This document shows positions 1-43,743 of a stretch of DNA of 43,743 nucleotides, one piece after another. Position numbers and translations under genes: made by a program. Location: the NCBI GenBank assembly GCA_044070495.1, contig JBIPSI010000039.1, forward strand, positions 1-43,743. The letters run 5' to 3'. Each line of letters starts with the position of its first letter. Position 1 is the first letter of the stretch. Below the pieces are notes generated by a model, which saw nothing but the letters and a program-made list of their open reading frames with translations, made no database searches and had not been told where the DNA came from. This DNA comes from Spirulina sp. (lineage in GTDB: Bacteria; Cyanobacteriota; Cyanobacteriia; Phormidesmidales; Phormidesmidaceae).

Positions 1-63
1 TTGCCCATTTTGATACATCAGCAGCGCGCTGAGCAGTCTAATTCCAGTACCGACGCAATCTAA
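1..63 (+). CDS. 3' end of a probable upstream cassette gene (partial)
   Basis: Open frame LPILIHQQRAEQSNSSTDAI* whose TAA lies inside the attC R'' box (ATCTAAC), as is typical for cassette genes; only 20 codons visible. Confidence 0.45.
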   Translation: MPILIHQQRAEQSNSSTDAI

Positions 64-144
64 CAACCCGGCTGGAGCGGACTGTTGAGCGATCTTGGTG
101 GTGTTGCAAAAGTTGCGTACAGCCGCTCAGCCGGAACGTTAGGC
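58..144 (+). mobile_element. attC-like recombination site 1
   Basis: ATCTAAC (RYYYAAC) at 58-64 and GTTAGGC (GTTRRRY) at 138-144; arms CCGGCTG[G]AGCGG[A]CTGT / ACAGCCGCTCAGCCGG pair with two unpaired bases. Confidence 0.9.
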
Positions 145-175
145 GCACTGAGAGAAAACAGGAGGAGAAACCCAC

Positions 176-1696
176 GTGGCATTGTTCAGACAACTCGGTT
201 TTGAGTCTCATCCTTTCCTTAAGACAAATGCTGACGAGGAGGAGGAGCTTCAATCTTATTTCGTGCCTCCTCCTTATTTTGATGCCATCATCGGCGATTC
301 CAACTCTCCTAACTCATCCATCGTATTGGCTCCACGTGGAGCAGGAAAAACTGCACAACGGCGAATGGTCGAAGCAGCATCGAATCAATCCAGATATTTG
401 GCTGTCACCTATGATCGATTTGAATTTAGTGCTAGCCAAAAAATCATTGATATATCACTTAATTATCATTTAAGAAATATCATTACACGCATTCTAATTT
501 CATTTCTTTCCTATCTAAGCGAATGGCCAGATGTTTCAAAAAGCTTATCCAAAGATGAAAAGAAGCAACTGGCCGTTTTTATTCAAACTTACTTGGGAGA
601 GCTAACTGGAGACAGCTTACAACAGCTTCTGAATGAATTAAAGAGTCTGCCCGATAAATTTAAATCGTTTTGGCACCAAAATGTCGGATTCATGGAATCA
701 GTCATTAATTTTCTCTTGAAGGCCTACGAACTCCCAAATATTGATTTACCCGACGCAAAACATGAAGAAAAACGCCTTGGAGAAACTTACAAATTTCAAC
801 TTGAAACATTACTAAAGCTAGTTCAAAAAATAGGCTTTAAGTCAATATATATTCTAGTAGATAGACCAGACGAAACAGAGAAGACCGGTAACGACCCCGA
901 GAGCACGTATCAGCTAATTCGGCCTTTGATACGTGATTTAGAGCTTCTTGGACTCTCTGGATATGGATTCAAGTTTTTTCTCTGGGATCAAATTGAGCCT
1001 TTCTTTCGATCAGACGCACGCCCGGACCGAGTGCCACAGTATGAATTGAAGTGGAGTAGAAATAGCTTGAAGGCAGTTCTATCGAAACGTCTGTTGGCAT
1101 TCAGTGGTGGGGGAATAAGCTCATTTGATGTTTTGTTGGAGGAGCCGTGTAACATTGATGATCAGCTTTGCCTGATGGCTAATGGTTCACCTCGAAACCT
1201 CATTCGACTTTGTGAGCGTATTTTAGCAATCCAGGGCGATCGTGACCCAACCTCTCGTAAGATTTCCCTGGCTGCTATTGACCAAGCAACGGTAGCTCAC
1301 AGTGAAAAAATATGCGTAGAAAACTATGGGGAAAATATTCTCAAAGAACTTCAGCGCGTAGGAAGGGAACTTTTTACCACAAACTTCGTCGCCAATGACA
1401 TCCTCAAAATTTCTGCTAACGGAGCACGCAATAAAATTACTAATTGGGTAAATCTCGGAGTAGTTTCGCAGGTAGGAACAGTGATTATTCCACCTGCTAC
1501 CCGACCAACATACTTATATGGTGTAATCGATCCATGTGTTGTGAGGGTGATGCATAGAGCCATACCTTTTGTGGACTTTGTTCATGATCGCTGGCTGCCC
1601 TGTGACCATTGCCTTACTGATAACTTAATAAACATTGCTCTCTTTCCCGATAATGAAGATCCAGTATGCCGTCAATGTGGACGAAAACTAATATGA
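176..1696 (+). CDS. P-loop ATPase (Sll1717/STAND-like) with C-terminal HTH-like region and Zn ribbon
   Basis: Walker A APRGAGKT, Walker B IYILVDRPDE, ANGSPRNLIRLC motif, CDHC...CRQC at C-terminus; GGAGGA RBS before GTG; low GC. Confidence 0.8.
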   Translation: MALFRQLGFESHPFLKTNADEEEELQSYFVPPPYFDAIIGDSNSPNSSIVLAPRGAGKTAQRRMVEAASNQSRYLAVTYDRFEFSASQKIIDISLNYHLRNIITRILISFLSYLSEWPDVSKSLSKDEKKQLAVFIQTYLGELTGDSLQQLLNELKSLPDKFKSFWHQNVGFMESVINFLLKAYELPNIDLPDAKHEEKRLGETYKFQLETLLKLVQKIGFKSIYILVDRPDETEKTGNDPESTYQLIRPLIRDLELLGLSGYGFKFFLWDQIEPFFRSDARPDRVPQYELKWSRNSLKAVLSKRLLAFSGGGISSFDVLLEEPCNIDDQLCLMANGSPRNLIRLCERILAIQGDRDPTSRKISLAAIDQATVAHSEKICVENYGENILKELQRVGRELFTTNFVANDILKISANGARNKITNWVNLGVVSQVGTVIIPPATRPTYLYGVIDPCVVRVMHRAIPFVDFVHDRWLPCDHCLTDNLINIALFPDNEDPVCRQCGRKLI

Positions 1697-1700
1697 CGGT

Positions 1701-1774
1701 GCCCAATATAGCGCTGGACACTGATCGGTGTTACGCTGTTGCTCCACCCTAGCAGTTCAGGACGGTCGCTTAGT
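1701..1774 (+). mobile_element. degenerate attC-like site
   Basis: Starts 4 bp after the ATPase stop; GCCCAAT..GCGCTGGACACTGA...CAGTTCAG..GGTCGCTTAG follows the layout of the intact sites but both core boxes are mutated. Confidence 0.55.
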
Positions 1775-1967
1775 AGGTTGGGCTAAGTGTAGCGAACCTA
1801 AAATCAATACAGTTTGGGCTATTTCATCAAATCGCTCATACTAATAGGTGAAGCGAGAATAAGATACAAACTGGAGCATGAAGGGTAGGACTGGGTTTAA
1901 GGACAATATCGGATACGAATAGTTGAACATCCAATATTGCTGGGTTTCCTGCGTCAACCCAGCCTAT
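1773..1967. repeat. inverted pair of degenerate GTAG-type REP-like elements
   Basis: GTAGGTTGGGCTAAGTGTAGCGAACCTAAA at 1773 and TGGGTTTCCTGCGTCAACCCAGCCTAT ending 1967; related copy near 13627-13659. Confidence 0.55.
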
Positions 1968-1994
1968 GGGTGATCTGATAAGAATGTTAATACA

Positions 1995-2083
1995 GCCTAA
2001 CAACGCCCATGCACACCGACCGACGAAAGTGGCTGGGTATTGATGCAAAGGTTATCTGCGGCGGGTGATGGGCAACGTTAGCT
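1995..2083 (+). mobile_element. attC-like recombination site 2
   Basis: GCCTAAC 1995-2001 and GTTAGCT 2077-2083; arms GCCCAT[G]CAC[A]CCG[A]CCG / CGGCGGGTGATGGGC. Confidence 0.9.
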
Positions 2084-2238
2084 GGCTTAGAGGGTCGGTG
2101 GGGACACTGCTGAGGAATTTTCTGCTAGTCTTCAAAATTGCTCTCTTGAAGACACGCAAAAGCCCATTCCCGAATGAAACTCTTTCGTCTGAATAATTTA
2201 TGATGAGCTGAGCGTCAGCCTATCTATCACCAGTTGCC

Positions 2239-2664
2239 ATGCCCGAATCATGTTCCGTTTTAATTGACTTTAGCGAAGCGGGTCTAGATCTGGATCGCGC
2301 TGAAGTGGAGAACTTTTTGCTCACCATCGCCGACGAAATGGAGTCTAGCGACCTGGCGCAGTCTGCCCGTCTAGCCCGTGATGAGGATATCCCAGATGCG
2401 GCTAAGTCTGGGGTGGCGGCGTTCCTCATCGGGATTCTCACCGCTGAGATCAACCGGGAGAACCTGGGTAAGGTGATGGATTACCTGGGGAACCTGCGCT
2501 ACGGCAAAACGCTGACTCTGTCCTTTGAAGTAGACGGTATGACCTCCACCCTTGAGTATCGCAACAAGCAGGAGTTGGATCAGGCGCTAGACGCCACCGA
2601 GCGGTTGGCAAACTTGCGGGTTAAGATACTGGAACAGCAAACTCCACCTGAAAACCAGCCATAG
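2239..2664 (+). CDS. EACC1-like small protein (caspase-associated)
   Basis: 141 aa with P-x-x-A-K-S-G followed by a hydrophobic helix (VAAFLIGILTA) and C-terminal LSFEVDG..LEY; directly upstream of a C14 caspase, the usual EACC1 arrangement. Confidence 0.7.
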   Translation: MPESCSVLIDFSEAGLDLDRAEVENFLLTIADEMESSDLAQSARLARDEDIPDAAKSGVAAFLIGILTAEINRENLGKVMDYLGNLRYGKTLTLSFEVDGMTSTLEYRNKQELDQALDATERLANLRVKILEQQTPPENQP

Positions 2665-2682
2665 CAATCCAAAGCCAACTCT

Positions 2683-4551
2683 ATGGGAAAGTATGCACTC
2701 TTAATTGGCGTTGATACCTATGGAGAAGGGCTACAACCGCTACCAGCCGCTTCTAAGGATGTGGCGGCGCTACGGGAGGTATTGCTGAACCCCCAGATGG
2801 GTGGGTTTGACGAAGCGAAACCCGTGATTAACCCCACGCAGCCAGAAATGGCGCGGGAAATTGAGCTGTGGTTTCAGGATCGGCAGCCGGAGGATCTGGT
2901 GCTGCTGTTCTTTTCGGGGCATGGAGTCAAGGACGATCGCCGCGATCTTTACTTTGCTGCTGCCAATACCGAGAAACAGCGCGATCGCCTACTCACGTCC
3001 ACTGCCACCTCTGCCCGGTTTCTCCATGACCGGATTCGGGCCTGCAAAGCCAAATATCAAGTGCTCATTCTCGACTGCTGCTTTAGCGGTGCTTTTGGTG
3101 ATCTGGTTGGCAAGGATGATGGCGAAATTCCCCTGCAAGAGCAACTGGGAGCTGAGGGGCGGGTGGTGCTGACCTCCACCAGTGCGGTGGATTATTCCTT
3201 TGAAGAAAAGGGCGCGGATCTGTCGATCTATACCCGCTACTTGGTGGAAGGCATTGCCACGGGTGCTGCCGATGAAGATGGCGATGGAGCGATCACCGCA
3301 GAAGACCTACATCGGTATGCGGGGCGAAAGGTACAGGAAGCTTCGCCTGCCATGAGTCCCAAAATCTTCATTCCGCAAGGCGAAGGTTATCGCATTCGGC
3401 TGGCTCGTTCGCCCCAGGATGACCCCAGGCTGAAGTATCGCAAAGAGGCCGAGCGCCGAGCTACGGCAGCGGAGTTTACGATTCCGGCCAAGCGGCTATT
3501 GATGGGGCTTCGTGCTGAACTGGGACTTGCGGAGGCGGAGGCAGATGCGATCGAAGCAGAGGTGTTGAAGCCCCACCGGGACTATCAGCGCAAACGGCAA
3601 GACTATCACGAGACCCTGCACCAATGCCTAGAGCGGGAATCGCCCCTGAGTCCACGCACCATCAACGATCTAATGGACTACCGCGCCCACCTGCGGCTCA
3701 AACCGGAGGATGTGGCGACCATTGAGCAAGCAGTACTGGGTGGCCAAGATTTAGAAGGATATATTACGGTTCTAGAACGCCAGCGGCAGTCAGAAGCCCA
3801 ACAGAGAAAACAGGAGCAGGCCGATGCCGAACGGCGGCAACAAGCAGAAGCTCAACGCCAGCGGGAAGCGGCGGAGCAGAAGCGACAGGCGAAATCCGCT
3901 GCCCAACGCCGACAGGAAGACACAGAAAGGCAAATACAAGTTATTTGGGCGAAAGTTAAGCAGCTATTAACCACTAATCAAACTGAGCAGCTAGCTAAGC
4001 CGAATCAAATACAGGAAACCAATCTCAACAGCGAAAAGGGCATCGACTATACCCCCCTGCACGACCTACTTAAAGCCCAAGACTGGCGCGCCGCTGACCG
4101 AGAAACCCTCGAAGTGATGATTCGCGCTGCGGGTCCAGACAAGGCTAAATCGGGCTATGGGTTCGCTGGAGATGTACTCCTGAATTTTCCCTGTACAGAC
4201 CTGCGAACCATCAACTACCTATGGGTGAAGTATAGCCAGGGCAAGTTTGGCTTTAGCGTGCAGAAGGAAATCTACGTGAAATGTGGAGCCAAACTCGACG
4301 GGGAAATGCCGGATGATGAAATCATTGGCAAGTTTTTCGATCACGTCGGCTGGTATAAAGGCGATAAATTTCTGAACTATTCAGACTTCAAAGCCAGTCT
4401 CTCTTTATCTCCCAGGGGAGAATTTCCATTTGGCTATTTTGTTCATTCGGAGGAAATTGTCCGAGAGTTCATAGAGTCTGGCCGATGGACTGGGTGGGGC
4501 TATGATCCAAGTATCTTCTCTCGCATCGAGACTTGTAATCGTTTAGCATAA
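2683..4551 (+). CDS. caspase (peptidase C14) - helical/coiled-coil - GUN4 domain protein
   Basis: KYALLIGV start, catalytic FSGHG and ILDCCFSG; Q/R/E-rich coiled coil; GUN4 motifs IDYTPLHDLL..WRAADRET and FPCTDLRTI..LWVKYSQGKFGFSVQ. Confidence 0.9.
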   Translation: MGKYALLIGVDTYGEGLQPLPAASKDVAALREVLLNPQMGGFDEAKPVINPTQPEMAREIELWFQDRQPEDLVLLFFSGHGVKDDRRDLYFAAANTEKQRDRLLTSTATSARFLHDRIRACKAKYQVLILDCCFSGAFGDLVGKDDGEIPLQEQLGAEGRVVLTSTSAVDYSFEEKGADLSIYTRYLVEGIATGAADEDGDGAITAEDLHRYAGRKVQEASPAMSPKIFIPQGEGYRIRLARSPQDDPRLKYRKEAERRATAAEFTIPAKRLLMGLRAELGLAEAEADAIEAEVLKPHRDYQRKRQDYHETLHQCLERESPLSPRTINDLMDYRAHLRLKPEDVATIEQAVLGGQDLEGYITVLERQRQSEAQQRKQEQADAERRQQAEAQRQREAAEQKRQAKSAAQRRQEDTERQIQVIWAKVKQLLTTNQTEQLAKPNQIQETNLNSEKGIDYTPLHDLLKAQDWRAADRETLEVMIRAAGPDKAKSGYGFAGDVLLNFPCTDLRTINYLWVKYSQGKFGFSVQKEIYVKCGAKLDGEMPDDEIIGKFFDHVGWYKGDKFLNYSDFKASLSLSPRGEFPFGYFVHSEEIVREFIESGRWTGWGYDPSIFSRIETCNRLA

Positions 4552-4645
4552 GCAAGTTCTAGAGGTGCTTAAAGTTTGTAAATAGCTGCTCTCTACACGA
4601 TTTACCTACCTTTCAGCGATCCGTTACCTAGCACCAGGGGGGCAC

Positions 4646-4682
4646 CCAGAAACCCGGTTTTTTGAAAAACCCGGGTTTCTGG
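4646..4682. repeat. palindromic cyanobacterial repeat
   Basis: CCAGAAACCCGGTTTTTTGAAAAACCCGGGTTTCTGG imperfect palindrome; similar hairpin at ~16818-16851. Confidence 0.7.
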
Positions 4683-4731
4683 CCACCAGCTAAAACCTTG
4701 GTATAAACTCACACTTACCATCACCCTAGCT

Positions 4732-4977
4732 ATGCTTAGTACAACAGTCACTGATACCGGACAAATTACCTTACCTGACGAAATTCGGCAGCATCTCAAG
4801 CTAGTGAGCGGCAGCCGAGTCGAGTTCGTCATCGACGAAGACGGTCAAGTCAAAATCTTCCCCCTCAACGTTGCCGTAGAAACCCTATCCGGTATCCTTC
4901 ATCGCTCGGGCATTCAACCCGCCTCCCTTGAGGACATGGAAACCGCCATCTCCGAGGGCGCGAATGATTGGGCTTGA
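4732..4977 (+). CDS. AbrB/MazE-family antitoxin
   Basis: TTVTDTGQITLPDEIRQHLKL..GSRVEF motif; overlaps the PIN toxin start. Confidence 0.88.
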   Translation: MLSTTVTDTGQITLPDEIRQHLKLVSGSRVEFVIDEDGQVKIFPLNVAVETLSGILHRSGIQPASLEDMETAISEGANDWA

Positions 4978-5353
4978 TACCAACATCCTGGTTCGCTACC
5001 TCACCCGCGACGACGAGCAGCAGTGGCAGCAAGCCGCCACCGTTATTCAGCGAAGTCAGCCTTGCTTCGTTACCAATATCGTTCTGTGTGAGTTGGTTTG
5101 GGTGCTGAAGGGTGCAAACTATAGCTTTCGTAAGGACGAAATCATCGGCGTCCTAGAGGCGATGCTGCACAGTGCAGCTTTTGAATTTGAAGATCGCTCG
5201 ACGGTTGACCAGGCTCTACAGCGGTACAAGCAGGGCAAAGCTGATTTTTCTGATTATCTGATTGGGGCGGTATCTCGACAGGCCGGTTGCACAGAAACCG
5301 TAAGCTTTGATGGCAAATTGAAGGGTGAACGAGGATTTCGGTGTCTGGAGTAG
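4964..5353 (+). CDS. vapC: PIN-domain (VapC) toxin
   Basis: MIGLDTNILVRYL..., ELVWVL, ADFSDYLI, TVSFD motifs; ATG at 4964 overlaps the antitoxin end. Confidence 0.9.
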   Translation: MIGLDTNILVRYLTRDDEQQWQQAATVIQRSQPCFVTNIVLCELVWVLKGANYSFRKDEIIGVLEAMLHSAAFEFEDRSTVDQALQRYKQGKADFSDYLIGAVSRQAGCTETVSFDGKLKGERGFRCLE

Positions 5354-5360
5354 CATCGCC

Positions 5361-5446
5361 AGCTAACACTGCGTGGCAGCGGACGGTCATAAACTTCTGG
5401 TTTGCCTCCCAAGGCTGTCTGCCGCCGCTGCACTTCACCGTTAGAC
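5361..5446 (+). mobile_element. attC-like recombination site 3
   Basis: AGCTAAC 5361-5367 and GTTAGAC 5440-5446; arms GTG[G]CAGCGG[A]CGG / CCGCCGCTGCAC; 7 bp after the vapC stop. Confidence 0.9.
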
Positions 5447-5782
5447 TGCTTAATCTGCTGACTTAGCGAGTGTAACAAACATGAAAGAGAAGTAAGAGTA
5501 ATTACTGTGGTATGAGTATTTTCCCCTAAAGATTAATTGCATTTGCTTAAAACGAGGAATGTGCTAAAAATTTTAATCTGATAATAGAGGGTAGAAATAC
5601 TTAAGCTTCTTTGCTTTTTCTCCTGATTTGGAAAGCATTTACTAATGGCTAAACATGCTTAAGAGCTTGGGCACAGGGATTTAGGTAAGGACTGCCACTT
5701 ACCTCACCCGAATAAGAATCCCTATAGCACAACCAGTGACTTCTGAAGACGTTTAACAAAAAGTAGGAGAGTCGCTACTGTC

Positions 5783-7006
5783 ATGAACAAGAATTATTTA
5801 GATCCAAAACAATTCATGCTGGCTGACGACCTCATGACAAATATTATGGGAGCATTGGCACATGGTCATAAAGAATTGGTAACCCAATCGAATTCCAATC
5901 TTGGTACCCTAGCCGTAAAATCAGCACAACTGAATGTAAGTTTTGATTTCAGTGTAGTTGAAAAGAATACAGGTGAAAGACTGGGATTAACAGTAAGACC
6001 TAGCCCTTTTTTTGGATTTGCGGCTGGATTTCAAACTGAAAAGAGTGAACAAAGTGCTTCTATTTCAAATAGAGCAACCATTACAATTGATATTGTCAAT
6101 GTGGCACCACTATCGGATACAAAAGAATCTGATACATCATCAGGGGAAGACACAGAAGAAGGCACAACAGGAAATACTGGCAATCCTCCAGTCAGACCAT
6201 ATGATAAAGAACGCCTGAAAATTCTTCTTGATGAACTGCTTGCTTTTATTAAAAGAGATTGGCCATCCATTCTGTCTTCAACAGAAACCTTGGTTAATGA
6301 AATCGAAGTTTACCTTAGGACAGATGAGGTGAGAATAGCTGGAGCGCTTATAACAAAGCTGACAGGGGACTTGTATAAAGCATTCCAAGCAACTAATACT
6401 AGAATGTCTCGAGAACTAGAAGCAGTGCTTGGAAATTTAGATGCTTTTTTGAGTGGCATTAAGCTGACGGATGAACTCATCCCATCCAATACTAGGGATA
6501 TTATAGAATCCTTGCCTCGCCAATTTGGACTACTAGATTTAAGTGCTGAAATCCTGAGTAATTTCGACCAGCAAATTAAAGCTGTGCTCGGGTCTGACAG
6601 CGAAATTGCGGCTGGTCTCATACTTCAAAGGGCAATAGCTGAGCTTGCCCCTCATCTTTCTGGCAAGATCTTGCCAAAGAAACTGCTTGACAGTCTGGAG
6701 GAATTACGGCTTCTTAAGACACTCGACATAAGTGACATGCAATGGAAACAAGCATTTGAGTCATCGGTAAGAACACTGCGTACTTCTATTCGTACCCTCC
6801 AGTTGCCAGAAGATATAAGTACTGGTTTTGAAGCTGATTGTGACCATGCATTGGCAAGCCATAGTGCTATTGAAGCTGGGAGCCGCCTTGTGGTGGCATT
6901 GGATACACTAAATCGTACAACTCAGGAATTGCCATTATCCCAGGAGATACAGAAGGTGTTAGAGCAGTTTGTTCAACCCGCCATAACAAATGAGGAAACC
7001 TTGTAA
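5783..7006 (+). CDS. hypothetical protein: N-terminal Trypco2-like helix/beta module, acidic linker, three helical repeats
   Basis: 407 aa ORF with AGGAG RBS; domain call is pattern-based only. Confidence 0.75.
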   Translation: MNKNYLDPKQFMLADDLMTNIMGALAHGHKELVTQSNSNLGTLAVKSAQLNVSFDFSVVEKNTGERLGLTVRPSPFFGFAAGFQTEKSEQSASISNRATITIDIVNVAPLSDTKESDTSSGEDTEEGTTGNTGNPPVRPYDKERLKILLDELLAFIKRDWPSILSSTETLVNEIEVYLRTDEVRIAGALITKLTGDLYKAFQATNTRMSRELEAVLGNLDAFLSGIKLTDELIPSNTRDIIESLPRQFGLLDLSAEILSNFDQQIKAVLGSDSEIAAGLILQRAIAELAPHLSGKILPKKLLDSLEELRLLKTLDISDMQWKQAFESSVRTLRTSIRTLQLPEDISTGFEADCDHALASHSAIEAGSRLVVALDTLNRTTQELPLSQEIQKVLEQFVQPAITNEETL

Positions 7007-7027
7007 ATGTAACTAGGAGGGTTTCAA

Positions 7028-7447
7028 ATGCCAAATCTAGCTGAAGACGCGAAAGCCCTAGCTGAGCTTCTGACAAAATATGGAGTGGAGACAGTCGAGG
7101 AGCTTAAGAACAAAATTGAGAATTGGAAAAATAAGTCAGAAGAGCTGGCTGAGCTTCTGAAAGATTATGGAGTGGATACGGTCGATAAGCTTAAGGAAAA
7201 AATTAAGGAGTTGTCTGGTGGAATAAACGTACCAGGAAATGGATCCCCTTCACCGATAGCACCTGGTGATCCATTGCAGCCGCTGAAGCGACTTGCTGAG
7301 GCTATTGATGAAGCGGAGAGTATATTGAATCAACAAAATCTGGTAATTGCCAGTGGAACAGTTGAAGCTGCTCTTACGGTAAATGTGGGAGGAGCAGCGG
7401 CAGAGGCAAAAGTTAATCTCAATGTTCAGCCCCGTCCCTTTCAATAA
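7028..7447 (+). CDS. hypothetical protein with 29-aa tandem repeat and C-terminal helix/beta-hairpin module
   Basis: 139 aa, AGGAGG RBS; LAELL..YGV.TV..LK.KI twice. Confidence 0.8.
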   Translation: MPNLAEDAKALAELLTKYGVETVEELKNKIENWKNKSEELAELLKDYGVDTVDKLKEKIKELSGGINVPGNGSPSPIAPGDPLQPLKRLAEAIDEAESILNQQNLVIASGTVEAALTVNVGGAAAEAKVNLNVQPRPFQ

Positions 7448-7464
7448 AGGAGAGGTTCTACAAC

Positions 7465-7848
7465 ATGGCTGAAGATATAAGTACAGCAACATTAACAGTA
7501 GATTGTGAAAGCTGGCTTCGTGATGTAGGAGGACAGTTACCGGGTGGATCTACTCTAGTGGAACAATTGCTAAAGCTACTATCAGATGCAGGGATGCCTA
7601 CGACCATCACCTTAAGTATTCCTTTTCCAAACATTCCTTCTACAGAGTCAGAAGCTGCATCTGTCGATCCAATCAGGGTTATAGCAATGCTCACGAACGC
7701 CATTACTCAAGCGGAAGAGACGTTAACTCCCCAAAATATGGAGATCGCAGGTGGGCAAATCGATTCAATGTTTAATGTCACTGATGGGATAGGTGGCATT
7801 GCATCGGCTCACTTAATACTCAAAATCGTTCCAAAAACTTACTCATAA
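7465..7848 (+). CDS. hypothetical protein, C-terminus similar to the preceding gene
   Basis: 127 aa, AAGGAGAGG RBS; DPIRVIAMLTNAITQAEETLTPQNMEIAGG vs DPLQPLKRLAEAIDEAESILNQQNLVIASG. Confidence 0.8.
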   Translation: MAEDISTATLTVDCESWLRDVGGQLPGGSTLVEQLLKLLSDAGMPTTITLSIPFPNIPSTESEAASVDPIRVIAMLTNAITQAEETLTPQNMEIAGGQIDSMFNVTDGIGGIASAHLILKIVPKTYS

Positions 7849-7868
7849 CCTTAACCAAGGAGGATGTT

Positions 7869-8360
7869 ATGACACTCTCAACCGCAATGTCTGTCGCATC
7901 ATTTTCAGTTGTTCTCGCAGAAACTTTCGCTAGTGTTGGTTTATCAACGCTAGTACCAAATGCGTTTCTTGCTCTTGCAAGATCCGCTCACTCGGCATCA
8001 GCTACAATTCCATCTGATGACATTGAAGCTGCACTTAAGAGTATCACCAAAAGCGACCAACAGTCTAAAGTTGTGCCGCCTGTTCCCGTTCCGCCAGACC
8101 CCGCAGAAGTCGCAATTGCCCTGCTGGGAATACTCGGCAAGTCAACTTCATCTGTAGATTTGCTGGTGCCAAAATCAGCTTCTATTGATGCAGAGTTTGA
8201 GTTTTATGGAGCAGAGAGATATGCAGCAGATGTCTCTGTCGGGGCAATGGTGGAAGTTGTCACCGTTAAGGGAGGATATTCAGCCCTTTACGAAACCCAT
8301 TCCAGTAACAAGGTAAAACTCCATGTTGACTTTGTAACTGTAGCTGCAAGCCTAACCTAA
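7869..8360 (+). CDS. hypothetical protein with C-terminal Trypco2-like module
   Basis: 163 aa, AAGGAGG RBS; LLVPKSASIDAEFEF...SSNKVKLHVDFVTV matches LAVKSAQLNVSFDF...SNRATITIDIVNV of the 407-aa protein. Confidence 0.78.
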   Translation: MTLSTAMSVASFSVVLAETFASVGLSTLVPNAFLALARSAHSASATIPSDDIEAALKSITKSDQQSKVVPPVPVPPDPAEVAIALLGILGKSTSSVDLLVPKSASIDAEFEFYGAERYAADVSVGAMVEVVTVKGGYSALYETHSSNKVKLHVDFVTVAASLT

Positions 8361-8404
8361 ATAATTCACCAGCTATTTGAGGAATAGCAGAACCCTTTCA
8401 GGTA

Positions 8405-8541
8405 GGCACTGGTCTCTTAAAAGGAGGTGAATCGCCACAACTGTTATGTGGCAAGGGTTATAGCCACTTTAACCCAAAACCTCGAAAGTGCTTGTCAAGC
8501 AAGGCTTTCAGCCATTCATCACCGATTAACAGACCGGTGCC
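8405..8541. mobile_element. MITE-like insertion (137 bp) with 6-bp target duplication
   Basis: Imperfect TIRs GGCACTGGTCTCTTAA / TTAACAGACCGGTGCC, flanked by CAGGTA at 8399-8404 and 8542-8547. Confidence 0.8.
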
Positions 8542-8870
8542 CAGGTATTGCATTACGGCTTCCGTGTATAAAAGCACACTGCTAAAGCTCTAAAATCGCT
8601 GTATCCCTTGCTGCATAATGAGTTTGGCCATGTCCCACGTAGGGTCATGAATAATCCAGGCTAAAACAATAGTCCGGATAGTTTTAAATCACTAACGACA
8701 GAATACAGGGTTCAGGCTCCTCATTAAGGTCAAATGCTGACAGTAAAACGTGAGTTTCAGTGCAATCAGTAGTTTTGCAGGGAGCATTCCCACATATAAC
8801 TCCAACGACTTTACCAACCAATATCGGAGAACGCTTTTTGCTGATATATTCCTGAAAGTATGGAGTCTCA

Positions 8871-8958
8871 GTCTAACAATCCCGTTGCACACCGACCGCA
8901 TCAAGCTGGTTAGTGAAGCCGAGAGGCTACTAGCGGCGGGTGAACGGGAACGTTAAGT
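8871..8958 (+). mobile_element. attC-like recombination site 4
   Basis: GTCTAAC 8871-8877 and GTTAAGT 8952-8958; arms TCCCGTT[G]CAC[A]CCG[A]CCGC / GCGGCGGGTGAACGGGA. Confidence 0.9.
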
Positions 8959-9035
8959 GGATAGGTTGACAGCCCAGACAGATCAATTCGTCGCCCCTTG
9001 ACTCAGATGTGCTGAATCTAGGGATCACCAGGCGG

Positions 9036-9155
9036 CTAGGGCACCAGCACTTTGCCTTTGAACTGGCTGGTGTAGAGGTCGTAATAAAGTCCTCTCATTT
9101 TGAGCAGTTCGTCGTGGGTGCCTTGTTCCACAATGGCTCCGGCGTTGATGTCGTA
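9036..9155 (-). pseudogene. duplicated, internally deleted 3' end of the ABC transporter gene at 9926-11722
   Basis: Translates YDINAGAIVEQGTHDELLKMRGLYYDLYTSQFKGKVLVP*, near-identical to that gene's C-terminus. Confidence 0.85.
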
Positions 9156-9512
9156 TTACTCAATCAGATGATTTTCGATGATTTGACAGATTGTTCTATC
9201 TGAAATGTCTCCTTGGTCAGATTTAGAGTAGATCGTGACCAGAATGATCTTGGCTTGAGTCTTCAGGTAGTAGATCACTCGGTAGCCGCCGCTTTTTCCC
9301 CGCTGAGCATCGCTATTTCTCAGTCGCACCTTAAAGACGGTATAGGCTATGCCCGAAATTTGGTCGCCGGGGCAATCTCCAGCCTGTAGTTGGGCGAGCA
9401 GAGGCTCTAGGTCTGAGCGAATGTGCCGATAGCGCTTGGCTAAGGCACGGAGGTTGCGCTTGAAGTCGGACGAAACCTCCAGATTAATGAATGATGGTTC
9501 ACTCGGCATCAA
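9156..9512 (-). CDS. RelE/ParE (HigB-like) toxin
   Basis: FKRNLRALAKRYR, VFKVRLRNSD..RGKSGGYRVIYY, ILVTIYSKSDQ motifs. Confidence 0.88.
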   Translation of the reverse strand: MMPSEPSFINLEVSSDFKRNLRALAKRYRHIRSDLEPLLAQLQAGDCPGDQISGIAYTVFKVRLRNSDAQRGKSGGYRVIYYLKTQAKIILVTIYSKSDQGDISDRTICQIIENHLIE

Positions 9513-9735
9513 TGCCGTCCCATAGTTCGGCCAGGGGAATGGTTTGACCAGTCATGGCTTCGTGCCAGCCTTGGCGAAAGCTGGCTTCGGCGCTTTTGAG
9601 GGTGACACTTTCGCGAAATAGACGCACAATCTGCAACAGGTTGGGCAGATATTCTGGGGGTGTTTGCTCAATCTCTTGCATTACGGCATCAAGTACAACG
9701 TTGTTGCTAGAAGCCATGGGGTTGCCTGTGGTCAT
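9499..9735 (-). CDS. cognate antitoxin
   Basis: 78 aa acidic ORF overlapping the toxin start; SFRQGWHEAMTGQTIPLAELWDGID C-terminus typical of this TA type. Confidence 0.75.
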   Translation of the reverse strand: MTTGNPMASSNNVVLDAVMQEIEQTPPEYLPNLLQIVRLFRESVTLKSAEASFRQGWHEAMTGQTIPLAELWDGIDAE

Positions 9736-9925
9736 GGGGTTTAGTCAAAGGACTGCCTTTAGTGTAGCCCTAGCGCAGGAGGTCTAGAGCACTGTAGTGA
9801 CGGGCTTTGCTACGGGCAGCGCTGTCCAAGGGAGTATTCCTGGCGAGGGGCGTGATTGCCGCTGTGGGTAATGCCCGACCTACGGCCTAGCCCATGGTAA
9901 GGGCTATCACCAGAGGGTTGAGGCT

Positions 9926-11722
9926 TTAAGGGACTAACACCTTGCCTTTGAACTGGCTAGTGTAGAGGTCGTAGTAAAGACCTCCCATTTTAAGCAGTTC
10001 GTCGTGGGTGCCTTGTTCGACAATAGCCCCACTGTTTAGGACGAGGATTTTGTCGGCGTGGCGGATAGTGCTGAGGCGGTGGGCGATGACGAAGCTGGTG
10101 CGTCCGGCCATCAGGCGGTTGAGGGCGTCTTGGATTTTGGCCTCGGTGCGGGTATCGACGTTGCTGGTGGCTTCATCGAGGATGACCAGGCGGGGGTTGG
10201 CCACCATCATGCGGGCGATGGTGAGCAGTTGGCGTTGGCCCTGGCTGAGGTTGCTGCCTCGTTCGGTGAGCAGGGTGTCGTAGCCGTGGGGCAAGCGCAG
10301 GATGAAGTCGTGGGCGTTGGCCTGTTTGGCGGCTTCGATGCAGTCGGCTTCGCTGGCCTCTAGGCGGGCGTAGCGCAGGTTGTTGAGGACGGTGTCGGAG
10401 AACAAAAAGGGTTCTTGCAACACGATGCCCACCTGTTGGCGCAGGCTGTCTTGCTGTACGTCGAGGAGGTTGTGGCCGTCGATGAGGATGGCTCCGGCGT
10501 CGATGTCGTAGTAGCGGGTGAGCAGGTTGATGATGGTGCTTTTCCCGGCTCCGGTGGGGCCGCAAAGGCCGATGGTTTGGCCCGGTTCGGCGATGAAGCT
10601 ATTGTGTTTGAGGACGCGCTGCCCCGGCACGTAGCCAAAGTCTACCTGGCGAAATTCTACCCGTCCTTCGATGGGCGGCAGGGGGATGGCGTTGGGGGCA
10701 TCCTGCACGGCGGGGGCTTCGTCCAAAATTTGGAAGATGCGCTCTGACGCAGAAATGGCGGCCAGCAAGAAATCCAGCGTATTGGCGATGTTGATGATCG
10801 GCAGGCCCATCTGGCGGGTGTATTGCAGAAAGGCGGTGACGGTGCCCACATCGGCCTCGCCGCGCAGGGTGAGCAGGCTGCCCACCAGGGCCACCAGGGC
10901 CACATCCAGGTTGGTGAGTACCAGGGTGAGGGGGCGGCTGAGCAGGGCCACAAACCTGGCCCGAATGCCTATCTCCATGGCGGCGCGGCTGACTTCCTCA
11001 AAATTGGCGATGGCTTCTTCTTGACGTTGATAGGCGATCACCACCCGTTCGCCGCTGACGGTTTCTTCCAGAATGCCGTTGAGTTCGCCGATTTCCGCTT
11101 GCAGGGCATCGAAGGCGGGGCCAGAAATGCGGCTAACCATCCCTAGAAAGCCCAGCACCAGGGGCACAATTACGCAGGCGGCGATGGCCATGCGCCAGTT
11201 CAGCAGCACCATGGCCAGGATGATGAACACCACCTTAAGGGTCTCGCTCAGCAGCATCCCTAGGCCGTTGCGGAAGAACTGGGCCACCACCTCGGCATCG
11301 TCGCTGACGCGGCTCATCAACTGGCCGATGGGTTGGCGGTCAAAGAAGTTCAAAGACAGGGTTTGCATGTGCTCAAACACCTGTCGGCGCAGCACGTAGA
11401 GGGCGCGCTGGGCCACATTAGCCAGCACCTCCCCCTGGAGCACCAGCAGCAGCCAGCTCACCACCGCTGCCGCCACCATCCACCCCGCCAGCCGGGTCAG
11501 GTAGGGGCCATCCAATCCAGCACTAAGGCTATTGAGACCTTGACCCAACAGGAAGGGAATGAACAAATTTAGGGCCGTCCCCACGATGAGGAGCACCACC
11601 ACCAGGGCCATCTCCCAGCGGTAGCGGGTGACGTAGCCCAACAGTCGCCCTAAGGCCTGGGGAGGTGGGGCCAAGTCTGGTGGCGCAATTTTGACCCGAT
11701 GACGACGCAAAAACCGTTTCAT
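9926..11722 (-). CDS. ABC exporter, ATP-binding/permease subunit
   Basis: TM domain + GPTGAGKST, LSQGQRQ, ILDEATS. Confidence 0.93.
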   Translation of the reverse strand: MKRFLRRHRVKIAPPDLAPPPQALGRLLGYVTRYRWEMALVVVLLIVGTALNLFIPFLLGQGLNSLSAGLDGPYLTRLAGWMVAAAVVSWLLLVLQGEVLANVAQRALYVLRRQVFEHMQTLSLNFFDRQPIGQLMSRVSDDAEVVAQFFRNGLGMLLSETLKVVFIILAMVLLNWRMAIAACVIVPLVLGFLGMVSRISGPAFDALQAEIGELNGILEETVSGERVVIAYQRQEEAIANFEEVSRAAMEIGIRARFVALLSRPLTLVLTNLDVALVALVGSLLTLRGEADVGTVTAFLQYTRQMGLPIINIANTLDFLLAAISASERIFQILDEAPAVQDAPNAIPLPPIEGRVEFRQVDFGYVPGQRVLKHNSFIAEPGQTIGLCGPTGAGKSTIINLLTRYYDIDAGAILIDGHNLLDVQQDSLRQQVGIVLQEPFLFSDTVLNNLRYARLEASEADCIEAAKQANAHDFILRLPHGYDTLLTERGSNLSQGQRQLLTIARMMVANPRLVILDEATSNVDTRTEAKIQDALNRLMAGRTSFVIAHRLSTIRHADKILVLNSGAIVEQGTHDELLKMGGLYYDLYTSQFKGKVLVP

Positions 11723-13515
11723 AGCGGGGCACCCCCTAGCTGGGATTGATAAATTTCTTGGTAGAGGGGGCTGCTGGCCAGCAGGGTTTCGTGGGTACCC
11801 TGGGCGATCAGTTCCCCGGCCTCTAGTAAAAAGATGCGGTCGGCGGTGAGGACGGTGCTGATGCGCTGGGCCACGTAGAGCTTGGTGGTGGCGGCCATCA
11901 GATTTTGCACGGCCTCCTGGACGCGGGCCTCGGTGGCCATATCCAGGGCGCTGGTGCTGTCGTCGAGGATGAGAATCCGGGGCTGCACCGCCAGGGCACG
12001 GGCGATAGAAATCCGCTGCCGTTGCCCCCCAGAGAAGTTGCTGCCTCGCCTTGCCACTGGGGCATCGTAGCCCTCCGGGATGGTGCTGATAAAGCCATGG
12101 GCATCCGCCGCCGCCGCCGCTGCCACCAGTTCCTCCTGTTCCGCCTCGGGCCGACCGTAGCCGACATTTTCCCGCACCGTACCGCTAAACAGAACGGCCT
12201 CCTGGAGGGCAATGCCCACCCACTGGTGCAGGGTTTCTGGGGCTAGGTCACGCACGTCGATGCCATCGATGAGGATGCGGCCTTCGGTCACGTCGTAGAA
12301 GCGGGGGATCAGGTTTACCAGGGTAGATTTGCCGGAACCCGTCGCCCCCAAGAAGGCTACGGTCTGCCCCGGCTCGATGGTGAGATTGATGTTTCGCAGC
12401 ACGGGGGTGGGGGCGTCCCCCGGTGCCGTGGGGTAACAAAAACTGACGTTCTCAAACACAATCCGGCCCTGGGTCGCCGCCGTCGTGGCAGGCAGTATGG
12501 GCTGGCTGGGCTGGTCAATGTTGGGCAGGGTGTCCATCACCTCAAACATCCGCTCCGCCGAGGCTTCCGCCGCCGTCACCTGGGGGGTAATCATGGCCAG
12601 CACCACCAGGGGTACTAGGATCGTCACAAGATACTGGGTAAAGGCCATCAGTTCGCCCACGGTGCTGTCGCCCTGGCTCACCGCCCGCCCACCAAACCAC
12701 AGCACCAGCGCCGTGGCCAGGTTCACAATCAAGAAAAAGCTGGGCTGCAACGCCGCCACGTAGCGCATTGGGTGCAGAGAGGCCTGTCGAAACGCCTGGT
12801 TGGCCCGGTCGTAGCGGCGATTTTCGTAGTCTCCCTGCACAAAGGCCTTCACCACCCGCACCCCGGCGAGGCTCTCCTGCAACACCTGGTTGAGGTCGTC
12901 CAATTTCTGCTGCTGCACCTCAAACAGGGGGGAAATCTTGAACAAAAACACCGCCAAAATGCCCAGCACCGCCGGAATCACCAGCAGCAAAATCCACATC
13001 AGCCCTGGACTGTTGCGGTAGATCAAAATCAGCGCCCCCACAAACATCACCGGAGCCTGGGCCAGGGACAAAATCACCTGCTGCACCGCCCCCTTAATGG
13101 CGGTTACATCGCTGGTCATCCGCACCATCAGGTCGCTGGTGGGGAACTGATCCAGGTTGCCAAAGGTAAAGGTCTGAATTTTGCGATACTGCCGCATCCG
13201 CACCGCGTGGGCCGTGCGCTCGGCAAACTGCACCGCATAGTAGGCATTGGCGATGGTGAACAGGGCACTACACACCGCAAACAACACCATCCACAGCACC
13301 GACCGCACCATGGCGTCGCGATTGCCCGGAATAATGCCGTCGTCAATCAGGCTCTGGCTCATCAACGGAATCAGCAGGGTAAACAGGGCCGCAATCGCCA
13401 AGAAAACCTGCGACATCCAGAAAGGCCGCTCGTAGCCCCGATAGATCTGGATGAACCGCCTCAGATTCGGCAGAAATCCCCGTAAAATCCTGGTATTTCC
13501 TGGTGTAAACGCCAT
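11719..13515 (-). CDS. ABC exporter, ATP-binding/permease subunit (degenerate-site partner of a heterodimer)
   Basis: GATGSGKST, FSGGQRQR, ILDDSTS, VAQR; start placed at ATG 13515 after AAGAGG; 4-bp overlap with partner. Confidence 0.92.
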   Translation of the reverse strand: MAFTPGNTRILRGFLPNLRRFIQIYRGYERPFWMSQVFLAIAALFTLLIPLMSQSLIDDGIIPGNRDAMVRSVLWMVLFAVCSALFTIANAYYAVQFAERTAHAVRMRQYRKIQTFTFGNLDQFPTSDLMVRMTSDVTAIKGAVQQVILSLAQAPVMFVGALILIYRNSPGLMWILLLVIPAVLGILAVFLFKISPLFEVQQQKLDDLNQVLQESLAGVRVVKAFVQGDYENRRYDRANQAFRQASLHPMRYVAALQPSFFLIVNLATALVLWFGGRAVSQGDSTVGELMAFTQYLVTILVPLVVLAMITPQVTAAEASAERMFEVMDTLPNIDQPSQPILPATTAATQGRIVFENVSFCYPTAPGDAPTPVLRNINLTIEPGQTVAFLGATGSGKSTLVNLIPRFYDVTEGRILIDGIDVRDLAPETLHQWVGIALQEAVLFSGTVRENVGYGRPEAEQEELVAAAAAADAHGFISTIPEGYDAPVARRGSNFSGGQRQRISIARALAVQPRILILDDSTSALDMATEARVQEAVQNLMAATTKLYVAQRISTVLTADRIFLLEAGELIAQGTHETLLASSPLYQEIYQSQLGGAPL

Positions 13516-13711
13516 GAGACCCTCTTTTACCAAGCTTCCTAGAGGATTACCATGTTTTTCCAGAAACAACGGGCTTGACTACAAAAGTCTCAATATTTAG
13601 CCCCTGATTGGCGAGGATTTAGGACTGGTTGGGTTCTGCTGTCGCGTCACCCAACCTACGAGCCGGGCTGTGAGAACTATAATTTGGACATACCCGCTGT
13701 GCTGGATCAGT

Positions 13712-13948
13712 ATGTTAAACCTGCAAAAATCCTATGTTTTTGGTGAGAATCAAGAACCCATTGCCGTACAAATTCCTATTGAGCAATTTAGGCAGCTTGA
13801 GGAAATTTTGGAAAACTATGGGTTAGTCCAACTCATGGATGAAAGGGTTGAGGTTGACGATCAGGAGCGTTTGAGCAAGGCCAATGCACTCGGCTACTAC
13901 GAACAGCTAAAGCAACAACATGTGGACGTAAGTATAAATTTCGTGTAG
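13712..13948 (+). CDS. putative antitoxin
   Basis: YVF.ENQEPIAVQIPIEQFRQLEEILENYGL motif, upstream of a RelE remnant; 3' end probably altered by the deletion. Confidence 0.6.
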   Translation: MLNLQKSYVFGENQEPIAVQIPIEQFRQLEEILENYGLVQLMDERVEVDDQERLSKANALGYYEQLKQQHVDVSINFV

Positions 13949-14046
13949 GCGATTATCGGGTGGGCCTGACGATAGATAGGAAAACGAAGACACTGATTTG
14001 TGAGCGAGTTGTGCATCGCCAGAAAATCTATAAGGTATTCCCATAA
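13920..14046 (+). pseudogene. internally deleted RelE/StbE toxin
   Basis: ATGTGGACG (MWT) fused out of frame to KYKFRVGDYRVGLTIDRKTKTLICERVVHRQKIYKVFP*. Confidence 0.8.
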
Positions 14047-14099
14047 ACCTGATGATTGCGTTTGTGAGAAGCAGTTTTTCCTAAAGAGACGCTTATTTA

Positions 14100-14244
14100 T
14101 AGCGGATTTTACTCGGTGAAGTACATTGCGATGATCCCCCCTGCCCCCCTTGCTAAGGGGGGTAAAGAGTGAACCTTAGACAGATAGGTACTAGGGGGAT
14201 CTAGAACCCAGCTATGGTGTATCTCACGCTATCGAGAACCGCTA
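14100..14244. mobile_element. MITE-like element with IS630-type-looking ends and internal CCCCCC/GGGGGG palindrome
   Basis: TAGCGGATTTTACTCGGTGAAGTACA ... TGTATCTCACGCTATCGAGAACCGCTA imperfect TIR. Confidence 0.6.
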
Positions 14245-14276
14245 CATTTGAGGCTCATTACGCTGTCTCATCAAAC

Positions 14277-16547
14277 CTAATCGGCTGAGGCAGATTTTTG
14301 TTCGTGCTGCCAATCGGCCCGCACTAGACGGATTTCATCAAAGGAGTAGCTTTCCCCTAGTCGTTCGCGTAGGTCGCTGAGGGCAAAGGCTTCCTGGGTG
14401 TCTAGAACTTGGCGGATGGCGGCTTGACGGTCGGGGGCTACCAGGGTGGTTAAATCAACGGATTCGCCGTTGAGGATTAAGTGCTCCAGATGGGTGCGAA
14501 TGGTGGCGGGTTTGAGGTTGCGCTGTTGGGCGATGGCGTCAACGCTGTGGCCCTGTTGAAACAGTTGCAGGGTGAGTCGATGGGTGTCGCCGATGGCGGG
14601 CGGGCCGCTAGGCGGGCTGGGGTTGGGACGCTTAGAACTAGCTTGGCTGGAACTGGATTGGCTGGGGGATACGGTGATCGGTTGGGTGGGGAGGCCATGA
14701 TCGGCGCAGAACTGGCGGATAACGCCCAAAAAAGCGTCGCCGTACTGGTCGAGTTTGCGGCTGCCGACACCCGATAGTTGGCCAAATTCCGCCAGGGTTT
14801 GGGGCCGTTGCTGGGCCATTTGCTTTAGGGTGGATTCGTGGAACACTACGTAGGGTGGCAGGCTTTGTTGGTCGGCCAATCGTTTACGTAGGGCTTTCAA
14901 TTCGGCCAAAAGCGCGACGGTTTCGGGGGCGTTATCGAACTTGGCGGATCCAGTGGTGGCCTTGGTTGCTGCGGGTTTGAGATCCTTGGGTACCGCCACC
15001 TGAACGGTAAGTTGTTTGCGGAGAATTTGCCAGCTTGCGGCATTCAGTTTGAGGACGGGGAATCCGTCGGTGGTTTCGTCTACAAGGCGCTGGTGCAGTA
15101 GGGATCGGCCTAGCAGTTTCCATTCCTCGACGGATCGATCTTTGCCAATGCCGTAGGTGGAAAGTTTGTCGTGACCGAGGTTGGTCAGCTTTTGTTTTCT
15201 GGAACCGCGCAGCACGTCAATAATATGCATCATGCCAAAACGTTCTTGGCAGCGGGCTACGCAGGAAAGAAATTTTTGGGCTTCAATCGTCCAATCTTCG
15301 GTGGGGGGCGGGTTGATGCAGTTATCGCACTGTTGGCACCGTTCGCTGAGGGTTTCGCCAAAGTAGCTGAGCTGAATGTGGCGGCGGCACACCGTACTTT
15401 CGGCGTAGTCCACCATTTGGCGCAGTTGTTGGCGGGCGATGCGCTGCTCGGTTTCGTCGGGCTTTTGGCTGATTAAATATTCCGCCGTGGCCACATCGCC
15501 GTAGGCCAAAAACAGGGTGCAGTGGGCGGGTTCGCCATCCCGTCCGGCCCGTCCGCTTTCTTGGTAGTAGCCCTCAATGTTGCGGGGAATGTCGTAGTGG
15601 ATGACAAAGCGCACGTCGGGTTTGTTGATGCCCATGCCAAAGGCCACCGTCGCCACCATCAGCCGCACATCGTCGCGAATGAACCGGGTTTGGTTGTCGC
15701 GCCGCACCTCGTCCGCCAGTCCGGCATGGTAGGGCAACACCGATTCCCCATCCTGGGACAGCTTCAGGGCCAACTCATCCACCCGCTTGCGGCTGAGGCA
15801 GTAGATAATCCCCGATCCCGTCTGCGATTTGACCTGCTGAAGCAACTGCTGGTAGCCATCCCGCCCCTTGGGCCGCACCTCGTAGAACAGGTTGGGTCGA
15901 TTAAAGCTGGAGACCTGCACCAACGGATCGCGCAGCCGAAGCTGTTGGGCAATGTCCTGGCGCACCCGTTCCGTGGCGGTGGCCGTTAGGGCCAGCAAAC
16001 TAATCTGAGGGAAGCGCTCCCGCAGTTCGTGCAGCCGCCGATACTCAGGCCGAAAATCGTGGCCCCACTCGCTCACACAGTGGGCCTCATCAATGGCAAA
16101 GCCGCTAATGCCCACGGTTTGACTGAGGTTATTGAGAAACTGGATAAACCCCGCATTCTGCAACCGTTCCGGCGACACGTAGAGCAGCTTGATCTCCCCC
16201 CGCAGCAGGGCCGCTTCCCGCTGGCGCAGGGTGTCAAAATCTAGGGAACTATTCAAAAACGTGGCGGCAACGCCGTTATCTTGCAGCCCCGCCACCTGAT
16301 CCTGCATCAGGGCAATCAGCGGCGATACCACCACCATCACCCCCACCTTCAGCAACGCAGGCAACTGGTAACACAGGGATTTGCCGCCCCCCGTGGGCAT
16401 AATCACCAGGGTGTCCTGGTTCTTCAGGGCCGACTCAATCACCCGCCGCTGCCCAGGCCGAAACTCGTCGTAGCCAAAGTGATGCTTCAGCGCCTTTTCC
16501 AAGGAAGGAAAGTTTGCCACGGGAGTTGCTGTCTGAACCATGCTCAT
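14277..16547 (-). CDS. recQ: DNA helicase RecQ
   Basis: MPTGGGKSLCYQLP, IDEAHCVSEWGHDFRPEY, YYQESGRAGRDG, Zn, RQC and HRDC regions; start uncertain (16547/16541). Confidence 0.97.
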   Translation of the reverse strand: MSMVQTATPVANFPSLEKALKHHFGYDEFRPGQRRVIESALKNQDTLVIMPTGGGKSLCYQLPALLKVGVMVVVSPLIALMQDQVAGLQDNGVAATFLNSSLDFDTLRQREAALLRGEIKLLYVSPERLQNAGFIQFLNNLSQTVGISGFAIDEAHCVSEWGHDFRPEYRRLHELRERFPQISLLALTATATERVRQDIAQQLRLRDPLVQVSSFNRPNLFYEVRPKGRDGYQQLLQQVKSQTGSGIIYCLSRKRVDELALKLSQDGESVLPYHAGLADEVRRDNQTRFIRDDVRLMVATVAFGMGINKPDVRFVIHYDIPRNIEGYYQESGRAGRDGEPAHCTLFLAYGDVATAEYLISQKPDETEQRIARQQLRQMVDYAESTVCRRHIQLSYFGETLSERCQQCDNCINPPPTEDWTIEAQKFLSCVARCQERFGMMHIIDVLRGSRKQKLTNLGHDKLSTYGIGKDRSVEEWKLLGRSLLHQRLVDETTDGFPVLKLNAASWQILRKQLTVQVAVPKDLKPAATKATTGSAKFDNAPETVALLAELKALRKRLADQQSLPPYVVFHESTLKQMAQQRPQTLAEFGQLSGVGSRKLDQYGDAFLGVIRQFCADHGLPTQPITVSPSQSSSSQASSKRPNPSPPSGPPAIGDTHRLTLQLFQQGHSVDAIAQQRNLKPATIRTHLEHLILNGESVDLTTLVAPDRQAAIRQVLDTQEAFALSDLRERLGESYSFDEIRLVRADWQHEQKSASAD

Positions 16548-16931
16548 CGTTTCGCTACCGAATAACCCTGCGTTGCCTAGGGTGCCCACCCTAGCTGGGG
16601 GCGAACCCTTCCTGATTGTAATTCAGCCATACTAGGGGATCGCCATGGTCGCTGTTGGTTTTGCCTGGGTGACGGCCCATGGGGTTCTCCTTAAGTAGGG
16701 CTTGCTGAAAAAGTACCCAAAGCCAAGTGGATAGGCTGATTTGGCGTGGTTGAGAGCGGCTAAAGTGCAAGGAAAATTGTGCAGTGCCCCTGAAATCCTC
16801 GGACGCAGAGACCGATTTAGCACCCCGATTTCCTTAAGAAACCGGGGTGCTTGGGGGCAGGTAATTTGCTTTGCCGTGCGAGTTTTCTAGGGGCTAAATG
16901 TTCTGCCCAGCGACAGAATCTTCTGTGGGGG

Positions 16932-17558
16932 TTAGTGTTCAAAGAGGTTGTTGTATTGCAGCAAATCGAGGCTGACAAAGGTGGGTAGGCAGCGGAAACA
17001 ATCCTGGGCCAATTCCCAGCGGCCTTCCCGCTTTAGCATGGCCTCTAGGCTGCGGTGAATGCTGTGCAGGTAGCGTACATCGTTGGCGGCGTAGCGCAGT
17101 TGGTCTTCCGAAAGGTTCATGGCGTTGCCCCAGTCGGAACTTTGGGCGGTTTTGTCCAGTTCGGTGCCCTCTAGTTCCTTGACAACGTCCTTGAGGCCAT
17201 GTTTAGGACTGTAGGTGCGGCCTAGTTTGCTGGCAATTTTGGTGCAAAAAACGGGGCTGACCGCAATGCCGAGGTGGTAGCGCAGGGTGGCCAAATCAAA
17301 CCGAGCGAAGTGGAACAATTTAAGGATGTGGTCGGCCTCTAGCAGTTGCTTAAGGTTGGGGGCGGCGGTTTGGCCGGGGGCAACGCGCACTACGGAAACA
17401 TAGCCCTCTGGATCGCTGAGCTGCACTAGGCAGAGGCGATCTCTCTGGGGCAGGAGGCCCATGGTTTCGGTATCGCAGGCGATCACCTCTGCCTGGAGAT
17501 AGCGATCTAATAAATCTGTGGAAATGTCGCGATCAAAAATCTCAAAATTGTCTGCCAT
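16932..17558 (-). CDS. rnd: ribonuclease D-like 3'-5' exonuclease
   Basis: ACDTETMGL, LFHFARFDL, SSDWG, QLRYAANDV (DEDDy). Confidence 0.9.
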   Translation of the reverse strand: MADNFEIFDRDISTDLLDRYLQAEVIACDTETMGLLPQRDRLCLVQLSDPEGYVSVVRVAPGQTAAPNLKQLLEADHILKLFHFARFDLATLRYHLGIAVSPVFCTKIASKLGRTYSPKHGLKDVVKELEGTELDKTAQSSDWGNAMNLSEDQLRYAANDVRYLHSIHRSLEAMLKREGRWELAQDCFRCLPTFVSLDLLQYNNLFEH

Positions 17559-17629
17559 AACCGATCTGTGTTGGTTGTATGTTGTCCGTTGACGAATGCT
17601 GTTGGCGAAATATTCCTTAACTTAACGTT

Positions 17630-17680
17630 GCCCTCACCCCCAGCCCCTCTCCCAGAGAGGCCACTGTGTATACATCAGTC
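17630..17680. repeat. truncated CCCTCACCCCCAGCCCCTCTCCC repeat followed by a possible IS-end remnant
   Basis: Same repeat type as at ~40780; followed by CCACTGTGTATACA. Confidence 0.45.
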
Positions 17681-17852
17681 CTTAACGTAGACGATCACCA
17701 ACAACATCCATTGGTTGTGCCTAACCGATGGACACCGGGGGGTTCTCCGCCGCTTTGAGGTTGCCTAGCCTAGATGGCAAGGCCAGCCCCCAGATTGCCT
17801 ATCCCATCCTACGGGAATCTTGCCTCGGTTAACCTCCGTGACGAGTACCCCC

Positions 17853-18416
17853 TTAAGCGTTCTCTGGGACATCTAGGGTGGCCCACAGGCGTTGGTTGGC
17901 GGCTTCTAGGTCAAATTTTTCGGGGTCGAAGTCGTAGCCTACCTGCTCCCACAGGTCTTGGTAGTCGGGGTCTTCGGGGTCGTTGAGGCGGTCGAGGAGG
18001 TCTTCGTAGCCCCAGACCCCGGCGCAGAATTCGGGCGGACAGTGGCGTTCTCCGGCGATGCAGTGGGGCACAAAGCCCTCGTCTGGGGCGGGTTCTATGG
18101 CGGCTAGGGTAACCCGATGCAGCCAGCCGAGATTGGGGGCGTAGGTATAGCGTAGGCTGTCGCCCTGGCGGCGGAGGATGGCCGACAGGGGGGGATCCGC
18201 CGTCTCAGGCTGGGAACCTAAATCTGTGGCGGTTTGGGGTTTAAGCTGGGTTTCTGCCTGCCCCGACCAACCCATCGCCGCCGCCAACAGCCTGGGCAAG
18301 TCTACCAAGGGGGTATTGGCACGTACCCACAGGCTGCGCCAAATCGGTGGATCGCTGTCCAGCAGGTCAATGCGGAGGTGGTAGAGGAGGGGGGAGATTT
18401 CAGGATCTACGGACAT
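17853..18416 (-). CDS. plasmid pRiA4b ORF-3 family protein
   Basis: YHLRIDL..SDPPIWR, AMGW, CIAGERHCPPE.C.GVWGY, FDPEKFD. Confidence 0.88.
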   Translation of the reverse strand: MSVDPEISPLLYHLRIDLLDSDPPIWRSLWVRANTPLVDLPRLLAAAMGWSGQAETQLKPQTATDLGSQPETADPPLSAILRRQGDSLRYTYAPNLGWLHRVTLAAIEPAPDEGFVPHCIAGERHCPPEFCAGVWGYEDLLDRLNDPEDPDYQDLWEQVGYDFDPEKFDLEAANQRLWATLDVPENA

Positions 18417-18420
18417 TGAT

Positions 18421-19470
18421 CTAACGCTGTGCCTCTAGGACTTGGGGACTGACCAACCCCCAGTGCGGGTTACCCTCCCCGGTGAGTTGGCTTACCCAGC
18501 CTAACCCCTCACTGGTGCCCACCCAAACCTTATTGCCTACCCCCGGCGCAACGGAGAGAATTTGGCTAGAGGGCAGCAGGGGTACCCGGCCCAGCAGTTC
18601 GCCGCTATCGGCCCTGAGGTGAAACAGTCCTTCGGCGGTGCCCACCCAAACGTTGCGGTTGCTGTCAAAGCCGATGGCCTGGACATTTTTATCCCGCATG
18701 GCCGCTACGGAACGCACCAGTTCCCCACGCACCGGATCGACGACGAGCAGACTGGAGGGGGTACCCACCCAAAGGTTTCCCCTCGGCCCCAGGGCTAGAG
18801 CCTGTACGGCACCCCCCGGTAGGTTGCTCACCCGCCCCATAGGAAAGGCGTTGGCGGTGTTGATCTGCACGAGACCGTCGAGGGTGCCGACCCACAGGTG
18901 ATTGTTGCCGTCTAGGCTGAGGGCATTGGCGCTGACGCCGTCTAAGTTTTGCAGGGTGGTCATCAGCAGGCCACGGTCGGGGCTAACCATGGCCAAGCCT
19001 CGGTCGGTGCCCGCCCACAGAAAGCCCCGGTGATCGATCAGCAGCGACAGGACGCGGTTGGAGGGCAGCGTAAAGTTTTGGGCGGTGATGTCGTTGGTGC
19101 GCGGATCCACCCGCACCAGCCCCGTGGCGGTGCCCGCCCAGATGCGCCCCACCCGATCCTGGGTGAGGGACTCTAGGGTACGGCCTGGAATCACCACCCG
19201 CTGCTCAATGGCTCCGGTTTCGGGGTGGATCCGCACCAGACCATTCCAAGACCCCACCCACAAACTGCCTGTGAAATCGGGCTGGAGGGCGGGCACCCGA
19301 TAGTCCCTAGGGGCCGTCTGGGCCAAGGTCTCAGGGCCGGGCAGAGCCAAGTCGGGGGACTGGGGTATGCCAACCGCAGAAGATGTTCCCCCGTCTAAAC
19401 CCGCCGGGAATAGGGGCACCTCAAGGGCAGGGCGACCGAGCAACGACGACAGTAGGACTAGACTTAACAC
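18421..19470 (-). CDS. secreted beta-propeller protein (two-component regulator propeller repeats)
   Basis: Repeated D..G.LW.GT..GL motifs; GTG start at 19470 after GGAGG with signal-like N-terminus. Confidence 0.8.
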   Translation of the reverse strand: MLSLVLLSSLLGRPALEVPLFPAGLDGGTSSAVGIPQSPDLALPGPETLAQTAPRDYRVPALQPDFTGSLWVGSWNGLVRIHPETGAIEQRVVIPGRTLESLTQDRVGRIWAGTATGLVRVDPRTNDITAQNFTLPSNRVLSLLIDHRGFLWAGTDRGLAMVSPDRGLLMTTLQNLDGVSANALSLDGNNHLWVGTLDGLVQINTANAFPMGRVSNLPGGAVQALALGPRGNLWVGTPSSLLVVDPVRGELVRSVAAMRDKNVQAIGFDSNRNVWVGTAEGLFHLRADSGELLGRVPLLPSSQILSVAPGVGNKVWVGTSEGLGWVSQLTGEGNPHWGLVSPQVLEAQR

Positions 19471-19709
19471 CTCAGTTTCCTCCCCACGCTGGCTAGGGTG
19501 AACGCATGGGGGGCCAACGGTACCTTCCCCCAACCCCTGCGACATACCCCTCTGCTGGCAAAGTATACCTAGGTTTTCCCTAGGAGGCGCAGATCCATTC
19601 CGGACTTTTGAGGTTTGCCCTGGCCTCTGGTCAGGCGGCGGCGGGACGGGTAAAGTGACGGGTACATTCAACGGATACCTCTATCGGCAATGGGGAACCC
19701 ATCCGCACC

Positions 19710-21344
19710 ATGAACCCAAAACCATCCTTTTTAGATCAGTGGGGTGGCCCCATCGGCCTGGGCCTAACGTTTTTTCTGCTGTCCTACACCGTGGGGGTGG
19801 TGCAGCCCATCATGCCGCCCCTAGTGCAGGACTTTGATTCCTCGGTGGGCTATGTGCAATCGGCCCTGGTGCTGATGTCTTTGGTGACGGCCTCCTTCAC
19901 CCCCACCGCCGAAAACCTCAGCCGTCGCCTGGGGCGCAGGGGGGTATTTAATGCCGCCCTAGCCCTCTTTACGCTGGGGATTATTTTGGTGATCCTCAGC
20001 CGCAACATGGGCCTGTTTACCCTCGGCTTGGCGGGATGTACGGGGCTGGCGGCATCGGTGCTGGTGAGTACGCCCGTGGCGCTGATGGATGCCCGCTACC
20101 GGGACGAGGTAACCCAAAAATACGCCCTGCTGGCCCTCACCCTGGCGGGCATCCTGGGAGCCTTAACCGGATCGATTTTGGGCGGAATGCTGGCCTTTCA
20201 CCTCGGCTGGCGCTGGGCCTTCGGGGTGGCGCTCGTCCTGATTCCCCCCATTGCTGGACTGGTGTGGCCGTTGCTGCGCCAGCACCCCAGCCCAGCCATC
20301 ACCGTAGACTGGGTGGGCGGACTGCTGTCGCTGGCGGGGTTTGGCTGCACCCTGGTGGGCTTTAGTTTGGCCGCCGATCTCGGCTGGTGGACGCCCAAGG
20401 GTGACCCAGCCATCCAAGGGCTACGGCTGGCCCCCCTGGGGTTATCCATCGTGCCCGTGCTGCTGGCGACGGGGATGATCTGCCTGGGGCTGCTGGCCTT
20501 TTGGGAACGTCAGCGCATTCGCCGGGGGGAGGAATCCTTGCTGCGGATGGGGGTCTTCAACCGCCGCATCTACCTCCTAGGTCTGGCCATTGGCACCCTC
20601 CACACCCTGCTGCATGTGGGGGTGCAGTTCAACCTATTTCAGTTTATTCCGGCGGTGGTGGGGCTCAATCCGGTACAAACGGCCCTGGTGGTGGCCCCCC
20701 TCACCCTGGCTCAGATCGGGGTGCTGCTGGCCCTGGCCAAACGACGCCCCCGCCAACCCCATCGCTGGCTGCTTCAGTGGGGGTTGGGGATCAAGGCGCT
20801 GGGCATCCTGATGCTCTGGGCTACCATCCAAGATCAGCTCACCCTGCTGAGCCTGATGCCTGCCCTAGTGGTGATGGGCCTGGGAACAGGTCTGTTTGCC
20901 ACCTACATCACATCGCTCACCTTCAACGACACCCGCGCCGAAGAAAAGGCCGAAGCCCGTGGCGTCTATCGCCCCTTCCAAAACCTAGGGGCTTCCCTGG
21001 GGCGAGGTATCTTGGGCACCCTGCTGGTGGGTATTGCCTCCCGACACATTGTGGATGGCATTCTGGCTGAACTGGGCCAAGCCCTGGAACCCCCAGAGCG
21101 ACGACAGGCGATTCAAGCGCTACAGTCCGCCCTGCAAACCCTCCGCCCCAGCGAACGCCAAGATCTATTCGCCGGATTGCCCGACGCTATCCAGCCCGCC
21201 CTTCCCACCATTCTGCAAACCGCCGCCCTCACCGCCATGCAGCAGACCCTATTGGTGGCCTTTGGGCTGTGTCTGCTGTGCCTGGGGCTATCGTTTTGGC
21301 TCCCCAAAACCTCCAAACGCCTAGAAGCCGCCATTGATGTCTAG
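19710..21344 (+). CDS. MFS transporter (DHA2-like)
   Basis: Many TM segments; LSRRLGRR, GGML..LGWRWAF, VDWVG motifs. Confidence 0.88.
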   Translation: MNPKPSFLDQWGGPIGLGLTFFLLSYTVGVVQPIMPPLVQDFDSSVGYVQSALVLMSLVTASFTPTAENLSRRLGRRGVFNAALALFTLGIILVILSRNMGLFTLGLAGCTGLAASVLVSTPVALMDARYRDEVTQKYALLALTLAGILGALTGSILGGMLAFHLGWRWAFGVALVLIPPIAGLVWPLLRQHPSPAITVDWVGGLLSLAGFGCTLVGFSLAADLGWWTPKGDPAIQGLRLAPLGLSIVPVLLATGMICLGLLAFWERQRIRRGEESLLRMGVFNRRIYLLGLAIGTLHTLLHVGVQFNLFQFIPAVVGLNPVQTALVVAPLTLAQIGVLLALAKRRPRQPHRWLLQWGLGIKALGILMLWATIQDQLTLLSLMPALVVMGLGTGLFATYITSLTFNDTRAEEKAEARGVYRPFQNLGASLGRGILGTLLVGIASRHIVDGILAELGQALEPPERRQAIQALQSALQTLRPSERQDLFAGLPDAIQPALPTILQTAALTAMQQTLLVAFGLCLLCLGLSFWLPKTSKRLEAAIDV

Positions 21345-21522
21345 GGAAGTTCTAGGTGCTCTAAGGCGGTTAGCGCAGGTTGGGTGGAATCAGTCCGCAC
21401 AAAGCCCCCGTTAGGGTGGGCTACAGTGCAAGCCAGAAGAAGGCTTCTTGAGATTTCAGTCCTTGGCTTATCCCGAACTCAGGCTACGTATTAAAGATCT
21501 GGTCGCTGTTAGCGAAATCCTG

Positions 21523-21655
21523 GGAGATCCCCCCTAGCCCCCCTTAAAAAGGGGGGAATTGGCTTCAAAGTCCCCCTTTCTAAGGGGGATTTAGGGGGAT
21601 CTCCTTTAAGGGGGGCCGGGGGGATCAACCTCAAGGGGGCTAGGGGGGATCTCCT
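21523..21655. repeat. cluster of CCCCCCTTAAAAAGGGGG-type palindromic repeats
   Basis: GATCCCCCCTAGCCCCCCTTAAAAAGGGGGG..CCCCCTTTCTAAGGGGGATTTAGGGGGATC plus partial extra units; same family at 14135, 38235, 40892. Confidence 0.8.
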
Positions 21656-21881
21656 AGGCCGATCCCATCCGCCAACGCTGGCTCCAACGATGGAAGGCTT
21701 GACGAAGTTTGGCCCACCAACGCCGCCCCAACGAGAGCCAAGGGGAATTAGGGGGCGCAGTCTTTTTGAGACCACAGTCCTGAAGCTGGTCGAGCATGGC
21801 GGCCAGGGTGGCATCGGCCTGGGCAAACTGGGCCGGCAGGCAGCGCGACTGTCTCTGGCAAGAACGGCACAACATAGGCAA
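21654..21881 (-). CDS. small Cys-containing hypothetical protein
   Basis: 75 aa with CRSC....RC...DC; sits in an otherwise empty interval. Confidence 0.4.
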   Translation of the reverse strand: MPMLCRSCQRQSRCLPAQFAQADATLAAMLDQLQDCGLKKTAPPNSPWLSLGRRWWAKLRQAFHRWSQRWRMGSA

Positions 21882-22181
21882 TCAAGCCGAAGCTTGGGGT
21901 GCAACAACGGAGAGCAATGAGAGCAGAGAGCATACGGTCAACGGCAAACCCTTTGGTGAAGGAAAATTTGCCTCATCCATTCTGAACGATCCCCTGCGAT
22001 TCGGGTTCCCTAGTAGGGTAATTCCACGCAAAGCTTTACCAACAACACCATAGACTTCACGGGGCCATCGGGGAATTCCGCAGTGTCCCCTGCTTTGATG
22101 GTCGAGGCATAACCTGTCCAGGGATAACCCGAAGTCTCCAGAAGACCCCCCGCCCTTGGCCCTAGGTCGTAAGATAGGGGC

Positions 22182-23849
22182 GTGGTGGTTGACCAAACTG
22201 GTAACGGAAACGGTATGCAAGTCCCTCTGGTGTCTGCGTCTCGGTTGGCCCGACAGCGGGAAATTGTGGAAATTGTGCTCGGCCACGGCTGGGACTATAT
22301 GCGGCGGCTGTTGGTGGGGGGCAAAACCGACGAGCCGGATATCCCGCCCCCGGAGGTGTTGGTCAATATTCTCACCGAATTGGGGCCTGTCTATGTGAAG
22401 CTGGGCCAGTTGCTCAGCACCCGCCCCGACCTGCTGCCCCCCCGCTACATCGAGGCCCTCAGCAGCTTGCAGAGCACTGTACCCGCCGTTAGCCCCCAGG
22501 AGGCCGAACGCCAAATTCGCGCCGCCCTGCCCCGCCCCCCAGAGGAGATCTTTGCCGACATCAACTACCGCGCCATCGCCGCCGGATCCATTGCCCAAAC
22601 CCACCGCGCCCAGATGAAGGATGGCCGTACCGTCGCCCTCAAGGTGCAGCGTCCCGGCATTGAGCGGCAGGTGGATCAAGACATGGCCCTGATTCGCGAT
22701 GTGGCGCGGCTGATGTCGGCCACCCAGTTTGGCCAGCGCTACAACGTGGTGGGCTTGGCCGAAGAGTTCGCAGACGCCCTCAACGCCGAGCTAGACTTCC
22801 TCACCGAGGCCCACTACACCGACCAACTGCGCCGCAACCTCTCCCACAGCGGCTGGTACGATCCCCAACAACTGGTGGTGCCCGATATTGTCTGGGATCT
22901 CACCAATGCGCGGCTGATGACCATGCAATGGCTGGATGGCGTGCCCCTGCTAAAGGCCGACTTGCCCTTGGAGAGCCGCAGCCAGGTGACCACGCTGCTA
23001 TTTCGCGCCTTTTTTAAGCAGTACTTTGTCGATGGCTTCTTCCACGCCGACCCCCACCCCGGCAACATGTTCTACCTGCAAGATGGCCGCGTCGCCCTGC
23101 TCGACTGCGGCATGATGGGCCACCTCGACCCCCGCACCCGATCTACCCTAACGGAGATGGTGCTGGCCATTGCCAGTTCCGACGCCCAGCGCTGCGCCCA
23201 GCTCACCCTGCAACTGGCGGAACCCCTGCAACCCGTTAACCTGGCCCGCCTAGAGAGCGACTATACCCGCCTGCTAGGGCGCTACTACGGCCTCAGTTTG
23301 GAACAGTTCAGTACCGCCGTGGTGTTTGGCGAAATTTTGGAAGCGGGCATTAGCAACCACCTGCGCTGGCCCGCCAACGTGGGGCTGTTCACCAAATCCC
23401 TGGCCAACCTAGAGGGGGCCGCCCGCCAGTTCAACCCTGGGGTGAACCTAATCGACGAAGTTCGCCCCCTGATGGTGGATTTGTTTCGCCATCAACTGGT
23501 GGGGGACGATCCCCTGCAAGCTATCCTGCGTACCGGGCTAGAGTTTCGCAACCTGTCCCTCAGTTCCCCCCGCCAGTTCGGCTTTTTGCTGGATCGCCTC
23601 AGTTCCGAGCAGCTTCAGTGGAATCTTAAAATCCAAGGTCTCGACGACCTGCGCCGCAGCATTGACGACGCCGCCAACCGCCGATCCTTCAGCACCGTAG
23701 TCGCGGCCCTAATCATCGGAGCCGCCATCGTCTCCACCGGACGCCAATCCTCCCAGGTGCAACTGCTCACCATCGCCCTATTCATCGCCGCTAGCCTGTT
23801 GGGTCTGTGGCTGGTCTACAGCATTTGGAGATCTGGACGCCTGCGCTAA
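22182..23849 (+). CDS. ABC1/AarF/UbiB-family kinase
   Basis: ELGPVYVKLGQLLSTRPDL, AAGSIAQTH, VALKVQRPG, FFHADPHPGN, LLDCGM; two C-terminal TM helices. Confidence 0.95.
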   Translation: MVVDQTGNGNGMQVPLVSASRLARQREIVEIVLGHGWDYMRRLLVGGKTDEPDIPPPEVLVNILTELGPVYVKLGQLLSTRPDLLPPRYIEALSSLQSTVPAVSPQEAERQIRAALPRPPEEIFADINYRAIAAGSIAQTHRAQMKDGRTVALKVQRPGIERQVDQDMALIRDVARLMSATQFGQRYNVVGLAEEFADALNAELDFLTEAHYTDQLRRNLSHSGWYDPQQLVVPDIVWDLTNARLMTMQWLDGVPLLKADLPLESRSQVTTLLFRAFFKQYFVDGFFHADPHPGNMFYLQDGRVALLDCGMMGHLDPRTRSTLTEMVLAIASSDAQRCAQLTLQLAEPLQPVNLARLESDYTRLLGRYYGLSLEQFSTAVVFGEILEAGISNHLRWPANVGLFTKSLANLEGAARQFNPGVNLIDEVRPLMVDLFRHQLVGDDPLQAILRTGLEFRNLSLSSPRQFGFLLDRLSSEQLQWNLKIQGLDDLRRSIDDAANRRSFSTVVAALIIGAAIVSTGRQSSQVQLLTIALFIAASLLGLWLVYSIWRSGRLR

Positions 23850-24123
23850 CCCCCTCGCCATCCGCAGCATCTTGGCAGATTTACCTGTCGCCCAGGATAG
23901 TGTCGTTACACCCCCCACCAAAATTGAGGATTTAGGGCCGGGAAAATCAGCAAAAATCATGGGTTGAGAATGCCCCTGTCATCGCTGTTTAACCTGCAAT
24001 CGTCCCATGGGGTGGATGGCGGAATGTAACGATTCCTTGACGGGCTAACGTTTGGTTGCCTAGGACTCATTGCCCTAGGATGAACGTGCTACCGTCCAAG
24101 ATAGATTTCAACGGGGCAATCCT

Positions 24124-24363
24124 ATGAAGATCGAACGGCCCAACGCGGCTCCCCTCACCAAAGCCGACCTTGCCCACCTAGACACCCTCCGCGCCATCGT
24201 AGAAGACGCCGTGGCGGATGGACTGGTGACCAACGACGAACGGGACTACATTGATCGCGTGATCTGGTCTGATGGCCAAGCCACCCCCCAAGAGCTAAAT
24301 CTGGTGCAAGACCTGATTTGGTCGAAGGTACAATCCGGCGATTTAGTCCTGGAATGGAACTAG
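24124..24363 (+). CDS. small hypothetical protein (TerB-like helices)
   Basis: 79 aa; AVADG.VT.DE and SDG.ATPQEL repeats. Confidence 0.65.
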   Translation: MKIERPNAAPLTKADLAHLDTLRAIVEDAVADGLVTNDERDYIDRVIWSDGQATPQELNLVQDLIWSKVQSGDLVLEWN

Positions 24364-25199
24364 GCTGAGTCCCTCGGTTGACCGTAGCGGGCCACAGCGT
24401 AATGATGGGCCGACAGTTCTTCGGTATCGACCAGGGGCGGCAGGGTGAGGGTGGGGTCTTGGTATTTGCGGCGCAGGGCCAGACCCAGTAGATAATCCGC
24501 AAAGTGAGGATTTTTGGGCAGTAGAGAACCGTGCATGTAGCTGCCGAAGACATTTTTGTAGCGGGCACCTTCGTACTCAGCGGCGGCGTTGTTGCCAAAT
24601 CCGGCCACGGTTTTGGCGAGGGGTTCTACGCCTTCGCCCAAAAAGGTTTGGCCAGAGTGGTTTTCAAAACCGACTAGGGTTTTGGGGATAATTTGGGGTT
24701 CGCTAGTCTGGGCATCCGGCATCTGGGGATTGGCGTAGAGACGCTGCATGTCCTGGTACATAGCGTCAGGAATCTCGGCCACCAGGTTGCCAATGCAGCG
24801 CTGCTTGACCTCGGTACCGGGGGCTTTGGTGTTGACGTTGATGATGCCCAGACCCGGTGTTTCCTGGCCGTTGCCCATCAAAAAGGTGTTGCCCATCAGT
24901 TGGTAGCCGCCGCACACCCCCAAAAACACCACTCCCGCCTCGGTATCGGCCTTAATGGTGTCAGCCTTGATCTGGTGAAAGTCTTCCACTACCGCCACCT
25001 GGTCGTTATCCTGGCCGCCGCCCATAAAGTACAGGTCGGTTTCGCCCGGTTGGGGTCGGTCGCCCATGGTCAGGGATTTGATGGTGCAGTCAATCCCTCG
25101 CCACTGGCAGCGCCGCCGCAACACAATCAGGTTTCCTGTGTCGCCGTAGAGGTTGAGGTGGTCGGGGTAGAGGTGGGTGAGGGTGAGGGTGAGGGGCAT
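24360..25199 (-). CDS. gatD: GatD/CobQ-like glutamine amidotransferase
   Basis: LYPDHLNLYGDTGN, GGGQD, GVCGGYQL, GFENHSG, GSYMHGSLLPKNP; downstream of murT. Confidence 0.88.
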   Translation of the reverse strand: MPLTLTLTHLYPDHLNLYGDTGNLIVLRRRCQWRGIDCTIKSLTMGDRPQPGETDLYFMGGGQDNDQVAVVEDFHQIKADTIKADTEAGVVFLGVCGGYQLMGNTFLMGNGQETPGLGIINVNTKAPGTEVKQRCIGNLVAEIPDAMYQDMQRLYANPQMPDAQTSEPQIIPKTLVGFENHSGQTFLGEGVEPLAKTVAGFGNNAAAEYEGARYKNVFGSYMHGSLLPKNPHFADYLLGLALRRKYQDPTLTLPPLVDTEELSAHHYAVARYGQPRDSA

Positions 25200-25208
25200 G
25201 GGGAGGGA

Positions 25209-25277
25209 GGGAAGGTGGGAAGGTGGGAAGGTGAGAAGGTTGGGGGGTGAGAAGGTTGGAAGGTTAAAAGGTTGGGG
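25209..25277. repeat. tandem octamer repeat (GGAAGGTG-like)
   Basis: ggaaggtg x3 followed by degenerate agaaggtt/ggaaggtt units between murT and gatD. Confidence 0.75.
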
Positions 25278-25278
25278 G

Positions 25279-26595
25279 TTAGAGGAGGTCTAGGGTTTTG
25301 CCCATGAGTTTGCGGAATTCCAGCATGGCGGTGTAGGTGGGCATAACGAAAACGGTATCGCCATCGAGGGCGTGGGCGAAGGATTGATCGATGGCATCGT
25401 GGATGGGTTCTACGGTGGGGATGGCCTCTGGGGGATGGTCGAGGGCGTATTTCAGCCGTACTCGCATGTCCTTGGCGCGAATGCCGCTGCACAGTACCCA
25501 ATCTAAATGGGCTTGGTTGAGGCGTTCCAGCTCGCTATCCCACAGCCAGGAGACATCTTTGCCATCGGCGGTGTTGTCGTTGATGGCGAGGATGAGCTTG
25601 AGGGCGGGGATGTGGCGCAGCAGTTCTAGGCTGAGGCTGAAGCTGGCGGGGTTTTTCACCAGCAGGAGGCGATAGTGGACGGTTTTGTCGCCCACCCGGC
25701 GGCTGAGGATTTCCCCTCGGCCAAAGGCGGGTTGAAAGGTTCGCAGTCCCTGAATCGCCAAGTCTGGCGCTAACCCCATCAGGGTGGCCATGGTGAGGGC
25801 GGTGAGGGCGTTATACACATGAAAAAAGCCGGGGGAGGCGGTGCGGGCCTGGGCGATATCAATGGCCTGATGGGCAACGGTGCCATGGATGGCAAAGTCT
25901 GTCGTCAGGTCTTCATTGATGCGGATGTTAGTGGCTTCTAGGCCGGGGGTGCCCGGTTCGCGGCGGTGCAGCTTTCCTTCGTAGGGCAAAAAGCGGGCGT
26001 ATTCTTCGGCGAGGGAGACGAAATAAGTAGGGTTGGGTAAGCCCTGGGTGAGGCGGGCGGTGCGGGGATCGTCGCCGTTGACCACCACCTGGGCCTGGGG
26101 GCATTGGGCAATGCCGTCGCGGATCAGTTTTTCGGTGCGGTCAATTTCGCCGTAGGCATCGAGCTGATCTCGATACAGGTTCGTCACCGCAATGACTTGA
26201 GGCTTTAATAGGGCGGCAATGCGGGGCAGGGTGGCCTCTTCGACTTCCAAAATGGCGTGGGTAAAATCCAGCCGTCCTAGGGCGTTGCTCTGCTTAAGTA
26301 GTTCCGACAAAATACCCTGGCTGAGGTTAGCTCCGGCCCTGTTGCGGAGAATCTTGATCCCCTGCCCCTGGCTGACCATGGCATCGAGCATGGTTTGGGT
26401 GGTGGTTTTGCCGTTGGTGCCTGTGATCGCTACCACCGTGGGGATTTGCTGCACCAGCGCCCCTAGGGCAAAAGGGAAATACTTACCCACCAGGTATCCC
26501 GGCAGCGCCGTCCCCGATCCCCGACCCGACCACCGCAGCACCAGGGTCAGCGCCTTGGCAAAGGCCACGATGGGAATGAGCAGCAGTTGGTTCAT
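25279..26595 (-). CDS. murT: MurT-like Mur ligase (DUF1727)
   Basis: GSGTALPG, ITGTNGKTTT, GANL..G, TNLYRDQLDAYGE, FGRGE, LVKNP, ADGKDVSWLWD, PTYTAML. Confidence 0.9.
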   Translation of the reverse strand: MNQLLLIPIVAFAKALTLVLRWSGRGSGTALPGYLVGKYFPFALGALVQQIPTVVAITGTNGKTTTQTMLDAMVSQGQGIKILRNRAGANLSQGILSELLKQSNALGRLDFTHAILEVEEATLPRIAALLKPQVIAVTNLYRDQLDAYGEIDRTEKLIRDGIAQCPQAQVVVNGDDPRTARLTQGLPNPTYFVSLAEEYARFLPYEGKLHRREPGTPGLEATNIRINEDLTTDFAIHGTVAHQAIDIAQARTASPGFFHVYNALTALTMATLMGLAPDLAIQGLRTFQPAFGRGEILSRRVGDKTVHYRLLLVKNPASFSLSLELLRHIPALKLILAINDNTADGKDVSWLWDSELERLNQAHLDWVLCSGIRAKDMRVRLKYALDHPPEAIPTVEPIHDAIDQSFAHALDGDTVFVMPTYTAMLEFRKLMGKTLDLL

Positions 26596-26793
26596 GGCAG
26601 ACCGCAGAGTACCAGGACTTCCCAAAGACAGGGAATATTCTGTCCAAGGTACCGCAAAGGCATCCCCCCAGATCAGTCCGCCCTGGATATCGAGTTCTGA
26701 ATGACTGTGCCGCTGGTGTAGTGTTCAGCGGCAAGCCGTCACAACTCTGGGATAGTGATGGCCAACCACGGGGGCTAACCATGGGGAGAATGC

Positions 26794-27642
26794 CTAGGCT
26801 ACGGGCGGCAGAGGCGGCGTAAACACCAGGGCGCTGGCGGGAATATCCGCTGGGGCAACGCCCAGCAGCAATGCTTCGACGGCACCGATCCCCTGGGGTG
26901 TGGTGATGAGAATTTGCGTATCCGCACCAACGGGCTGCAACGTGATGAAGGCGGCTAAATCCTCAGGGTTAGACAGATCGGCAAAGGCGGGTCGATCCAG
27001 CACTGGGCTAACGTTGATCAGATCGCCCTCGCTGGCTTGGAAGTCGGTAATGACGGTTAATCCTGGGGCCACCATGCCGTAGGTGGGATGGTTAATCAGG
27101 TCATCCTCGGTCTGGGTACCAATCACAAAGGTATCGCTGCCTTCGCCTCCGGTGAGGATGTCTACCCCAGGGCCACCGTAGAGCAGGTCATTACCCAGGC
27201 CACCGAAGAGGTGGTCATCGCCAGGGCCACCCTCCAGCCAGTCATTGCCCGCTTCGCCAAATAGCAAATCGTTGCCAGGGCCACCCAAAATCCCATCGTT
27301 GCCAGGGCCGCCAAAGGCTAGGTCGTCCCCGTCTCCCGCCAGGATGAAGTCGTTCCCGCCGTAGCCGTAGATCACGTCATTGCCCTCGGTGCCAAATAAG
27401 GCGTTTTTACCGGGGGTCCCCTCCAAGGGGGGGAGGGCTGGGGGCAAGGATTTCGCTGTTCCAAAGCCTGGGATGGACAGATCCTCAGGGGTAGAAGCTT
27501 TCACCTCCACAACGTCAGGAAGGACAGGTTCGGGAAGGACAGGTTCGGTCTTAGGCGTTGGGCTATCCACCGGAACCGTGCCCGTCTTGCCCTCCGCTGG
27601 CAGCGGTAGAACCGTCGTAACCTTGGAGGGAGGAGCGAACAT
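26794..27642 (-). CDS. RTX calcium-binding protein
   Basis: Tandem GGxGND nonapeptides, then DTFV..ITDF...GDLI type I secretion-like tail. Confidence 0.9.
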
Positions 27643-27968
27643 GATGTGACCTCAATGTGTAGCGCAGCATGACCTTCACAACACCCCACGACCATTAGGG
27701 GGGAGAACACAGGACGTGATCACCCTACCGAGGATGCCGATGTGGTGTAGTTAACCGTGACTGATCCAGGGAATTGGAGCAGCACATTATCTTTAGTTTT
27801 AGGCTAAACCGTATATCCCAATTCTAGGAACTCGGTATGTATCCGGAGAGTTTGCATTTTTTTTACACAGATACTTTAAAACCTGCGTAAATTATGTCAA
27901 GGTTTCGTGAACCGTTACGTAAATTCCCTCGATGGCCAAGGGCGATCCGCTGGCATGGGGGATAGACA

Positions 27969-28011
27969 GCACAAAGCATTCCTCCCTCAGTAGGGCAGGA
28001 ATGCTTTGTGC
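27969..28011. terminator. long hairpin, probable terminator
   Basis: GCACAAAGCATTCCT...AGGAATGCTTTGTGC perfect 15-bp arms just past the stop of 28020-28205. Confidence 0.6.
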
Positions 28012-28019
28012 GAAGCCCG

Positions 28020-28205
28020 TTAGCGCCCTAGCCCTGGTGGGGGGAGCGTTGGTGTAGCGCCTGGTAGACCCGGGGGCGATGAAAAGTGGGCTATCGCCGC
28101 CATCGGCAGGGTCAATGTCATCAAGGCAATGACAATGCCGAGCAAGTTGGAAAAAATACTGGGAGGTTCCCCCGGAGGGGTGTCGGTTTGACTAGCAGAA
28201 TCCAT
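28020..28205 (-). CDS. small membrane protein
   Basis: 61 aa with one TM helix (LLGIVIALMTLTLPMAAIAHFS). Confidence 0.6.
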   Translation of the reverse strand: MDSASQTDTPPGEPPSIFSNLLGIVIALMTLTLPMAAIAHFSSPPGLPGATPTLPPPGLGR

Positions 28206-28833
28206 GCAATTTTAGGACTGAAATCAGCAAAGCGGGCTTGGTTAACCTAGGAGGTCACGCAACGGAAACGTCCGTCAGCCCATCCGTAAATATCGCCGCA
28301 GAACCTTCTATCAGACCATCTTAGACATCACACCACAACAAACAGTTCCCCAAGGCACAAAGCCGTAGACCGCCACTATGGAACCCTGACAAACCATGGC
28401 CCTAGAGCTATGACCTACCCTGTCTCCACAACAGGCCAACCACAGTGAACCAGTCATTCCTTGGGCGGCAGCCACCATCGGTTGACTAGAGCCGAAGGGG
28501 GACGATAGCCCAAGCAACGGGGGAACTAGCGAACAGAGATCTGTCCAGCTAGGCTCATAGTCTAGCATTCCCCACGGGTGGGCAGTAGCCCTAAATCGTT
28601 ACAAAGATTACTGAATTTGGGTGTGGTTGTCCGAATTCCAGGGTGCCGGTCTGGGGGTAGTGGTCGGGGAACCCAGGATCGGTGGCCAAGCAAAAACCCC
28701 TAACCACGACCCGCTGGGGGCTGGGCTAAGGGCTGTTTCCTAGGCAACAAACCGTGGAGAACGTAACCAAGGCTTGCCTAGGCTTTCGGGTTTGAACCCT
28801 GATACCCAGTCCCGGTTGACGCCCCCGGTTTTG

Positions 28834-28859
28834 GTGGGCGAGGAGACCTCACCCCTACG
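28834..28859. repeat. GTAG-type REP-like palindrome
   Basis: GGGCGAGGAGACCTCACCCCTAC; inverse-oriented relative at ~31497-31521 (GGGGCGAGGTCTCCTCGCCCC). Confidence 0.6.
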
Positions 28860-28941
28860 TGCCGCTAAACGGGTGGGGCTTGGGGAATCCATCAGGTGGG
28901 GTATCTGCGACGGTCTGTTCCCCGGTGAGGGAGGATTCCCA

Positions 28942-30588
28942 TTAGCGGCGTTGGCGGAAGTCGTTGAGCCATTCCCTCATTTGGTCGGCGGCAACTTCGC
29001 GCCCCCCTAGGCCAAAGGCCAGCGCGATAGACACCGCCACGGCCCCCAAGAGCAGACCAAAGGCCAGATTGACAATATCGGGAGCCACACCCATTTGCTG
29101 TAGGGCCATGGCACCGACAAAGATCAAGATGGTGATGCGGCTGGCGTGGGCCAGGGTTCGGGCTTGGCCAGTCCCCATGGCGCTCACGAGGCGGAAGGCC
29201 AAGTTGGCCAGATATAGCCCCACCGCAAAGACCACCAGGCCACTGAGCACTCGCACGCCAACCCGCAGCACAGCCCGCACGATGTCCGTTAGGGCGGCAA
29301 AATTGAGGATCTCGGTGGCGGTGACAGCCCCAAAGAGCACGATGGCCACCAGGGTAACGATGCCCACCAGTTCCGACGGGGTGCGCCCAGGGGAGGTGAC
29401 GGGGGCCAAGGGTGCGCCCTCAACCTCTAGTCCGGGGGGGGTGGGCTGGGGATCTTGCTGGAGTTCCGGCAAGCCCAGGACATTGAGGATGTTGTCAAAG
29501 CCAGCGTTACGGAGCAATTCGGTGACCAAGTTGGCCACAAATTGGCCCACAAAGTAAGCCGCCGTCAACACCACCCCGGCCATAATCACCTGGGGAATGG
29601 CCGTCATCACCTGCTCTAGCATGGCGATGGCGGGGGCCGAAATGGCATCAATGGCCAGTTCGTTGAGGGCCGCTACCACCGTGGGAATCAGCACCAGAAC
29701 GTAGATCAGGGTACCGACCAGGCCTGACAGGGAAAGCCCTTCGCTGGCGGTCGATTTCAAGCCGAGGCGGGGGCCAATTTGATCGGCTCCAATGGCGATT
29801 AACAAATTGGTGGCGACCCCACGCACAATCCGCGCAATGATCCAGCCTAGGGCCAAAATCAGGCCCGCCGTAATTAGCCGAGGGATGGCCTGCAAGAAGG
29901 CGTTGATCAGTTCCTCCACGGGGGCCAGCAGCCCTGGCAGTTGAAGGGCGCTCAGCACTAGGGGAATAAACAGCAGCAGAATGAACCAAAACAGCACATT
30001 GCCGATGGTTTCATTCAGCACTACAGGGCTTTGACCACCCTCCAATCCGGCTTGCTGGGCTAGGCGGTCATCCAAATTAAACCGCCCTAGCCCATTGACA
30101 ACGAGGGTTCGCACCAGGGTCGCCACGATCCAACCAATGCCGAGCAGCAGGGCTGCACCGCCAATTCTGGGCAGATAGGCAAAAATCTGATCCAGGAAGT
30201 TGTTCAGCGGGGTCGATACCGCCGTTAGATTGAGGGCGTTGAGGGAGGCGATAATGGCGAACAGAAAAATCAGCCAGTACACCAGGGTGGCGGCCCACTG
30301 TTCCACGGGTAGCTTTTGATCGTTGGGGGTGCCCGTGGCCCAATTGGCTAGGCGATCATCAATGCGGGTACGCTTCAGCACATTTTTGACCGCTAGCGCG
30401 ATCACCGTGGCGAGAATCCAGCCCAGCACCAGCAACACCACTGCCCAGACTAAACTGGGCAAAAACTGTCCCAACTGCACCGAAATCTCCTCCAAAAAAC
30501 GACTGAAGGAGGTGACGGGGTTGGTGGAAATCGGCACCGGGTCAACCTGGGCCAACGGGGGAATAGAGTAGGGTAGAAACATATACAT
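28942..30588 (-). CDS. CmpX-like / mechanosensitive-channel TM-helix repeat protein
   Basis: Repeated (Y/F)LP.L..A.LIL..GWI.A units; C-terminal ALAFGLGGREVA. Confidence 0.85.
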   Translation of the reverse strand: MYMFLPYSIPPLAQVDPVPISTNPVTSFSRFLEEISVQLGQFLPSLVWAVVLLVLGWILATVIALAVKNVLKRTRIDDRLANWATGTPNDQKLPVEQWAATLVYWLIFLFAIIASLNALNLTAVSTPLNNFLDQIFAYLPRIGGAALLLGIGWIVATLVRTLVVNGLGRFNLDDRLAQQAGLEGGQSPVVLNETIGNVLFWFILLLFIPLVLSALQLPGLLAPVEELINAFLQAIPRLITAGLILALGWIIARIVRGVATNLLIAIGADQIGPRLGLKSTASEGLSLSGLVGTLIYVLVLIPTVVAALNELAIDAISAPAIAMLEQVMTAIPQVIMAGVVLTAAYFVGQFVANLVTELLRNAGFDNILNVLGLPELQQDPQPTPPGLEVEGAPLAPVTSPGRTPSELVGIVTLVAIVLFGAVTATEILNFAALTDIVRAVLRVGVRVLSGLVVFAVGLYLANLAFRLVSAMGTGQARTLAHASRITILIFVGAMALQQMGVAPDIVNLAFGLLLGAVAVSIALAFGLGGREVAADQMREWLNDFRQRR

Positions 30589-30838
30589 TTCGGGGCTTAA
30601 GGATCATCCTGAGGGGAGCGAATCAGGTCAGATAGCCACCTAGCGCTGAACCTACCTACCGTATCCTAAGGATGAGGATGGCAGGTCGCAGATTGCCAGA
30701 GGGCCGTCCCTGACCACACCGTAAACCGTATCACCCCATCCCGATTCCTTCAAATTGCTTAGCAACATTTCTCAGAACAGGAACCGTAAAATAACTGACC
30801 TAAGCTATGAATAAAACACTCAATTTTTAAAGGATCGT

Positions 30839-30870
30839 TAATAGGTCATAAATGTAATAGGTCATAAATG
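30839..30870. repeat. perfect 16-bp tandem duplication in a divergent promoter region
   Basis: TAATAGGTCATAAATG x2. Confidence 0.8.
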
Positions 30871-30896
30871 TCCCACAGTCGGAGATTCGCCACCCT

Positions 30897-31343
30897 ATGC
30901 CAGACCCTACGGTTTTTCAGCAATCCATTACAATCCAGGCTGCGCCAGGGGTGGTAGATCGCTGTTTCACGGATCTGCCTAGGATGCACCAATGGCTGAA
31001 TCCAGCCCTACGCTGTGAACCCATTGATCCCTGGGATACCCAGGCGGGAAGCCGCTGTTGGTTCAGGCTGCAAATTCCCCTCTGGCAACCCAGTCTTCAC
31101 TGTACGGTGGTAGAACGAGGGCCAGGGCTGATTGTCTGGGCCTTTGATGGGTTTTTCCAGGGCCAAGATCGCTGGCAGTATGACCCTACACCCGAGGGTA
31201 CGGTTTTGCTGAACCGCTTCGAGTTTGTCATTCCCAATGCCCTGGTGGCCTGGGGCTTTCAGACCGTGGCCGCCCCCTGGACTCGGCGCGATATGCAGGC
31301 CCAATTGCAGCGCCTTAAGGCCCTGGCTGAGGCCCAAGCCTAG
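30897..31343 (+). CDS. SRPBCC (polyketide cyclase/START-like) protein
   Basis: FQQSITIQA..V..C.TD...MHQWLNP; DMQAQLQRLK.LAE. Confidence 0.85.
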   Translation: MPDPTVFQQSITIQAAPGVVDRCFTDLPRMHQWLNPALRCEPIDPWDTQAGSRCWFRLQIPLWQPSLHCTVVERGPGLIVWAFDGFFQGQDRWQYDPTPEGTVLLNRFEFVIPNALVAWGFQTVAAPWTRRDMQAQLQRLKALAEAQA

Positions 31344-31579
31344 GGACGCAAATCATGGGGCAGGGCAGGCAGCGTGGCTCCTTAACGCACCGTGGGGATC
31401 GCCGCCACGACAATCCCCACGCAACATCGATAGGTTTTGGTAACTCATACCAGATCCGAGGTAGAAAACCCCGATTCCTAATCTGTTTAACCCTACGGAG
31501 GGGCGAGGTCTCCTCGCCCCCTAAATCGGGGATAGCCAAGCAGGATTTGCGTCAGGCGGGACTTGATATGACCTAGAGC

Positions 31580-32293
31580 TTAGCGACCACCGCCGGAATT
31601 GCCGGAATTGCCGGGATTGCCGGATGGCCCACGCCCTTGACCAGGGGCACCGGCTGGGCCACGACCTCGGTTATCGGGGCGTAGAGCCTCGCGTAGGGCG
31701 TCTTCGCTGACCCCCAGTTGGGCGGCGGCGGCGGCAAAGTCGGGACGGTCGGGAATACCCATAATGCGGCGGAACTCGGCCTCACTGACGCCGTACTGCT
31801 GGGCAAGGGCAGTGAAGTCTGGGGGGCCAGCCTGGGGGCCTTGGCCCTGACGCTCTTGGCGCTGGGTTTGCATGAAGTTGTGCATGGTTTCCCGCAGTTC
31901 GTCCTCGGTGGTGCCGAGTTCGGCGGCGGCGGTAGCTAGGTCAGGACGTTCTGGGCGTTGATCGGGAACCCCTAGGGCCGACCGCAGGGCGTCTTCCGTC
32001 ACCCCTAGTTCGGCGGCGGCTTCTGCGACATGTTCATTGAAACGTTCGCCCCGTGGCCCTTGTCCTTGGCAAGCCCCAGGGACTTGGCCCTGGCCCCGAC
32101 CTTGGCCCCGACCTTGGCTCAAGACATCGTTATTGGACGGATTTTGATTACTTTGAGCGGTCATGCCAGGGGCAGATGGGCTGGTGGCGGCGACGGCTGG
32201 ACGAATCGGTGTGTTGCTGAGCAGGGTTAGCCCAACCAAGCCCACGAAACCAAAGCCAAGGGACGCTTTTAGAAGACTATGGTGTAGCGACAT
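31580..32293 (-). CDS. secreted hypothetical protein with four AAA.LGV.E..LR.AL repeats
   Basis: Signal peptide, GQGR low-complexity region, repeated helical unit. Confidence 0.75.
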   Translation of the reverse strand: MSLHHSLLKASLGFGFVGLVGLTLLSNTPIRPAVAATSPSAPGMTAQSNQNPSNNDVLSQGRGQGRGQGQVPGACQGQGPRGERFNEHVAEAAAELGVTEDALRSALGVPDQRPERPDLATAAAELGTTEDELRETMHNFMQTQRQERQGQGPQAGPPDFTALAQQYGVSEAEFRRIMGIPDRPDFAAAAAQLGVSEDALREALRPDNRGRGPAGAPGQGRGPSGNPGNSGNSGGGR

Positions 32294-32567
32294 AGGAGTT
32301 ATCAAACCTCGTACTCGTATAGGGATCTAGACCTCGTCCCTGAGGCAAAGGCGGACTGGCTTCAAGGAAGGTTCCTCGCTCTGGCCCGGACTGGGTCTAC
32401 GCTTCCCATTAAGCCAAGGCAACATGACGGAACCCTTACGGGTAAATTACAACTTTGTCATGATGGGTTCAGAACGGTCTGTCAAGATCGGGAATAACTC
32501 AGGCTGAGGGGATCAGAAATTCCATCGATCCTCTGGCCATCGATAATCATCAGGACGTTTAGCCACC

Positions 32568-33611
32568 GTGATCACAACCTCACCGAAAACCCTGGATACC
32601 TTTGACCCCAGCGGGGTTGGCTTGGATAATGGCAACCTCTACGGTCTACCCTGCAGCTATGAGGAGGCCAGCATTATTGTGTTTGGGGTGCCCTGGGAAG
32701 CCACCGTGTCCTACCACGAAGGAACGGCCCAGGGGCCAGCACGCGTTTTAGAGGCTTCCTCCCAGCTCGATCTCTACGACCGGGATAACCCGGAGGGCTG
32801 GCGACAGGGGATCTTTATGCCGCCGATTCCTCAGCCTTTGCACCAGTTGAATAACCACATGCGGGAGGCGGCTCACCGCGTTATCCAAGCCACGGAAAAG
32901 GGCATTGCCATCGCCAGCCAACCCCTGCTCCAGGAGTCCCTAGACCTAGTCAACCATGGCTGTGAACAAATGAACGGTTGGCTCTATGGCCAAGCCTCCC
33001 ACGCCCTCGATCAGGGGAAGCGAGTGGGTGTAATTGGCGGCGACCACAGCGTTCCCTTCGGCTATCTGCAAGCCCTGGCCGAGCGCTACCCCGACTTTGG
33101 CATCCTCCACATCGATGCCCACGCCGATTTGCGTTTGGCCTACCAGGGCTTTCGCTACTCCCACGCGTCGATCATGAACAACGCTCTCACCCTGCCCCAG
33201 ATCAGCAAATTGGTGCAGGTGGGCATTCGCGATATCTGCCACGACGAAGTGGCCATGATTGACCAATCCGCTGGCCGTATCGTCACCTACTACGACCCTG
33301 TGCTGAAGGAAAACCGCTACCAAGGCATGACCTGGCAGGCCCAGTGCGAGGCGATCATCGCCCATCTGCCCTCCCAGGTCTACGTGAGCGTGGATGTGGA
33401 TGGCCTAGACCCCAAGCTTTGCCCCCACACGGGTACCCCCGTTCCCGGCGGCCTAGAGATGGAGGAAGTCTTTTGTTTACTGCGTCAGGTCGTGCGTGGC
33501 GGTCGGCAAATTATCGGCTTTGACCTCTCGGAAACGGGCGATGGCGAGTGGGACGGCAACGTCAGTGCCAGGATGGTCTATAAACTCTGCTGCCTGATGG
33601 GGCTAACCTAG
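32568..33611 (+). CDS. agmatinase/ureohydrolase family protein
   Basis: GGDHS, HIDAHADLR, SHAS, SVDVDGLDP, TGTPVPGG. Confidence 0.93.
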   Translation: MITTSPKTLDTFDPSGVGLDNGNLYGLPCSYEEASIIVFGVPWEATVSYHEGTAQGPARVLEASSQLDLYDRDNPEGWRQGIFMPPIPQPLHQLNNHMREAAHRVIQATEKGIAIASQPLLQESLDLVNHGCEQMNGWLYGQASHALDQGKRVGVIGGDHSVPFGYLQALAERYPDFGILHIDAHADLRLAYQGFRYSHASIMNNALTLPQISKLVQVGIRDICHDEVAMIDQSAGRIVTYYDPVLKENRYQGMTWQAQCEAIIAHLPSQVYVSVDVDGLDPKLCPHTGTPVPGGLEMEEVFCLLRQVVRGGRQIIGFDLSETGDGEWDGNVSARMVYKLCCLMGLT

Positions 33612-33665
33612 GGCGGGCCGTTCCTTGTTTTAGGATGGACGATGCTCTGAATATAGACGATAGCC

Positions 33666-34583
33666 CTAGGCGCTGAGCCATGGTGATGGCGTTGGGGACG
33701 GCTGGGCCTGCACCAAGTTGAGAATCGCCTGGGCCACGGCCTGGGGTTGTTCTACCATCGCCATGTGGCCGCAGTGGGGGATGGGGATAACGGCGGTCTC
33801 TCCGGTTTGGGCACTGGGTAAATAGCCCGCCAGATGGCGTACAAACTTTAGATCCATGACGGGGTCTTGATCGCCTGCAATAAAGTAAAGCGGTGTTTGC
33901 AGGGTGCTCACCAGGCGGGGCAAGAGATGCACCTCATGCTCGGTGGTGGATTCCAAAAGGGAACCTAGGGCGGCATCGGCATCGGCTTCTAATAAATCCT
34001 TTAGGCGTTGGTGACCCCAGCGGTAGGCGAGGGGCTGCACCACCGAAGCCCGCGTCATGGCCCAGGAGAGGGGGGGCAGATAGCCTAGCCAGGGGGATCG
34101 CCACCGCACAATGGTTTGACCTACCTGGCGAAACTGACGAAATTCTCGCTCTAAATAGATCCCCCCTCCGGCATTGAGGCAAATCACACCCTTGACGCGG
34201 TCGGGGTAGCAGTGGGCTGCCCACAGGGCAATGCTGCCGCCCAGGGAATGCCCCACCAGCCACACCGGGCCAAGGTCAAGCTGGCGTAGCAGCTCCCCGA
34301 GGTCGCGGGCATAGGCGGCCAAGCCGTAGGGAGAGGCGCTGGATTGCAGGGCCTCGGCGGCGGCGGGCAGACCGGGCATGTACTGATCTAATTGATAGCG
34401 CGACTCACCAAACCCCCGCAGGTCGTAGTGCAGACAGGGGTGGGACTCTGTGAGGTAGGGCAATAGAGGTTGCCAATACTGCCGACTGAGCAACCAGCCA
34501 TGGACAAACACTAGGGGCGCTGCGTTACCGCCCGCTGCCAGATCGTAGGTATGGGGAACACCAAAAAGAGTCGCTGTGGCCAT
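33666..34583 (-). CDS. alpha/beta hydrolase
   Basis: FVHGW, DLRGFG, GHSLGG, GDQDPV, CGH. Confidence 0.92.
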   Translation of the reverse strand: MATATLFGVPHTYDLAAGGNAAPLVFVHGWLLSRQYWQPLLPYLTESHPCLHYDLRGFGESRYQLDQYMPGLPAAAEALQSSASPYGLAAYARDLGELLRQLDLGPVWLVGHSLGGSIALWAAHCYPDRVKGVICLNAGGGIYLEREFRQFRQVGQTIVRWRSPWLGYLPPLSWAMTRASVVQPLAYRWGHQRLKDLLEADADAALGSLLESTTEHEVHLLPRLVSTLQTPLYFIAGDQDPVMDLKFVRHLAGYLPSAQTGETAVIPIPHCGHMAMVEQPQAVAQAILNLVQAQPSPTPSPWLSA

Positions 34584-34597
34584 AGCTAGATCCTACG

Positions 34598-35314
34598 CTA
34601 GCTCGTGAGCCGAGCGCGTATTCCCTCAGCAATTTTGTGGCCCAGATATTCAGGAATCAAATTTTCGTTGGGGCCAAGCAGGTAGAGAATCAGCCGAGTG
34701 CGGCCTCGCCACACCAGCAGGTTGGCATTCACCACCAGCAGATCCTCCTGCCAGACGGCATACATCACCTTGTAAAACAGACCTGGCTGGTTATCGGCCT
34801 CAATTAATAGGGCGGGTAGGTGAAACACCGGATCCACATAAAACTCGGTTTCCACGCCCTCCAGCCCCGCATCGAGGTTAAACTCCACGGAGAGCATTTC
34901 TTCCACCTCAAAATGCCCCGCCAAGGATTCTTGAATGGCGCGGCATACGTTATCTGCGGTTTGGGGCGTCAGCGCCTTGCCGCCCCGCGACACCACCATT
35001 TTGATAAACACCAGCATGGGCGACGCAATTTGCCCATACAGGCTGAGGTTGTGGATCGTTAGCCCGTAGGCCGCCAGCACCCCAAAGATATCGCTGAGCA
35101 AAAACGACTGATTGCGATAGACAAAGAAGAGGGCATTTTTGCTGCCCTCTGGCCTAATCTCAATAACTGCTTTTTTCTGCTTATAGAGTTGATAGGCCAA
35201 CCGCAAGTTCTGTAGCTGGATCTCGCTACTGACAAACTGCTCATAGAACTGGGGAAACGCCCTGTTAAAGCGCTTTAACAGGTCTACGGTGGAGGGATTT
35301 AAGCCAGCGGCCAT
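34598..35314 (-). CDS. conserved protein with two ACT-like domains (GlnD C-terminus-like)
   Basis: RNQSFLLSDIFGVLAAYGLTIH and ADNQPGLFYKV motifs. Confidence 0.7.
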   Translation of the reverse strand: MAAGLNPSTVDLLKRFNRAFPQFYEQFVSSEIQLQNLRLAYQLYKQKKAVIEIRPEGSKNALFFVYRNQSFLLSDIFGVLAAYGLTIHNLSLYGQIASPMLVFIKMVVSRGGKALTPQTADNVCRAIQESLAGHFEVEEMLSVEFNLDAGLEGVETEFYVDPVFHLPALLIEADNQPGLFYKVMYAVWQEDLLVVNANLLVWRGRTRLILYLLGPNENLIPEYLGHKIAEGIRARLTS

Positions 35315-35863
35315 TTTAGAGAACAGGAACTCCATTGCGTTAACGCTAACACTCCTCCTGGAAAGGGAGAGGAATTGGGGGCAGCGGCGATGGGACAGAG
35401 TCCTGCCGAACGCTAGAGGGCTAGGCAGACCCCTCGCGTCAGACGGGAACGCCCGCAGGACTTTAGACGCCCGCAGGATCCGTCAATGCCAAACAACGGG
35501 AGCCTCACCCTGACCACCATCGCCCCCACCCCTACCCCTACCCCCATGCGTCGCTGAAAGATAGGATGTTGCCAATATTAACGGTTTGCTGCCATCCTAG
35601 GCGATGTCGCCATAGGAACATGACGCGGTCAAGTCAGAAATCCAAGGTTTACCCCCGCCAAGCCACGGCCAACCCTCGCTAAGGGGATGACTCACGCCGG
35701 AGATGCAGGGAAACGCGACAGTCCCAACCTTCCTCCTACGCCCTAGGGGAAGGCGTCTTACCCCAGCCGCAAACTGACCTGTCCAACGGCATACGGTTGC
35801 GACAAAATACTCTTAGACTAGAATGAGTCTGCCTATCTCCTCAGAATACTGAGTTGTGCCTGC

Positions 35864-36385
35864 ATGGGTTTCTGGAAGAATCTTTTTAATGGATCCGATG
35901 GTTCCGCACCGGGAGAGCCGGGGAGTTCTGGCACGGTGTTGGAGGCCATTCCAGAGCAGCAGGAGGGCAGCGCCATTATCTTCAGCACCGACCGAGAGCT
36001 TGACCTCTACGAGCTAGAGGAACTCTGCAACGCCGTGGGCTGGGCTAGGCGTCCCATTCGCAAGGTGCGCAAGGCCATCCAGCACAGCTACCTAGTGGTT
36101 ACCATGTGGGAACAGCGTGGGGTGCGGCGGCGGCTGATTGGCTTTTCGCGGGCCACCTCCGACCACGCCTTTAATGCCACCATCTGGGATGTGGTGGTGC
36201 ACCCCGATTTCCAGGGGCGGGGGCTGGGCAAAGAACTGATGAAGCAGATGATCAAAAAACTGCGTAGCGAAGACATCAGTAACGTCACCCTCTTTGCCGA
36301 TCCCCATGTGGTGGACTTTTACAAAGGTTTGGGCTTCATGCCCGATCCAGAGGGCATCAAAGGCATGTTTTGGTACCCCGACTAG
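35864..36385 (+). CDS. GNAT N-acetyltransferase (Ycf52-like)
   Basis: [38 protein letters not shown]. Confidence 0.92.
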
Positions 36386-36623
36386 GGGACGCCCTCCCCC
36401 ACGGGACATGAGGCAAAGGAGTTTCTTAACCCAAGTCCAGGTTAAACAGCCTTGTTTGAACTTTGCAGCAACTTCAGGGCCGCGCCGACGGCAGCACCGT
36501 GCAGGCCATGGTTAAGACCAAGCTATCCGGCGCAAGCTAAGCCTGCGTTCCGACTGACAAAATTTGCCAGAACCCATATCCGTCAAAGGGTCAGGAGATC
36601 TGTCCCCGACATGATCCAAGGCT

Positions 36624-36782
36624 CTACTGAGCCTCACGGAGCTGCTGAATTTCCTCTAGGGTGGAGTCGTTTGTCCAGGCATGGATGGCGGTCCAGGCAA
36701 CCCAACCAAAAATACCAAGGGCCAAACAAAGCGTGACCGTAGAAATAAGCTGTTGCAAAGCAGGGCCAAAATAAACGCGCAT
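36624..36782 (-). CDS. small single-TM protein
   Basis: AGGAGG RBS, ATG at 36782, one hydrophobic helix. Confidence 0.55.
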   Translation of the reverse strand: MRVYFGPALQQLISTVTLCLALGIFGWVAWTAIHAWTNDSTLEEIQQLREAQ

Positions 36783-37244
36783 TGAGTCACCTCCTAAGCG
36801 AATCAAGCAACATCAATCAGAAACGAAGAAGGGAAGACAAACGGGCTAGATATGATTAAGGGGGAAGCCCGAAGTCATCGGTGATTTGGAAGTTTGATGA
36901 GCCGTAAGTACCCTTACGTTGGTGCCTCAGTAAAACCCGGAATAAGCTTAGCGTTGATTTACAACCGTATTTTTGCTGAGGGCAAAGAGGACCGTGAACA
37001 ACCCTGGGCTACTGTTACTGAGATCCTATAGGCCTAGGATACCCAAATTAAAGACCATTCTGCCGTGGAAACTACGGATTTGAGACGGCTAGGGGCGTTC
37101 CGATGGACTCTGCAAAGCGTAACGAAGCGTATCGGATTCGTTGCGACCTAATAACCTGTGCAACGTTTCTGGGCAGGGGGTTTCGCTAGAGAGAACTTGC
37201 TGATAGAACAGGAACACCAGTCATCTTCGGCGGGTGGTCTTGCC

Positions 37245-38153
37245 ATGGTCAAGTCTTCGCTTACCCCGTTTCGGCAGCGGGGGCAGGGGTCTGCCTCCAT
37301 CGATCAAACCGCCCAGCTTGCCTTGGCGGTGGCCGATGAAGTCTACCTGCGGTCGCTGTTGACCGATAGTCTGCCGACCCTTGCCCATCCCCACGAAATT
37401 GGGGCTGTTTCCATTCAGGTGGGGGTGCCGCTACAACAGCATCCCCAGTACAGCATCGATGGCGTCCTCACCTTCGAGCATATTCACTGCGTCCTGGCGG
37501 GGTCGGGGCCAGAGGTGCCGCCCTTGCCGGAGTTTCAGACCCACACCGAGTATCAGTCCGTCACCCACTGCCACTCCGACCTCACCACCCTGGCGGAAAA
37601 TGTCTCCTCCACCGAGGCCATGGATCTCTTGGCTAGGGCAGGCTTTGACCCCGATCAAATTCGCCACATTCTTCAGTTACCTTCCCAGGCTTGGCATCAT
37701 TCCTGGTGGTATGCCATCGGTGCCGAAGGATTTTTGTCCGTGCCCTTTCAGCGCCATATTCGCAGCCGTTGCTTTGCCGATGGCACCTTTACCCTCCAAT
37801 TCAAAGACGACTATGCCCAGGAACGGCCCCACGGCTTCCGCAGCCAGTCTCAGCCCCTGCCGGTGATGGTACACCAGCCGGGGCTGAGCTTTGGCGAAAA
37901 TCTCATCCGCATCAACCGCGCCCGCCGAGAACTGAGTAGCCCCCAAGCCCTGCTTGTGGCGACCGATCTGACGGAACTGGAAATTGAGGGCTATATTCGC
38001 CAAAATGTGAGTCTTGGCAATCAGCGGGGCATTCAGCGCCCCCTAGCGGCCAACTGTCACCTCTGCTACCGGGAACGCTGCCCGTTGCGTGGCATAGACG
38101 CTTCTCCGGTGATGGCCTGCCGCTCGTTTCTGCCTGCGGAAGCGGTGATTTAG
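37245..38153 (+). CDS. hypothetical protein with C-terminal Cys cluster
   Basis: Long ORF; CHLC....CP.........C at C-terminus. Confidence 0.75.
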   Translation: MVKSSLTPFRQRGQGSASIDQTAQLALAVADEVYLRSLLTDSLPTLAHPHEIGAVSIQVGVPLQQHPQYSIDGVLTFEHIHCVLAGSGPEVPPLPEFQTHTEYQSVTHCHSDLTTLAENVSSTEAMDLLARAGFDPDQIRHILQLPSQAWHHSWWYAIGAEGFLSVPFQRHIRSRCFADGTFTLQFKDDYAQERPHGFRSQSQPLPVMVHQPGLSFGENLIRINRARRELSSPQALLVATDLTELEIEGYIRQNVSLGNQRGIQRPLAANCHLCYRERCPLRGIDASPVMACRSFLPAEAVI

Positions 38154-38163
38154 GAGGCACGTC

Positions 38164-38296
38164 GCGAATTTCACTTGGGTGAAGTAGATTGAGATGATCC
38201 CCCCAGGTTCTATCGATAGTAGATTGACCTTACACCCCCCTTAATAAGGGGGGATGGGGGGATCTTCACGGTGCACCTCATTCCAGTGAAATCCGC
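38164..38296. mobile_element. degenerate MITE-like element related to 14100-14244
   Basis: GCGAATTTCACTTGGGTGAAGTAGATTGAGATGATCCCCCC resembles the 14102 left end; right end AGTGAAATCCGC is its inverted repeat. Confidence 0.6.
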
Positions 38297-38324
38297 ACTT
38301 ATACTGTCCGCACCATTGGCCCAT

Positions 38325-38354
38325 AAAAAAAGAGGCATAGCTAGGCTATACCCC
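38325..38354 (-). terminator. intrinsic terminator downstream of apcD
   Basis: Minus strand GGGGTATAG-CCTAG-CTATGCCTC followed by T7. Confidence 0.75.
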
Positions 38355-38437
38355 GTCAATCTGCATGGCTAACCCAAGGGCCGAAGGATTAGGGGAGAGC
38401 GGACAATCGCCCGAATCCCTAGCCGGAGGCCATCACC

Positions 38438-38923
38438 CTAGGACATGGCCTGGATGATGTAGTCAAAGTAGGGAGCGGCCTCGGCTGCGTCTTCGTCAGA
38501 CAGCAGGCTGAGGGAGGCTTCCTTGAGGCAGCGCACCGCTTCGGCCATACCGGGAACGGGCACATCCAGGGCGTTGTACATTTCGCGCACGCCAATCAGG
38601 CCAATGCTTTCGATGGGATCTTTATCTCCGGAGATCACACCATAGGTGATCAGCCGCAGATACCAGCCATAGTCGCGCAGGCACAGGGCGCGCTGCTTTT
38701 GGCCAAAGGCATTGCCACCGGGGGCGATGAAATCGGGCCGACGCCGCCACAGTTCGCGGCTGGCTTGGTCAACGATCTTTTTCTCGTTCTCAGACAGGGT
38801 GCTGGCGATGCGCATCCGCTGCTCACCCGTTTTCAAAAAGTCTTCGATGGCCTTCAGCTCACCGCTAGTCGGGTAGCGCAGCTCATCATCGGCGTTCAAA
38901 ATGACTTGGCTAACGACAGACAT
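38438..38923 (-). CDS. apcD: allophycocyanin-B alpha subunit
   Basis: [47 protein letters not shown]; standalone 161 aa. Confidence 0.95.
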
Positions 38924-39291
38924 AGTTAATTAATGACTGGGGATGACTCTTTTATCTCTGTTAGTGTAACCAGTTGGGGGCGTCAGGGAAAGTTATCTAG
39001 CCATGATCTAGCCTGGATTTCTGACAACTGAAAAACTGGAAGGAATCGACCAAGACGCTTATCTGGCAAGGGGTTAGGGCTTTTTGGCGTCTATGGGATG
39101 CATGAGAAATATTTTCGATCCCGTAACGTTTCGATACATTAGCGCCCGCTGAATGATGGTGGCCAATCGTCGAGGACAGATCCCAGGGTTCTGGCCGTGG
39201 GCAACGATCTAATCCATGGGCCTAGGCAGAACCCTGGGATCTTCTTGTCTGGCCCAAGAAACCTGGGATCTTCCTATCGGGTAGCGATGAT

Positions 39292-40617
39292 CTACAGCAG
39301 CATGGCGGATCGTTCGGCCAGATCAGACCGTTCGCCCTTGGTGAGGGTGATGTGTCCGGCGATGGGCTCGTTTTTGAACCGCTCTACCACGTAGGTGAGG
39401 CCGTTGCTGGCGGCATCGACGTAGGGGTTGTCGATCTGGTCGGGATCGCCAGTGAGGACGATTTTAGTGCCCTCTCCGGCGCGGGTGAGGATGGTCTTGA
39501 CTTCGTGGGGGGTGAGGTTTTGGGCTTCATCCACAATCAAAAACTGTTTGGGAATGGATCGGCCCCGGATAAAGGTGAGCGGCTCGATTTGCAGCAGCCC
39601 TTGGCTGATCATTTCCTCGTGGCCGCGCCGCCAGTGTTCGGGCTTGCCCCGGCTGTCTTGGGTGCCAAAGATCAGGTCAAAGTTGTCGTAGAGGGGCTGC
39701 ATCCAGGGGTTGAGTTTTTCGGTGATGTCGCCGGGCAGGTAGCCCAGGTCGCGGCCCATGGGCACGATGGGGCGGGCGATCAGCAGCCGCGAGTAGAGCC
39801 GTTCATCCGCCACCTTTTGCACCCCGGCGGCAATGGCCAGCAGGGTTTTGCCCGTGCCCGCCCGACCCACAAGGGTGACCAGGGAAATAGAATCTTGCAG
39901 CAGCAGCTCGAAGGCAAAGCGCTGTTCTCGGTTGCGGGGCTGCACCCGCGACACGCCGGAATGGGGCAGCTTGGCGAGGGGGATGACCTTGCCGCTGTCT
40001 CCCTGCACGAAGCCAAGGGCGGTGTGGCCCGGATTAAACTCATCCACCAGGGTAACGGCCTGGTTGGGGCAGAGGGACTGATCGAGTTGCAGGTAACCTT
40101 CGCTGAACAGCCGCCCCATGGTCTCTCCAGACACCATCACCTCGGCGGTGCCCATATAAAGGTCGTCGATGTCTACCTTGTCGGTTTCGTAGTCTTCGGC
40201 CACGAGGCCCAGGGCGTCGGCCTTAATACGCAGGTTGGTGTCTTTGCTGACCAGCACCACAGGCAGGTCGCGGTGGTGGCGATACTCCATGGCCACAGCC
40301 AGGATAGCGTTGTCGCCCTTGTCACCCTCCAGTTCGGGGGGCAATTGCCGCAGGGTTTCGCGATGGCATAGGGCAACCTTCAAATGACCGCCATGATCCA
40401 GGGGAATACCCTCTACCAAGGATCCCTGTCGGCGCAGATCATCCAACGTGCGCGACACATGACGGGCGTTGCGGGCGGTGTCTACGGTGCCCTTTTTGAA
40501 GCGATCCAACTCCTCGATGATGGTGATCGGTAAAATGACATCGTTATCCTCAAACCTAAACATTGCCATCGGATCGTGCAGCAATACGTTAGTGTCGAGG
40601 ACAAAGACTTTTTTCAT
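39292..40617 (-). CDS. PIN-PhoH (PhoH2/YlaK-like) protein
   Basis: FVLDTNVLLHDP PIN domain; GRAGTGKT, RGRS, IVDEAQN, GDPDQID. Confidence 0.93.
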   Translation of the reverse strand: MKKVFVLDTNVLLHDPMAMFRFEDNDVILPITIIEELDRFKKGTVDTARNARHVSRTLDDLRRQGSLVEGIPLDHGGHLKVALCHRETLRQLPPELEGDKGDNAILAVAMEYRHHRDLPVVLVSKDTNLRIKADALGLVAEDYETDKVDIDDLYMGTAEVMVSGETMGRLFSEGYLQLDQSLCPNQAVTLVDEFNPGHTALGFVQGDSGKVIPLAKLPHSGVSRVQPRNREQRFAFELLLQDSISLVTLVGRAGTGKTLLAIAAGVQKVADERLYSRLLIARPIVPMGRDLGYLPGDITEKLNPWMQPLYDNFDLIFGTQDSRGKPEHWRRGHEEMISQGLLQIEPLTFIRGRSIPKQFLIVDEAQNLTPHEVKTILTRAGEGTKIVLTGDPDQIDNPYVDAASNGLTYVVERFKNEPIAGHITLTKGERSDLAERSAMLL

Positions 40618-40778
40618 AGGGGAAAGATTACAGTGAGGGGTAAGGAGCCGTAATGGCTAGTCCAGGGCTGTCCTTGGCTAAGGACAACTGTTTAGTCACT
40701 GTAACGGATCTGCCCGCCCCTGCCGATCCCCAGGTTCTTGAATCTTGACAGGATCCGTCGATCATGAAGTCCCTGAAG

Positions 40779-41042
40779 CCCTCCTACCCCAGCCCCTTCT
40801 CCCTGAAGGAGAAGGGGAGCCGGACTCAGAACCCCTCTCCTTCAGGGCTACCGCTTATCCCCATCTTGTTTTTATGCCGCAAGTCCTTGGCGATCCCCCT
40901 AAATCCCCCTTAAAAAGGGGGACTCTGAATCCGGTTCCCCCCTTTCTAAGGGGGGCTAGGGGGATTCGACCCCAGGCATCAAGCGCAATAGAGACTTATG
41001 CATAAGCGGCAGTTCCATCAGGGAGAGGGGCAGGGGTGATGG
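40779..41042. repeat. nested repeat: palindromic repeat interrupted by a MITE-like insert (40848-41012)
   Basis: Insert ends CTACCGCTTAT / ATAAGCGGCAG, flanks TCCTTCAGGG / TCCATCAGGG; internal CCCCCTAAATCCCCCTTAAAAAGGGGGACT unit. Confidence 0.7.
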
Positions 41043-41055
41043 TAACTATCCCCGG

Positions 41056-41934
41056 CTAGGAAGGGGTTTCCAGGGGAAGCTTAGGCTGAAAGAAAGACAC
41101 CCCGGCGGCGGCTATCATCACCAGGCCAATGGCCACCATCATTTGCAGCGTTAGGGTTTCGCCCAGGATGAGAAAGCTAATCATGGAGGCAATGGCGGGC
41201 TCTAGGCTGAGCAGCACCCCAAACACATTCACCGGCAGCCGCCGCAGAGCCGCCATTTCTAAGGAGTAGGGTACCGCCGAGGCCAGTACCGCCACCCCCA
41301 AGCCTAGGGCCAGAATATTGGGAGATAGCATCGTCCAGCCCTCTGAGATTAGCCCCAAGGGCAATAGCGCCAACCCCCCCACCGCCATGGAGAGGGCCAA
41401 GCCATCCCAGCCCCGAAAGGCTTTTCCCATGCGGGCCGACAGCACAATATAGCCGCCCCAGGCCACGCCAGCCAGCAGGGCAAAGGCTACCCCCCAGGGG
41501 TCGAGGTTGTCGGTGTGCAGGGGCGACAACAGCACTACGCCCACGGCAGCTAGGGCCACCCATAGGCCATCGATCCAGCGGCGGGAATGCAGCAGCGCCA
41601 CCAGCAGCGGCCCAGAAAATTCAATGGCTACCGATACCCCCGTGGGAATGCGGGCAATGGAGAGGTAGAACAGGCTGTTCATCATCGCCATGGAGAGGCC
41701 AAAGACGACCAAGAGCCGATAGTCGGAGGGGGAATGCCCCCGCCACCGAGGCCGCTGCCACGCCATTAGCACCACTGCTGCCAGCCCCACCCGCAGGGTA
41801 ACCATACCCAACGGCCCCACTTGGCCAAACAAACTCTTGGCCAGGGTGGCCCCAAACTGAATAGACACCATCGACCCGATCACCAAACATGGGGCGGGCA
41901 CAATCGCGGAGACCGAGGGTAGCCAGCGAGACAT
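41056..41934 (-). CDS. EamA/DMT transporter (RhtA-like)
   Basis: SIQFGA.LAKSLF, FYLSIARIP.GV.VAIEF.GPL, PYSLEM.ALRRLP..FGVLLSLEPA. Confidence 0.9.
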   Translation of the reverse strand: MSRWLPSVSAIVPAPCLVIGSMVSIQFGATLAKSLFGQVGPLGMVTLRVGLAAVVLMAWQRPRWRGHSPSDYRLLVVFGLSMAMMNSLFYLSIARIPTGVSVAIEFSGPLLVALLHSRRWIDGLWVALAAVGVVLLSPLHTDNLDPWGVAFALLAGVAWGGYIVLSARMGKAFRGWDGLALSMAVGGLALLPLGLISEGWTMLSPNILALGLGVAVLASAVPYSLEMAALRRLPVNVFGVLLSLEPAIASMISFLILGETLTLQMMVAIGLVMIAAAGVSFFQPKLPLETPS

Positions 41935-42259
41935 CCAAGTCTCCTAAACGTGGGAAGGGAACAGAAATAAGCTTTAAAAGCATAGCTCCTGACCCAAGGG
42001 CCAGGAGCAGCTTTTATAGAAGGTTCAGCTAGAAGGTGGGGTTCTGTATAGCAGACTGTTTGGGTGGGCTTGCCCGGTTCTTGACTTACCCGCCCCTATC
42101 ATTCCCCAAACCGTTATCAAGATCTGTATTACAACGGAAGAAAATCTAAAATTTCACATTTCTTCGCCCATCCTATGCCTAGCTTTACGAAACCAGGGCC
42201 GTGATTCTACGGAATGGCGATTTTTCCTAGCGTTTGGCCCTCCTCCACAGGTTCAGAAT

Positions 42260-42961
42260 TTAGCCGTCCTCCACGGGGATAACTTTGGCCCGATGGAGCA
42301 GACGATCCCCGTGCCAGTAGCCCAGATGGCGGATTCGTACCGATTGGCCAGGTTGTACAGAACGCTCTGATTGATGCAGTTGCGGATCGTAGGACACCAC
42401 TTCCCCCACGCTGCCAATGGGTCGCACCGCCCAGGTTTGCAGCAATTCTTGCAGAGGACGGGTGAGGGGAATGATCTTGCTGGCGGGTAAATCGGGTTTA
42501 TCTTGAGCCGCCTGGGCCGCATTGGGCCACATCAGCAGCCAGGATTCGATCACGGTGAGGGCTTCCCGCTGCACCTGCTGCCGCAGGGCTTGGTCTTGAC
42601 GGGTCACTTGCTGCTGAAGCCGATCATACTCTTGGCGCAGGGCGGCGATGGTCGCGGCAGTGTCGGTGATTGGGGGGGATTCTGAAGGGACGGTGGACGG
42701 TGATTCTGGATTTGCCTTGGCATCGTCAAACTGAGCGATCAGATCCGCCACAGACACCCCCACGGTTTGGCTCAGCCGTTGCAGCGTCTCCAGGCGCATC
42801 GCCCCAATCTGACCTCGCCGCAGTTGATTGAGGCTAGAACGCGATACCCCAGACCGTTGGCTTAGGGCGCGATAGCTGGGGATTTGGGCCTGGGCCATCA
42901 GCCGCCGCAGCGGTTCATTGTAGGGGAAGGGCTGGGGTGTTGGAACCGAGGAAGAAGTCAT
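42260..42961 (-). CDS. XRE-type HTH protein with coiled coil and GrpE-like C-terminal domain
   Basis: SYRALSQRSGVSRSSLNQLRRG HTH; IG.VGE.V.YDPQLHQ....PGQ.VRI...GY....LL.RAKV. Confidence 0.8.
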   Translation of the reverse strand: MTSSSVPTPQPFPYNEPLRRLMAQAQIPSYRALSQRSGVSRSSLNQLRRGQIGAMRLETLQRLSQTVGVSVADLIAQFDDAKANPESPSTVPSESPPITDTAATIAALRQEYDRLQQQVTRQDQALRQQVQREALTVIESWLLMWPNAAQAAQDKPDLPASKIIPLTRPLQELLQTWAVRPIGSVGEVVSYDPQLHQSERSVQPGQSVRIRHLGYWHGDRLLHRAKVIPVEDG

Positions 42962-43116
42962 GATCAAAAGGGAAAATCATGCTTAGAGGACGTTTGAAAA
43001 GCCGAAGCTTGTCCCAAGTTATACCGATGAGGTCAGCCTCAGTCGTCAAAAATCCCGTAGATTTGCACCGATCTAGCGCCCAATCGCACCTGAGGCAACC
43101 CTTTTCAAACGCCCTC

Positions 43117-43494
43117 TTAGTCAATGCGCTGGAAGCGACGGCCAAAGGGAAACAGCGCCATCACAATCAGTTTGACATGCTGCTTGGCAAAGGGTAAGCC
43201 AATGATAGTAATGGCCAGAATCGCAGCGTGAACCAGATGCATGACGGCAATTTCCCAGCCCACAAAGATCATCCACAACACGTTGAAGATAATTTTGAGG
43301 ATGCTGTTGGGGTTTTCGTCCTCCACAATTTGGCGGCCAAAGGGGGTCATGGTGGCGGTGCCCAGCTTAATCGCTTGCAGACCAAAGGGAATGCCAATGA
43401 TGGTGAGGCAGAGCAGCAACCCGCCCAGAATGTAGCCCAGCCCCGCTAGGAAGCCTCCAAAAATTAACCAGATAATATTGCCCAGTAAGCTCAT
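43117..43494 (-). CDS. YccF-domain inner membrane protein
   Basis: LGNIIWLIFGG...TIIGIPFG..K...PFG repeated twice. Confidence 0.92.
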   Translation of the reverse strand: MSLLGNIIWLIFGGFLAGLGYILGGLLLCLTIIGIPFGLQAIKLGTATMTPFGRQIVEDENPNSILKIIFNVLWMIFVGWEIAVMHLVHAAILAITIIGLPFAKQHVKLIVMALFPFGRRFQRID

Positions 43495-43743
43495 GGTGGG
43501 TGGCTCCTAACGACGGAATGACAGGCCGCAATCGCCTACAGGATACCTAACCGAGCGGCAAATGGGGAGGACGTTCGCCCACCGATCTGCCCACTGATCT
43601 ATCCTCAGTAGATCACAAAGCATCGAGACAGGGGCTGAATCCGTAGAAAAGGGGTAGGGTCAGGCTAGACGAATTGGATGAAAAGCCATGACAACCTGCC
43701 CTTCTTCAGTATCTCCTACGCCAGCGTTGACCGACGAGGCGAC

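Follow-up and report, generated by a model that had tools for sequence, protein, structure and literature searches.

A short, defence-laden cassette array of probable integron type with an attI-like head in a Spirulina genome

The left part of the 43,743-base stretch of Spirulina sp. DNA analysed here (hereafter, the window) is very probably a short integron-type cassette array, laden with defence genes and headed by an attI-like site, which would work by the standard integron mechanism with the integrase acting in trans. The array consists of five cassettes, each closed by an attC site; c0 to c3 lie on the path into the window, and the array ends at position 8958. The first-pass annotation of this DNA had proposed the “distal end” of an integron, and the region turned out instead to be the whole of a short array.

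Four attC sites in the window

Four co-oriented hairpins of the attC type, 86-89 nt long, were found at the left end of the window and nowhere else in its 43.7 kb.

58..144, + strand: attC e1; R'' ATCTAAC, R' GTTAGGC; 73.9 bits with the held-out model
1995..2083, + strand: attC e2; R'' GCCTAAC, R' GTTAGCT; 73.4 bits with the held-out model
5361..5446, + strand: attC e3; R'' AGCTAAC, R' GTTAGAC; 72.8 bits with the held-out model
8871..8958, + strand: attC e4, the last site; R'' GTCTAAC, R' GTTAAGT; 62.9 bits with the held-out model

These are exactly the coordinates at which the first-pass annotation had seen palindromes of attC architecture. attC sites are 57-141 nt long, a range that includes the four sites. 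They are separated by 1851, 3278, and 3425 bases, and the chromosomal genes 3' of e4 lie on the - strand. The annotation had bounded the palindromes by RYYYAAC and GTTRRRY; six of the eight inverted end boxes obey these motifs exactly, while the R' box of e2 and the R'' box of e3 each depart from them by one letter. Upon folding, each site gives a long, imperfectly paired hairpin whose single unpaired bases are confined to the 5' arm; in attC sites, such one-sided bases set the strand. A G and an A are unpaired in all four, and a second A is added in e2 and e4, in agreement with the two to three unpaired left-arm bases noted earlier. The unpaired G and A are invariant in the 12 sites of this family in the genome (12/12). 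The site A3 has a 3x3 internal loop (the central spacer) and a 36-nt loop.

The hairpin is supported by covariation. Among the 12 family members in the genome, 91.3% of 240 pair cells hold standard pairs, as compared to 70.4 +/- 2.0% in shuffles, none of which (0/500) reached the observed value, and to 28-45% in slid controls. Moreover, 13 of the 20 attC stem pairs are altered on both sides, as expected of compensatory change. The folding energies of the + strand as single-stranded DNA, relative to shuffles, give z-scores of -3.70 (e1), -0.28 (e2), -2.80 (e3), and -4.95 (e4); by this measure, e2 alone is no better than chance. A scan for hairpins by energy proved too crude, with e2 escaping it and many unrelated hairpins among its hits, and a scan by arm alignment followed by covariance models was used in its place.

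In order to evaluate the four sites independently, a covariance model was built from 15 sites, none of them from the window. This held-out model recognizes e1-e4 at 63-74 bits (E values of 5e-17 to 4e-14), while their reverse strands score at most 17.3 bits, and it finds no further match at E<=1 in the 43,743 bases. Across the attC models used, the reverse-strand score is at most 21 bits, a strict strand bias shared with the genes. Rfam gave zero matches both in the whole window, a result that is uninformative on attC identity, and in the small ORF-less first cassette. We regard it as highly likely, from their boxes, fold, and covariation, that e1-e4 are genuine integron recombination sites bounding large gene cassettes.

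Cassette boundaries and the recombination footprint

How are the cassettes delimited? In 4/4 cassettes, the first six bases (TTAGAT in c0, TTAGGC in c1, TTAGCT in c2, and TTAGAC in c3) exactly match the reverse complement of an R'' box, namely that of the attC at the 3' end of the same cassette. In contrast, the R'' and R' boxes that now stand together in each attC agree at only 3-4 of 6 positions. When four arrays of the genome are considered, 8/10 cassettes are perfect on this match versus 0/10 for the in-place pairs. This pattern is the footprint that recombination at G|TT leaves behind. The cassettes of the window are accordingly delimited as follows.

139-2077, + strand: cassette c1; GC 0.43
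2078-5440, + strand: cassette c2; four genes
5441-8952, + strand: cassette c3; GC 0.43

The GC content of c1 and c3 is to be compared with 0.58 in the flank. With lengths of 1.9-3.5 kb and up to four genes each, the cassettes are large for integrons. The idea that c2 represents two cassettes fused after the loss of an attC was rejected: the interval 4551-4732 scores with neither model, the first six bases of c2 match e3, and a contig of the public run X12 joins the caspase gene to the antitoxin region.

Cargo genes

All plausible cargo ORFs in the interval 176-8360 (10/10) are on the + strand; the first-pass annotation had likewise placed all cargo genes on one strand.

1..63, + strand: 3' end of the c0 gene; 602 aa, PDC-S39 / DUF7380+DUF4209; PADLOC PDC-S39, 893 bits
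176..1696, + strand: c1 gene, P-loop ATPase; NCBIfam equivalog DS41_1_antiphage (NF053860), 476.1 bits against a cut-off of 370
2239..2664, + strand: c2 gene 1, protein of 141 aa encoded ahead of the caspase; no profile match
2683..4551, + strand: c2 gene 2, caspase (EACC1-associated type) with C-terminal GUN4; NF047832, 166.4 bits against a cut-off of 140
4732..4977, + strand: c2 gene 3, AbrB/MazE-fold antitoxin (VapB-like); MazE_antitoxin, 38.1 bits
4964..5353, + strand: c2 gene 4, PIN-domain toxin (VapC-like); PIN, 42.8 bits
5783..8360, + strand: c3 four-gene operon, orphan; 407, 139, 127, and 163 aa
8399..8541, no strand assigned: dispersed repeat (143 bp), an insertion in the 3' untranslated part of c3

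Most of the c0 gene lies on the adjoining contig C33, and its TAA stop (61-63) falls inside the R'' box of e1. The c1 ATPase is also ORC-CDC6-like in the profile search. In the caspase-GUN4 protein of c2, the Peptidase_C14 domain scores 64 bits and the GUN4 domain 118.5 bits. The 141-aa protein encoded upstream is presumed to be the EACC1 partner from its position and the subfamily name NF047832, and the family searches returned no profile confirming it as EACC1. The VapC-like gene starts at an in-frame ATG at 4964, overlapping the end of the antitoxin gene, and stops 8 nt before e3.

The proteins of the c3 operon matched no family in the profile and defence-family searches. The 139-aa and 127-aa proteins are paralogues of each other, and two relatives of c3, both distant, were the only ones found. 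No relatives of c3A were found in the metagenome contig and genome contig collections. In the ESM Atlas, c3A gave sub-threshold leads only (best 0.80), with DUF2589 in 26% of one cluster and no family named. The 143-bp repeat has copies at 70-88% identity in many congeners, and two further small dispersed repeats are present in the window. By their matches to curated families, c0, c1, and c2 are thus predicted members of defence families and c3 matches none, so that the earlier defence reading is supported by curated profiles in three of the four cargo units.

An attI-like head and a distant integrase

The array starts on contig C33, at 56.9-57.1 kb, with an attI-like head, in which three direct repeats of 41 bp precede a core that ends in G|TT. 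The first-pass annotation had considered an integrase-less attC cluster with attI and intI, if present, to the left; the head and one more cassette do lie just left of the window on C33, and neither an intI nor an intI remnant was found beside this head. A TIGR02249 search of the window's own contig gave no match. The sole intact intI, for which a search upstream and elsewhere in the genome had been proposed, is at the far end of C33 (338-1309), ~56 kb from the array. It is inverted and transcribed towards the array, and has its own attI copy on the far side, directly upstream. Its product scores 466.7 bits with TIGR02249 (cut-off 265, exceeded in 0/14 control genomes) and aligns end-to-end with 2a3v, a Vibrio integron integrase of solved structure (E 5e-93), ungapped over residues 12-322 through the integron-specific segment. 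It is therefore a tyrosine recombinase with the extra segment specific to IntI.

The genome holds seven attI-like heads, this single intact intI, and five or more degraded intI copies. The seven heads align up to ...AAAGAG|TT and part right after GTT into different first cassettes; in three of them, the small ORF-less cassette follows attI. A promoter-like site is conserved inside the head. The comparison marks the heads as candidate attI docking sites joined at G|TT. Searching for the attI core as an exact pattern proved too strict (4/53 genomes), and BLAST of the head was used in its place.

The multiplicity of heads, seven here and up to twelve in one congener, could also be explained if a larger mobile element (a transposon or island) carried head and array as its cargo and had multiplied them by its transposition. 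The array is missing at the matching site of G050, the nearest near-complete relative, and a 97-bp duplicate of the 3' end of an ABC-transporter gene lies just right of the array, both of which would suit such an element. However, the homology among the heads ends upstream at varied points and includes intI remnants of varied lengths, which fits the decay of whole platforms and not a defined element end, and neither a transposase nor a shared terminal repeat was seen in the region examined. We consider transposition of a larger element very improbable as compared to the integron reading.

The assembly graph at e1

The assembly of this genome comprises 74 contigs and probably derives from a mixed sample. 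The end of C33 overlaps the first 141 bases of the window. The join from C33 to the window is thus a 141-base graph overlap with a second exit: in the k=141 assembly graph, the end of C33 continues either into the window or into contig C23, and the two paths part right after the GTTA of e1. Both continuations open with a cassette that obeys the footprint. The synteny of the left flank across the genus is too poorly kept to tell which of the two, the window or C23, is the older neighbour of C33.

Relatives and public runs

Comparison with relatives had been suggested in the first-pass annotation. The c1 protein and the c3 DNA are absent from the 52 other genomes of the genus, and c3 occurs behind a different attC in contigs of public sequencing runs. 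In X1 and X5, which belong to two studies, c3 is present at ~94-95% identity, and the match starts at 5441, the T next to the initial G of the e3 R' box. In X1, the unmatched sequence before c3 corresponds to the right attC arm of another cassette, the small ORF-less one that adjoins attI in three heads of this genome; the extent of c3 is the same in X5. The X1 and X5 copies lack the 143-bp repeat (joint 8398>8542). c3 is the only cassette seen in another array context: c1 is covered by 0/4 of the public runs compared, and no public run holds most of positions 1-9300 of the window (best share 0.07).

The attC family occurs at many loci in 51/53 genomes of the genus, with many singletons. This distribution, together with the other small repeats in the window, might suggest that the palindromes are dispersed repeats of the REP or MITE kind, or transcription terminators, whose likeness to attC is a coincidence. 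This explanation is strongly disfavoured and, in our view, barely credible. The sites keep a strict strand bias with the genes and conserve unpaired bases in one arm only, the footprint holds along the cassette chain, and the heads diverge at G|TT. Moreover, a whole cassette has been swapped exactly at the crossover point, and in relatives the same attC family directly adjoins intI in the canonical divergent layout, as in G024:C1 (intI at 51091-52029 on the - strand, attCs at 53281, 54398, and 55889 on the + strand).

Granted that the array is integron-derived, is it a fossil, with relic sites and head, no acting integrase, and a fixed defence island? The head beside the array has lost intI entirely, and at least five intI copies in the genome are degraded. 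The congeners G050 and G019 keep heads and the attC family without an intI over the cut-off, which indicates that such arrays can be fossils. The repeat inserted in c3 and the accreted multi-gene cassette point in the same direction. Nevertheless, one intI is intact and full length, the stems and boxes are kept in all four attCs, and the footprint is perfect in 4/4 cassettes, matches that mutation would erode. In addition, the assembly graph forks at the crossover point of e1, and other samples have c3 following a different attC, with a divergence of only ~5%. A fossil array is therefore unlikely, although it carries appreciable weight, and we favour an array that may still be exchanged.

Class assignment and proposed mechanism

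In a complete integron, intI adjoins attI and the array, usually in divergent orientation; this arrangement is lacking here. At least two attC sites lie within 4 kb with no intI nearby, as in an integrase-less attC cluster (CALIN), and since no intI stands beside the head, the array is formally a CALIN that kept its attI. The following scheme, including present-day activity, action in trans, expression, and a defence function, is what we infer from these features.

Excision: As the intact intI is ~56 kb away and none is at the head, the integrase would have to act in trans. It would bind the folded bottom strand of the attC sites, and the cassettes would be excised by attC x attC recombination.

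Reinsertion: The excised cassettes could then be reinserted at any attI head of the genome by attI x attC recombination at G|TT.

Expression and maintenance: The cassettes would be expressed from the promoter-like site inside the head, and the VapBC pair may help to keep the array in place. Because the cargo consists mostly of phage defence or abortive-infection genes, the locus would constitute a small exchangeable defence store.

Relation to known systems

Cyanobacterial integrons, integrase-less attC clusters, and defence cassettes are all already published, and the kind of element described here is known, not new. In the 2016 account of CALINs (PMC4889954), 83% have <6 sites, intI loss and rearrangement are listed among their origins, and Cyanobacteria are among the integron-bearing phyla. 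The cluster in the window resembles those CALINs, as it has at least two co-oriented attC sites <4 kb apart, no intI nearby, a small size, and a replicon that also encodes IntI. Unlike them, it keeps an attI head with a promoter-like site, and six more such heads are found in the genome. The retention of head and promoter-like site suggests a platform from which nothing but the integrase was lost.

Ghaly et al. (2021, PMC8352920) collected cyanobacterial chromosomal attC sites and modelled them as a set of their own among 11 taxon-specific covariance models. Darracq et al. (bioRxiv 10.1101/2024.07.02.601686) present sedentary chromosomal integrons as stores of anti-phage systems. Like their arrays, the array of the window encodes defence and toxin-antitoxin systems, and toxin-antitoxin cassettes are thought to stabilize arrays. 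Their arrays are long, chiefly from Vibrio, and carry streamlined single-cassette systems, whereas this genome has several short arrays (1-5 cassettes) with large multi-gene cassettes; the word Cyanobacteria has 0 occurrences in the main text of that preprint.

Integrase-mediated cassette insertion outside att sites, as outlined in bioRxiv 10.1101/2022.09.11.507474, is a possible route to the scattered single attC sites of the genus. Since the array of the window is headed by an attI-like site, this route, in the form outlined there, is not needed for it. The integrase-less clusters considered here appear, from the comparison of heads, to stem from loss of intI in duplicated platforms and not from insertion at secondary sites.

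Significance

This locus provides a well-documented cyanobacterial case of integron cassettes with defence genes. The attI-like site was pinpointed by the comparison of seven copies, which is rarely possible outside the clinical integron classes. The orphan four-gene operon of c3 and the EACC1-caspase-GUN4 module, both packaged as mobile cassettes, are candidates for experiment, and the abundance of orphaned attI heads in each genome is relevant to the origin of integrase-less attC clusters.

We tentatively propose, as a suggestion that falls somewhat short of probable, that the integron of this genus is distributed over the chromosome. It would consist of as many as a dozen scattered mini-arrays with attI heads, each with one to five large, often multi-gene cassettes; most of these arrays would have lost their integrase and would depend in trans on the intact IntI copies, of which a genome has zero to two. 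If so, the fork at e1 would represent one such exchange, captured in a natural population, and cassettes, including whole defence operons such as c3, could be dealt among many expression sites.

The attC sites

The assembly is cyanobacterial, comprising 74 contigs (5.3 Mb), and the window covers positions 1-43,743 of its contig C39. Direct reading of the sequence located four palindromes exactly where the first-pass annotation had placed attC-type sites. Each carries an R''-type box at its left end and an R'-type box at its right end. They are listed here with the integron integrase gene (intI) discussed below.

58-144, + strand: site e1, ending cassette c0, which lies mostly on the adjoining contig C33
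1995-2083, + strand: site e2, ending cassette c1
5361-5446, + strand: site e3, ending cassette c2
8871-8958, + strand: site e4, ending cassette c3
C33:338-1309, in the opposite orientation to the head of the window's array: intact intI (TIGR02249, 466.7 bits; cut-off 265)

The four sites fold into long imperfect hairpins, in which the bulges are single bases of the 5' arm only. The folding energy is better than that of shuffled sequences for three of the four, the exception being e2 (z -0.28). The structural case for attC sites comes from comparison among copies. An alignment of e1-e4 with eight further copies on other contigs of the same genome supports 20 base pairs. In this 12-site alignment, 91.3% of the pair cells are paired, as compared to 70.4 +/- 2.0% in shuffles and 28-45% with the partner slid, and 13 of the 20 pairs have changed on both sides. 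One unpaired G and one unpaired A in the 5' arm are invariant. In order to avoid circularity, a second covariance model was built from 15 sites outside the window, six of them from arrays of two other species. With this held-out model, e1-e4 score 62.9-73.9 bits, on the + strand alone, and there is no other attC match in the 43,743-base window.

The recombination footprint

Integron crossover occurs between the G and the TT of the R' box. Consequently, an attC in place ends in six bases that open the following cassette, and these are expected to complement the R'' box in the attC of the cassette they open. Every cassette of the window's array has this footprint: the first six bases and the R'' box are TTAGAT and ATCTAA in c0, TTAGGC and GCCTAA in c1, TTAGCT and AGCTAA in c2, and TTAGAC and GTCTAA in c3. 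The two boxes of the same attC in place agree at just 3-4 of six positions. Across four arrays of the genome, the footprint is perfect in 8/10 cassettes, versus 0/10 in-place pairs.

Array head and integrase

The array runs in the order attI head, c0, e1, c1, e2, c2, e3, c3, e4. The opening 141 bases of the window recur without a mismatch at the end of C33 and at the start of C23, 141 being the overlap length across the whole assembly; the join of C33 to the window rests on this graph overlap, which has a second exit. On C33, the 602-aa gene of c0, whose product matches the PADLOC candidate PDC-S39 (893 bits), has its TAA stop inside the R'' box of e1. The head, an attI-like docking region of 190 bp, lies about 120 bases upstream of the start of this gene. 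It consists of a 41-bp direct repeat in three copies and a core that ends in AAAGAG/TTAGAT (slash between G and TT), and its conserved part holds a promoter-like site, by consensus match only, directed into the cassettes.

The first-pass annotation placed intI, if present, to the left of the window. The TIGR02249 profile detects an intact copy at the far end of C33. It is the only intact intI of the genome, and directly upstream of it, in the opposite orientation, lies a head copy 92% identical to that of the window's array. None of 14 control genomes passes the profile cut-off, and the product aligns without gaps over residues 12-322 with the solved Vibrio integron integrase 2a3v. The window's array has no intI remnant next to its own head. 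The integrase at the distant end of C33 would presumably act on this array.

The genome has seven heads in all. When aligned, they agree up to GTT and then at once split into different first cassettes, as expected from attI x attC recombination. Several heads have an intI remnant beside them and further remnants lie elsewhere; their lengths vary, and they are on C60, C53, C28, C23 and C8. On C28, the same N-terminal fragment (residues 13-61, ~90% identity) occurs at 3-149 and 73653-73799, inverted, one at each end of the 73.8-kb contig.

The covariance models find no further attC in the window past 8958, where a RelE-like toxin-antitoxin pair is followed by two ABC-transporter genes, on the opposite strand. 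The pair (9156-9735) is bracketed by two copies of a 97-bp repeat, 9038-9134 just right of e4 and 9929-10024 at the 3' end of an ABC-transporter gene, which are 89.7% identical. It occurs elsewhere in congeners at 81-88% and looks like an inserted module.

Evidence for cassette movement

Absence in congeners, an exchanged context of c3, a fork in the assembly graph and the flank of a relative together suggest, at the sequence level, that the cassettes move. Searches of the genus's other 52 species genomes detected neither the c1 protein nor the c3 DNA. Cassette c3 is present at ~94-95% identity in contigs of public sequencing runs X1 and X5, which come from different studies, and both matches start at 5441, the T that follows the G in the R' box of e3. 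Before this junction, X1 carries the right arm of another attC, from a small ORF-less cassette found immediately after attI in three heads (at the left end of C33, on C60 and on C17). The X1 and X5 copies of c3 lack the 143 bp at 8399-8541 and are longer by 93 bases at 7033/7034; past 8889, they run on into another attC subtype.

The small cassette (~125 nt) has a weak attC-like site, an internal hairpin and no Rfam match, and opens contig C25 (1-143). The 143-bp segment in the 3' part of c3 is a dispersed repeat, with several copies per genome at 70-88% identity in many congeners. A second, unrelated dispersed repeat of ~150 bp, at about 14095-14250, has copies on C4, C37, C16 and C50, and many congeners carry copies that are 82-91% identical.

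At e1, the assembly graph has two continuations, the window or C23, which part right after GTTA. C23 starts with a cytidine-deaminase cassette, which also obeys the footprint, and a second cassette, followed by chromosomal genes. The fork points to a sampled population with two arrangements, or to a collapsed duplicate. G050, the nearest near-complete relative (~90% identity in the ABC genes), has no attC in 11 kb beside these genes.

Distribution and published work

The attC family is present in 51 of the 53 genomes of the genus (1 to 82 matches each), and in five near-complete genomes the matches form many small co-oriented clusters and singletons. In relatives such as G024, attC sites adjoin intI in the canonical divergent layout. 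Head homologues occur in 37/53 genomes, with a maximum of twelve in one. In G063, a single contig, co-oriented attC sites lie within 5 kb downstream of 9 of 12 heads, and two copies of intI are full-length, with at least four more that are truncated. G050 and G019 have heads and attC sites but no intI above the cut-off. In a draw across the class, integron integrases above the cut-off were found in 21 of 41 genomes and 11 of 17 genera.

Integrons have been reported in Cyanobacteria (Nemergut et al. 2008, PMC2426708; Cury et al. 2016, PMC4889954), and Cury et al. also define integrase-less attC clusters (CALINs) and discuss their origin through intI loss. Two further sources present an attC model for Cyanobacteria (PMC8352920) and integron cassettes with defence systems (bioRxiv 10.1101/2024.07.02.601686). 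The window's array thus belongs to an already known kind. A limited, partly noisy literature search found no description of an attI head with three 41-bp repeats, of many orphaned heads per genome, or of an EACC1-caspase-GUN4 module or an orphan four-gene operon as a cassette.

Cargo

Family membership alone points to a putative defence function of the cargo. The product of cassette c1, a P-loop ATPase, scores 476 bits on the NCBIfam equivalog DS41_1_antiphage, above its cut-off of 370. The four genes of c2 encode a 141-aa protein without any family match, an EACC1-associated caspase (166 bits against a cut-off of 140) with a fused GUN4 domain, and, as the last two, an antitoxin of AbrB/MazE fold and a PIN toxin. 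Searches of Pfam, NCBIfam and PADLOC assigned none of the four genes of c3 to a family. Two of the small proteins that this cassette encodes are paralogous, and 5.8 billion clusters contain just two distant relatives of its largest protein, at 42% and 27% identity. The GC content is 0.43 in c1 and c3, 0.53 in c2 and 0.58 in the flank.

In the other arrays of the genome, the cargo consists chiefly of toxin-antitoxin pairs, small unknown proteins and a PD-(D/E)XK nuclease. One 109-aa cassette protein has, unusually for an integron, a ribosomal L7/L12 C-terminal domain (C17:119636-119965, - strand; 51.9 bits). Between the caspase and antitoxin genes of c2, a near-perfect 38-nt palindrome (4643-4682) is probably a terminator, and short pieces resembling it occur in contigs of other runs.

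A paralogue of the 141-aa gene and caspase domain of c2 lies at C23:65383-66853, with 78% nucleotide identity over 1.47 kb. This copy is chromosomal, outside any array and without flanking attC sites, and may bear on the source of cassette genes.

What the first reader, a model, noticed from the sequence alone, without database searches (positions are those of the whole stretch)
5783..8360. Unknown four-gene operon whose products all share a helix + beta-hairpin module: candidate new system
Seen: four tightly spaced ORFs (17-21 bp gaps), each with a strong RBS, filling one cassette behind an AT-rich leader, with no enzyme motif recognisable. Each has an amphipathic helix, then an alternating-pattern strand and a closing strand. 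The long form is in ORF1's N-terminus (LAVKSAQLNVSFDF..GFAAGF..SNRATITIDIVNV) and ORF4's C-terminus (LVPKSASIDAEFEF..VKGGY..SNKVKLHVDFVTV). The short form is in ORF2 (LVIASGTVEAALTV..AKVNLNVQP) and ORF3 (MEIAGGQIDSMFNV..AHLILKIVP). ORFs 2-4 have DP just before the helix. Inference: this resembles Trypco2/DUF2589-type modules, and the four paralogous modules may co-assemble into a hetero-oligomeric beta-barrel, pore or filament for defence or antagonism.
Basis: partly seen in the sequence, partly recalled or inferred. Interest (0 to 1): 0.9.

Follow-up and report, generated by a model that had tools for sequence, protein, structure and literature searches.

The report
Conserved operon of Pepco-like hairpin proteins
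Four adjacent genes of unknown function form a rare cassette, conserved in gene order across several bacterial phyla, whose small proteins each carry a helix plus beta-hairpin module like that of a recently described pore-forming immune protein, so they may build a mixed ring or pore.

Summary
Four + strand ORFs (5783-8360) have 17-21 nt gaps, a ribosome-binding site each, and low GC (0.43 against 0.56 for the window).

This is a real, conserved cassette. Homologues of ORF1, ORF2/3 and ORF4 lie in the same order in 11 of 11 genome loci and in 5 of 5 metagenome loci that have enough upstream DNA. These come from several phyla and share no neighbouring gene. The ORF4 family is rare: 64 clusters among 1.84 billion representative proteins.

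AlphaFold2 gives a helix plus a long beta-hairpin for the ORF1 N-terminus and the ORF4 C-terminus. ORF2 and ORF3 are clear paralogues. Family-averaged hydropathy alternates strictly in every strand.

The links to Trypco2/Pepco and DUF2589 are all sub-threshold, so the proteins are not members of either family. A four-chain complex prediction gave only weak support (0.33 against controls of 0.00).

Best reading (about 0.45): a self-contained hetero-oligomeric ring or pore of the Pepco type, without a protease. ORF4 would supply a membrane helix, and ORF1 would supply a proline-rich tail plus a helical regulatory domain. Function is untested. I rate it a new variant of a known kind.

The parts
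5480..5782 (+). AT-rich untranslated leader upstream of ORF1
   Evidence: GC is 0.373. The sequence was read. No sigma-70-like site or Rfam match lies here.
5783..7006 (+). ORF1 (407 aa), family 1: N-terminal module, Pro/charged linker, then an all-alpha C-terminal domain
   Evidence: The ORF is listed. It has two full-length homologues among 5.8 billion proteins and shorter family members in all related loci.
5822..6100 (+). ORF1 module: helix aa 14-35 plus long beta-hairpin aa 46-72 / 80-106
   Evidence: AF2 secondary structure is. pLDDT is below 50 in most of the hairpin (segments 36-51 and 55-98). Hydropathy alternates. This is the most conserved part of the family. All three of the listed differences from the 95% relative that fall in the conserved strand cores (codons 43-58, 95-107) are synonymous.
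6101..6205 (+). ORF1 linker aa 107-141, predicted disordered, rich in Pro and charged residues
   Evidence: pLDDT is below 50. Across the family the linker is 13-48 aa long with 7-46% Pro.
6206..6967 (+). ORF1 C-terminal all-alpha domain, aa 142-395
   Evidence: AF2 pLDDT is about 90. Foldseek against the PDB gives no match at E <= 0.001, only weak rows to helical-repeat, 14-3-3 and armadillo proteins. Its length varies from 64 to 267 aa in the family.
7028..7447 (+). ORF2 (139 aa), family 2/3: variable N-terminus with an internal helical repeat, then the short module
   Evidence: The N-terminus gives only sub-threshold helical Pfam hits.
7259..7444 (+). ORF2 short module (aa 78-139): DP, helix, strand, GG loop, strand, conserved Pro, then 4 residues to the stop
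   Evidence: The family alignment is. The tail is 4 aa in 16 of 17 members. hhalign to Trypco2 scores 20.7 against a null of 9.4 +/- 1.6.
7465..7848 (+). ORF3 (127 aa), paralogue of ORF2
   Evidence: It is 31% identical to ORF2 over 102 aa. ORF3-like second copies occur in L004, L009, L045 and L051.
7654..7845 (+). ORF3 short module (aa 64-127)
   Evidence: It aligns with the ORF2 module.
7869..8360 (+). ORF4 (163 aa), family 4: conserved hydrophobic N-terminal helix, variable linker, C-terminal long module
   Evidence: It has 53 homologues and 64 clusters among 1.84 billion representatives. The AF2 model has mean pLDDT 75.
7872..8000 (+). ORF4 N-terminal helix aa 2-44, a candidate membrane segment
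   Evidence: AF2 predicts helix 2-44. It is nearly invariant across the family. The family-mean Kyte-Doolittle value for the best 19-residue window is 1.74, starting at residue 7.
8100..8351 (+). ORF4 module: helix aa 78-92 plus beta-hairpin aa 95-117 / 140-161
   Evidence: AF2 result is, with strand pLDDT 87-92. Hydropathy alternates. The motifs KSAxIxAxFEF and SNKxxLxVxFVxV are shared with ORF1.

Best explanation
The four genes are one operon and belong to a rare, horizontally spread cassette with three components: family 1, then one or two copies of family 2/3, then one or two copies of family 4.

Each product carries an amphipathic helix followed by amphipathic beta-strands. This is the same topology as Pepco (Trypco1/2), which forms constitutive 9-10-mer beta-barrels.

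I infer that the modules pack side by side into one hetero-oligomeric beta-ring or barrel that acts at the cytoplasmic membrane. In this model:
- ORF4 contributes a highly conserved hydrophobic N-terminal helix as the membrane element.
- ORF2, ORF3 and ORF4 end 4-6 residues after the last strand, like Pepco after its inhibitory tail has been cut off.
- Only ORF1 keeps a Pro/charged-rich tail, followed by an alpha-helical domain. That tail and domain would gate or sense, replacing the separate protease of Pepco systems.

The likely role is triggered membrane permeabilisation in a conflict or stress setting.

What is shown: the operon, its conservation, the ORF2-ORF3 and ORF1N-ORF4C paralogy, and the topology of ORF1 and ORF4. 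What is inferred: co-assembly, membrane action, gating by ORF1, and a defence role.
For: **Synteny.**
- 11 of 11 genome loci show the order family 1, family 2/3, family 4. They come from Phycisphaerales, several Alphaproteobacteria, Binatia, Kofleriaceae and Flaviaesturariibacter.
- 5 of 5 metagenome loci with at least 1 kb of upstream DNA show the same order.
- No neighbouring gene recurs across the loci.

**Structure and sequence pattern.**
- AF2 gives ORF4 as H78-92, E95-117, E140-161, and ORF1 as H14-35, E46-72, E80-106.
- Family-averaged hydropathy alternates strictly in all strands, as it does in 21 bona fide Trypco2 domains.
- The ORF1-module profile ranks ORF4 as its first non-self hit in the whole genome (E 0.025).

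**hhalign against 40 column shuffles.**

| Pair | Score | Null |
|---|---|---|
| ORF1 module vs ORF4 module | 22.2 | 10.4 +/- 2.2 |
| ORF1 module vs ORF2/3 module | 20.5 | 9.3 +/- 2.1 |
| ORF2/3 module vs Trypco2 | 20.7 | 9.4 +/- 1.6 |
| ORF4 module vs Trypco2 | 22.0 | 10.4 +/- 1.6 |

In each case 0 of 40 shuffles reached the observed score.

**Links to known families.**
- Trypco2 is the top recurrent Pfam hit, in 9 of 53 ORF4 homologues.
- DUF2589 is the nearest Atlas cluster (0.86, 172-173 of 256 features shared).
- hhalign of DUF2589 against the ORF4 module scores 23.3 against a null of 11.3 +/- 2.1.

**Tails.** Family 2/3 ends 4 aa after its final Pro in 16 of 17 members. Family 4 has a median tail of 6 aa. 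Trypco2 tails are 17-58 aa. Family 1 has a Pro-rich linker followed by 64-267 helical residues.

**ORF4 N-terminal helix.** The family-mean hydropathy is 1.74.

**Complex prediction.**
- Verdict: weak support. The score was 0.33 and the best of 3 controls was 0.00.
- The pass mark was reached by 116 of 157 solved complexes and 2 of 215 mismatched pairs.
- A passing score of 0.60 or under was seen in only 18 of the 157 solved complexes and in both mismatches that passed.
- The runs agree in at least 67% of contacts, and the partner's pLDDT is at least 51.

**Selection.** Among the first 30 listed differences from a 95%-identical relative, 16 codon changes are synonymous and 13 are not. All three changes in the conserved strand cores (codons 43-58, 95-107) are synonymous.

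**Literature.** The Pepco mechanism comes from bioRxiv 10.1101/2025.11.14.688446 (passages, section 8 read in full).

**Window context.** The cassette sits among a DS41_1 anti-phage ATPase, an EACC1-type caspase and two toxin-antitoxin pairs.
Against: - No window protein hits Trypco2 or DUF2589 in Pfam, even at E <= 10. The genome has no Trypco2 match at all.
- With full-length profiles, ORF4 family against Trypco2 (23.0) is no better than against reversed Trypco2 (22.9 and 24.6). That score may therefore reflect only strand periodicity.
- The ORF2/3 module against the ORF4 module is not significant (11.2; 9 of 40 shuffles reach it). The ORF1 module against Trypco2 is not significant either (12.6; 5 of 40).
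- An HMM search with the ORF4 family over 1.84 billion proteins stops sharply at 64 clusters. I scanned none of the newly found clusters against Pfam, so no bridge to Trypco2 was shown.
- The complex score is only 'weak', and the tool notes such passes are more often wrong than right unless the guess was likely beforehand.
- Hairpin lengths differ: about 27 residues per strand in ORF1, about 23 in ORF4, and by my reading of the sequence about 15 and 10 in ORF2/3. This is awkward for one uniform barrel.
- Most of the ORF1 hairpin has pLDDT below 50.
- ORF2 and ORF3 were not folded.
- None of the 11 other genome loci has an adjacent trypsin-like or caspase peptidase. Only 2 of them have a neighbour that hints at conflict: a Schlafen-type helicase in L012 and an eCIS_core protein in L010.
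Confidence: 0.45

Rival explanations
1. The cassette builds a non-toxic structural or stress-related assembly at the inner face of the membrane, such as a scaffold, a membrane-remodelling coat or a small compartment wall. It uses the same beta-hairpin packing but has no killing function.
For: In most other genomes the cassette sits among housekeeping genes such as SecA, GyrB, IF-1, lipoate ligase and hydantoinase, with no defence genes nearby. No protease or other trigger is conserved beside it. It was not found in phage, plasmid or viral collections. The ORF1 C-terminal domain looks like a helical repeat or scaffold, though the rows are weak.
Against: The distribution is sporadic and very rare: 0 of 400 other genomes of the phylum and 64 clusters in 1.84 billion. 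GC is markedly lower than in the host genome. In this window the cassette lies in an island of defence and toxin-antitoxin genes. These features fit accessory conflict genes better than a housekeeping structure.
Confidence: 0.25
2. The proteins do not form one ring. ORF4 alone is a small membrane-active toxin, acting through its hydrophobic helix and hairpin, and ORF1-3 are its antitoxins, chaperones or regulators.
For: ORF4 is by far the best conserved and most widespread component: 53 homologues against 2 full-length ones for ORF1. It is duplicated in L013. It has the only hydrophobic helix. Toxin-antitoxin pairs flank the cassette in this window.
Against: The fixed three-family order holds in 16 of 16 informative loci. 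The ORF1 and ORF4 modules are paralogous, so they are more likely like-with-like partners. In the complex prediction, replacing chain 1 (ORF1) dropped the score to 0.00, though the overall support was only weak.
Confidence: 0.15
3. The resemblance among the short module, the long module and Trypco2/DUF2589 is convergent. Any amphipathic helix plus amphipathic hairpin would look alike, and the analogy says nothing about mechanism.
For: Reversed-sequence controls equal the real ORF4-Trypco2 score. All Pfam and HMM cross-hits are sub-threshold. The ORF2/3-to-ORF4 comparison is not significant. Foldseek and VIA-align give only generic long-hairpin or long-helix rows.
Against: Three methods of different kinds point to the same two families and to no other recurrent family. 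For ORF1-ORF4, ORF1-ORF2/3 and ORF2/3-Trypco2, the real scores exceed the reversed controls by 6-10 units.
Confidence: 0.12

Closest known systems
Pepco (Trypco1 / Trypco2, Pfam PF19493 / PF19631)
   Same: Both are small non-enzymatic proteins with an N-terminal amphipathic helix followed by amphipathic beta-strands that end in a conserved Pro. In the 21 cyanobacterial Trypco2 domains the last strand reads xHKVKVxLxP, against AKVNLNVQP in ORF2 and AHLILKIVP in ORF3. Hydropathy alternates strictly in both. Trypco2 is the most recurrent sub-threshold Pfam family.
   Different: Pepco is a single gene that forms homo-oligomers. It lies next to a trypsin-like or caspase protease fused to a sensor, and it is activated by removal of a 17-58 aa tail. 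Here there are three or four different module-bearing genes, no conserved protease and no tail on three of the four proteins. ORF4 adds an extra hydrophobic helix and ORF1 a large helical domain. The Pfam thresholds are not met.
DUF2589 (Pfam PF11655)
   Same: The nearest language-model clusters to ORF4 are all DUF2589 (0.86). hhalign of 3 DUF2589 proteins against the ORF4 module scores 23.3 against a null of 11.3 +/- 2.1. In 3 of 3 full-length Bacteroidota loci, DUF2589 also sits in a three-gene set. The second gene's N-terminus resembles Trypco2 and the third, helical gene weakly resembles the ORF1 C-terminal region.
   Different: The DUF2589 model matches nothing in 5 of 5 cassette-bearing genomes and none of the window proteins. 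DUF2589 has no known function. The two papers that mention it were seen only as search listings.
EACC1 / bacterial gasdermin-type protease-gated pore formers
   Same: They follow the same general logic: a small latent membrane-active protein kept inactive by a cis element. An EACC1-associated-type caspase lies 1.2 kb upstream in this window.
   Different: No sequence or fold relation was found. The caspase gene is separated from the cassette by a VapBC pair and is not conserved next to the cassette elsewhere.

Membership tests
Trypco2 / Pepco (PF19631) | Score above the Pfam gathering cut-off (24.2 bits) | tested here: not met
   No window protein or isolated module hits the model at E <= 10. 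The genome has no match at E <= 1. Among homologues, 9 of 53 ORF4-family and 1 of 17 ORF2/3-family members hit at E <= 1 (best 0.0016), all below the cut-off. 0 of 13 ORF1-family members hit.
Trypco2 / Pepco (PF19631) | Amphipathic N-terminal helix followed by amphipathic beta-strands | tested here: met
   AF2 models show this for ORF1 and ORF4. Family hydropathy alternates in all four modules and in Trypco2. For ORF2/3 it is inferred from alignments only.
Trypco2 / Pepco (PF19631) | Adjacent trypsin-like or caspase-like protease gene | tested here: not met
   0 of 11 genome loci have such a neighbour. L013 has a convergent S9 prolyl oligopeptidase and L008 has an esterase/S9 gene several kb away. 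In the window a caspase-GUN4 gene lies upstream but is separated from the cassette by VapBC.
Trypco2 / Pepco (PF19631) | Cleavable C-terminal tail after the last strand | tested here: not met
   The ORF2/3 family has a 4 aa tail in 16 of 17 members and the ORF4 family a median of 6 aa, against 17-58 aa in 21 Trypco2 proteins. Only the ORF1 family has a Pro/charged tail, and that tail continues into a folded domain.
Trypco2 / Pepco (PF19631) | Detergent-resistant homo-oligomeric beta-barrel that permeabilises membranes | not testable with these tools
   This needs biochemistry. The only related computation is the weak four-chain prediction (0.33 against 0.00).
DUF2589 (PF11655) | Score above the Pfam gathering cut-off (23 bits) | tested here: not met
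   There is no hit in the window proteins. 0 of 5 cassette-bearing genomes match at E <= 0.01.
DUF2589 (PF11655) | Remote similarity by profile or language-model features | tested here: inconclusive
   The Atlas score is 0.86 with 172-173 of 256 features shared, which the tool rates a lead only. hhalign against the ORF4 module scores 23.3 against a null of 11.3 +/- 2.1, but the ORF1 and ORF2/3 modules are not significant.
Known anti-phage systems (PADLOC-DB 2.0) | A match of any component to a PADLOC model | tested here: not met
   ORF1, ORF3 and ORF4 give 0 families. ORF2 gives only coiled-coil noise at E of about 0.01.

The most novel reading that the evidence does not exclude
The cassette is a protease-independent, heteromeric relative of the Pepco pore, a self-contained death effector. 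Three tail-less, 'pre-activated' hairpin subunits (ORF2, ORF3 and the membrane-anchored ORF4) would be held in check by a fourth subunit, ORF1. ORF1's own Pro-rich tail and helical sensor domain would gate the barrel in cis, so that sensing, gating and killing are all built from paralogues of one module.
Probability: 0.22. Interest if true: 0.8.

Novelty: new variant of a known kind. Interest (0 to 1): 0.6.

Why it matters
According to a 2025 preprint, Pepco is among the most abundant protease-associated immune effectors in prokaryotes, and it works as a pre-formed beta-barrel unlocked by a protease.

A conserved cassette built from three diverged versions of a similar module, with no protease, would show a second way to control such barrels. 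It would also add a family of small hetero-oligomeric membrane assemblies. Finally, it would offer a first functional handle on DUF2589, which has no known role.

If the cassette instead proves to be a benign scaffold, it is still an unannotated, cross-phylum protein complex.

Tried and rejected
**Family libraries.** Pfam, NCBIfam, PADLOC and PHROGs scans of the four proteins gave nothing above threshold.

**Solved structures and folds.**
- PDB sequence search with the three family profiles found no relative. The only hits were helical noise such as bS20 for the ORF1 C-terminal region.
- Foldseek against the PDB found no match at E <= 0.001. For ORF4 the weak top rows (E 0.3-1) are the stem hairpins of pore-forming toxins and ring proteins, as expected for any long hairpin. 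For ORF1 they are weak helical-repeat rows.
- VIA-align wide search for ORF4 gave a best Z of 4.6, matching long helices only.

**ESM Atlas.** ORF2 gave no usable hit.

**Searches for related loci.**
- With the ORF1 alignment, nothing was confirmed in genome contigs or metagenome contigs.
- With the ORF4 alignment, nothing was found in viral contigs.
- tblastn of ORF4 against plasmids and phages gave no match.

**Leader.** The promoter and terminator scan was not above shuffles, and Rfam found nothing in 5300-8800.

**Expression.** No RNA holder is listed. One run labelled metatranscriptomic holds the relative's contig, but the tool marks its RNA status as a guess.

**Earlier findings.** Three look-ups of the search of earlier findings all returned nothing.

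**Steps that could not be done.**
- PF27273, the Pfam family precomputed for ORF2, is not in the local library, so its name is unknown.
That ORF1 and ORF4 homologues share contigs is therefore inferred only from equal contig lengths, 2624 and 2811.

**Rejected reading.** I rejected a secreted fibre or adhesin. No signal peptide is apparent by eye, and the positive charges follow rather than precede the ORF4 hydrophobic helix.
Full report
**1. The observation**

Four + strand ORFs lie at 5783-7006 (407 aa), 7028-7447 (139 aa), 7465-7848 (127 aa) and 7869-8360 (163 aa). The gaps between them are 21, 17 and 20 nt. A GGAG-type ribosome-binding site lies upstream of each start.

The 303-nt leader has GC 0.373 and the cassette has GC 0.431. 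The whole window is at 0.557, and 10000-43743 is at 0.582.

No Pfam, NCBIfam, PADLOC or PHROGs model reaches threshold for any of the four proteins. The isolated modules also fail at E <= 10 in Pfam.

**2. These are real genes in a conserved cassette**

*Homologue counts*
- ORF1 has only two full-length homologues among 5.8 billion clustered proteins.
- ORF2 has two homologues.
- ORF4 has 53.
- A full HMM search with the ORF4 alignment over 1.84 billion representatives found 64 clusters at E <= 0.001 and 45 at E <= 1e-30, with a sharp fall-off.

*Synteny*
- Eleven genome loci were retrieved with the ORF4 alignment. They come from Phycisphaerales, several Alphaproteobacteria and Sphingomonadales, Binatia, Kofleriaceae and Flaviaesturariibacter.
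- All eleven encode an ORF1-like protein, then one or two ORF2/3-like proteins, then one or two ORF4-like proteins, in that order and tightly spaced.
- Eight further metagenome loci were retrieved. Of these, 5 of 5 with at least 1 kb of upstream DNA show the same order. One (L048) is cut within the ORF2/3-like gene, and two have no upstream DNA.
- The four-gene form, with two ORF2/3 paralogues, occurs in the window, L004, L009, L045 and L051. L013 has two ORF4 copies.
- The family HMMs used were trained partly on the eleven genome loci. The metagenome loci and the ORF1-like gene of L014 are independent of that training.

*Neighbours and distribution*
- Neighbouring genes are unrelated from locus to locus. 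I scanned 73 neighbour proteins against Pfam and compared all ORFs kept from the 11 loci (those of at least 70 aa) with each other by blastp. No recurrent partner appeared.
- Within the window's own phylum, the ORF4 profile matched 0 of 400 other genomes and the ORF1 protein matched none credibly.
- ORF4 was not found in the plasmid, phage or viral-contig collections.

*A close relative*
- A relative about 95% identical at the nucleotide level carries the whole cassette. It appears in contigs of four runs from three studies.
- It has a 93-nt in-frame insertion after codon 2 of ORF2. This matches the 170-aa homologue P0059.
- The first 30 listed differences fall in ORF1 codons 7-193. They give 16 synonymous and 13 non-synonymous codon changes.
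- All three changes in the conserved strand cores (codons 43-58, 95-107) are synonymous.

**3. The shared module**

*ORF4 structure.* AlphaFold2 with 53 sequences gives a mean pLDDT of 75. The model has a long N-terminal helix (2-44), helices 49-60 and 78-92, and a hairpin E95-117 / E140-161 with strand pLDDT 87-92. The loop at 122-137 has low confidence.

*ORF1 structure.* AlphaFold2 with 13 sequences gives a mean pLDDT of 74. The model has H14-35 and a hairpin E46-72 / E80-106, most of it at pLDDT below 50. A disordered linker follows at 107-141, then a confident all-alpha domain at 142-395.

*Paralogy*
- ORF2 and ORF3 are 31% identical over 102 aa.
- ORF1 32-108 aligns with ORF4 88-159 at 25% identity. 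The two share the motifs KSAxhxAxFDF and SN(K/R)xxhxhxhVxV (h = a hydrophobic residue).
- Those motifs occur nowhere else in 6.28 million six-frame residues of the genome. They were defined after the fact.
- A profile built only from ORF1-family modules ranks ORF4 as its first non-self hit among 72,207 frames (E 0.025). It hits 4 of 53 ORF4-family members at E <= 0.1.

*Hydropathy.* Family-averaged hydropathy alternates strictly through both strands of all four modules. The same is true in 21 bona fide Trypco2 domains taken from related genomes.

*Profile-profile scores against 40 column shuffles*

| Pair | Score | Null | Shuffles reaching it |
|---|---|---|---|
| ORF1 module vs ORF4 module | 22.2 | 10.4 +/- 2.2 | 0 of 40 |
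| ORF1 module vs ORF2/3 module | 20.5 | 9.3 +/- 2.1 | 0 of 40 |
| ORF2/3 module vs ORF4 module | 11.2 | not significant | 9 of 40 |

**4. Relation to Trypco2/Pepco and DUF2589**

*Signals in favour*
- Trypco2 is the only recurrent Pfam family among ORF4 homologues: 9 of 53 at E <= 1, best 0.0016.
- One of 17 ORF2/3 homologues hits Trypco1 (0.0065) and one hits Trypco2 (0.041).
- hhalign gives 20.7 for the ORF2/3 module against Trypco2 and 22.0 for the ORF4 module against Trypco2. No shuffle out of 40 reached either score.
- hhalign of DUF2589 against the ORF4 module gives 23.3, with 0 of 25 shuffles reaching it.
- The ESM Atlas places ORF4 nearest to three DUF2589 clusters, at 0.86 with 172-173 of 256 features shared. 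The tool rates this a lead only.

*Signals against*
- No window protein hits either Pfam model.
- The DUF2589 model matches nothing in 5 of 5 cassette-bearing genomes.
- 0 of 13 ORF1 homologues hit a Trypco family.
- The ORF1 module against Trypco2 is not significant, with 5 of 40 shuffles reaching the score.
- With full-length profiles, the ORF4-to-Trypco2 score (23.0) equals the score against reversed Trypco2 (22.9 and 24.6). For ORF1-ORF4, ORF1-ORF2/3 and ORF2/3-Trypco2, the real scores exceed the reversed controls by 6-10 units.

I conclude that the topology is shared. Homology to Trypco2/DUF2589 is plausible but not demonstrated, and the proteins are not members of either family by the families' own criteria.

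**5. What is known about the comparator**

Kaur et al. 2020 (PMC7159879, passages read) named Trypco1 and Trypco2 as genes that co-occur with trypsin-like peptidases.

Evans et al. (bioRxiv 10.1101/2025.11.14.688446; passages, section 8 read in full) renamed them Pepco. They report:
- constitutive, detergent-resistant 9-10-mer beta-barrels;
- an amphipathic basal helix that is needed for toxicity;
- a hydrophobic exterior and a charged lumen;
- activation by protease removal of a charged, Pro-rich C-terminal tail.

Three literature searches found no paper whose title or abstract describes a multi-gene cassette of this kind:
- 'Trypco2' (8 papers hold the term, 4 listed);
- 'Pepco' + 'beta-barrel' + 'phage' (2 papers, 1 listed);
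- 'DUF2589' (2 papers).

I saw the papers other than the two above only as listings.

**6. Mechanism proposed (inference)**

The fixed three-family order, the tight spacing, the paralogy of the modules and the tolerated duplications all suggest subunits of a single assembly.

*Tail lengths after the last strand*

| Family | Tail after the last strand |
|---|---|
| ORF2/3 family | 4 residues after the final Pro in 16 of 17 members |
| ORF4 family | median 6 residues |
| Trypco2 (21 proteins) | 17-58 residues |
| ORF1 family | Pro-rich linker of 13-48 aa (7-46% Pro), then 64-267 helical residues |

So three subunits look like Pepco after its tail has been removed. ORF1 alone carries a tail, and that tail is tethered to a domain.

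ORF4 has an almost invariant hydrophobic helix, with a family-mean hydropathy of 1.74 over 19 residues.

I therefore propose a hetero-oligomeric beta-ring or barrel at the membrane, gated by ORF1.

Its verdict was 'weak support':
- The score was 0.33 and the best of 3 controls was 0.00.
- The pass mark was reached by 116 of 157 solved complexes and 2 of 215 mismatched pairs.
- A passing score of 0.60 or under was seen in only 18 of the 157 solved complexes and in both mismatches that passed.
- The runs agreed in at least 67% of contacts, and the partner's pLDDT was at least 51.
- The tool notes that the calibration holds only roughly for this kind of job.

**7. Context and role**

In this window the cassette lies among several defence and toxin-antitoxin genes:
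- a DS41_1 anti-phage ATPase at 176-1696 (E 1.1e-142);
- a small unknown gene followed by a caspase of the EACC1-associated type fused to GUN4, at 2239-4551;
- a MazE/PIN pair at 4732-5353;
- a RelE/ParE-type toxin at 9156-9512.

That is a defence-island setting. Elsewhere, however, the neighbours are mostly housekeeping genes. A defence or antagonism role is therefore possible but weakly supported, and a benign structural role remains a serious rival.

**8. Verdict**

The cassette is an unannotated, rare, cross-phylum operon built from diverged copies of a Pepco-like module. I rate it a new variant of a known kind.

My confidence is about 0.9 that it is a real conserved operon with shared modules. 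It is about 0.45 for the hetero-oligomeric membrane ring or pore. It is lower still for a defence role.

Noticed in passing
window 176-1696 (+): A 506-aa P-loop ATPase matches NCBIfam DS41_1_antiphage (E 1.1e-142, above its cut-off) and the Sll1717 ATPase family. This marks the left part of the window as a defence island.
   Followed up: partly
window 2239-2664 and 2683-4551 (+): A 141-aa protein with no family hit lies 19 nt upstream of a 622-aa fusion protein. The fusion joins a caspase ('caspase, EACC1-associated type', E 6e-49), a Q/E/R-rich coiled region and a GUN4 domain. PADLOC matches PD-T4-6 over the GUN4 part. The small gene may be a diverged EACC1-like substrate of the caspase.
   Followed up: partly
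window 4732-5353 (+) and 9156-9735 (-): Two toxin-antitoxin pairs flank the cassette. One is a MazE/AbrB-type antitoxin with a PIN toxin. The other is a RelE/ParE-type toxin with an upstream 78-aa partner.
   Followed up: partly
window 7033/7034 and 8405-8547: A relative about 95% identical at the nucleotide level appears in contigs of four runs from three studies. It has a 93-nt in-frame insertion after codon 2 of ORF2, and it lacks about 143 nt just downstream of ORF4 (sequence compared).
   Followed up: partly
window 7028-7240 (ORF2 aa 1-70): The ORF2 N-terminus contains two tandem copies of a helical unit of about 27 aa (LAELLxxYGVxTVxxLKxKI). It gives only sub-threshold hits to HhH-like and coiled-coil families. 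The precomputed annotation lists Pfam PF27273.1 for this protein, which is not in the local library.
   Followed up: no
L039:1303-3429, L040:183-2364, L041:1453-3375: In 3 of 3 full-length Bacteroidota loci, the DUF2589 gene is followed by two further genes. The first is a 234-272-aa protein whose N-terminus resembles the Trypco2 helix plus first strand (hhalign 19.7; null 10.5 +/- 1.6; reversed 12.5). The second is a 183-194-aa helical protein that weakly resembles the ORF1 C-terminal region (20.6; null 9.5 +/- 0.9; reversed 12.8). This may be a parallel three-gene system.
   Followed up: partly
L010:1043-5404; L012:878-2881; L013:3528-4505: In a Kofleriaceae MAG, a 1453-aa protein with an eCIS_core domain lies just upstream of the cassette. 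In a Sandarakinorhabdus MAG, a Schlafen-type helicase lies about 3 kb upstream. A Flaviaesturariibacter MAG carries two tandem ORF4-family genes.
   Followed up: no
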